The notes below the pieces were generated by a model. The model saw only the letters and a program-made list of their open reading frames with translations. It was not told where the DNA came from and did no database searches. A stretch of 38,331 nt of DNA, from IMG/VR virus record IMGVR_UViG_3300028829_002503; one strand, written 5' to 3'. Made by a program: the position numbers and the translations under genes. Positions 1 through 38,331 of the stretch are shown piece after piece. This stretch comes from a virus. The stretch's first letter is position 1; each line of letters starts with the position of its first letter.

Positions 1-1
1 C

Positions 2-715
2 AACGAAATCGAAGAAGGCAAACTTCCTCCTGGATTACAAGCATATCAGGATAAGAAAAATGGCAAAAAATCTGACAAAGAAGAAACAGATGAGTCAATT
101 GAAGAATCAAAGCCAGACTTTTTAGATTTAGATAAAGATGGCGACAAAGAAGAGTCAATGAAAAAAGCCGCTAAAGATAAAAAAGAAAAAGCCGATGAGT
201 CAGTTGAAGAAGTTAACGAGGGAACTGACGGTTGTGCTGATTGTGAATGGATAAAAGACGAAACAGACGGCGATATTGATACATGTGATGAATGTGCGGC
301 AGAAAAGAATGAATCTGTTGTTACTGAAGATGAATCAGTATGGAATCAATTCAAAGAACTACATGATAAAATGGATCCAGAATCTGAAGATAGAATCTTT
401 TTTAGTCTAAAAAATCACCCAAAACATCGTTTTGAATTACATGGTGATATTGATGGGAAAGATACTAAATCAGGTAAAGTAAACGTAGGTGTATTTCTTG
501 CCAGCAAAGAGGACGATGGTGACGATTTTCTTCAAAATATGTCTATCTCACAAGATGAGATTAAAGCAAATATTACCGGAGCGGGATGGGTAGGATCGGA
601 TCCTGCTAAAGGCGAACTAAAAGGAACGGCTGGAGATTATAAAGAGTTCGGTGATGTTATACCAGAGCCAAGAGATGAAGACCAAGACAGACTTAAAAAA
701 TTGGCAGGTATCTAA
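2..715 (+). CDS. 5'-truncated acidic probable virion/internal head protein
   Basis: Frame is open from the window start (NEIEEGKLPPGLQAY...KPDFLDLDKDGDKEESMKKAAKD...) to TAA at 715. Very acidic, with many xxE motifs, a CxxC..CxxC segment and a C-terminal RLKKLAGI. Confidence 0.7.
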   Translation, partial: NEIEEGKLPPGLQAYQDKKNGKKSDKEETDESIEESKPDFLDLDKDGDKEESMKKAAKDKKEKADESVEEVNEGTDGCADCEWIKDETDGDIDTCDECAAEKNESVVTEDESVWNQFKELHDKMDPESEDRIFFSLKNHPKHRFELHGDIDGKDTKSGKVNVGVFLASKEDDGDDFLQNMSISQDEIKANITGAGWVGSDPAKGELKGTAGDYKEFGDVIPEPRDEDQDRLKKLAGI

Positions 716-739
716 TAATTAACTAATAACAAAAGATTT

Positions 740-841
740 ATGGAAACTAAATTAGTTTTATGGATAACTGCTTGTATGGCATTTATGCTCAGTTTTATGT
801 ACATGGCAGTAACTTTTATAGGTAGTTTTATTCAATATTAA
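740..841 (+). CDS. 33-aa single-pass membrane peptide (not in ORF track)
   Basis: METKLVLWITACMAFMLSFMYMAVTFIGSFIQY*. Uniformly hydrophobic and fills the gap before the terminator; no clear SD. Confidence 0.5.
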   Translation: METKLVLWITACMAFMLSFMYMAVTFIGSFIQY

Positions 842-852
842 ATTTTAAATAA

Positions 853-880
853 AGAAAGTCTCCTTAGTGAGACTTTTTTT
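853..880. terminator. Intrinsic terminator, probably bidirectional
   Basis: AAAGTCTC-CTTAGT-GAGACTTT followed by a T-run, between convergent + genes and the - strand tRNA. Confidence 0.8.
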
Positions 881-957
881 TGGCCTGCCCGACAAGATTC
901 GAACTTGTGACCTTTGGTTCCGCAAACCAATGTTCTATCCAACTGAACTACGGGCAG
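881..957 (-). tRNA. tRNA-Arg(GCG)
   Basis: Reverse complement folds as CTGCCCG/CGGGCAG acceptor, GTTC-AGTTGGATA-GAAC D arm, TTGGT-TTGCGGA-ACCAA anticodon arm and ACAAG-TTCGAAT-CTTGT T arm, with discriminator G and encoded CCA. Confidence 0.95.
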
Positions 958-963
958 TTGTTA

Positions 964-993
964 ATACTATACATTATTTTGGATTTTTGTCAA
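964..993 (-). promoter_or_regulatory. sigma70-type promoter for the tRNA
   Basis: Minus strand TTGACA-N16-TATAGT (or N18-TAGTAT), ending a few nt upstream of the tRNA 5' end. Confidence 0.75.
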
Positions 994-994
994 T

Positions 995-1022
995 AAAAAA
1001 ACCCGACATAAAGCCGGGTTTT
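995..1022 (-). terminator. Intrinsic terminator of the 1047-1340 gene
   Basis: Minus strand ACCCGGC-TTTAT-GTCGGGT followed by a T-run. Confidence 0.75.
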
Positions 1023-1046
1023 CTAAATATCAGAGTTGATTATCAA

Positions 1047-1340
1047 TTAATATGCATACGTTCCGTCATTGTTTCTAACAGTTGTTGATGCAGTATCAGT
1101 AATTGAACCGAAGTCTTGTGCATCAATTCTAGTACCAGTAACTAAACCCAGTGAAGTGTAACCACGAGTTCTTCCTGTTGAACCTAACTCCGCAGAACTA
1201 TGTCCTGCACCTCTAGTTGGTAAATCATCACCACTGTCTGTTATAACTCCAAAGTCATCCATCTCTCTTAAATCGATAGTACGTCTAACTTTGACCTTAC
1301 GCATTCCAGCGATTGCTCTTAAACCTCTATATCTTGCCAT
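1047..1340 (-). CDS. Hypothetical late protein with basic N-terminus and DFGxITD repeats
   Basis: ATG at 1340 has a GGGAG SD (MARYRGLRAIAGMRKVKVRR...). Contains DFGVITD, SLGLVTG and DFGSITD repeats. GATAAATA upstream on the - strand. Confidence 0.75.
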   Translation of the reverse strand: MARYRGLRAIAGMRKVKVRRTIDLREMDDFGVITDSGDDLPTRGAGHSSAELGSTGRTRGYTSLGLVTGTRIDAQDFGSITDTASTTVRNNDGTYAY

Positions 1341-1394
1341 TTTTATTTCTCCCATGTGATTGATGTTGAAGTGGGAATCTCCAATCATCAATAG

Positions 1395-1441
1395 TATTTA
1401 TCGAATATCACAGATTATTAAGTTCTAACCAATGATAAATA
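1395..1441. promoter_or_regulatory. Divergent pair of late-type promoters
   Basis: GATAAATA on - (1395-1402) and GATAAATA on + (1434-1441, upstream of the terminase). Confidence 0.7.
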
Positions 1442-1465
1442 CTATTATAATTAAGTGAGTATTTA

Positions 1466-3028
1466 ATGGCAGATTTAACTAAAAAACCATATCAAAAAAC
1501 CCAATTTAGTAATACACAATTGTTAGAATTTAGCAAGTGTATGAATGACCCGTTCTATTTTCTGAATAAGTATTTTATGATTCAGCATCCAACACAAGGT
1601 CAAATATTATATAAGGCATATCCGTATCAGCACGATTTAGCAAAGTCTTATCATAACTATAGATTTTCTATATCTATGTTGGGTAGACAGATGGGTAAAT
1701 CAACTACAGCGGCTGGTTATCTATTATGGTATGCAATGTTCAATCCAGACCAAACAGTTCTGATAGCGGCACACAAATATTCTGGTGCCCAAGAGATTAT
1801 GCACAGAATTAGATATGCATATGAGATGTGTCCAGATTTCATTCGTGCAGGTGTAACAAACTATAACAAAGGTAGTATTGAGTTCGATAATGGTTCACGT
1901 ATTATTGCTCAAGCAACAACTGAAAACACTGGTCGTGGTCTTTCAATCTCGTTACTATACGCAGATGAGTTTGCGTTTGTGCGACCAACAATAGCAAAAG
2001 AATTTTGGACTTCTATATCTCCAACACTAGCAACAGGTGGTAAAGCAATTATCACATCAACACCAAACTTAGATGATGACCAATTTGCAATCATTTGGGC
2101 AGGTGCTAATAAACAATTAGATGATTATGGAAATGAAACAGATGTAGGTATAAATGGCTTTAAACCATATAAAGCATTATGGCATCAACATCCAGATAGA
2201 GATAAACAGTGGTCAGTTGAAGAAGAAGCACGTGTTGGTAAAGAACGTTTCTTAAGAGAACACGAATGTCAATTTATTGCTTACGATGAAACTCTAGTAA
2301 ACAGTTTGAAGTTGTCAGGAATTAAAGGTATTGAACCAAAATTACGTACAGGACAAATTCGTTGGTTTGAAGATATTAATAAAGAGTCTACTTATGTTGT
2401 TGGACTCGACCCATCTATGGGAACAGGTGGTGATAATGCCGCTATTCAAGTGTGGGCATTACCAGAACTCACACAAGTTGCAGAATGGCAGAATAACAGA
2501 ACAGATGTGAGAGGACAAGTACAGACAATGCATACTGTTCTCACTATCATTAAAGATGAATTGGCAGAACTAGGTAATACTCAACCCGATTTATATTGGT
2601 CAGTAGAGAACAACTCATTAGGAGAAGCCGCTCTTATAGTCATTGAAGAGATGGAAGAAGATAGATTTCCTGGGACATTCTTACACGAACCGAAGAAAAA
2701 AGGCAGACAGAGGGCATCCAGAAAAGGATTTACTACAACTTATAAGACAAAAATTACGGCTTGTATGAAGATGAAATCTTGGATTGAAAGTGATAAGATG
2801 GTTCCTATGAGTAAAAACTTAATACGAGAACTCAAAACTTTCATAGCAAAAGGTAAAAGTTACGAGGCAAAGTCTGGAGAAACAGACGATTTGGTGTCAG
2901 CAACCCTATTATGTGTGAGACAGATACAGTTTATATCAAGATTCGAAGAAGGATATGAAGAAATGCTTGGTGAGAGGTTAGATGACGCAGATAGCGATTA
3001 TTCCGATCCTCTACCTATCATATTTTGA
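1466..3028 (+). CDS. terL: Terminase large subunit (T4 gp17-like)
   Basis: Walker A GRQMGKS, Walker B LLYADEFAF, coupling motif ITSTPN, and RNase H-like nuclease motifs VGLDPSMGTGGD and TDDLV. Confidence 0.95.
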   Translation: MADLTKKPYQKTQFSNTQLLEFSKCMNDPFYFLNKYFMIQHPTQGQILYKAYPYQHDLAKSYHNYRFSISMLGRQMGKSTTAAGYLLWYAMFNPDQTVLIAAHKYSGAQEIMHRIRYAYEMCPDFIRAGVTNYNKGSIEFDNGSRIIAQATTENTGRGLSISLLYADEFAFVRPTIAKEFWTSISPTLATGGKAIITSTPNLDDDQFAIIWAGANKQLDDYGNETDVGINGFKPYKALWHQHPDRDKQWSVEEEARVGKERFLREHECQFIAYDETLVNSLKLSGIKGIEPKLRTGQIRWFEDINKESTYVVGLDPSMGTGGDNAAIQVWALPELTQVAEWQNNRTDVRGQVQTMHTVLTIIKDELAELGNTQPDLYWSVENNSLGEAALIVIEEMEEDRFPGTFLHEPKKKGRQRASRKGFTTTYKTKITACMKMKSWIESDKMVPMSKNLIRELKTFIAKGKSYEAKSGETDDLVSATLLCVRQIQFISRFEEGYEEMLGERLDDADSDYSDPLPIIF

Positions 3029-3034
3029 TAAATA
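3027..3034 (+). promoter_or_regulatory. Late-type promoter GATAAATA
   Basis: Overlaps the terL stop codon and lies 25 nt before the ATG at 3060. Confidence 0.65.
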
Positions 3035-3059
3035 CATTAAACAGTTTGGAATATTAAAT

Positions 3060-5018
3060 ATGGCAATAAATTTAAACGATATCGCAAATAAGACTATGAA
3101 GTTGTTTCAAGGTAATGGACATCAAATGAAAATGTTCGATGCAGATAGTGGCAAGAGTGTTGCTACTCCTGAGGAAGCACGTTTCTTCTATGTCAAAGAA
3201 CCAAATATGATGGTTCATATTGACGATAGCACTAAGGAATTAAAGTTTCATATCGGTGAAGATATTGACATAGATAATGAACAAATAGATAATATGATGA
3301 AGCAGTTGAAGTCTTTAGCACGTACTAATATGCTAGATTTTGATATTCGTTCATTCGGAAAACATATAGAACCTAAAAACTATGCATATAAGGTTAAACA
3401 AAATAAGGAGCAAACCATGACAGACCACGTCAATGAAGGCATGGGCCCATTGTCTGGGTCATCACGCACTAGCCGACAAACATTAGAAAATGTAAAACTA
3501 ATCTTAAAACATCGTGCGCCAGTAAACGAAGAATCTCGTGGTTCTCGTTCACGCAACATTTCAGCAATCTTTGTTGAAACAGCAGAAGGCGAACGTTTCA
3601 AATATCCATTTATTCACTTAAATGGCGCAAGAGCAATGGCAAGACACATTGCATCAGGTGGTGAAACACACGATATGGTAGGTGAAGCAATTATTGAAAT
3701 GTCTGATAACTTATCTAGGCTAAAGGAATTTATGAATGTTGTGAACAAACAACAATTAGTAAATGAAACGAATCGTGCTGATGTTTGGAATGTTAAACGC
3801 AATGTGATGGCTATCAAAGAAAAGATACAAAGAATTCAAGGTGCAAAAGGTTATGCTAGTTTCGTAGAAGACATGGCTCTTAACGGTGTTAAAAAACAAC
3901 AAGAAATGTCAGAAGAAATGGTAGATGCATATGTAAAGAAATTTACAAAGTCTACATTTGAAGAAAATCTAAAAGACATTTTTCCATTACTACACAAAGT
4001 TAACGAAGAAGAATTTGAAAATCGTAGAGATGGTCAGACTGACAGAATTAAAGAGATAATGACTCAAACAGTTAAGAAGACTGGCGAGAGAGTTAACAAG
4101 ATTAGTTTTGGTCCACCAAGTTCTGAGAATTATGACTACTCAAAAATTAAAAATCAATTTGCTGAACCACGTACTCCAGAAGAAGCGGCTCAACTTAAGA
4201 TTAATAAGATAGCGATGTCATTTGATGACCTTGCTGATAGAGTTGTAGTAGATACATTACTAGATAAGAAAGGCAAAAAGAAAGGTCACGATTTAGCGGC
4301 TGAAGTTTCTTTTTTCTTAACTGATATCGCAGATGCAGTTCGTTCAAATCCAAGAGGCATTTCTAAAGAAGATATGCAAGTAGCAGGTGCTTTAATGAAG
4401 TTATCTAAATCAAAAGTAGAAACTGTTAAGCCAAAATCAGCAGATACTAGAATTTCAGAAATGCTAGAAGAAGCATTCTCAAAATTCGACCCAGACAGAA
4501 GGCTTCTTAAAGAAGACGAAAAAGAGGATGCCGAAGAAAAAGAACGTAGAATAGAAGATGATAAATGGCGTAAAAAAGCAGATAATGACCCATCACTTCA
4601 GAATTTTAAGCCAATAAACGGAAGTGCTGATTGGGCAAAATCAGTTACAGATGGAACACGTAAAATGATGAAATATTTGATAGATAATGGTTTGGAGGAG
4701 CAAGGCTCCTTGAAGAGTCCATATACTGCGGCAAATTACCTGGATGAATTTAAAAGACACATTGATGAAGCCTTCACCAGCCAAGGAACACCAGTACCAG
4801 AAGCCATCGCTAACATATTTAATAAGTTATTAGCATATTCTAAAAACTGGCCACTTCAAATGAAAAACAGAAAAATAGATGGCAGAAATATGTGGTCCCA
4901 TATGCAGGCGGCAGACAACGGAGATGAAGAGTATATTGCTCAATTTATTTACCCAATGCGAGATGCCTTTGTTGATGCGGGAGAAGAACTTGGTATATAT
5001 ATGGATGACTGGAATTAA
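3060..5018 (+). CDS. Large hypothetical, probable virion protein
   Basis: Long ORF. Start moved to ATG 3060 (MAINLND...), downstream of the terL stop and the late motif. Contains multiple xxE motifs. Confidence 0.75.
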   Translation: MAINLNDIANKTMKLFQGNGHQMKMFDADSGKSVATPEEARFFYVKEPNMMVHIDDSTKELKFHIGEDIDIDNEQIDNMMKQLKSLARTNMLDFDIRSFGKHIEPKNYAYKVKQNKEQTMTDHVNEGMGPLSGSSRTSRQTLENVKLILKHRAPVNEESRGSRSRNISAIFVETAEGERFKYPFIHLNGARAMARHIASGGETHDMVGEAIIEMSDNLSRLKEFMNVVNKQQLVNETNRADVWNVKRNVMAIKEKIQRIQGAKGYASFVEDMALNGVKKQQEMSEEMVDAYVKKFTKSTFEENLKDIFPLLHKVNEEEFENRRDGQTDRIKEIMTQTVKKTGERVNKISFGPPSSENYDYSKIKNQFAEPRTPEEAAQLKINKIAMSFDDLADRVVVDTLLDKKGKKKGHDLAAEVSFFLTDIADAVRSNPRGISKEDMQVAGALMKLSKSKVETVKPKSADTRISEMLEEAFSKFDPDRRLLKEDEKEDAEEKERRIEDDKWRKKADNDPSLQNFKPINGSADWAKSVTDGTRKMMKYLIDNGLEEQGSLKSPYTAANYLDEFKRHIDEAFTSQGTPVPEAIANIFNKLLAYSKNWPLQMKNRKIDGRNMWSHMQAADNGDEEYIAQFIYPMRDAFVDAGEELGIYMDDWN

Positions 5019-5036
5019 ATTAAGTAATTTTTTTAC

Positions 5037-5066
5037 TTGACATTCACTGTCAATCTATGCTATAAT
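5037..5066 (+). promoter_or_regulatory. sigma70-type promoter with inverted repeat over the -35
   Basis: TTGACA-N18-TATAAT with TG-N extension; TTGACA-TTCAC-TGTCAA palindrome. Confidence 0.55.
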
Positions 5067-5067
5067 C

Positions 5068-5096
5068 AAAGAGAGTGTTAAAACTCTCTTTTTTTA
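5068..5096 (+). terminator. Intrinsic terminator
   Basis: AAAGAGAG-TGTTAAAA-CTCTCTTT followed by a T-run. Confidence 0.75.
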
Positions 5097-5133
5097 TGCT
5101 TCCAAAAAACATTCAAAAAGACTGATTTAATGC

Positions 5134-5162
5134 TTGACTTTAGGAATAAAGATAAGTATAAT
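5134..5162 (+). promoter_or_regulatory. sigma70-type promoter for the SSB gene
   Basis: TTGACT-N17-TATAAT. Confidence 0.75.
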
Positions 5163-5194
5163 AGTATCATTAGTAGAAATATGTATGGTACATA

Positions 5195-5250
5195 AAAACT
5201 AATATAAAACTAATAGTAAGAAAACAACTAATAAAGGCTAATATAGGAGA
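5195..5250 (+). repeat. 4x CTAATA repeats in the SSB leader (candidate translational operator)
   Basis: CTAATA at 5199, 5210, 5228 and 5238 in an A-rich stretch directly before the AGGAG SD. Confidence 0.6.
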
Positions 5251-5256
5251 ATATAA

Positions 5257-6252
5257 ATGGCTACACTAGCAGAAATCCGTGCGAAATTACTTGCACAAGA
5301 CAGTAAAGCATCAGACAATGCTTCCTCAAACAGAGGAACAGATGCAGTATATCCTTTCTGGAATATGGAAAACGACAATACATCAGTATTGAGATTTCTT
5401 CCAGACTCAGACCCCACTAACACATTCTTTTGGAAAGAACGTCAAGTTATCAAACTTCCGTTCCCTGGTGTTAAAGGCGGTGACGAAACTAAACGAGTAA
5501 TCGTTCAAGTACCTTGCGTTGAAATGTGGGGCGAATCATGCCCAGTTCACGCAGAGATACGACCATGGTTTAAAGACCCAGCAATGGAAGACCTAGGTCG
5601 TACATATTGGAAAAAACGTTCATACGTTTTCCAAGGTTTGGTTGTAAATGACCCTATCGGTGGTGAACAACCAGAAAATCCAATTCGTAGATTTATCATT
5701 GGACCACAAATCTTCAAGTTATTGAAGGCGGCTCTAATGGACCCAGACATGGATAATCTACCAACGGATTATGAACAAGGTACTGATTTCCGTCTTACTA
5801 AGACAACTAAAGGTCAGTATGCTGACTATTCAACTTCATCTTGGTCACGTAAAGAACGTTCACTAAATGAAGAAGAACGTCAAGCAATTGAAACTCATGG
5901 TCTTTTCGACTTGAATGAGTTTATGCCAAAACGTCCAACTGAGGATGACATGCGAGTAATCATGGAGATGTTCGAAGCATCTGTTGATGGTGAATTGTAT
6001 GACCCGACTCGTTGGGGACAGCACTATAAACCTTATGGGTTAGATGTTCCAGCAGGAACTTCTGCACCAACTCCAACTCCATCTGCTCCAAAAGTAGAAG
6101 AAGTTAAAGAAGTTGCACCAGCAGAAACAACACCTGTTGCTGAAACATCAGCACCAACTCCGACTCCAGCACCAGCCGAAACAACTGCTGATGCACCGAA
6201 GTCAGATGCGGCAGATATCTTAGCAATGATTCGTAGTAGAAAAACTGACTAA
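5257..6252 (+). CDS. Single-stranded DNA-binding protein (T4 gp32-like)
   Basis: LRFLPD, CVEMWGESCPVH zinc motif, YWKKRSY, IIGPQIFK and YADYSTS motifs; located before uvsX. Confidence 0.9.
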   Translation: MATLAEIRAKLLAQDSKASDNASSNRGTDAVYPFWNMENDNTSVLRFLPDSDPTNTFFWKERQVIKLPFPGVKGGDETKRVIVQVPCVEMWGESCPVHAEIRPWFKDPAMEDLGRTYWKKRSYVFQGLVVNDPIGGEQPENPIRRFIIGPQIFKLLKAALMDPDMDNLPTDYEQGTDFRLTKTTKGQYADYSTSSWSRKERSLNEEERQAIETHGLFDLNEFMPKRPTEDDMRVIMEMFEASVDGELYDPTRWGQHYKPYGLDVPAGTSAPTPTPSAPKVEEVKEVAPAETTPVAETSAPTPTPAPAETTADAPKSDAADILAMIRSRKTD

Positions 6253-6264
6253 GAACCAATAATT

Positions 6265-6299
6265 GAGTGTGGGGAGTATAATACTCCCCTACTCTTTTT
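6265..6299 (+). terminator. Intrinsic terminator
   Basis: GAGT.GGGGAGTA-TAA-TACTCCCC.ACTC followed by TTTTT. Confidence 0.8.
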
Positions 6300-6322
6300 A
6301 TATCAAACATAAGGAGAATTAT

Positions 6323-7393
6323 ATGGCACGAGCCTTTGATGCGAGTAAGTTTCGCAAAAATATAACAAAATCTGTTCCTGGTATGAGCGTTGGTTTTAGA
6401 GACCCAGATACTTGGATTTCAACAGGAAATTATACATTAAATAAACTTATCAGTAACGACTTCCATAAAGGAATTCCACTAGGTAAGGTAACAGTCTTTG
6501 CAGGTGAAAGTGGTGCGGGTAAATCATTTGTTGCCGCCGGTAACGTAGTTAAGAATGCACAAGACCAAGGAATTTTTGTAGTCTTAATCGATAGTGAAAA
6601 TGCACTAGATGAAAGTTGGCTACATGCACTTAACGTAGATACAACACCAGAAAAGTTGCTAAAATTAAATGTAGCAATGATTGATGATGTTGCAAAAATC
6701 GTTTCAGACTTTATGAAAGGTTATAAAGACGACCATGCAGATACACCAGATGATGAACGTCCTAAAGTGTTATTTGTTATTGATAGTCTTGGAATGATGA
6801 TGACCCCAACCGATGTTGACCAGTTTAATCGTGGTGACATGAAAGGTGATATGGGTCGTAAACCAAAAGCCTTAGCGGCACTAGTAAGAAATAGTGTGAA
6901 TATGTTTGGTGATTATAATGTAGGACTAGTTGCTACAAATCACACATATGCATCACAAGATATGTTTGACCCAGACGATAAAATCTCAGGTGGTCAAGGG
7001 TTTATCTATGCTAGTTCTATCGTTGTCGCAATGCGTAAACTTAAACTAAAAGTAGATGCAGATGGCAACAAAACTTCACAAGTACACGGTATTCGTGCGG
7101 CTTGTAAAGTGATGAAGACAAGATATTCAAAACCATTCGAAAGTGTACAAGTTGAAATTCCATATGAAACTGGTATGAGTCCGTATAGTGGTCTTGTTGA
7201 GTTTTTCGAAGCAAAGGGTTTACTTATTAAGCAAGGAAATCGTTTGAAGTATGTAACAAAAGCAGGTGAAGAAATGATTGAGTTCCGTAAGAACTGGACA
7301 GATGAAAAACTTGACATTGTTATGAACGACTGGAATAATGAAGACATAGCAGATGTGCCTGAGTTGGAAAACGTTGAGTCAGAAGAAGCATAA
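6323..7393 (+). CDS. uvsX: RecA-like recombinase
   Basis: Walker A GESGAGKS, IDSENALD, VIDSLG and GGQGFIYASS motifs; AAGGAG SD before ATG 6323. Confidence 0.93.
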   Translation: MARAFDASKFRKNITKSVPGMSVGFRDPDTWISTGNYTLNKLISNDFHKGIPLGKVTVFAGESGAGKSFVAAGNVVKNAQDQGIFVVLIDSENALDESWLHALNVDTTPEKLLKLNVAMIDDVAKIVSDFMKGYKDDHADTPDDERPKVLFVIDSLGMMMTPTDVDQFNRGDMKGDMGRKPKALAALVRNSVNMFGDYNVGLVATNHTYASQDMFDPDDKISGGQGFIYASSIVVAMRKLKLKVDADGNKTSQVHGIRAACKVMKTRYSKPFESVQVEIPYETGMSPYSGLVEFFEAKGLLIKQGNRLKYVTKAGEEMIEFRKNWTDEKLDIVMNDWNNEDIADVPELENVESEEA

Positions 7394-7397
7394 AATC

Positions 7398-7423
7398 AAG
7401 CAATCTGTATAAATAGATTGCTT
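7398..7423 (+). promoter_or_regulatory. TATAAATA late-type element inside an inverted repeat
   Basis: AAGCAATCT-GTATAAAT-AGATTGCTT. Confidence 0.55.
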
Positions 7424-7455
7424 ACAGTAACAAGACAAAACTAAGAGGAGTCAAC

Positions 7456-7686
7456 TTGGAATCAGAATCACTATATGAATTGTGGGAAACTTTAGTGAAC
7501 TACATACCTGGCAAAGATAAAATAGAAGCAGGTGAAATGTTCATAAAACAATGCGATGATTTGGGAATGAGTAGCGAAGACATTGAATTATTAATAGATG
7601 GAGACAAAATCCTTGAAGTTGCGTTAGATAGATACTTCGCAGATGATTTACTTGAAGATAATGATGAAGACGATGATTGGAACTAA
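7456..7686 (+). CDS. Small acidic hypothetical protein
   Basis: TTG start with GAGGAG SD; stop overlaps the uvsY start (TAATG). Confidence 0.75.
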   Translation: MESESLYELWETLVNYIPGKDKIEAGEMFIKQCDDLGMSSEDIELLIDGDKILEVALDRYFADDLLEDNDEDDDWN

Positions 7687-8150
7687 TGAACTGGTATAGC
7701 AACATAGTAAAAGACTGGAGTAAAATCCCGAACTGTATTCAATTTTTTGAAAGTGAGTTACTGGACGCCAGAAAAGAAGTAAAAATTAAAGGCAATGTTG
7801 AAAAGAATTCAACACAACTTCCTGCGTTTGTTGAATTACGATTTGCTCAATTACAAGAGATAGAGGCAATATTAGAGCATCTAAACATACACTTGCGTAA
7901 GAAGAGAAGTTCATATCTAAGAAAATACTTAGAGAATTATAATAAAGTTTTGAGCAGTAGAGATGCAGAGAAGTATGCAGATGGTGAAGATGAAATTGTT
8001 GCGATTGGTGAACTTATAAACCAAGTAGCACTTGTTAGAAATCAATACTTAGGCATAACAAAGGGTTTCGAAATTAAACACTTTCAACTGTCTAACATAA
8101 TTAAGTTACGTGTGGCAGGCATGGAAGACGCAGAGATTAACACATATTAG
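7686..8150 (+). CDS. uvsY: Recombination mediator, UvsY-like
   Basis: Helical ~154-aa protein near uvsX, with the YLENYNKVLSSRDAEKYADGE...KHFQLSNIIKLRVAG pattern. Confidence 0.75.
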   Translation: MNWYSNIVKDWSKIPNCIQFFESELLDARKEVKIKGNVEKNSTQLPAFVELRFAQLQEIEAILEHLNIHLRKKRSSYLRKYLENYNKVLSSRDAEKYADGEDEIVAIGELINQVALVRNQYLGITKGFEIKHFQLSNIIKLRVAGMEDAEINTY

Positions 8151-8163
8151 GGTAGAGGAAATA

Positions 8164-10347
8164 ATGACTGGTATTCATATAGTTAAACGAAATGGGGACA
8201 AAGAAAATTTAGATTTAGAGAAAATGCATAAAGTCGTTTTCGAAGCATGTAACAATATTAATAATGTATCAGCAAGTGAAGTTGAATTAAAATCACATAT
8301 TCAGTTTTATAGCGGAATTACAAGTAGTGAGATACAAGAAACATTAATTAAAGCGGCAGCCGAATTAATAACAGAAGATACACCAAACTATCAATGGGTT
8401 GCAGGAAATCTAATTAACTATCATATAAGAAAAGAAGTGTATGGTGCTTTTGAACCATGCCATATTATGGAGTTAGTTAACAAAAATACTAAATCTGGTT
8501 TCTATGACAAAGCATTGACAGAAGACTATTCTGTAGAAGAGTGGGATAAGATTAATGGCTTTATTAAACATGATAGAGACTTTGATATATCTTATGTTGG
8601 CATGGAACAATTCCGTGGCAAATACCTAGTACAAAATCGTGTAACTAAAGAAGTATTTGAAACGCCACAAATGGCATATATGTTAATTGCGGCAACATTG
8701 TTTAGTAACTATCCAACAGAAGAACGTTTAAAGTGGGTCAAAGATTACTATGATGCGATTAGCACGTTTGATATCTCTTTACCAACTCCTGTAATGGCTG
8801 GTGTTCGTACACCACAAAGACAATTCAGTAGTTGTGTATTAATTGAAACAGATGATAGTTTAGACAGTATTAATGCTACATCTAGTTCAATTGTTAAATA
8901 TGTCTCTCAGAAAGCAGGAATTGGGGTTGGTGCGGGTAGTATCCGTGCAATAAACTCACCTATTCGTAATGGCGATGCATCACATACTGGTGTTATTCCA
9001 TTCTATAAAATGTTTCAAGCGGCAGTTAAATCGTGTTCACAAGGCGGTGTTCGTGGTGGTGCGGCAACATTATATTATCCTGTTTGGCATTATGAAGTAG
9101 AAGACTTACTTGTTTTAAAGAACAACAAAGGTACAGAAGATAATCGTGTTAGACACATGGATTATGGTGTACAGTTTAACAAGTTGATGTATGAAAGACT
9201 AATGACTGGTGGCAATATTACATTGTTCTCACCACAAGATGTCCCAGGATTATACGAAGCATTCTTTAATGACCAAGATACGTTCCGTGAACTATATGAA
9301 CAAGCAGAACGTAAAACATCTATTCGTAAGAAAACAGTACCTGCGATTGAATTATTTTCATCATTTATGAATGAACGTAAGAATACTGGTCGTATCTATT
9401 TGATGAATGTAGACCACGCAAATGACCATAGTTCTTTTGATACAAGTGTTGCACCAATCAAGCAGTCAAATCTATGTTGTGAAATCAATCTACCAACAAA
9501 GCCACTAAACAGTGTAATGGATGAAGAAGGCGAAATTGCTCTCTGTACACTTAGTGCTATCAATTGGGGTAATATTAAATCACCAGAAGATTTTGAAAAG
9601 CCTTGTGAGTTAGCAGTAAGAGGACTTGATGCTCTATTGAGTTACCAAGATTATCCACTCATTGCGGCCGAGTTAGCAACAGATAACAGAAGACCTTTAG
9701 GCAAAGCCTCAAATAATTTGGCAAAAGAGATTGGACCTTGTCCGAAATCTGATGAAACAAAGTATGGACATGGTGTTGTACCAATTGATACTCGTAAAGC
9801 AGAGATTGATGAACTAGTAAAGCACTCAGAGAGAATGGACTGGAAAGGTCTTAGAGAAGATTTAAAAGAACATGGAGTAAGAAATTCTACATTAATGGCT
9901 CTTATGCCTGCTGAAACATCAGCACAGATTTCTAACTCAACGAATGGTATTGAACCACCAAGAAGTTATGTATCTATCAAACAATCTAAACATGGTGTAT
10001 TGAAACAAGTTGTTCCTGGTATTCATAAGTTGAAGAACAAGTATGAACTTCTGTGGGACCAAAAATCACCAGAGGGTTACTTGAAGATTATGGCAGTATT
10101 ACAAAAGTATATTGACCAAGGCATATCAGTGAATACAAGTTACAATCCTGTGCATTACGAAGATGAAAAGATTCCAATGTCAGAAATGTTACAACACTTG
10201 ATTATGTTTTATAAGTACGGTGGCAAACAGTTGTATTACTTTAATACATTTGACGGCCAAGGAGAATTAGATATCGATGCTCTAAACAATGAACCATTAG
10301 AGCCAGGATTAATAGATGATGAGGATTGTGAAGGTTGCACAATATAG
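8164..10347 (+). CDS. nrdA: Class Ia ribonucleotide reductase alpha subunit, with apparent internal in-frame deletion
   Basis: ATP cone (IVKRNG), FSSCVL, QSNLCCEI, ALCTLSA, LYY and C-terminal CEGC. RRPLG joins directly to KASNNLAKE. Confidence 0.93.
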   Translation: MTGIHIVKRNGDKENLDLEKMHKVVFEACNNINNVSASEVELKSHIQFYSGITSSEIQETLIKAAAELITEDTPNYQWVAGNLINYHIRKEVYGAFEPCHIMELVNKNTKSGFYDKALTEDYSVEEWDKINGFIKHDRDFDISYVGMEQFRGKYLVQNRVTKEVFETPQMAYMLIAATLFSNYPTEERLKWVKDYYDAISTFDISLPTPVMAGVRTPQRQFSSCVLIETDDSLDSINATSSSIVKYVSQKAGIGVGAGSIRAINSPIRNGDASHTGVIPFYKMFQAAVKSCSQGGVRGGAATLYYPVWHYEVEDLLVLKNNKGTEDNRVRHMDYGVQFNKLMYERLMTGGNITLFSPQDVPGLYEAFFNDQDTFRELYEQAERKTSIRKKTVPAIELFSSFMNERKNTGRIYLMNVDHANDHSSFDTSVAPIKQSNLCCEINLPTKPLNSVMDEEGEIALCTLSAINWGNIKSPEDFEKPCELAVRGLDALLSYQDYPLIAAELATDNRRPLGKASNNLAKEIGPCPKSDETKYGHGVVPIDTRKAEIDELVKHSERMDWKGLREDLKEHGVRNSTLMALMPAETSAQISNSTNGIEPPRSYVSIKQSKHGVLKQVVPGIHKLKNKYELLWDQKSPEGYLKIMAVLQKYIDQGISVNTSYNPVHYEDEKIPMSEMLQHLIMFYKYGGKQLYYFNTFDGQGELDIDALNNEPLEPGLIDDEDCEGCTI

Positions 10348-10358
10348 AGGAAAGAAAA

Positions 10359-11492
10359 ATGACAACAGTATTTAATTCAAAAAATAAACAAGACCACACC
10401 AAAGCAAAGGCGTTCTTAGACCCATCGGGTGGTGTAACAATTCAACGATATGATATGTTGAAGTACAAACAGTTTGATAAACTAACAGATAAACAGTTAG
10501 GTTTCTTCTGGCGTCCAGAAGAAGTTGATGTATTGAAAGATGCAAACGACTTTAAACTTCTTACCGAAAATGAGAAACATATCTTTACAAGTAATCTTAA
10601 AAGACAAATCATATTAGACAGTGTACAAGGTCGTGCGCCAGTAGAAGCATTTGGTCCACTAGTATCTATTCCAGAACTAGAAGCATGGATACAAACTTGG
10701 ACATTCAGTGAAACAATTCACTCTCGTTCATATACACATATCATTCGTAATGTATATGCAAATCCTAGTCAAGTATTTGATGAAATGATGGACATTGGCG
10801 AGATTACAGATTGTGCCGATGCCATTAGTACTAATTATGATGAACTTATTGACCTATCATTAAAGTATCAATTACTAGGTGAAGGCAAACATACAGTCAA
10901 CGGCAAGAAAGTTGAAGTAGACTTATACGAACTTAAGAAAGCATTATACAAAACACTAATGAGTGTTAACATCTTAGAAGGCGTTCGTTTCTATGTATCG
11001 TTTGCTTGTAGTTGGGCGTTTGCTGAACTTAAAAAGATGGAAGGCAATGCTAAGATTATTAAACTAATTGCACGTGATGAAAACTTACACTTAGCATCTA
11101 CACAATCACTTCTTAAGGTTTTGCCAAAAGACGATAAAGATTATATTAAGATTGCTAAAGAGACAGAAGAAGAATGTATTCAGATGTTTGTAGATGCGGT
11201 TGAACAAGAAAAAGCATGGGCTGATTATCTATTCAAAGATGGTTCTATGATTGGACTTAACTCACAATTACTAAATGATTATATTGAGTGGATTTGTTGT
11301 AAGCGTATGATTGCTGTAAATCTAAAATGTCCATATGTTGTACCACAAGCAAACCCACTACCGTGGACACAGAAATGGATTGCAGGTGCAGATGTTCAAG
11401 TAGCACCACAAGAAACAGAAATTACTTCTTATGTTCAAGGTGGAGTTAAACAAGATGTTGATACTAATACATTTGGTGGTATGTCTTTATGA
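10359..11492 (+). CDS. nrdB: Class Ia ribonucleotide reductase beta subunit
   Basis: FFWRPEEV, ILDSVQ, SETIHSRSY, LEGVRFY, DENLH and APQETEITSY motifs. Confidence 0.95.
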   Translation: MTTVFNSKNKQDHTKAKAFLDPSGGVTIQRYDMLKYKQFDKLTDKQLGFFWRPEEVDVLKDANDFKLLTENEKHIFTSNLKRQIILDSVQGRAPVEAFGPLVSIPELEAWIQTWTFSETIHSRSYTHIIRNVYANPSQVFDEMMDIGEITDCADAISTNYDELIDLSLKYQLLGEGKHTVNGKKVEVDLYELKKALYKTLMSVNILEGVRFYVSFACSWAFAELKKMEGNAKIIKLIARDENLHLASTQSLLKVLPKDDKDYIKIAKETEEECIQMFVDAVEQEKAWADYLFKDGSMIGLNSQLLNDYIEWICCKRMIAVNLKCPYVVPQANPLPWTQKWIAGADVQVAPQETEITSYVQGGVKQDVDTNTFGGMSL

Positions 11493-11752
11493 TTGAATTA
11501 GATACAATTGGTACAGTAGATTATGAAGTAAAAGATTTTGTTGCATTAACACCACATAACAATGCTCATTTCTGTTTAGTTCCTAGAAAGCCAGACCAAC
11601 AGATAATTCTAAAGTTACAAAAGATTATGATGGACATTGGCAATGCAAATATTGAAAATGGAATCTGTGAAAAATATCACACTGTGATGAAATTTGTCAA
11701 CGAACATCCTATTGTAGAGATACATATGAAAAAAGTTGACAATATTAAATAA
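11489..11752 (+). CDS. Hypothetical protein
   Basis: ATGA overlap with the nrdB stop. No CxxC, so not a glutaredoxin. Confidence 0.65.
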   Translation: MIELDTIGTVDYEVKDFVALTPHNNAHFCLVPRKPDQQIILKLQKIMMDIGNANIENGICEKYHTVMKFVNEHPIVEIHMKKVDNIK

Positions 11753-11764
11753 AGGTGTTATACT
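11736..11764 (+). promoter_or_regulatory. sigma70-type promoter
   Basis: TTGACA-N17-TATACT with TG-N extension. Confidence 0.8.
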
Positions 11765-11794
11765 AACTATATCAACAATTAAAGGAGTCTAATA

Positions 11795-11956
11795 ATGAAT
11801 ATGAATTTTCGAGCATGGCTACAAAATGTTTGGTTTGAACACAAAGACGAAAAGTTAGCATGGCAAGAAACAGTTGATTATACAATAGACGAGTGGATTA
11901 GTAAAAACCTAAAGTTTCTAACTAAACGCTACAAGGCAGAGACTAAATCAAAATGA
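11795..11956 (+). CDS. 53-aa Trp-rich hypothetical protein (not in ORF track)
   Basis: AAGGAG SD; MNMNFRAWLQNVWFEHKDEKLAWQETVDYTIDEWISKNLKFLTKRYKAETKSK*; ATGA coupling to the next gene. Confidence 0.8.
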   Translation: MNMNFRAWLQNVWFEHKDEKLAWQETVDYTIDEWISKNLKFLTKRYKAETKSK

Positions 11957-12735
11957 AGATAGTCTTAGCAACAGGTGGATTTGACCCAGTACATTCGGGT
12001 CATATCTCATATCTCAAAGCCGCAAAAGATATGGGCGATATGCTCATTGTTGGCTTAAACTCAGATGAATGGCTAGAACGCAAAAAAGGCAAATGTTTTA
12101 TGCCTTGGAACGAGCGTATCGCAATTCTCAATAACTTACAAATGGTAGATGAAGTCTTCACCTTTATGGATGACGATGATACTGCTATCAATTTCATTAA
12201 ACAAGTTATCGCACATTATCCAAATGACCAAATAATCTTCGCTAACGGCGGTGATAGAAAAAAAAGCAATACGCCTGAAGTAGAATTTGCAACATCTATT
12301 GCAGACACTTCACCTGGATTTGGTTTTGTATGGGGCGTAGGCGGAACAGATAAGAAAAATTCAAGCAGTTGGATTTTAGAAGAATGGAAAGCACCTAAAA
12401 CAATTCGAAATTGGGGTTACTATAGAGTATTACACGAAGACGGAACAGGTGCAGAACGTAAAACAAAAGTAAAAGAACTTACTATAGACCCAGGAAAATC
12501 TTTATCTTTACAGAGACACGAATACAGAAGTGAGTATTGGGTAGTAACACAAGGAGTTGCTACATTAGAGTTAGAAGGTCAACCTAGAGAACTAGGAATA
12601 CACGAAAATGTAGAAATACCTTGTGGCTGGTGGCATAAACTAAGTAATCAAACTTCAACGCCTGTAAGAATTGTAGAAATTCAAACAGGATTAAAATGTG
12701 AAGAAGAAGACATAGAACGTGCTGAATTAAAATAA
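11953..12735 (+). CDS. Cytidylyltransferase-like (HxGH) domain fused to a cupin (PMI type II-like) domain
   Basis: TGGFDPVHSGH, VGLNSD and FANGGDR; C-terminal RNWGYY...SLQRHEYRSEYWVV...WHKLSN. Confidence 0.85.
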   Translation: MKIVLATGGFDPVHSGHISYLKAAKDMGDMLIVGLNSDEWLERKKGKCFMPWNERIAILNNLQMVDEVFTFMDDDDTAINFIKQVIAHYPNDQIIFANGGDRKKSNTPEVEFATSIADTSPGFGFVWGVGGTDKKNSSSWILEEWKAPKTIRNWGYYRVLHEDGTGAERKTKVKELTIDPGKSLSLQRHEYRSEYWVVTQGVATLELEGQPRELGIHENVEIPCGWWHKLSNQTSTPVRIVEIQTGLKCEEEDIERAELK

Positions 12736-12751
12736 CTAAGTGGAGAATGAT

Positions 12752-12979
12752 ATGAAAATGATTAAAACAGGAAACATTTTTGATAAGGATAACTCAATGA
12801 ATTTACTAAATCTAACTGAAAATGAAATAAATCAGTTAATAGAATCTCTTGCAAGAAATCCAATGATTGAAGCAGACGAAAAAGAACCAACATTAAATTG
12901 GTTGCGTGAGCAATTGTCTGAACAGAAAATTGGCGGTGCGTGGAAACGCAGACTTAGAGAAAAAGGTCATGTCATTTAG
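12752..12979 (+). CDS. Hypothetical protein
   Basis: GGAG SD before ATG 12752; alternative start at 12797. Confidence 0.6.
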   Translation: MKMIKTGNIFDKDNSMNLLNLTENEINQLIESLARNPMIEADEKEPTLNWLREQLSEQKIGGAWKRRLREKGHVI

Positions 12980-13376
12980 ATATCTAATTTATGCAATCGT
13001 TATTACTTCGGTAATACTCTTTGCTTTTGTGAAGTCGGTAGAAGCAGATACTACTGTTGATACTGACCCAGAGTTACTTGAACTTGCAATTGAATTAGAA
13101 GATAAAGAACTGGCTGTCATGGTATTGGGCGGTATAGATTATTATGTACAAGAATGCACTTCATTGACTTCTCGTGGAGTTATATACAGAAATAAGATAA
13201 TCACATACCATAAAATAAATGAAACATTGTTATCAATTAATCCTACATACATTAAAGGTGCTTTAGCAGTTACAGGATATGATTGTTATGAAATGTATGA
13301 ATTGATAAATTCTTTAGAACAAAACGTTGTAGAACAGCCAGAACATCCAATAGATAAACAACAAGTAATTTCGTAA
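12969..13376 (+). CDS. Hypothetical exported protein
   Basis: MSFRYLIYAIVITSVILFAFVKSVEA| resembles a signal peptide; two Cys in the mature part. Confidence 0.7.
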   Translation: MSFRYLIYAIVITSVILFAFVKSVEADTTVDTDPELLELAIELEDKELAVMVLGGIDYYVQECTSLTSRGVIYRNKIITYHKINETLLSINPTYIKGALAVTGYDCYEMYELINSLEQNVVEQPEHPIDKQQVIS

Positions 13377-13382
13377 AATTCA

Positions 13383-13411
13383 TTGACAACGTTTGTCGCT
13401 TGTGATATAAT
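13383..13411 (+). promoter_or_regulatory. sigma70-type promoter
   Basis: Perfect TTGACA-N17-TATAAT with TG-N extension. Confidence 0.85.
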
Positions 13412-13437
13412 AATACTAATACTGAGAGGAGAGAACT

Positions 13438-13659
13438 ATGGGAACAGATATTATAGTAGTATTAGGTGCCTTCATAGGTACTTGTGCATATTTTAGTTAC
13501 AAAAGTGGTATGAAATATGGATATGAAACAATGGCACGTGAAGTTGCTACAGCGATAGTCGATATTCATATGGAGCAACAAAAGATTGAAGTAATGAAAC
13601 TTGAAATTGAACAAATTCAAAGAGAATGCCAACAATTAATGGAAGAAAACCAAACATGA
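13438..13659 (+). CDS. Small membrane-anchored coiled-coil protein
   Basis: GAGGAG SD; N-terminal hydrophobic helix followed by a heptad-like C-terminus. Confidence 0.75.
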
Positions 13660-14606
13660 AAATTATATCTGGTAATAGTAATCTAAAACTAGCAGAAGAA
13701 ATTGCATCGCATTGTTTCGCTACATTAGTTCCCGCAGAAATCAAAACTTTTGCAGATGGAGAAAGTAGCGTAGAGTTTTTAGAGAATGTTCGAGGTGAAG
13801 ATGTCTTTATTGTTCAGAGTACAAGTACTCCTGTAAATGATAATCTTATGGAACTTCTTGTAATGATTGATGCGGCAAAACGTAGTAGTGCAAAACGTAT
13901 TACAGCAGTCATTCCTTACTTTGGTTATGCAAGACAAGATAGAAAAAGTGCAAGTCGTACACCAATTACTGCTAAACTCGTAGCAAATCTCATTACAGAA
14001 GCCGGTGCAGATAGAGTTCTGACAATGGACTTACACGCTGGACAAATTCAAGGCTTTTTTGATATTCCTGTTGATGATTTAACAAGTCGTATCGTATTTG
14101 CTAAAGATATTAAGAGACGATTAGGTGATAAAGCCTATAAAAATACAGTATTCGTTTCACCTGATGCAGGTGGTACTATGAGAGCCCGTAAATTTGCTGA
14201 AATGTTTCATGGTGATATTGCTATCGTAGATAAACGTAGACCAAAAGCAGGTACAAGTGAAGTAATGAACATTATTGGAGAAGTTGAAGGTCAACATGCG
14301 ATATTAGTTGACGATATTGTCGATAGTGGTGGAACTTTATGTAATGCCGCACAGGCAATAATAGATGCAGGTGCATTAAGTGTTAGAGCATACATTACTC
14401 ACGGAGTTTTAACAGGTGAAGCCTGTCAAAAAGTGGAAAAGAGTGTGTTAGAAGAATTAGTCATTACAGATAGTATCGAATTTCGTTGTCCTAGCGATTT
14501 AAAGAAGACACGACAAGTTAGTGTTTCAAAATTGTTCGGTGAAGCAATTCGTAGAGTGAGTAATGAAGAAAGTGTAAGTTCATTATTCTATAATCAAAAG
14601 GTTTAG
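13656..14606 (+). CDS. prs: Ribose-phosphate pyrophosphokinase (PRPP synthetase)
   Basis: [45 protein letters not shown] and THG motifs. Confidence 0.96.
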
Positions 14607-14622
14607 TCTTATAGGGGATAAC

Positions 14623-14838
14623 ATGGATGCAAGAATGCTACAAGTTGGCACAATAATAGTTCATAAAAAAACTAATAAACGGGCAAAGATTACAGATTCG
14701 TATCATCCGCCAGATAATCCCTATGTAGTATCATTAACCTATAAATATATGGATACGGACAGGGTTCGTACTATAATTGACAGTACTTTAGAGCATTTCA
14801 GTGAAAATTGGGTTGTTTTAGAAGAAAATCCCGTTTAA
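14623..14838 (+). CDS. Small hypothetical, SH3-like beta protein
   Basis: AGGGGA SD; LQVGTIIVHKKT pattern. Confidence 0.65.
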   Translation: MDARMLQVGTIIVHKKTNKRAKITDSYHPPDNPYVVSLTYKYMDTDRVRTIIDSTLEHFSENWVVLEENPV

Positions 14839-14861
14839 ATTCAATAAAAAACCCCAAAAAC

Positions 14862-14891
14862 TTGACAAATCCTCGTTTTGATGTATACTAT
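14862..14891 (+). promoter_or_regulatory. sigma70-type (early) promoter
   Basis: AAAAACTTGACA-N16-TATACT, with an A-rich UP element. Confidence 0.75.
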
Positions 14892-14921
14892 AAGTATATT
14901 CAATAAAAGAGAGGGTTAAAT

Positions 14922-15350
14922 ATGGCTTATATATCGACAGAAGAAGTAAAAGCGGTTCGAGTTGCTCTTAAAGAGAGTTTCAAAAACAAAATAAAGTTCT
15001 CAGTTCGTAGAGAACACTATTCAAGTCTTAATGTTTCTATCGTTTCTGGTGAAATAAACTTCTTTGACGGAAGTTTAGACCGAAAAGATAAGTATCATCC
15101 AGAGGCTCCAGTCCATAAGTTTGATGGCTACGAGCAAATCAATGAGTATTATCCTGAACATTATGGTAAACACTCAGAACTATTCAAAAAAATTGTTGAG
15201 ATTATGAAAACTGCACCTGCTAATGTAAAAGGTGGTCGTGCTTGGTATGATAATTCAGATGCAATGACTGATTATTTTGATACTGCTTATTACACTCACC
15301 TTAACATTGGTAAGTGGGACAAGCCTTATGAATACAAAGGTGCGAAATAA
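14922..15350 (+). CDS. Early hypothetical protein, LPD29-like (large polyvalent protein-associated domain)
   Basis: VRVALKESFK..KFSVRREHYSSLNVSI and DNSDAMTDYFD patterns match the recalled family signature. Confidence 0.6.
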   Translation: MAYISTEEVKAVRVALKESFKNKIKFSVRREHYSSLNVSIVSGEINFFDGSLDRKDKYHPEAPVHKFDGYEQINEYYPEHYGKHSELFKKIVEIMKTAPANVKGGRAWYDNSDAMTDYFDTAYYTHLNIGKWDKPYEYKGAK

Positions 15351-15358
15351 TTAAAAAC

Positions 15359-15386
15359 TTGACAGATATTGATTCTGTGCTATAAT
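15359..15386 (+). promoter_or_regulatory. sigma70-type (early) promoter
   Basis: AAAAACTTGACA-N16-TATAAT with TG-N extension. Confidence 0.8.
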
Positions 15387-15418
15387 ATAGTTATATTAAA
15401 CAATTGAGAGGGTTAAAT

Positions 15419-16429
15419 ATGAACATAGTAAAAATCGAAAACGGGTCTTACAACAATACCGAAATCAACGGTTGTTTCCCACTAATCAAAGGTATCACTA
15501 AGTCGAAAGACGGGTCATACTTTGTAAAAGTTAAGACAACTGATGCGACCGAGAAAGTATTTGCTGGCCGCGATGCTTGTCGAATTAAGATTGACAGTCA
15601 CGACCAAATCACCGAAGTTGAAGGTGATGCGGGTAAAGAATTAGTTGAAACAGAAGACCAAGCAATTGAAAGAATTGCTGAACGTTTCTCTATTTTAGAA
15701 GAAATGACTGGTGCTACACTTGATGGAATCGTGCGAGGCATGATTGTTACAGGACCTCCAGGAGTTGGTAAGACATTTGGTGTTGAACAAATACTTGAAA
15801 AAGATAGTTTGTTTGATGTGATGGCAGACCGACCACTTCGACATACATTTGTTAAAGGTGCGATGTCGGCAATTGGTCTTTACAGTACACTTTACAAGTA
15901 TTCAGATGATAAGAGTATCGTTGTTCTGGATGACTGTGATAGTATTCTTTGGAATGAAGATGCTTTGAATATTCTTAAAGCCGCACTTGATAGTGGTAAG
16001 AAAAGACGAATTTCTTGGAACTCGGATTCAAACTTCTTACGAAGAGAAGGTGTTCCTGGTGAATTTGAATTTAAAGGTTCAGTTATCTTTATTACAAACT
16101 TGAAGTTTGATAGTACTAGACAAACTAAAATCAAAGACCACTTAGAGGCTATTCTTTCTCGTTGTCATTACCTTGACCTCACACTTGACACTACACGTGA
16201 CAAGATTATGAGAATTAAACAGATTGCCAGAGACGGTGGATTGTTTGATACTAAGGGTCTTACTAAGATACAAGAACAAGAAATCATTGAGTTTATGGTT
16301 GAAAACCAAGATAGACTACGTGAAGTATCTTTGAGAATGGCTCAAAAGATTGCAGACCTGCTTAATATGAATAAAGCACGTTGGAAAGCACTCGCAGAAT
16401 CAACTTGTATGAAACGAAGAGTTTCATAA
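15419..16429 (+). CDS. AAA+-type ATPase
   Basis: Walker A GPPGVGKT, Walker B VVLDDCD, sensor IFITN and arginine finger ILSRC. Confidence 0.85.
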   Translation: MNIVKIENGSYNNTEINGCFPLIKGITKSKDGSYFVKVKTTDATEKVFAGRDACRIKIDSHDQITEVEGDAGKELVETEDQAIERIAERFSILEEMTGATLDGIVRGMIVTGPPGVGKTFGVEQILEKDSLFDVMADRPLRHTFVKGAMSAIGLYSTLYKYSDDKSIVVLDDCDSILWNEDALNILKAALDSGKKRRISWNSDSNFLRREGVPGEFEFKGSVIFITNLKFDSTRQTKIKDHLEAILSRCHYLDLTLDTTRDKIMRIKQIARDGGLFDTKGLTKIQEQEIIEFMVENQDRLREVSLRMAQKIADLLNMNKARWKALAESTCMKRRVS

Positions 16430-16452
16430 TAAGTTAAAAAGTTAACCCCTCG

Positions 16453-16486
16453 GCGCCAGTAATAGAAATGTTACTGGCGTTTTTTT
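16453..16486 (+). terminator. Intrinsic terminator
   Basis: GCGCCAGTAA...TTACTGGCGT followed by a T-run. Confidence 0.9.
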
Positions 16487-16499
16487 ATGCAGAAAAGAC

Positions 16500-16528
16500 T
16501 TGAATTCTCTGGTGAATTATGTTATACT
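16500..16528 (+). promoter_or_regulatory. sigma70-type promoter for the uvsW operon
   Basis: TTGAAT-N17-TATACT with TG-N extension. Confidence 0.65.
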
Positions 16529-16554
16529 AAGTTAAATGTTAAGAAAAGATAACA

Positions 16555-18000
16555 ATGAATAAATGTACAATCATAATCAAGGACGAAGTAAACGTTAAGT
16601 TAGAAGGCCTTGACCCATCTACTCGTAGAAAATGTAGTGATAAATTGAAGTATTTCCTACCTCATGCATATCATATGCCTGCATATAAACTCGGTCGATG
16701 GGATGGCACGGTCCGCTTTTGTGATGTCGGTGGTAGAACTTATCTAAATTTATTAGATGATGTTTTACCAGTAATCATCGAACAAGGTTACGAGATAACC
16801 ATCGATGATAGGCGTGAGAACGAAGAAATGAGTTTTCCTATTATAACTGAGAACTTCTGGGAGGGAGTTACTTGGCCTGAAGGACATGCAAAAGCGGGCG
16901 AGCCTATCGTACTAAGAGATTATCAAGTAGAAGTAATCAATCAGTTCATATCAGCACCACAATGTCTCCAAGAGATAGCCACGGGTGCTGGTAAGACGAT
17001 TATGACTGCAACTATGAGTAAAGTAGTAGAGAAATATGGTAGGTCAATCATCATTGTACCAAACAAAGATTTAGTACGCCAGACAGAAGAAGATTATGTA
17101 AATTGTGGACTAGATGTTGGAGTATATTTTGGTGATAAGAAAGACCACGGAAAGACACATACGATTTGTACATGGCAAAGTTTAAATTCTTTATTAAAGA
17201 AAACTAAAAAAGGCGAAGCAAACATCCAAGAATTCATCGAAGGTGTATGTTGTGTAATTGTTGATGAAACTCACCAAGCAAAAGCAGATGTATTGAAAGA
17301 TTTACTTACTAGTGTATTTGCTAATGTGCCTATTCGTTGGGGTCTAACAGGAACTATTCCTAAGAGTGATTGGGAATCTGCTAGTTTACGCAGTTCACTA
17401 GGTGAAGTAATAAACAAACTATCAGCAAAAGAATTACAGGATGAAGGTGTATTAGCAAACTGTCATGTGAATATAGTCCAGACACAAGAAACGGCAGTAT
17501 ATGCCAATTACCAAAATGAAATGACTTTTTTACTTGAAGACAAAAAGCGTTTAGACTATATTTCATCAATGATTAAAGATATTTCTAAAACAGGAAATAC
17601 TTTAGTTCTTACAAATAGAATTAAAAATGGTGAAGCATTACAAGAACTAATACCAGATGCTGAGTTTGTTCAAGGCTCAATGGCAGTAACAGATAGAAAG
17701 GATGCATACAATGACATAAATGAAGGCACGAATACAATCACAATTGCTACTTATGGGGTAGCGGCAGTTGGTATTAATATTCCTCGTATATTTAATTTAG
17801 TACTATTAGAACCAGGCAAATCGTTTGTTAGAGTTATACAATCAATTGGCCGTGGAGTTAGAATGGCAGAAGATAAAGACTTTGTACAAATATGGGACGT
17901 AACAAGTCGTTGTAAGTTTTCAAAAAGACATTTAACAGAACGAAAAAAGTATTATAAAGAGGCTTCATACCCATTCACAATAGATAAGATTACATATTAA
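16555..18000 (+). CDS. uvsW: SF2 DNA helicase, UvsW-like
   Basis: WDG N-terminal motif, LRDYQ, ATGAGKT, VDETH, GLTGT, GINIP and QSIGRGVR. Confidence 0.92.
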   Translation: MNKCTIIIKDEVNVKLEGLDPSTRRKCSDKLKYFLPHAYHMPAYKLGRWDGTVRFCDVGGRTYLNLLDDVLPVIIEQGYEITIDDRRENEEMSFPIITENFWEGVTWPEGHAKAGEPIVLRDYQVEVINQFISAPQCLQEIATGAGKTIMTATMSKVVEKYGRSIIIVPNKDLVRQTEEDYVNCGLDVGVYFGDKKDHGKTHTICTWQSLNSLLKKTKKGEANIQEFIEGVCCVIVDETHQAKADVLKDLLTSVFANVPIRWGLTGTIPKSDWESASLRSSLGEVINKLSAKELQDEGVLANCHVNIVQTQETAVYANYQNEMTFLLEDKKRLDYISSMIKDISKTGNTLVLTNRIKNGEALQELIPDAEFVQGSMAVTDRKDAYNDINEGTNTITIATYGVAAVGINIPRIFNLVLLEPGKSFVRVIQSIGRGVRMAEDKDFVQIWDVTSRCKFSKRHLTERKKYYKEASYPFTIDKITY

Positions 18001-18009
18001 AGGACAATT

Positions 18010-18510
18010 ATGAAAATATTAACACCAGATAACAGATGTTTTGAAATGAACAGTTTACCAGAAGAGATTGATGACATTCGTTATTGTGTCATGGATGTAA
18101 CGGACAAAGACGACCCAGACTTCTTTTTTATTCCTTTAGTGTTCATTGAAACATTCAGTGCGCCTAGTATGAGTATTAGTATCGGAAAATATAATATTGA
18201 AATGCCAATTGATTGGAATATTATGATTGGTGAATCAGAACTTGGAGTTTGTGAATTTATTCCATTAACAAGTATTAATGAAAGACAGTTTGATACACTA
18301 TTGACAAATCCATTAAAAGGGTTTACAATGGATTGGCAACCAATTAAGATTAACAATGTATTTGCAGATGTGAAGTGGTTCTTCCCTAAATTGAAGTACG
18401 GACACATTCTTGCAATACCATTAGAATATGGAGATAGTCCGAAATGTGCATATTTTGTAAAAGACTTAAATCGCATTCCAGACCAAATGACAAGTTATGA
18501 CTTCTTCTAA
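18010..18510 (+). CDS. Hypothetical protein, possible stand-alone degenerate Hint-fold
   Basis: Beta-rich 166 aa with spacing of segments similar to intein blocks; see findings. Confidence 0.6.
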   Translation: MKILTPDNRCFEMNSLPEEIDDIRYCVMDVTDKDDPDFFFIPLVFIETFSAPSMSISIGKYNIEMPIDWNIMIGESELGVCEFIPLTSINERQFDTLLTNPLKGFTMDWQPIKINNVFADVKWFFPKLKYGHILAIPLEYGDSPKCAYFVKDLNRIPDQMTSYDFF

Positions 18511-18700
18511 TAAACACATGATAGCAATAGACGATATAGACGAAAGCAAGAATGCGTTTCTGTGGTGTAAAGAAAAGTTGAAAGTCAATAGTTGGTGCTA
18601 TAATGTAGGAAGTAATGCAGATTACTTTTTCTTTAACAAAGACAAAGACGCACAGTTTTTTATTACTGTGCATGGTGGAAGGTATTATCATGGCGACTAA
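18497..18700 (+). CDS. Small hypothetical protein (WC...F..xxDA.xF family)
   Basis: LWCKEK...FFFNKDKDAQFFITVH; overlaps both neighbours. Confidence 0.65.
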   Translation: MTSSNKHMIAIDDIDESKNAFLWCKEKLKVNSWCYNVGSNADYFFFNKDKDAQFFITVHGGRYYHGD

Positions 18701-19175
18701 GTTACCTCTAAGTGATGTATTAGGAGCAATTGATAGAAAAGATTTCAATTGGTATGGAAACCTAGATGCTGAAAACAAGAAAGCATGGAGTAGTTGGTTG
18801 TTCATTCGATATGCAAGTTCTACAAAGGGCAAAGATAGAGATGATTTGTTACTCAATACGAATGAATTTGTAAACAAGCATTATGGAGATATCTATAAGC
18901 ACGAAGAATTAGTTTGGAAGTTAATGTGTTTGACAGGAACAGGTAAGAAGCAGTACCACGAATGGATTAAAGCACCAAACTCTAAGATAAAGAAAGATGC
19001 TATCTCTCAGTTTGTGTCAGAAACATATCCTACTTTAAATGGTAGAGAAGTAGAATTGTTTTTACAAATGAATGATGTTGCTGACATAAAACAGATGGCA
19101 ATTGATATGGGCATGACTGATAAAGAAGTCAGTGATATTTTCGGAAAAAAGAAAGCAAAGAAAAAAAGTAAATGA
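18690..19175 (+). CDS. Putative clamp-loader small subunit (gp62-like)
   Basis: LSDVLGAID.K, WSSWLFIRYAS, NEFVN.H and KQYHEWIK pattern; replication-gene context. Confidence 0.6.
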   Translation: MATKLPLSDVLGAIDRKDFNWYGNLDAENKKAWSSWLFIRYASSTKGKDRDDLLLNTNEFVNKHYGDIYKHEELVWKLMCLTGTGKKQYHEWIKAPNSKIKKDAISQFVSETYPTLNGREVELFLQMNDVADIKQMAIDMGMTDKEVSDIFGKKKAKKKSK

Positions 19176-19846
19176 GTTTTGAATGTCAATACTGTTTAAA
19201 AAAGTTCAAGTCTGAAAAGACGTTAATGGTTCATGTTTGTGAGCCTAAAAGACGTTGGATGAATAAAGATGAAAAGTATAGCAGACTGGCGTTTTATGCA
19301 TTTAATCGTTTTTATGAGTTGACACAAGTAACTGGCAAACCTATTGACTTTAAAATGTTTGCAAAGAGTAAGTTCTACCTAGGATTTACTAAATTTGGCA
19401 AACATATACTAAATATAAATGCGATAAATCCTGAAGAATATATTGACTTTGTTATACAAAATAGTGTAAAATTAGATAAATGGACTTCAGATGTAGTATA
19501 TAATACATATGTGCAAGAGTTAAATAGAAAAGAATCTGCGGATAGAGCGGTAGAGCGAAGCATATTATTAATGCAGAAGTGGGGTGAAGAATATGAAAGA
19601 CCTTTTAACAAGTTTTTTGAGGAAGTCAGTAAACCATTGGCTATACATTATATCAAATCAGGACGCATTAGTCCTTGGGTTATTTTTAATTGTGATAATG
19701 GTGCTGAATTGATTGATAGTTTTTCTGACCACGAGTTGACGTTGATAAATGATTATTTAGAGCCCGCATTTTGGACACGAAAGTTCAACGCAAGGGTAGA
19801 AGATGTTCAATTTGTTAAAATGATATTGAAGAAGGCAGGTATATAA
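19172..19846 (+). CDS. Zinc-finger (C2HC-like) hypothetical protein
   Basis: N-terminal FECQYCLKKFKSEKTLMVHVCE followed by a helical domain with GRISPW. Confidence 0.75.
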   Translation: MSFECQYCLKKFKSEKTLMVHVCEPKRRWMNKDEKYSRLAFYAFNRFYELTQVTGKPIDFKMFAKSKFYLGFTKFGKHILNINAINPEEYIDFVIQNSVKLDKWTSDVVYNTYVQELNRKESADRAVERSILLMQKWGEEYERPFNKFFEEVSKPLAIHYIKSGRISPWVIFNCDNGAELIDSFSDHELTLINDYLEPAFWTRKFNARVEDVQFVKMILKKAGI

Positions 19847-20037
19847 TGGCAACGAAAAAAGAAACTTCAGTAGTCGGTAGTCTACTAATACAGAAAGACC
19901 CAGAAACAGGTGAATTATATATAGAGTTACCAAAGGAAACTTTAGCGAGGTTGGGTTGGGGCGAAGACGATGATTTAGAATGGATAGAAAATCCAGATGG
20001 AAGTTGGCAAGTAATCAAAAAGGAGAATAAGAAATGA
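19846..20037 (+). CDS. AbrB/MazE/SpoVT-like small DNA-binding protein
   Basis: GELYIELPKETLARLGWGEDDDLEW is the swapped-hairpin signature. Confidence 0.7.
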   Translation: MATKKETSVVGSLLIQKDPETGELYIELPKETLARLGWGEDDDLEWIENPDGSWQVIKKENKK

Positions 20038-20324
20038 ATCCAGAAGATTTAATGATAACATTAGATACAGATAGTTCTGATAGTGGTTACATATCACCTA
20101 CTACAATAACACTTGATGATAATTATTGGAGTGATATGAGCGACCCAAGAGACCAAGAAGCATTCAAGTCTATAAATGACAGATTATCAACGATTGAAAA
20201 TCGATTATCAATTCTTGTTCCAGATAAAGAGATGCTTGAGAAATATGAAGTACTGAAAGATATGTATAAACAGTACAAAGCCGCAGAAGCATTACTTACT
20301 GGTCCTGACCCGGAGAAAACTTAA
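20034..20324 (+). CDS. Hypothetical protein
   Basis: AAGGAG SD; coupled at both ends; C-terminal coiled coil. Confidence 0.75.
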   Translation: MNPEDLMITLDTDSSDSGYISPTTITLDDNYWSDMSDPRDQEAFKSINDRLSTIENRLSILVPDKEMLEKYEVLKDMYKQYKAAEALLTGPDPEKT

Positions 20325-20815
20325 TGGATATTAGAGAATATACTTGGGAAGGAATAGAAATAGGAGTCAACTCAATTGCAATGCAAATGTTTAAAGATGA
20401 ATGGCGCCCAGATTATATTGTAGGTATAACTCGTGGTGGTTTAATTCCAGGAGTTCTTCTATCTCACACAACTGACATACCAATGAAAACATTATGTGTT
20501 CAATTGAAATCAGATGGGTTAGAAGAAGTTACTGAACATAATGCTCAGATGGCGAGAGATGCATTAAAGAATAATAAAAAGATTTTGATAATTGATGATA
20601 TCAATAGAGGCGGAGATGCAATCAGTTGGATTATAGATGATTGGCAAGATGCAATTGGTATGGTAGGAGATTATAAATCAGAATCGTGGCATACAAATGT
20701 AAGATTTGCTTCATTAATTGATAATCCAAACTCTAAAGTTCCAATGGATTATTGTAATGAAGAAATTGACTTAGATGAAGAAAATGTCTGGGTGGAGTTT
20801 CCGTGGGAGAGTTAA
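20324..20815 (+). CDS. Type I phosphoribosyltransferase (Gpt-like)
   Basis: PDYIVGITRGGLIPG, ILIIDDINRGG (PRPP loop) and WVEFPWE. Confidence 0.85.
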   Translation: MDIREYTWEGIEIGVNSIAMQMFKDEWRPDYIVGITRGGLIPGVLLSHTTDIPMKTLCVQLKSDGLEEVTEHNAQMARDALKNNKKILIIDDINRGGDAISWIIDDWQDAIGMVGDYKSESWHTNVRFASLIDNPNSKVPMDYCNEEIDLDEENVWVEFPWES

Positions 20816-21123
20816 TAAGACGCAATCCCCAAAGAACACAAGAAAGACTTTTACGACTTCGTAGAATAGTAGGACCTGAAAAGAACCCTAAAAGAAGATT
20901 TGCATCAGATTTTGATAATGATGATTATTTAAAATGGACTAGTATATCTTCTGATAAGATAGATTATGAAATAAAGCCAATTGTAAAAGGTGCTGGTCGA
21001 TTAGGTGAACTAGTTGATTGGTGTGATGACAATTGTAATGGAATATATGTTATAGGAAAAGCAGATAAGATATATTTTGAAGATGAAAATGATGCGGCAA
21101 TGTTCGCTTTGGTATGGAAATGA
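20803..21123 (+). CDS. Hypothetical protein (WC...FEDENDAAMFALVW)
   Basis: GTG start with GGAG SD; ATGA coupling to the mini-DnaE. Confidence 0.7.
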   Translation: MGELIRRNPQRTQERLLRLRRIVGPEKNPKRRFASDFDNDDYLKWTSISSDKIDYEIKPIVKGAGRLGELVDWCDDNCNGIYVIGKADKIYFEDENDAAMFALVWK

Positions 21124-21713
21124 ATATAGTAAAAACAGATATTGATATTGATGTAGTTAGCAGAGATGATTTGCTTATACACTTTAAGCATATTCCAGCA
21201 ATTATAAAAAAGAAAGACAATACATATGATAAACATAACAGCGGTGTATATCTTCAGCCTATTCCATTTGACCAACTTACCGGTCTTTCATCAATTGATT
21301 ATAAAGAAGCAGAAGACAGAGGATATTTCAAGTTAGATTTTCTAAACAATTCTTTATATGAAGGTGTACGAGATGAAGCACATTTAGATAAATTAACGAA
21401 CCAAGAACCAATATGGGACTTGTTACAACATGAAGATGTTGTCAAAAATCTAGCCCATGTTCATGCTCATATCAAAGTATTAAGGGTATTAAAACCTCAG
21501 AGTATTATTGAACTTGCTGAAGTATTAGCAATCATACGACCAGCAAAAAGACCTCTTCTAAATGAGAGTAAAGAAAAAATTAAAAAAGAAGTGTGGATTA
21601 AACCAACTGATGGTTCTTATTACTTTAAAAAAGCACATGCGATTGCATATGCAGTTAGTATTGTGGTTCAACTTAATCTATTTTGCGAACAAGTTGAACA
21701 GAACGCCGTTTAA
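21120..21713 (+). CDS. Miniature DNA polymerase III alpha (DnaE)-like catalytic core
   Basis: TDIDID, KHNSGVY, GYFKLDFL, LAIIRP and YYFKKAHAIAYA occur in DnaE order within 197 aa. Confidence 0.85.
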   Translation: MNIVKTDIDIDVVSRDDLLIHFKHIPAIIKKKDNTYDKHNSGVYLQPIPFDQLTGLSSIDYKEAEDRGYFKLDFLNNSLYEGVRDEAHLDKLTNQEPIWDLLQHEDVVKNLAHVHAHIKVLRVLKPQSIIELAEVLAIIRPAKRPLLNESKEKIKKEVWIKPTDGSYYFKKAHAIAYAVSIVVQLNLFCEQVEQNAV

Positions 21714-22065
21714 TTCTCTTTTGAATAATATTTGTTAAACTGGTCTCAGGTCCCCATAAAATTTCACAATCTTTTGAATTCATATTTACGATACAATCCT
21801 TAAATGGTTCTATTTGAGACCTTAAGAATAGGTTGATAGGAATTAATCTATTTGATTCCCACCACCATTGTTCACCAAGTTCTATGAAATGCTTTCTTGC
21901 TTCCGCAGTATTAATCGTTTCAAAGTCATACATTGATGTTATTGTGTTATCGCTATTAATTATGATTCCAAGATATTCTGAGTATTCTTTCTTATTTCCA
22001 TATTTAACACATGAAAAGAAAGGGTAGTTTTCTTGTAGCCATTGTATCTTGTTTTCGTCTTCCAT
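21673..22065 (-). CDS. Hypothetical protein
   Basis: 130-aa ORF with YLGII and WWWESNRLIPINLFL; CATAAATA motif 6 nt upstream. Confidence 0.8.
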   Translation of the reverse strand: MEDENKIQWLQENYPFFSCVKYGNKKEYSEYLGIIINSDNTITSMYDFETINTAEARKHFIELGEQWWWESNRLIPINLFLRSQIEPFKDCIVNMNSKDCEILWGPETSLTNIIQKRIKRRSVQLVRKID

Positions 22066-22071
22066 AAAATA

Positions 22072-22111
22072 TATTTATGCTTTCTAAAAATCACAGGCTG
22101 GAAGATAAATA
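22072..22111. promoter_or_regulatory. Divergent late-type promoters
   Basis: CATAAATA on - (22072-22079) and GATAAATA on + (22104-22111). Confidence 0.65.
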
Positions 22112-22116
22112 CATAT

Positions 22117-22920
22117 ATGATAAACTTTAACTTATACCAATACCAACGAGATATAGATGTGGTTGTCTTAGATAGCGACAATAACGCAACTATGACTCAA
22201 TACCTGGGGAATATGCCAATGTACGATACTACACACAAAATGCATAAGGGTATCGACAATACTCTTAGATTTAAACTTAGGGACACAGATAGAAAATCTG
22301 TAGACCTTACCGGAAAAACTATTATATGGAAAATGTATGACCGAGAATCAAGGGAAAACGTTCTTTTTCGATACTTGACAGTCACTAACGCAACTAAAGG
22401 AATGGCAACAGTTTCTATACCAACAGCAGATACAGTCTTACTCCCCGAGGGCTTTTATCAGTTTGCGATGTATACAGTTGAGAATGGCGTAGAGCAAATC
22501 ATTTATACAGACGTAAATGACAATGCTCACGGTGTAATTGAGGTATTAGATGACGTTTATCCAGAGTTCTCAAACTCACAAGAAACATCAACATTCTTTG
22601 ATGATGGCAGTAAGTTTATCTCTACTATTTTTGACGGTGCAGGTGATACAATTAAGTCAAAATCTCTTCACACATTTGCTGTATATTATACAGGATTTAC
22701 AGGAGTTCTGAAGATAGAAGGTGATTTGAGTGTACAGCCTAGTACCACAGATAGTGATTGGTTTGACTTAACACCAGAACTTATGTATGACCCAAATATT
22801 ACAATCAATAATGAGACTGGCGTACAAGGTTATGTTATTCGCTCAAATGTTAATTGGCTCAGAGTTACGTTCCCAAATACAGTAACAGGAACAGTAGATA
22901 AAATTATGATGAGAAACTAA
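22117..22920 (+). CDS. Probable virion structural protein (BppU-N/Ig-like domain)
   Basis: DNTLRFKLRD..KSVDLTG...NATKGMATVSI...LPEGFYQF pattern; all-beta composition; late motif upstream. Confidence 0.65.
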   Translation: MINFNLYQYQRDIDVVVLDSDNNATMTQYLGNMPMYDTTHKMHKGIDNTLRFKLRDTDRKSVDLTGKTIIWKMYDRESRENVLFRYLTVTNATKGMATVSIPTADTVLLPEGFYQFAMYTVENGVEQIIYTDVNDNAHGVIEVLDDVYPEFSNSQETSTFFDDGSKFISTIFDGAGDTIKSKSLHTFAVYYTGFTGVLKIEGDLSVQPSTTDSDWFDLTPELMYDPNITINNETGVQGYVIRSNVNWLRVTFPNTVTGTVDKIMMRN

Positions 22921-22928
22921 TTAACCTA

Positions 22929-22957
22929 TTGACTTTTATGTTCCATTGGTGTATTAT
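22929..22957 (+). promoter_or_regulatory. sigma70-type promoter, probably leaderless for the primase
   Basis: TTGACT-N17-TATTAT, then 6 nt, then ATG. Confidence 0.7.
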
Positions 22958-22963
22958 AAGTAC

Positions 22964-23962
22964 ATGGAACTACAACAAACTGTTTATCAATTCATTTCCG
23001 GTAAGACAAGACAAAGTTCAGGCGGTTGGCTGAGTTTTAATTGTCCGTGCTGTATAGACCAAGGTGAGGCTCGGTCTGATACAAGAATGAGAGGTGGATT
23101 AAAAAATGAGGGTGATTTAGTATCATATCATTGTTTTAATTGTGGTATAACTGCATCTCATAGAAAAGGTCAAGTCATAAACAAGAATTTTGTTAAGTTT
23201 ATGAGATTGCTTGGTGTTCCTGAGAGTGAGATAAAAAGATTACAGATTGAAAGTATCCGAGAGAAAGAACTATCAGAAGGTCCGTGGATATTCAAATCAA
23301 AAACTCAAACTACAAGAATACCATCATTTCCTGGAATGTCATTACCAGAAAATTCTGAAAATTTAGATGATATACTAAATAAAGATACCCCACCCGAGGG
23401 CGCAATTATGGCGGCAAAATATCTACTTGATAGAGGTGTTTATGATTTTGTAGATACATATTGGAGTAGTTCGTTTGGATTTAAAAATCGTATTATATTT
23501 CCATTTACACAAGGTGACAGAATTGTAGGATATACAGGAAGAGATTATACGGGCAAGTCAGAGTCTAAGTATATGACGAAGCAACCAAAGAATTTTTTAT
23601 ATAACTCTGATAAGATTAAAGAAGATAGAGAATATTTAATTGTAGTTGAAGGAACGATTGATGCCGCAGTTTTAGACTGTGTTGCTATAATGAGTAACGA
23701 AGCATCACAAAATCAAATTGATTATATTAATCAGTTTAAAGGGGAAGTTATCGTATGTCCTGACAGAGATAACGCCGGTAAGAAGTTAATATATCAGGCA
23801 CAAGAAAACGGTTGGAGTGTTTCATTTCCAATCTGGGAAGAACATATTAAAGATGCGGCAGACTCAGTTAAAGAGTATGGAAAATTATACACATTAAAAT
23901 CGATTATTGATGGACGCATAAGTAATAGTACAAAGATAAGTGTGAAAACACGCATAATGTAA
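22964..23962 (+). CDS. DNA primase (T4 gp61-like)
   Basis: Zinc ribbon CPCC...HCFNC, RIIFPF, TOPRIM VVEGTIDA and PDRDNAG. Confidence 0.9.
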   Translation: MELQQTVYQFISGKTRQSSGGWLSFNCPCCIDQGEARSDTRMRGGLKNEGDLVSYHCFNCGITASHRKGQVINKNFVKFMRLLGVPESEIKRLQIESIREKELSEGPWIFKSKTQTTRIPSFPGMSLPENSENLDDILNKDTPPEGAIMAAKYLLDRGVYDFVDTYWSSSFGFKNRIIFPFTQGDRIVGYTGRDYTGKSESKYMTKQPKNFLYNSDKIKEDREYLIVVEGTIDAAVLDCVAIMSNEASQNQIDYINQFKGEVIVCPDRDNAGKKLIYQAQENGWSVSFPIWEEHIKDAADSVKEYGKLYTLKSIIDGRISNSTKISVKTRIM

Positions 23963-23982
23963 AGCAGGAGCATTAATATAAA

Positions 23983-24630
23983 ATGAAAAATACAGAAATA
24001 AAAATTAACGTGATACCAGAGCCTAAAGAAGTGCCGCCTCCACCACCGCCGCCTCCAATGCCACAACCACCAACACCACCAAAACAACCTGGTGAATTCT
24101 TAAGAGAGAATGGCGTGTTGCACATGGACAAAGAATTCAACCAAGATAACTGTATGCCATTAGTTAAGATGATTATGGAATATAATCTAATGCCAGAAGA
24201 TAAGGCACCAGAGATTATTCACTTGTATATCAACTCACCTGGTGGATATGTAGATAGTTGTATGCATCTTATTGATGTTATTAAACAATCTCGTATTCCA
24301 GTTTACACATACGGAATGGGTTCAATCGCAAGTTGTGGTGTTATGCTTATGATGTCTGGAGTAAAAGGACATAGATATCTAACACAGAATACGGCGGTTA
24401 TGTCACACGAATTTAGTGGCGGAACTAGAGGGCAATACCACGATATGTTAGATGCACAATCTCATATGGAATGGACAAATCAAAAACTACTTGAACATTA
24501 TATGAAATGTACTGGAAAGAAAGAGAATTATATTCGTAAACATATGTTAGCACCGAAGACTGACCATTGGCTAACTCCTGAAGAAGCAGTAAAACATGGT
24601 ATTGCTGATGTATTAATTGAAACATATTAG
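23983..24630 (+). CDS. clpP: ClpP-family serine protease with polyproline N-terminus
   Basis: LYINSPGG, GSIASCG (Ser), MSHE (His) and TDHWLTPEEA (Asp). Confidence 0.88.
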   Translation: MKNTEIKINVIPEPKEVPPPPPPPPMPQPPTPPKQPGEFLRENGVLHMDKEFNQDNCMPLVKMIMEYNLMPEDKAPEIIHLYINSPGGYVDSCMHLIDVIKQSRIPVYTYGMGSIASCGVMLMMSGVKGHRYLTQNTAVMSHEFSGGTRGQYHDMLDAQSHMEWTNQKLLEHYMKCTGKKENYIRKHMLAPKTDHWLTPEEAVKHGIADVLIETY

Positions 24631-24633
24631 ATG

Positions 24634-24662
24634 TTGACAAAGCGTAAAAAAACTTGTATAAT
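24634..24662 (+). promoter_or_regulatory. sigma70-type promoter
   Basis: Perfect TTGACA-N17-TATAAT. Confidence 0.85.
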
Positions 24663-24686
24663 AATATAAACTTTCCAGGAAATTAA

Positions 24687-26099
24687 ATGTCAGAAGTCAA
24701 AAACTATTCACCAGACTTGCAGAAGTTGTTTGTTCAATTTATGCTAACAGACCCACAGTTATTTACTAGGGTTATGGGTATTATTGATGAGAAGCATTTT
24801 GATAGACCAACACGTGATGTTGTAGGATATCTTATTGGATATAGTGAAGAATATTCCACAATGCCGTCTGTTGAGCAGATTAAAGCAGAAACTGGCCAAG
24901 AAATTGAATTACTAGAAGACATAGCAAAGCATAGTGATTGGTTTGTCGATGAGTTTGAAACATTCTGTAGACATAAAGCAATTGAACGAGCAATCGTTAA
25001 TAGTGCAGATTTACTTGAAGAAGGTAAATACGGTGAAGTAGAAACAACTATCAAAGATGCAGTTCAGATTGGTTTAGCAAGGTCTTTAGGTACAGACTAT
25101 TTTGATGACCCTAGAGCAAGACTTGAGATGCTTAAAGACAATAATGGGCAAATCACTACCGGTTGGAAAGACTTAGATGATAAACTTTATGGTGGCATTA
25201 ATCGAGGTGAAGTAACTATCTTCGCTGGTGGTTCTGGTTCAGGTAAATCTTTGTTTATGCAGAATATGTCATTGAACTGGGCAGAAGCCGGCATGAATGT
25301 TGTCTATCTTACTTTAGAATTGTCAGAAGAATTATCAGCAATGCGTATCGATGCGATGGCAACTGATAAAAGCACTAGACGAATATTTAAAGAACTAGAT
25401 GATGTTGAGTTGAAAGTGAAGACTATCGGTAAGAAATCTGGTATGCTTAGAATTAAATATATGTCATCAGGTTCAACAATCAATGATGTCCGTGCTTATC
25501 TAAAAGAACTTCAAATCGTAACAGGAAAAAATGTAGATTGTATCTGCATTGATTACTTAGACTTGTTAATGCCTGCGACTAAGAAAGTTAATCCAGGTGA
25601 CTTGTTTATTAAAGACAAATATGTCACAGAAGAAATTCGTAACTTTGCAATGGAAACTGAAACAGTTGTAGTGACAGCCTCGCAGTTAAATCGTTCAGCA
25701 GTAGAAGAAATTGAGTTTGACCACTCTCATATTGCTGGTGGTATCTCTAAGATTCAAACTGCTGATAATGTTATTGGCATCTTTACAAGTAATGCGATGA
25801 GAGAACGTGGTCAATATCAACTCCAACTACTAAAAACAAGAAGTTCAAGTGGCGTTGGTTCTAAAATAAATCTAGTATTTGACAGAGATAGTCTTAGAAT
25901 TAGTGATTCAGACTTAGATGATGATGATTTGGCAGTGAGTTCCCAAGATGCGTCAAAAGTGACAGATATATTAAAGAGAAAAACGACAATATCTACTAAT
26001 GACGATGATTCTGCTATTCCACCAGAGAAAAATCAATCAGCGATAAGCCTTCGTGCAATGGTTAAGTCTAAAAAGGCTACTCCATTTGATGATAATTGA
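24687..26099 (+). CDS. Replicative SF4 helicase (gp41/DnaB-like)
   Basis: GGSGSGKS, TLELSEE, IDYLDL, TASQLNR and LKTR motifs. Confidence 0.93.
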   Translation: MSEVKNYSPDLQKLFVQFMLTDPQLFTRVMGIIDEKHFDRPTRDVVGYLIGYSEEYSTMPSVEQIKAETGQEIELLEDIAKHSDWFVDEFETFCRHKAIERAIVNSADLLEEGKYGEVETTIKDAVQIGLARSLGTDYFDDPRARLEMLKDNNGQITTGWKDLDDKLYGGINRGEVTIFAGGSGSGKSLFMQNMSLNWAEAGMNVVYLTLELSEELSAMRIDAMATDKSTRRIFKELDDVELKVKTIGKKSGMLRIKYMSSGSTINDVRAYLKELQIVTGKNVDCICIDYLDLLMPATKKVNPGDLFIKDKYVTEEIRNFAMETETVVVTASQLNRSAVEEIEFDHSHIAGGISKIQTADNVIGIFTSNAMRERGQYQLQLLKTRSSSGVGSKINLVFDRDSLRISDSDLDDDDLAVSSQDASKVTDILKRKTTISTNDDDSAIPPEKNQSAISLRAMVKSKKATPFDDN

Positions 26100-26105
26100 T
26101 AAATA
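26098..26105 (+). promoter_or_regulatory. Late-type promoter GATAAATA
   Basis: Overlaps the helicase stop codon and precedes the AGGAG SD of the 26125 gene. Confidence 0.65.
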
Positions 26106-26124
26106 CTGGTAGGAGAATTATTTT

Positions 26125-26385
26125 ATGACTAAGAAACCACGTAGAAGTCTATTTGAAGAATTAAATTCAATGGCGATTTCCAAAAATGAACCAGAGAGAT
26201 TTGTTGAGCAAAAAGGCGAACATATCATTTCTGGTGCAATAAATCTGATTGAATTCATTAACCGTGAATTTGATGAGGCTATTGCTGTGGACTTAACCAA
26301 GCGACTTGTTAATAGTATTCGTACGGGCGACATGAGAAAATTCAAAAGAGGAATAACTCATGCGAAACGAAAAGATGAATCTTAA
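26125..26385 (+). CDS. Hypothetical protein
   Basis: AGGAG SD; 86 aa, helical. Confidence 0.8.
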   Translation: MTKKPRRSLFEELNSMAISKNEPERFVEQKGEHIISGAINLIEFINREFDEAIAVDLTKRLVNSIRTGDMRKFKRGITHAKRKDES

Positions 26386-26593
26386 TCAACAACTAGAAGA
26401 ATTAAAAGTCTTAGCAGGTATCTACAAACCATATCAAATGGAAGATACCACCCAAGAGAATATTTCCTATACAGGCACGGAGAAATCCAAATATCAGAAG
26501 AAACATAAAATAGAACCAGGCACAAAAGAATGGTTTAAACTATGGTTTGCTCGTCCTAAATTGACAGGTGAAAATCCATACGGGAAGAAATGA
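26375..26593 (+). CDS. Hypothetical protein with LKVLAGI and PGTKEWFKLWF motifs
   Basis: Overlaps the upstream stop; shares LKxLAGI with the first ORF. Confidence 0.75.
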   Translation: MNLNQQLEELKVLAGIYKPYQMEDTTQENISYTGTEKSKYQKKHKIEPGTKEWFKLWFARPKLTGENPYGKK

Positions 26594-26594
26594 T

Positions 26595-27803
26595 ATGAAA
26601 GTTAGAGATATATTAGGCGCAGGCTTAGAGAGAAGATTCAGAGGTCCAAGAAAACCTCGTAATAAGCAAATTGGTTTTCATAAGAAAATGAAGAAACTTC
26701 TGGACAAAGCACTTAATGAAGAAGGTGCGAGAATTCAGCATTTAGAAGACTTAATTATCTGGGATGGTTCAGTCGGTGGTCAAAAAGCAATCGCTAAATT
26801 ACATCAAGTAGAAACTTCTCCAAAATCAATCAGTATTAAATGGGATGGCTCACCAGCCGTTATCTTTGGTCGTAATGAGAATGGCGAATTCGTACTTACA
26901 GATAAGAGTGGATTTGGTGCTAAAGGTTATAACGGTAGAGTAACAAGTGCAGATGAACTAGGTGATATGTTTAATAATCGTAAGATGAAAGACCCGTCAC
27001 CAGAGAAAGTAGCAGGTAAAAAAGAATTCGTCCAAAATATGAAGACTGCATGGGACAAAATAGAAAGTGTAATACCTGCGGACTTCAGAGGATACTTACA
27101 CGGTGACTTGTTATGGTTCTCAACGCCACAATCAAAAGACGGCAGACTTATATTCAAGCCAAATGTAACAACATATTCAGTAGATTCTAAAAGTGATATC
27201 GGTAAAAAGATAATTAATTATGATGTCGGCATCGTAGTGCATGTAGTAATGGACTTAGAGGGTAACAAAAGCAATGTAGATATGGGTAAACTTCAAGCAG
27301 GCAAAACATGGATTATGCCTCCAGTATATGTTACTAAATCTCCAGGCGTTGACTTGCCAGAAGTAGACAGATTAGAAAGTTATTTAAAATCAAATGCAAA
27401 TGCAATTGATAAGTTACTAGCAGTTCCAGCCGAATTAAAAATGGCAGACTTTGGTAATATTCTTTACACTTATATTAATAATAGTGTGAAAGCAGGAAAC
27501 CTAGATAAACTAGGAAATAATTTCAGTGAATGGGTAGCCTCATCAAAACTAAGTGGACCTAAGAAAGAACGAGTAGTTCAATGGGTAGAACAAAATAGTG
27601 ATGGCTTTGAGGCAATCTTCCAATTCATTAATGGTGTTATGACCACAAAGAACAAAATTATTAAAACGTTAGATTCTCAACCAGCAGATATCGAAGCAAG
27701 TACAGATGGTCAGAAAGGTGGAGAAGGATACGTAATAGACAAGGATGTGAAACTGGTAAATAGAGCAGGATTCACAGCGGCAAACATGAGGCAAGAGAGA
27801 TAA
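26595..27803 (+). CDS. ATP-dependent ligase-like nucleotidyltransferase (DUF6267-like, RNA-ligase fold)
   Basis: HLED, motif I IKWDGSP, motif III LHGDLL, motif IV GEGYV and motif V VKLVNR. Confidence 0.7.
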   Translation: MKVRDILGAGLERRFRGPRKPRNKQIGFHKKMKKLLDKALNEEGARIQHLEDLIIWDGSVGGQKAIAKLHQVETSPKSISIKWDGSPAVIFGRNENGEFVLTDKSGFGAKGYNGRVTSADELGDMFNNRKMKDPSPEKVAGKKEFVQNMKTAWDKIESVIPADFRGYLHGDLLWFSTPQSKDGRLIFKPNVTTYSVDSKSDIGKKIINYDVGIVVHVVMDLEGNKSNVDMGKLQAGKTWIMPPVYVTKSPGVDLPEVDRLESYLKSNANAIDKLLAVPAELKMADFGNILYTYINNSVKAGNLDKLGNNFSEWVASSKLSGPKKERVVQWVEQNSDGFEAIFQFINGVMTTKNKIIKTLDSQPADIEASTDGQKGGEGYVIDKDVKLVNRAGFTAANMRQER

Positions 27804-27828
27804 TTTTTTAACTACTAATAATAAGACC

Positions 27829-27966
27829 ATGGGAAAAAGAACAATACCGTATACACAAGTAAGAAAAAAAGGGCAGAAGCCAGTTAAGAAAGATATGTCA
27901 CACTCGACTTTCACAGCGAAAAGGCATCCTAACAGCAAACGTGTTACAAGTGGTGCATTTAAGTAA
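27829..27966 (+). CDS. 45-aa highly basic peptide (not in ORF track)
   Basis: MGKRTIPYTQVRKKGQKPVKKDMSHSTFTAKRHPNSKRVTSGAFK*; fills the intergenic gap. Confidence 0.6.
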   Translation: MGKRTIPYTQVRKKGQKPVKKDMSHSTFTAKRHPNSKRVTSGAFK

Positions 27967-27981
27967 GATAAATACATGTAA
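27967..27981 (+). promoter_or_regulatory. Late-type promoter GATAAATACATGTAA
   Basis: Identical 15-mer also found at 31227 and 33799. Confidence 0.7.
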
Positions 27982-28003
27982 CGGGTAAGAAAAGGAAGAA
28001 GTG

Positions 28004-28201
28004 ATGTACAGTAAAGAGTGTAAATTGCATTTAGAAGAGGCAGATATGACACGCTGGCAACATTTCAGACATGCACTAAGTATTGCTTGGAATTTGAAAC
28101 TTGCCGCAGGTGCGGTATTCATACATGCATTTGCGCCAAGATATTTCAAATCATATGCAAGTGAGACATGTGATAGAATTGCGAAAGAGAATAAAAAATG
28201 A
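28004..28201 (+). CDS. DUF6356-like small protein
   Basis: HL...MT.WQH..HA...IHA..P..F..YAS pattern. Confidence 0.65.
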   Translation: MYSKECKLHLEEADMTRWQHFRHALSIAWNLKLAAGAVFIHAFAPRYFKSYASETCDRIAKENKK

Positions 28202-28971
28202 GTAAATTAAGACTTGTAAATACTTTATCAGAAAGTAGATTATTTAGAACAAAGAAAATGACCAGCGATGTCAATATAAATGATGCCGCTGATATAGTTT
28301 TCGTTCATTTTCTTATATTAAATATTTTTAATAAAGATTATGACTTTGCTCCGTTGGCAGGTGATATCGCTTCTCGTACTATGTCTTATCGAAACTTTGA
28401 TTATTTTAGAACTAATGGCACAGATATGTATATGGCTCTTAATCGTTTGATGGGCAAAGATGGTGATAAAGATGCTGATGAAAAAGATGAGATAGCAAAA
28501 AGCAGACTTATGTTACAAAAGCCAGATATTCTAAGATTCCTTACTCATTATTCTAATAACAGAAGTGATACATCGTTTGAGCAAAGATATCTATTGAGAT
28601 ATCAAAGAAATTTAAATGTCCAAGACGGTATGTTAAAGTCTGTTCGTAGACTTGTAGGCGACTGGGATAATCTAAGTCAAAATCAAAGAGCATTAGTTGT
28701 TACACGATTAGTTCAGTGGATGCGTAGAAAAGCGAGATTGGCAGAAATAATGCCAGCACTTTTAAAACTACAGAAACGTGGTAACTATATTGTTGATGAT
28801 AGTGAAGATACAAAGAAAAAGTTATGGGATAAACCAGCGGTAAAAGCAGCCGCAGGAGCCGCCGCAGTTATTGGTGGTATTGCTGGTGCTAAAGCATTAG
28901 GCAGAAGATTAGGTAAATCAACATATAGCGACAATCCTTACGGAATTGGTAGACATAACAGAAGTAAATAA
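28198..28971 (+). CDS. Hypothetical probable virion protein with C-terminal Ala/Gly hydrophobic segment
   Basis: N-terminal ...LSE|SRLFR; C-terminal AAAGAAAVIGGIAGAKALG. Confidence 0.75.
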   Translation: MSKLRLVNTLSESRLFRTKKMTSDVNINDAADIVFVHFLILNIFNKDYDFAPLAGDIASRTMSYRNFDYFRTNGTDMYMALNRLMGKDGDKDADEKDEIAKSRLMLQKPDILRFLTHYSNNRSDTSFEQRYLLRYQRNLNVQDGMLKSVRRLVGDWDNLSQNQRALVVTRLVQWMRRKARLAEIMPALLKLQKRGNYIVDDSEDTKKKLWDKPAVKAAAGAAAVIGGIAGAKALGRRLGKSTYSDNPYGIGRHNRSK

Positions 28972-28997
28972 TTTAAATTAAATTAATTAATTCAAAT

Positions 28998-29020
28998 AGG
29001 AGACATAATGTCTCCTTTTT
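28998..29020 (+). terminator. Intrinsic terminator
   Basis: AGGAGACA-TAA-TGTCTCCT followed by TTTT. Confidence 0.8.
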
Positions 29021-29054
29021 AGTTTTGCTTGAAGATAAATTACCGGCTACAAAT

Positions 29055-29062
29055 GATAAATA
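29055..29062 (+). promoter_or_regulatory. Late-type promoter GATAAATA
   Basis: Intergenic, after the terminator and before the 29095 operon. Confidence 0.65.
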
Positions 29063-29094
29063 CAATTAGTAATTTAATTTAGGGAGATGCTACG

Positions 29095-29346
29095 ATGTCT
29101 GAAAAGGAACCAAAATTAGCACATTTAGAAGCAGAGAGTTTAGAGACCCACGTAGCAGTATGTTACGAGAGATATCATCATTTCAATAAGTCATTAAAAG
29201 ATATTAATGAAAAGATTGATAAGAATGAAGCAGTAATGGAAAAAGGTTTTGCAGAAACGAAGAAAATTTTGATATGGACAGCATCAACTTTATTTTCGAC
29301 AATGTTAATTGCCTTATTCGCACAGATGTTTAACTTTTTAGGCTAA
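29095..29346 (+). CDS. Coiled-coil plus C-terminal TM protein (holin/XhlA-like architecture)
   Basis: GGGAG SD; HVAVCYERY, a coiled coil, then ILIWTASTLFSTMLIALFA. Confidence 0.65.
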   Translation: MSEKEPKLAHLEAESLETHVAVCYERYHHFNKSLKDINEKIDKNEAVMEKGFAETKKILIWTASTLFSTMLIALFAQMFNFLG

Positions 29347-29350
29347 TAAG

Positions 29351-29629
29351 ATGTTATTTGAAGAAATTTCTGAAGAGATATATGAAGCGAAACTTGTTTA
29401 TGCCCGTAAAGGCAGAAGCATTGTTCGTAAATATAGATGTGGTTCAGGAAGACTCAAAGGTAAAACAGTCTCAACGCCTGGTGCTTGTTTTAAACCAGTT
29501 AATATGAAGAAACGTTTCACATTAGCAAGAACAAAAGCAAAAATGGGTGCAAGAATGAAGCGTAAAGCGAAAATGACTAAGCGAATGAATCCAGCGAGTA
29601 AGCGTTTAAAGACACTAAATAGAAGGTAA
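29351..29629 (+). CDS. Very basic protein with acidic leader, probable head-core DNA-binding protein
   Basis: MLFEEISEEIYE| followed by a K/R-rich body with no acidic residues. Confidence 0.75.
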   Translation: MLFEEISEEIYEAKLVYARKGRSIVRKYRCGSGRLKGKTVSTPGACFKPVNMKKRFTLARTKAKMGARMKRKAKMTKRMNPASKRLKTLNRR

Positions 29630-29640
29630 CGGAGAATATA

Positions 29641-30354
29641 ATGTCATTAAAGAATGAAATAGAAAAAGAAATGTTTGTAGAAAGTATCGAGGATAGATTC
29701 CAAGATATTGCGTCTCTTATTGATTCTCCAATTGAAGATGTACAGAAAAGAATGAAATCATTAAGTTTTTCTGACTATATTAAAGTAATGTCTGCATTAA
29801 AATCTAAAGATGTATCTACAATTAAAGATATGATGGGATTAACAGAAGGTTGGTCAGAACTTCCTGCTATGCCAGACAAATATATAGCAAGAGATGGACT
29901 AGAAGGTCCAATTATGACTAAATCTGGTAAAGTTGTATACTACGACCCGAAAGAGGGCAGTTATTATGACCCAGATACAGACATTTATCTATCATATGAT
30001 GAGTGGAAAGATTTAGATGAAGCCTACAGTACAGGTTCACAAGGACCTGATGATACGGAACAACAAGTATCTAGGGCAGACCAAATGGCAGCAGATAACA
30101 AATTAAAAACACAAAGAACCCAAGCAATGCAAAGACTTGGAAGAGATAACCTAGGTGGTGCAACTGCGGCACAAACAGCAATGGCTATGGATAAAGCAGA
30201 ACAAGGACTTGTATTGACTCCAATACAACGTCAAGCAATGGCACACCAAGCACAAAACTTAGACAATCTGGCAATGAACCCAGATACTAGAATACAGTTT
30301 AGAAATTTACTTAATAGATTACAGACCCAGAAAGATAAAGAGCAGGGCCAATGA
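29641..30354 (+). CDS. Modular hypothetical virion protein
   Basis: GGAG SD; YYDP-repeat cassette bounded by LTE and LDE. Confidence 0.75.
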   Translation: MSLKNEIEKEMFVESIEDRFQDIASLIDSPIEDVQKRMKSLSFSDYIKVMSALKSKDVSTIKDMMGLTEGWSELPAMPDKYIARDGLEGPIMTKSGKVVYYDPKEGSYYDPDTDIYLSYDEWKDLDEAYSTGSQGPDDTEQQVSRADQMAADNKLKTQRTQAMQRLGRDNLGGATAAQTAMAMDKAEQGLVLTPIQRQAMAHQAQNLDNLAMNPDTRIQFRNLLNRLQTQKDKEQGQ

Positions 30355-30545
30355 AATTAAAAGAAATATTAGGTGGATTATTTGTAATGATTACTGAGGA
30401 AGAGGAAGATTTAATAACTAAATATTTCTCTGAAGGAGATTACGTAAATGAATCGCAATTGTCAGGAAGAGAACAAGTCTTGGCAGAGAAACTATCACAT
30501 AAAGGTGTATTAGTTCCTACAGTGCGAGGATATAAAACTGTTTAA
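30351..30545 (+). CDS. Small hypothetical protein
   Basis: ATGA coupling; MKLKEIL N-terminus; winged-helix-like C-terminal pattern. Confidence 0.75.
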   Translation: MKLKEILGGLFVMITEEEEDLITKYFSEGDYVNESQLSGREQVLAEKLSHKGVLVPTVRGYKTV

Positions 30546-30562
30546 TAACTAGGGAGTTCTAA

Positions 30563-31183
30563 ATGTCAGTACCAAGTAAAAAAGATGTAAACATGATGGC
30601 CAATCTAATGAAAGTTATGAATGGCGAGACGGTTAAACTACAAGAAGAAACATCTTCTGAATCCAATTCAACACAGCCAATCGATATCACACCTGGAGTA
30701 AAACGTGCAGACGTTGATGCTATGGCAAAGATTATGGCAGGGTTTAATGAAGCAACAACAAGTGTAGCACACAAAGTCAAAAAAACAATCACAGAATCTA
30801 CTAAAACTGAGAAAGGCGTCAAGGTTGGTGCATTTTCAGTAGAAAAGAATGCAGAAAATAGATACAATATATTAGATACTCGTAGTGACTCTGTATTATT
30901 TGAAGATATTCAACTATATGAAACAGTTTGTTGTATTGCTAATCATCTTAATGAGGGTAAAACAATTAATTCATCAGAAATTATGGAAATAATTCGAATT
31001 AATGAGATGTTTGAACGCCATTATAGTAGTGCAGTTCAACATAAGCACTCATATCAAGTTGCCAAAAGAGCAGTCAATGAGGGTAGAATGGACATTGCTC
31101 AAGCAAGATTTTCTCAATCAAAACACGAGGCTGGCAAAGCCAAGCGTAAGATATCCCAACTCTACGAAAATATAATCCTTTAA
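30563..31183 (+). CDS. Hypothetical probable head-associated protein
   Basis: GGGAG SD; duplicated D(V)xxMAx(L/I)M motif; LQE and ITE sites. Confidence 0.75.
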   Translation: MSVPSKKDVNMMANLMKVMNGETVKLQEETSSESNSTQPIDITPGVKRADVDAMAKIMAGFNEATTSVAHKVKKTITESTKTEKGVKVGAFSVEKNAENRYNILDTRSDSVLFEDIQLYETVCCIANHLNEGKTINSSEIMEIIRINEMFERHYSSAVQHKHSYQVAKRAVNEGRMDIAQARFSQSKHEAGKAKRKISQLYENIIL

Positions 31184-31197
31184 TATAGTATTATGTG

Positions 31198-31250
31198 AAT
31201 GCATAAATAGATTTATGTATTAAAAAGATAAATACATGTAATATGTATTA
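31198..31250 (+). promoter_or_regulatory. Late-type promoter(s) within inverted repeats
   Basis: CATAAATA at 31202 and GATAAATACATGTAA at 31227. Confidence 0.65.
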
Positions 31251-31265
31251 ATATTGGGATTTATT

Positions 31266-31868
31266 ATGAATTTAAACGACAACAAATTTTTTAACTCAAC
31301 AGACATCCATGTGTCTTCTCGTATGAATGAATACTTGAAGAAGAACTTTGGATATGAAGTTGATGGAGATATGGCTACTTTGGAAGAAGCAAAGCAGGCA
31401 TTACAATTAGAACAAGTTGAATTGAAAAAAAATTCATATATGTCTAAGAAGTATATGGAAAATATGCTTATGATTGAAACAATCACTTCATTATTGAAAG
31501 CCCATGGCGAAGATACTACATCTTCATATGCACATGAAGAGGTTACTGAAGAGTTGGACTTACCAGAGACTGGCGATACAACTACCAGTGACGCTAGTCC
31601 AGAGACAGAAGAAGTAGCCGAAGATGAAGAAGAAAAAGGTCCTGACCATTACAGATGGAAGAACGACTCACAATTATCTATCGCTAAAGATAAATTAGAG
31701 CAGACAATGGAAGAATTAGTATCTGCTATAAACTATAGAGAAGACAATAAACGCAATTTAATGGGTAATGGCGACAAAGCCGGTTCAGGTGATTTATATA
31801 AAATGCTTGATACACTAAGAGAATTGCACGATAACTGGGATGAAAATACCAAGTATTACGGAATGTAA
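31266..31868 (+). CDS. Hypothetical acidic probable head protein
   Basis: ORF after the late motif; acidic linker containing VTE and VAE sites. Confidence 0.75.
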   Translation: MNLNDNKFFNSTDIHVSSRMNEYLKKNFGYEVDGDMATLEEAKQALQLEQVELKKNSYMSKKYMENMLMIETITSLLKAHGEDTTSSYAHEEVTEELDLPETGDTTTSDASPETEEVAEDEEEKGPDHYRWKNDSQLSIAKDKLEQTMEELVSAINYREDNKRNLMGNGDKAGSGDLYKMLDTLRELHDNWDENTKYYGM

Positions 31869-31892
31869 TTAATTAATAACCAAGGAAATAAA

Positions 31893-32348
31893 ATGGAAAA
31901 AACTAACTTAGAAAAGACTTTAATGGAAGAGTTAAACGCTCTACTTGAAGTTGATGCGGCTGAGGCAGAAATCACAATGGCAGCCAGAGGCATTGTTGAT
32001 GAATTACAAGACGTAATTGAGAAACTTGGCAAAATTCAAAATGACCAAATCGGTCCACTAGCAGACGAAATGGCATACTCACACGGTCCTGACCAAGCGG
32101 CAACGTTTAAAGGTTCAGTTGATGATGCGATTAATGGTTTACTAGGACAAGCACGTTCTGCCAAAGATGCAGTAGCAGATGCAACACTTGTACTATCAGG
32201 CGAAAAATCATCTGATGACATGAGTGATGTTGAACTTGGTGGCGATATGGGTGATGACTTTGTAAACGATATCGAAGCAGATATGGGTGGTGATGAATCA
32301 GCATCAGGCGGCGAAGAAAATCCTTTAGGTAGAGAAGAAAGAGATTAA
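31893..32348 (+). CDS. Acidic helical probable prohead core/scaffold-type protein
   Basis: AAGGA SD; LLE site; D/G/M-rich tail ending PLGREERD. Confidence 0.7.
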   Translation: MEKTNLEKTLMEELNALLEVDAAEAEITMAARGIVDELQDVIEKLGKIQNDQIGPLADEMAYSHGPDQAATFKGSVDDAINGLLGQARSAKDAVADATLVLSGEKSSDDMSDVELGGDMGDDFVNDIEADMGGDESASGGEENPLGREERD

Positions 32349-32349
32349 T

Positions 32350-32670
32350 ATGAAAATTAGTGGACTTCTTTTAGAGAAGGCAAACTATGATGCTCAATTA
32401 ATGGGCGATATTAATGCTTATCTCATTTCATTAAAAGCAAACGATATTCCATCAGTTGGGATGGATATGATGGTCCGCGAGTTGAACGGAATGGGTTATA
32501 CAGTTGACGCAGAGTCAATCGTAGATTTATTGGCAAATAGTAAGTATATCTCTAAAGTAACAATTGATACAATTGATTTAGTTCATCCAACAAAAAATAA
32601 AGACAAGGCTGATAAAGACACAGTACGCAAACTGGCAGTCAAAACAGCAAAAACAAAGGTGAAAAAATAA
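32350..32670 (+). CDS. Hypothetical protein
   Basis: MKISGLLLE| leader; basic C-terminus. Confidence 0.75.
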   Translation: MKISGLLLEKANYDAQLMGDINAYLISLKANDIPSVGMDMMVRELNGMGYTVDAESIVDLLANSKYISKVTIDTIDLVHPTKNKDKADKDTVRKLAVKTAKTKVKK

Positions 32671-33080
32671 TGGCACTAATAACTAGTAAACCAATTATAA
32701 CAATCTCTAAAGAAGAAATGAAGAAACACGTTGAAGAATTAGAGAAAAATCCAGAAAAAGGGCTTGAAAGTTTATCTCCTGAAAAGAAAGCAATTAGAAA
32801 AGAAGTCCAAGATGCAAAACGTCATAGAGAGTTTATGAAACGTGTTGCAGATAACGAAGCAAAAGATTTAGCAAACGCAGTAGCAACTAGCGAAATCGTA
32901 TCAATTGCTGTAGGCGAAACAGTTAAAACAGCAGAAGAGACTGTAGAAATTCCAGAAGTTGATTTTGAATCTATGACTAAAAAACAGATAGATATGTGGG
33001 CTGAAGAAAATCTAGGTATTCAATTAGATAGACGCCACACTAAAGCGAAATTAATCAAAGAAATTAAAGAAAATCTTTAA
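32670..33080 (+). CDS. Hypothetical protein with C-terminal Rho-N/HeH-like motif
   Basis: DFESMTKKQIDMWAEENLGIQLDRRHTKAKLIKEI. Confidence 0.7.
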   Translation: MALITSKPIITISKEEMKKHVEELEKNPEKGLESLSPEKKAIRKEVQDAKRHREFMKRVADNEAKDLANAVATSEIVSIAVGETVKTAEETVEIPEVDFESMTKKQIDMWAEENLGIQLDRRHTKAKLIKEIKENL

Positions 33081-33088
33081 TAATTTAC

Positions 33089-33117
33089 TTGATTTCTAAG
33101 TCAAAGTATAGTATAAT
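33089..33117 (+). promoter_or_regulatory. sigma70-type promoter, probably leaderless for the exonuclease
   Basis: TTGATT-N17-TATAAT, then 6 nt, then ATG. Confidence 0.7.
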
Positions 33118-33123
33118 AATACT

Positions 33124-33813
33124 ATGCTTAACGAAAAATTTACCTATAAACCCTTAGAAAGAGTAAACATTAAAGGCAGTCGGCACTATCAAACGCCCGA
33201 CGGACAGCCTTTACCCAGTGTTACTACTGTACTTGATGCATTAAAAGATAAAACTGCTTTATTTGAGTGGCGCAAACGTGTCGGCAACGAAGAAGCAGAT
33301 AGAATTATGCGACTTGCTAGTGGTATTGGAACACAAGTTCACTTACACCTCGAAAAATATATATTAGAAGAAGATAGACCTAATGGTTCAAATCTGATAC
33401 ATCAGATGGCAAGAGAATTGTCAGAGATTGTCATTGAACGTGGCCTGTCTAAAGTAGATGAAGTATGGGGAACAGAAGTTCCTTTATATTATCCCGGATT
33501 ATACGCAGGAACAACAGACTGTGTTGGTGTATATGAAGGCAAACCAGCAATTATTGATTTCAAAACAACTCGTAAACCAAAGAAACGAGAATGGATTGAT
33601 GATTACTTTCTACAAGGTGCGGCATATGCCGAAGCCCATAACGAAATTTACGGCACTGATATCAAAACGATTGTTATAATGATGATTGGTTGGGATGCAG
33701 AAGCGGACAATATGGGTAACTATCAGGAATTTGTTGTTGACTTGAATGACTATGAACAGTATGCGAGACTGTGGGCAAGTAAGGTTCAAGCGTATTTTGA
33801 TAAATACATGTAA
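33124..33813 (+). CDS. PD-(D/E)XK exonuclease
   Basis: LPSVTTVL, GTQVH, E-x9-GTTD, IIDFKT and QGAAYA. Confidence 0.88.
   Translation: MLNEKFTYKPLERVNIKGSRHYQTPDGQPLPSVTTVLDALKDKTALFEWRKRVGNEEADRIMRLASGIGTQVHLHLEKYILEEDRPNGSNLIHQMARELSEIVIERGLSKVDEVWGTEVPLYYPGLYAGTTDCVGVYEGKPAIIDFKTTRKPKKREWIDDYFLQGAAYAEAHNEIYGTDIKTIVIMMIGWDAEADNMGNYQEFVVDLNDYEQYARLWASKVQAYFDKYM
33799..33813 (+). promoter_or_regulatory. Late-type promoter GATAAATACATGTAA within the exonuclease 3' end
   Basis: The motif encodes the last residues DKYM* and precedes the GGGAG SD of the 33829 gene. Confidence 0.65.
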
Positions 33814-33828
33814 TAATGGGAGTTTAAT

Positions 33829-34779
33829 ATGGCAACAAATGTAAAAATTTTATTAAGGCGTGGCACTAGGTCAGAAATCTCAGGAGATACATTATCTGCT
33901 GGTGAGTTAGGCTATACTACTGATACTAATCAACTGTATGTTGGTACTGCGGCATCTGTTGAAGAAATTATATTCGACCCATTCGCAAATGCTCATTCTG
34001 TTGTTCAGACATACTTAAACACGTATTCCACCCAACCAGGATTAGAGATAGATGAAGATTTAGTAATTTCAAATATTAATCCAGTAAGTGTTACTGCAGG
34101 CGCCTTTGTTATTGATACTGTATACACTATAACATCAGTTGGTACAACAGATTTTACATTGATAGGTGCTAGTGCAAACACAGTTGGTATAGTGTTTACT
34201 GCAACAGGAGTAGGTACAGGAACTGGAACAGCGACATATAGTGGAGTAGACGCACTCATTTCTGATATGCAAACTAGTGGCACATTTAATGTGAACATTT
34301 TTGGTAGAGCAAAAAAGAATGTAGAAGTTCTTACTGAAAAGAGTTTTAGCCAATTGTATGCCAATATTAAGTTAGAGTCTAATTCTTCGGCAAGTGGACT
34401 ACGTTCAGATTTGTTTAAGAAAGATTTAGCAACAACATCTGGCACTTTTCTAAAGTATGCAAAAACAGACTCTACTTCGTTCTTCATCGATTACTCATTA
34501 AAGCAAGTAGGCACATCACCAGCAATCACATTTGTTCGTGTGGGTAGACTTCAAGTTATTAATGGTGCGGCAATTACACCAGCAATTGCACAAGCAAAAC
34601 TTACAGATACAAACACAGAAATATGGCAAGATGATGGCGATTCAATCGCACAATCAGATGAATTTTCTAATATAGTTTTCACAGCAGTTATTGATGGTGA
34701 TAATATGAAGATTAATTATACACAAGATGCAAATTTCACAACCGAAATATCATATACTGTAAAAAGATGGACGATGTAA
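33829..34779 (+). CDS. Tail-fibre/adhesin-type structural protein with Mtd N-terminal-like motif
   Basis: KILLRRG...LSAGELGYTTDTNQLYVG N-terminus; T/S/G-rich beta body. Confidence 0.7.
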   Translation: MATNVKILLRRGTRSEISGDTLSAGELGYTTDTNQLYVGTAASVEEIIFDPFANAHSVVQTYLNTYSTQPGLEIDEDLVISNINPVSVTAGAFVIDTVYTITSVGTTDFTLIGASANTVGIVFTATGVGTGTGTATYSGVDALISDMQTSGTFNVNIFGRAKKNVEVLTEKSFSQLYANIKLESNSSASGLRSDLFKKDLATTSGTFLKYAKTDSTSFFIDYSLKQVGTSPAITFVRVGRLQVINGAAITPAIAQAKLTDTNTEIWQDDGDSIAQSDEFSNIVFTAVIDGDNMKINYTQDANFTTEISYTVKRWTM

Positions 34780-35223
34780 ATGCAAGATAAAGCAATTTTG
34801 CTTTATGAATGGCGCCAGTTACGATTAAAATTACAAAAAGACTTCAACGAAACAACACTGCAAGAAATCGTCAATTGGTGGAAAGCCTTTCCCTATTCAG
34901 CAAATGGATTCAACTATGATGATGTAACTACTTTTCCAGATGTATGGGAATACATTAATGAAGAGTTTTACACTAATAGTGGTAATGGACTTGGATGTTT
35001 CTACACATTATACCATTCATACCCAAAAAACAAACCTGAATTATGGCTAATATTAGACTTAAGTGAGGGTGGAGAAATATACTTAGTTGCTTACATGGAC
35101 GGTTATGTACTTAATCGAAAGAATGGTAAAGTAGACAAGTATGAAGAAATCAAAGATGACATAGATATTATGGAAAGAATTACGTACAAAGATATAGAAC
35201 CACACCTTAAAGGTAGGAAATAA
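34780..35223 (+). CDS. Hypothetical protein
   Basis: Abuts the previous stop codon; EWRQLR, WWKAFP and GLGCFYTL motifs. Confidence 0.75.
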   Translation: MQDKAILLYEWRQLRLKLQKDFNETTLQEIVNWWKAFPYSANGFNYDDVTTFPDVWEYINEEFYTNSGNGLGCFYTLYHSYPKNKPELWLILDLSEGGEIYLVAYMDGYVLNRKNGKVDKYEEIKDDIDIMERITYKDIEPHLKGRK

Positions 35224-35241
35224 TTAAGTGCGTAGTTTTTG

Positions 35242-35260
35242 TATAAATAAATACATATAA
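35242..35260 (+). promoter_or_regulatory. Late-type promoter TATAAATA
   Basis: Exact T4 late consensus, with an overlapping AATAAATACATATAA. Confidence 0.65.
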
Positions 35261-35279
35261 CAACAACAGGTAAATAACA

Positions 35280-35591
35280 ATGCTAAAAGAAAAAACATAT
35301 GAAAAAGGTGATATCGTAACATTATACTTACAAACAGGTCAAGAAATCTTAGGAAAATTTGATGCTGAAGATGATTCTAATGTAGTTATTACAAAGCCAT
35401 TAACAATTGCTATGGGACCAAAAGGTGCGGCATTTCAAACTTTCACTGTAACAGGTGATAGTGAGAATAATGTGCATTTTAAGTCTGATAAAATCATTTC
35501 AGTGTTAAAGACTAGAAAAGACACGGCTGATTCATATATCCAAGCAACTTCAACAATTATAACTCCAGAAAAAGGAGGTTTGATAACATAA
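35280..35591 (+). CDS. Sm/LSm-fold-like protein
   Basis: GDIVTLYLQTGQEILGKF....VVITKP resembles Sm1; NVHFKSDKIISV resembles Sm2. Confidence 0.65.
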   Translation: MLKEKTYEKGDIVTLYLQTGQEILGKFDAEDDSNVVITKPLTIAMGPKGAAFQTFTVTGDSENNVHFKSDKIISVLKTRKDTADSYIQATSTIITPEKGGLIT

Positions 35592-35896
35592 TGCCACAAG
35601 CCGCGAGAACAACTGACCCTATTACAGCACATTCCCCTTGTGGGCCTGGCACCTGTGGTATGGGAAGTGAGAACGTGATTATCGAAAACAAACTTGCATA
35701 TCGTGTAAGTGATAAAACGTTCCCACATGGAATACCACAAGGTAGTCCACCGTCATGTGTTCCGCATGTTACACCATTAGTAAAAGGTTCTCATAATGTT
35801 TTGATAAACAATAGACCAGCGGGAAGAGTAGGCGATGCTCATTCTTGTGGTGTAACGATAGTATCAGGTTCAAGTAAGGTGATAATCAATGGCTAG
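35591..35896 (+). CDS. PAAR-repeat spike tip protein (T4 gp5.4-like)
   Basis: PQAARTTD, LAYRVSD and PAGRVGD repeats; GS.NV.I repeats; His/Cys metal ligands. Confidence 0.9.
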   Translation: MPQAARTTDPITAHSPCGPGTCGMGSENVIIENKLAYRVSDKTFPHGIPQGSPPSCVPHVTPLVKGSHNVLINNRPAGRVGDAHSCGVTIVSGSSKVIING

Positions 35897-37721
35897 TGAA
35901 GCGGAAATCGAAAGACTATATCAGTTATTTGTTGCAAATGGTGGCGGTGCGTTTACCTTTTCTGGTACAAATCTAACACCAAAACAATATACTGATGCGG
36001 TATCCGCATCAAATCTAACTCCGTTAGAAATGGCAGAATTGGAAGCAAGACAACATCAGTACAATAGACAATCAGCATTAAACACAATAGCAGATGAGAT
36101 AGATGCAAATAATTTTAGTAATCCTTATATACAGAGAGCATCAGTAGGTAATAACTTACTTTCAATTCTTTCAGCATCTAATGGATATACTAATGTTAAT
36201 AATCTTAATAATGCATTTTCTGGATTTAGTTCATCAGATAAAGCATTGATATTTGCTGGAGTTTTAGCAAACACCGGAGTAGACATTGAAGGACTATTAA
36301 AAGTTATAGGATTATCAGCAATAGGTGTTGGTATGTATAACTCTTTGACTAATCATACGAATAATCAAACAGCAAATATTCCACAAACAATGCAAGATGC
36401 AGATGCGTTAGCATCAATGAACGCACAGTTTGGTGAAAAGGGAGACCCATGTGATGCATTTAATGTACTGATGGGAATTTTAGCAGGCATATATGATGGA
36501 ACTTTAAATTTTATTGAAAAAGCAATTGGTGATATAACTGCTTTTTTAAATGATTCTGGAATAACATCTTTAATACAAAGTATTATAGCCGCTATTGCAG
36601 GTGCAGGCAGTGTTGTTGCAGATGTTATAACTGCAATAAGCAATCTAGGATTAACACTATTAGGTGGCGTAATTGGCTTAGTAGCAAAAGTGATTAATGC
36701 AATGGCTGATATTACAGATGCGATTGCAAATGAAATTGCGGCATTAGCCGATATGGCATTACAACTTATAAGAAAAGCATTAGCATTAGTTCTTGGTGGT
36801 GCGGCAGGTGACCCTTGTAAAAAAGCAGTTTTGATGAATACAGGTTCAGACGAAATGAAAGAAGCAGTTACAAAAATAAATCAGCCAATAGGAGTTCATC
36901 CACCGCCAACAATACCAGTAGAAGAGGATAGTAGAGCCAGTAAAGAAGAAGTTGAAACTATTATTAAAACTGTGCTTGAAGAAGCAGAAAAGACAGGTGG
37001 TGTTGTACAAAATCCTATTTCAGAGGCAGCCAAAGAATATACTGTAAATGATACAACGATTAACTCTTCATCTGCTCCAACTGAAAGTATCAGACCTAAA
37101 ATGCGACCAACGGACTTGGTATCTGCTGGTGAGGGAGAAAGTACATTTAATGGTGTTGAATCTGATGATACACCTGAAAACTTCGATGAAGATTCTATGC
37201 CAGAAAGACAAGAAGGCGAAAGTATGTCAGACTTTATGTTGCGTATTGGAGCAACAAGACAGGCGACAGAGGAAGAAAAAAATTCTGAAGAGATGAAAGA
37301 GATAGAAATAACTTCAATTCATTATCAACATTTCGTACAAGAATGGACACCAATACAATTGGAATATGTAACAAAATCCAATGCCTTAATATCTGATATG
37401 AAAAACGCATTGAAGGCAGAAAACTTCGGAGAAGGTAATCTGCATTTTGCAAAGAAGGCATTTAAGAAGAGAATAAAAGAATTAATAGAGGCTCAAATCA
37501 AAAACCAAAACACAGTCAAAGATTTAAGAGAGAAATGGGCTCCTGGTTTTATTTACTGGGCACCGAGTCAAAAACGTAATAAGGTTACAGAATCAAGAAT
37601 CAGGCATGGATATCTTACAGAAGCCAAACCAGCAATGACTCGCACATACAATAATGCATTCGATTCACTTGTAGATATTCAAAAGGAATGGAATAGTATT
37701 AAAGGCCAATTGTTACAATAG
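35889..37721 (+). CDS. Large hypothetical protein with hydrophobic helical region
   Basis: Overlaps the PAAR stop; A/I/L/G-rich middle, acidic linker, helical C-terminal domain. Confidence 0.75.
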   Translation: MASEAEIERLYQLFVANGGGAFTFSGTNLTPKQYTDAVSASNLTPLEMAELEARQHQYNRQSALNTIADEIDANNFSNPYIQRASVGNNLLSILSASNGYTNVNNLNNAFSGFSSSDKALIFAGVLANTGVDIEGLLKVIGLSAIGVGMYNSLTNHTNNQTANIPQTMQDADALASMNAQFGEKGDPCDAFNVLMGILAGIYDGTLNFIEKAIGDITAFLNDSGITSLIQSIIAAIAGAGSVVADVITAISNLGLTLLGGVIGLVAKVINAMADITDAIANEIAALADMALQLIRKALALVLGGAAGDPCKKAVLMNTGSDEMKEAVTKINQPIGVHPPPTIPVEEDSRASKEEVETIIKTVLEEAEKTGGVVQNPISEAAKEYTVNDTTINSSSAPTESIRPKMRPTDLVSAGEGESTFNGVESDDTPENFDEDSMPERQEGESMSDFMLRIGATRQATEEEKNSEEMKEIEITSIHYQHFVQEWTPIQLEYVTKSNALISDMKNALKAENFGEGNLHFAKKAFKKRIKELIEAQIKNQNTVKDLREKWAPGFIYWAPSQKRNKVTESRIRHGYLTEAKPAMTRTYNNAFDSLVDIQKEWNSIKGQLLQ

Positions 37722-37723
37722 TA

Positions 37724-37787
37724 TTGACAACCAGTTGTATTAATGTTATACTATACAGTAAGATAATCACAAACTTTAAGATAAATA
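37724..37787 (+). promoter_or_regulatory. Tandem sigma70-type and late-type promoters
   Basis: TTGACA-N17-TATACT (37724-37752) and GATAAATA (37780-37787). Confidence 0.7.
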
Positions 37788-37816
37788 CTACAAAGTGATA
37801 ATTTTGGGAATATATT

Positions 37817-38331
37817 ATGCGAGTAAATGAAATAATTAGTAGTGTAGAAGAGGGAGTAGATGACCCTCACATCTTTAAAGCAGTGTTTATGGCTGGTGGT
37901 CCAGGAAGTGGTAAAAGTCGTATTGCGAATTCACCTTTATTAAAAGGTGGTGGTTTAAGAGTAATCAACTCAGATGATGTCTACGAATACAAGATGAAAA
38001 AAGCAGGATTAGATTATGGTGACCCAGATGTTATCTATTCTGACCAAGGTCAAGATATTCGTAACAGAGCAAAAGAAGTTACTGCTAAAAGAGAACAAAT
38101 GTACTTAGACGGTAGATTAGGTGTTATCATTGACGGAACAGGAAGAAATATAGATAAGATAGCCGGTGCAAAAGAAAAACTAACACAAATGGGTTACTCA
38201 TGTATGATGGTTTTCGTTAACACAAGTTTAGATGTCGCACAAGAAAGAAACTTGCAAAGAGAAAGAACTCTAAAACCAGAAGAAGTTTCAAGGATGTGGA
38301 ATGATGTTCAAAACAATATGATGAAATTTCA
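37817..38331 (+). CDS. 3'-truncated P-loop kinase (PNK/zeta/AAA_33-like; not in ORF track)
   Basis: MRVNEIISSVEEGVDDPHIFKAVFMAGGPGSGKS...INSDD...VIIDGTG...AQERNLQRER; open to the window end. Confidence 0.85.
   Translation, partial: MRVNEIISSVEEGVDDPHIFKAVFMAGGPGSGKSRIANSPLLKGGGLRVINSDDVYEYKMKKAGLDYGDPDVIYSDQGQDIRNRAKEVTAKREQMYLDGRLGVIIDGTGRNIDKIAGAKEKLTQMGYSCMMVFVNTSLDVAQERNLQRERTLKPEEVSRMWNDVQNNMMKF

Follow-up and report, generated by a model that had tools for sequence, protein, structure and literature searches.

The C-terminal half of a probable two-piece, minimal Pol III alpha-like enzyme in an uncultured marine jumbo phage

The open reading frame and its neighbours

We analysed a stretch of 38,331 nucleotides from the virus record IMGVR_UViG_3300028829_002503 (the window), in which an open reading frame (ORF) at 21120..21713 on the (+) strand encodes 197 amino acids plus a stop. 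Our assignment of this ORF as the gene for the C-terminal half (C-half) of a split, minimal Pol III alpha is based on its translation, on its match to the PHROGs family phrog_11778, on an AlphaFold (AF2) model and on VIA alignment. The ATG shares the bases ATGA (21120-21123) with the TGA that ends the preceding ORF and the TAA stop occupies 21711-21713, in agreement with the coupled start and clean stop described in a first-pass annotation of this DNA. A further in-frame ATG is present at 21114, six bases 5′ of this start; the 197-residue form is the choice of public gene calls and of most homologues.

The upstream ORF that shares the ATGA (20803..21123, +; 106 amino acids) matched no family and is not kept at the same position in the phages RaK2 or PA5oct. 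On the other side, an ORF of 130 amino acids on the (-) strand (21673..22065) converges on the polymerase-half gene and overlaps its 3′ end by 41 nt. It belongs to phrog_11637, to which no function is assigned, and an ESM Atlas look-up with the protein gave no usable match; a convergent, overlapping phrog_11637 neighbour was likewise found in RaK2, in PA5oct and on a contig that carries a fused form of the enzyme (see below). Scanning for promoters and terminators around the C-half gene returned counts at or below the shuffled expectation.

The wider surroundings are those of a T4-type replication system, as had been claimed. Upstream, the window encodes a gp32-like SSB, UvsX, UvsY, ribonucleotide reductase, a UvsW-like DEAD/ResIII helicase (16555..18000, +; assigned from PHROGs, Pfam marks and synteny) and a phosphoribosyltransferase (PRTase; 20324-20815), which together with a PRPP synthetase represents nucleotide salvage near the polymerase half. 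Downstream follow a gp61/DnaG-like primase (22946..23962, +; phrog_47, E 2e-39) and then a gp41/DnaB-like replicative helicase (24687..26099, +; phrog_19, E 4e-75). Starting from the UvsW-like helicase gene, the order UvsW, small conserved ORFs, C-half, convergent small ORF, structural protein, primase and DnaB is common to the window, RaK2 and PA5oct. The proposed check for a family B polymerase had a divided outcome: none is encoded within the 38-kb window, and one was found in each of the relatives RaK2, PA5oct, G001 and G002 (the latter two being large IMG/VR relatives).

A shrunken relative of DnaE

Five short motifs had been read in this ORF as those of PolIII-alpha in their usual order, and this reading was confirmed by collinear profile blocks, invariant residues and structural alignment. 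In the 197-residue protein the motifs are TDIDID (residues 6-11), KHNSGVY (38-44), GYFKLDFL (68-75), LAIIRP (136-141) and YYFKKAHAIAYA (167-178). An alignment of 67 sequences left D7, D9, D11, H39, G42, K71, D73 and L75 invariant, as well as R140, P141, K143, F169, K170, K171, H173 and A174. Specifically, the DIDID strand (21138..21152, +), which holds D7, D9 and D11, aligned to PDIDIDF (414-420) of Mycobacterium tuberculosis (Mtb) DnaE1, and we take D7 and D9 to be the counterparts of D401 and D403 in the PDFDVDF of E. coli, the first pair of catalytic Asp residues in Pol III alpha. The KHNSGVY strand (21231..21251, +), with H39 and G42, is the counterpart of the ‘HAxG’ palm strand of DnaE. 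The third catalytic Asp, D73 (the counterpart of E. coli D555), lies with K71 on the KLDFL strand (21330..21344, +), which aligned to KMDFL of Mtb DnaE1; the catalytic triad is thus intact in all 67 sequences. In the fingers, LAIIRPAK (21525..21548, +), with R140, P141 and K143, corresponds to ALYRPG of DnaE, and the helix YYFKKAHAIAYA (21618..21653, +), with F169, K170, K171, H173 and A174, to YxFNKSHAxxY.

At the level of whole-sequence comparison the signal was faint. Pfam assigned no family to the ORF at E-values up to 10, and the gathering score of PF07733 (DNA_pol3_alpha) was not reached. A profile built from the 67-sequence alignment matched, among PDB chains, only those of DnaE1, with E 0.005 for Mtb DnaE1 (5lew); the match consisted of four collinear blocks (412-424, 482-528, 567-663 and 774-788) that take in PDIDIDF, KMDFL...ALYRP and YAFNKSHAAGY. 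Since this sequence link is weak and the Pfam result empty, the case for kinship rests on the motifs and the predicted structure. The AF2 model of the C-half was confident (pLDDT 91.2), and in a Foldseek search with it Pol III alpha took every one of the first 11 places (best E 1.5e-3), with a probability of 1.00 as far as rank six and down to 0.63 at rank 11. VIA placed 186-196 of the 197 residues on 15 C-family polymerase entries (DnaE/PolC) with Z 6.0-9.5, compared with Z 3.4 for the best unrelated entry. The aligned spans included Taq 457-841 (Z 9.5), Mtb 415-838 (Z 9.4), PolC 967-1296 (Z 9.3) and E. coli 399-784 (Z 8.5). Comparison with DnaE by profile and by predicted structure, which the first-pass annotation had proposed as a check, therefore returned a Pol-beta-like fold of the Pol III alpha type.

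These alignments also show where the protein has become short. By the published domain boundaries of E. coli alpha, the palm comprises residues 271-432 and 511-560, the thumb 433-510 and the fingers 561-911. The C-half covers E. coli 396/399-784, i.e. ~195 residues are spread across 389, and in the model a five-residue turn (31-35) connects strand 25-30 to strand 36-44 at the place where DnaE has its thumb. The suggestion that sequence was lost between the motifs is borne out by these figures. What remains are the second and third strands of the palm, which bear all three Asp, and a condensed counterpart of about two thirds of the fingers, counted from their start. Compared with DnaE (2hnh, 3e0d/2hpi and 5lew) and PolC (3f2b), the C-half has the same palm strands with DxD and the third Asp, and its finger motifs, RP followed by F(N/K)K(S/A)H, keep their order. 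Unlike them, it corresponds to E. coli 396-784 only, in half the residues; its 197 residues are all palm strands and fingers, with no PHP domain, thumb, beta-clamp-binding motif, tau-binding part or OB fold. We conclude that the ORF encodes a genuine, collinearly shrunken relative of DnaE, with the Pol-beta-like palm and the fingers of Pol III alpha as predicted by the model.

A protein one fifth the length of DnaE could be what is left of a decaying dnaE gene, of phage or host origin, that used to be full-length, the more so as other jumbo phages, those of group 3.2, do encode full-length DnaE (Iyer et al., 2021; PMC7824862). However, the C-half measures 185-201 amino acids in 72 distinct IMG/VR homologues, and the length is equally fixed in the listed part of the cluster representatives (150 of 547), which included no full-length close relative. 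In comparisons with eight homologues of the same length, dN/dS was 0.06-0.10 (dS 0.3-1.1). Contigs from 31 blocks of public assemblies encode an identical protein (the single long one, 145,942 bp, is from ENA assembly ERZ27295583), and no remnants of DnaE flank the gene in the window. With its fixed length and low dN/dS the gene is no fragment in decay, as the first-pass annotation had also held; we rejected the pseudogene reading on these grounds together with the lack of DnaE remnants, and consider its probability negligible.

The protein belongs to an established phage family. Its match to phrog_11778, annotated ‘DNA polymerase’, has an E-value of 2.3e-68 and places residues 4-191 on positions 5-194 of a 197-position profile; a weak PHROGs match to the middle of a DnaE-sized family was obtained as well. 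When the C-half was compared with GenBank phages by tblastn, 96 records were recovered, all from jumbo phages and each with ~190-200 amino acids at 42-52% identity. They include PA5oct (gp264, YP_010678950.1), RaK2/K64-1 (RaK2 ORF124, YP_007007279.1), Atu_ph07, 121Q/PBECO4, Vibrio 2.275.O and Salicola SCTP-2, and several of the records already label the gene ‘DNA polymerase III alpha’ or ‘DnaE-like’. A megablast search of GenBank phages with 12 kb around the gene gave no match, so that the window has no close cultured relative. IMG/VR holds at least 592 C-half loci, with 76-96% identity for related contigs and the top values (94-96%) coming from short contigs of marine origin; among complete genomes the nearest is G001 (342.6 kb, with terminal repeats), whose C-half is 78% identical. 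Among GTDB species genomes there were 13 matches, all in metagenome-assembled genomes of unrelated phyla, including archaea, a pattern that mis-binned phage contigs would give. The window represents an uncultured marine member of the group 2.2 (RaK2/121Q/PA5oct-like) jumbo phages.

A separate gene for the rest of the palm in relatives

The Pol-beta-like active site requires, in addition to the strands described above, a first palm strand and a G[GS] motif that holds the triphosphate. The 197-residue protein begins six residues before the DxD strand and does not include the first palm strand, the GRGS motif or the helix that make up E. coli alpha 279-393. Of the original description as a miniature DnaE-like core, the DnaE-related palm and fingers therefore stand, and the notion of a complete, self-contained core does not. 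To locate the missing segment, we searched RaK2, PA5oct and four large IMG/VR relatives (G001-G004) with Pfam PF07733. In each of them the family exceeded its curated cut-off exactly once, in a separate ORF of 169-187 amino acids (the N-half; 35-40 bits versus a cut-off of 23.9). This gene is 34 kb from the C-half gene in RaK2, 44 kb in PA5oct, ~84 kb in G001 and 36-174 kb on other contigs; in the relatives it adjoins the family B polymerase gene, far from the C-half. We judge the last-listed alternative of the first-pass annotation, a subunit of a split polymerase, to be the correct one.

The C-terminus of the N-half is invariant (...GVGRGSSV.SY.L...H...S.KY.LD..EFLK) and corresponds to the GRGS...FERFLN segment of DnaE. 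In a model of the G001 N-half (pLDDT 85), residues 91-184 aligned with E. coli alpha 279-393 and Mtb 307-413 (Z 9-11 overall and 9.5-10.5 for E. coli, rmsd 2.7 Å), and the N-half ended one loop short of where the C-half begins. With the N-half equivalent to E. coli 279-393 and the C-half to 396-784, the two are predicted to be directly contiguous on the DnaE structure. The first ~85 residues of the N-half are phage-specific. Thus, relative to DnaE and PolC, the first third of the palm with its GS motif is carried by a separate polypeptide in the split enzyme.

No N-half was detected in the 38-kb window by tblastn with the RaK2 and PA5oct N-halves, nor by an HMM of 73 N-halves run over all six frames (best E 0.14), and comparison of the window end with contigs that carry related N-halves gave only a 29-nt match, which is at chance level. 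Judging from relatives whose C-half is at most 78% identical, the phage from which the window derives probably also encodes a partner N-half and a family B polymerase.

The two genes co-occur closely. Among GenBank phage records, 92 carry the N-half and 96 the C-half, with near-identical counts per genus. All four IMG/VR contigs that carry the C-half and are at least 59% complete, including both complete genomes, also carry the N-half; the one C-half contig without it is 44% complete. In the reciprocal test starting from the N-half, three of five partial contigs (55-74% complete) had both halves. The split point is likewise fixed: N-half ORFs stop 0-6 residues past EFLK in 80 loci, C-halves start no more than about eight residues ahead of DxDxD, and no partner gene lay in the flanks of any of the 80 loci inspected for each half.

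In a small clade the two halves are joined in frame. Of the 547 cluster representatives, 150 were listed, and one of these (P0077; 375 amino acids) has the C-half at residues 190-371, and its first 186 residues matched the N-half profile with an hhalign probability of 99.8. Two further in-frame fusions, P0152 and P0153, on independent contigs, are 376 amino acids long and 78-81% identical to the first. The fused proteins have a conserved linker of 10 residues, and their nearest relatives are split.

The distance between the two genes is reminiscent of cyanobacterial dnaE, in which DnaE-n and DnaE-c are encoded by two distant genes and joined by a split intein, and trans-splicing could be imagined for the phage protein too. 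The phage split point differs, however, and neither half has room at its end for an N-intein of ~100 or a C-intein of ~35 amino acids; the linker of the natural fusions measures just 10 residues. We regard trans-splicing as extremely improbable and, given that no intein sequences are present at the ends of the halves, assembly would have to be non-covalent.

Complex formation between the G001 halves was then assessed by structure prediction. The predicted complex scored 0.89 as compared with 0.29 for the best control, against a mark that was met by 58 of 80 solved complexes and by two of 110 mismatched pairs. At least 88% of contacts were common to the runs, the partner pLDDT was at least 88, and ~200 inter-chain contacts were predicted. 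C-half residues 10-12 contacted N-half residue 149 in the model, in line with the anticipated strand pairing. As structures of full-length DnaE have been solved, this score may reflect memory of the single-chain fold, and it speaks for likeness to that fold rather than for binding.

These results bear on whether the 197-residue protein could act alone, as a self-sufficient, streamlined polymerase of palm and minimal fingers. It has the three catalytic Asp and the finger motifs, all invariant, and its lone fold was predicted with confidence in silico (pLDDT 91). Nevertheless, it starts at the DxD strand without the first palm strand and the triphosphate-binding G[GS] motif, and the missing segment exists as a separate, co-occurring gene that is fused to it in frame in the small clade described above and for which extensive inter-chain contacts are predicted. 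We accordingly reject a self-sufficient enzyme as highly improbable, less likely than the non-templated activities considered below.

The proposed enzyme and its possible roles

Collectively, the data point to the ORF as the C-half of a minimal nucleotidyltransferase of the C-family (Pol III alpha-like) that is made of two pieces, a reading to which, as a whole explanation, we assign a probability of about 0.8. We are most confident of its first part, namely the identity of the protein and the split architecture. The two half-proteins would assemble non-covalently, with the IIWGV strand of the N-half pairing with the DIDID strand of the C-half to form one complete Pol-beta-like active site. 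The resulting heterodimer may then serve as a template-directed DNA polymerase of low processivity beside the family B replicase, where it would fill gaps, take part in repair or carry out a single specialised replication step. Such a low-processivity role in repair, gap filling or synthesis of one strand is suggested by a published conjecture, by the retained finger motifs and by the neighbourhood of replication genes. That the two-piece enzyme is a templated DNA polymerase has, in our estimate, an even chance. A literature search returned no paper reporting an activity assay of the split mini enzyme.

The alternative is that the two-piece enzyme is active in another way, as an untemplated terminal transferase, a maker of nucleotide signals or an enzyme of modified nucleotides, and is not a templated DNA polymerase. 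Pol-beta-fold enzymes include many nucleotidyltransferases that are not polymerases, the split enzyme is without thumb, clamp-binding or proofreading domain, its carriers among the relatives already own a family B replicase, and the PRTase and PRPP synthetase genes nearby belong to nucleotide salvage. On the other hand, the invariant RP and FKKxH are finger motifs with which DnaE handles template and incoming dNTP, all 197 residues align with C-family polymerases only, and the genomic position, with UvsW on one side and the primase and helicase on the other, is inside a conserved block of replication genes. On balance such an activity seems to us unlikely. A templated polymerase within the two-piece reading would still have to work with neither a thumb nor a clamp-binding motif, and an enzyme built in this way may fall outside the conventional polymerases.

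The split minimal Pol III alpha of group 2.2 jumbo phages has been described computationally before (Iyer, Anantharaman, Krishnan, Burroughs and Aravind, 2021, Viruses 13:63; PMC7824862). The window copy resembles it in family (phrog_11778), length, invariant motifs, neighbourhood and T4-type replication genes; it differs in being just 42-52% identical to the copies of cultured phages and in coming from an uncultured marine lineage. Because the two-piece enzyme was published in 2021, the split concept is not new here, and the window copy adds a marine member to a known enzyme rather than constituting a discovery. PF07733, which detects the N-half, has also served as the single marker gene of the largest marine jumbo-phage cluster (Weinheimer and Aylward, 2022; PMC9123017). 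The DnaE of group 3.2 (phage G type) is likewise a C-family polymerase of jumbo phages; in contrast to the split enzyme, which is minimal and accompanies a family B polymerase, it is host-like and full-length, has a PHP domain and is the main replicase.

The wider interest of the enzyme lies in its economy. C-family polymerases are the replicases of bacteria and, to our knowledge, every one that has been characterised exceeds 900 residues. The phages have instead a two-piece enzyme reduced to a bare active site; strong selection maintains it in hundreds of jumbo phages equipped with a family B replicase of their own. This raises the questions of what is the minimum for C-family catalysis and why one phage should have two unrelated polymerases. 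We hold it possible, at somewhat less than even odds, that the heterodimer, with only ~290 core residues and no thumb, clamp or proofreading domain, works as a template-directed DNA polymerase dedicated to a task such as gap filling or repair alongside the family B replicase. In that event the natural single chain of 375 amino acids would be the smallest C-family polymerase known, the ~85 phage-specific N-terminal residues of the N-half might replace the thumb, and the enzyme would offer a tractable model of a minimal, possibly ancestral-like, catalytic module of Pol III. For tests of the enzyme, the present analysis extends the published description in three ways: it places the structural boundary between the halves exactly (E. 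coli alpha 393 | 396), it shows that the split point is strictly conserved, and it supplies a rare, naturally fused protein that could be used as a single-chain construct.

A natural single-chain form of mini Pol III alpha and the convergent ORF behind it

Besides the split arrangement, mini Pol III alpha also occurs naturally as a single chain in a small clade (P0077, P0152 and P0153; 375-376 aa), in which the N-half and the C-half lie in one frame, joined by a conserved linker, DNKEGIYNIA. Fused genes are located at L196:1066-2193 (+) and L197:519-1649 (+), on two contigs. Only three such proteins were found: the first is one of 150 entries listed out of 547 profile hits, and a search seeded with it added the other two. 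No mention of a fused form was found in the 2021 description of the split enzyme (Iyer et al., 2021; PMC7824862).

The fused gene occupies the position of the C-half locus, and the usual convergent small ORF comes next; on contig L197 the two genes overlap. In the window, the corresponding ORF (21673-22065, -; 130 aa, phrog_11637, function unknown) converges on the C-half with a 41 nt overlap, and Pfam and Atlas searches with it gave no lead. The C-halves of the cultured jumbo phages RaK2 and PA5oct are trailed by this same neighbour, again convergent and overlapping, as ORF125w and gp263 respectively (17 nt each). This linkage is kept although the proteins are just 42-51% identical. A terminator-like hairpin for the 130-aa ORF lies within the polymerase gene (21652-21633, -), one such site being the number expected from shuffled sequence.

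The N-half extension and the main polymerase of PA5oct

Residues 1-85 of the N-half of G001, a complete-genome relative from IMG/VR (L086:1162-1416), have no counterpart among solved C-family polymerases, the extent of this segment being approximate (~85 residues). In the predicted complex, N-half residues 3-41 and 76-89 contact C-half residues 21-24, 44-55 and 66-69. The extension might replace a missing domain, e.g. the thumb.

In PA5oct, the PF00136 match to the family B polymerase is divided between two open frames of 825 and 379 aa, ∼2.5 kb apart (L090, L091 and L093; PA5oct 217.6-221.4 kb), which suggests that the main polymerase gene of this phage is likewise interrupted or split.

Matches in cellular genomes

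Searching 185,579 GTDB species genomes with the C-half returned 13 matches (contigs L198-L210, one of them 335 kb), all in MAGs of unrelated taxa, including Neomarinimicrobiota, Methylophilaceae, Natrialbaceae, Pacearchaeota and Elusimicrobia. These look like jumbo-phage contigs mis-placed in cellular bins.

Other genes of the window

In RaK2 and PA5oct the primase gene adjoins the helicase gene, whereas in the window a gene for a ClpP-like prohead protease with a proline-rich N-terminus (PPPPPPPPMPQPPTPP; 23983-24630, +) intervenes. A 341-aa protein (15404-16429, +) assigned to phrog_1250 ('unknown function') shows an AAA+ ATPase core by its match to PF00004 (E = 3e-5) and is possibly a subunit of the clamp-loader type. 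The match of a 63-aa ORF (19846-20037, +) to MazE/AbrB-like proteins (E = 1e-4) is sub-threshold, at 22.6 bits versus a cut-off of 24.7. Interspersed with the replication genes is a nucleotide and NAD-type salvage set, comprising a cupin-domain protein that resembles cytidylyl/adenylyltransferases (11953-12735, +), a PRPP synthetase (13626-14606, +) and a small phosphoribosyltransferase (20324-20815, +).
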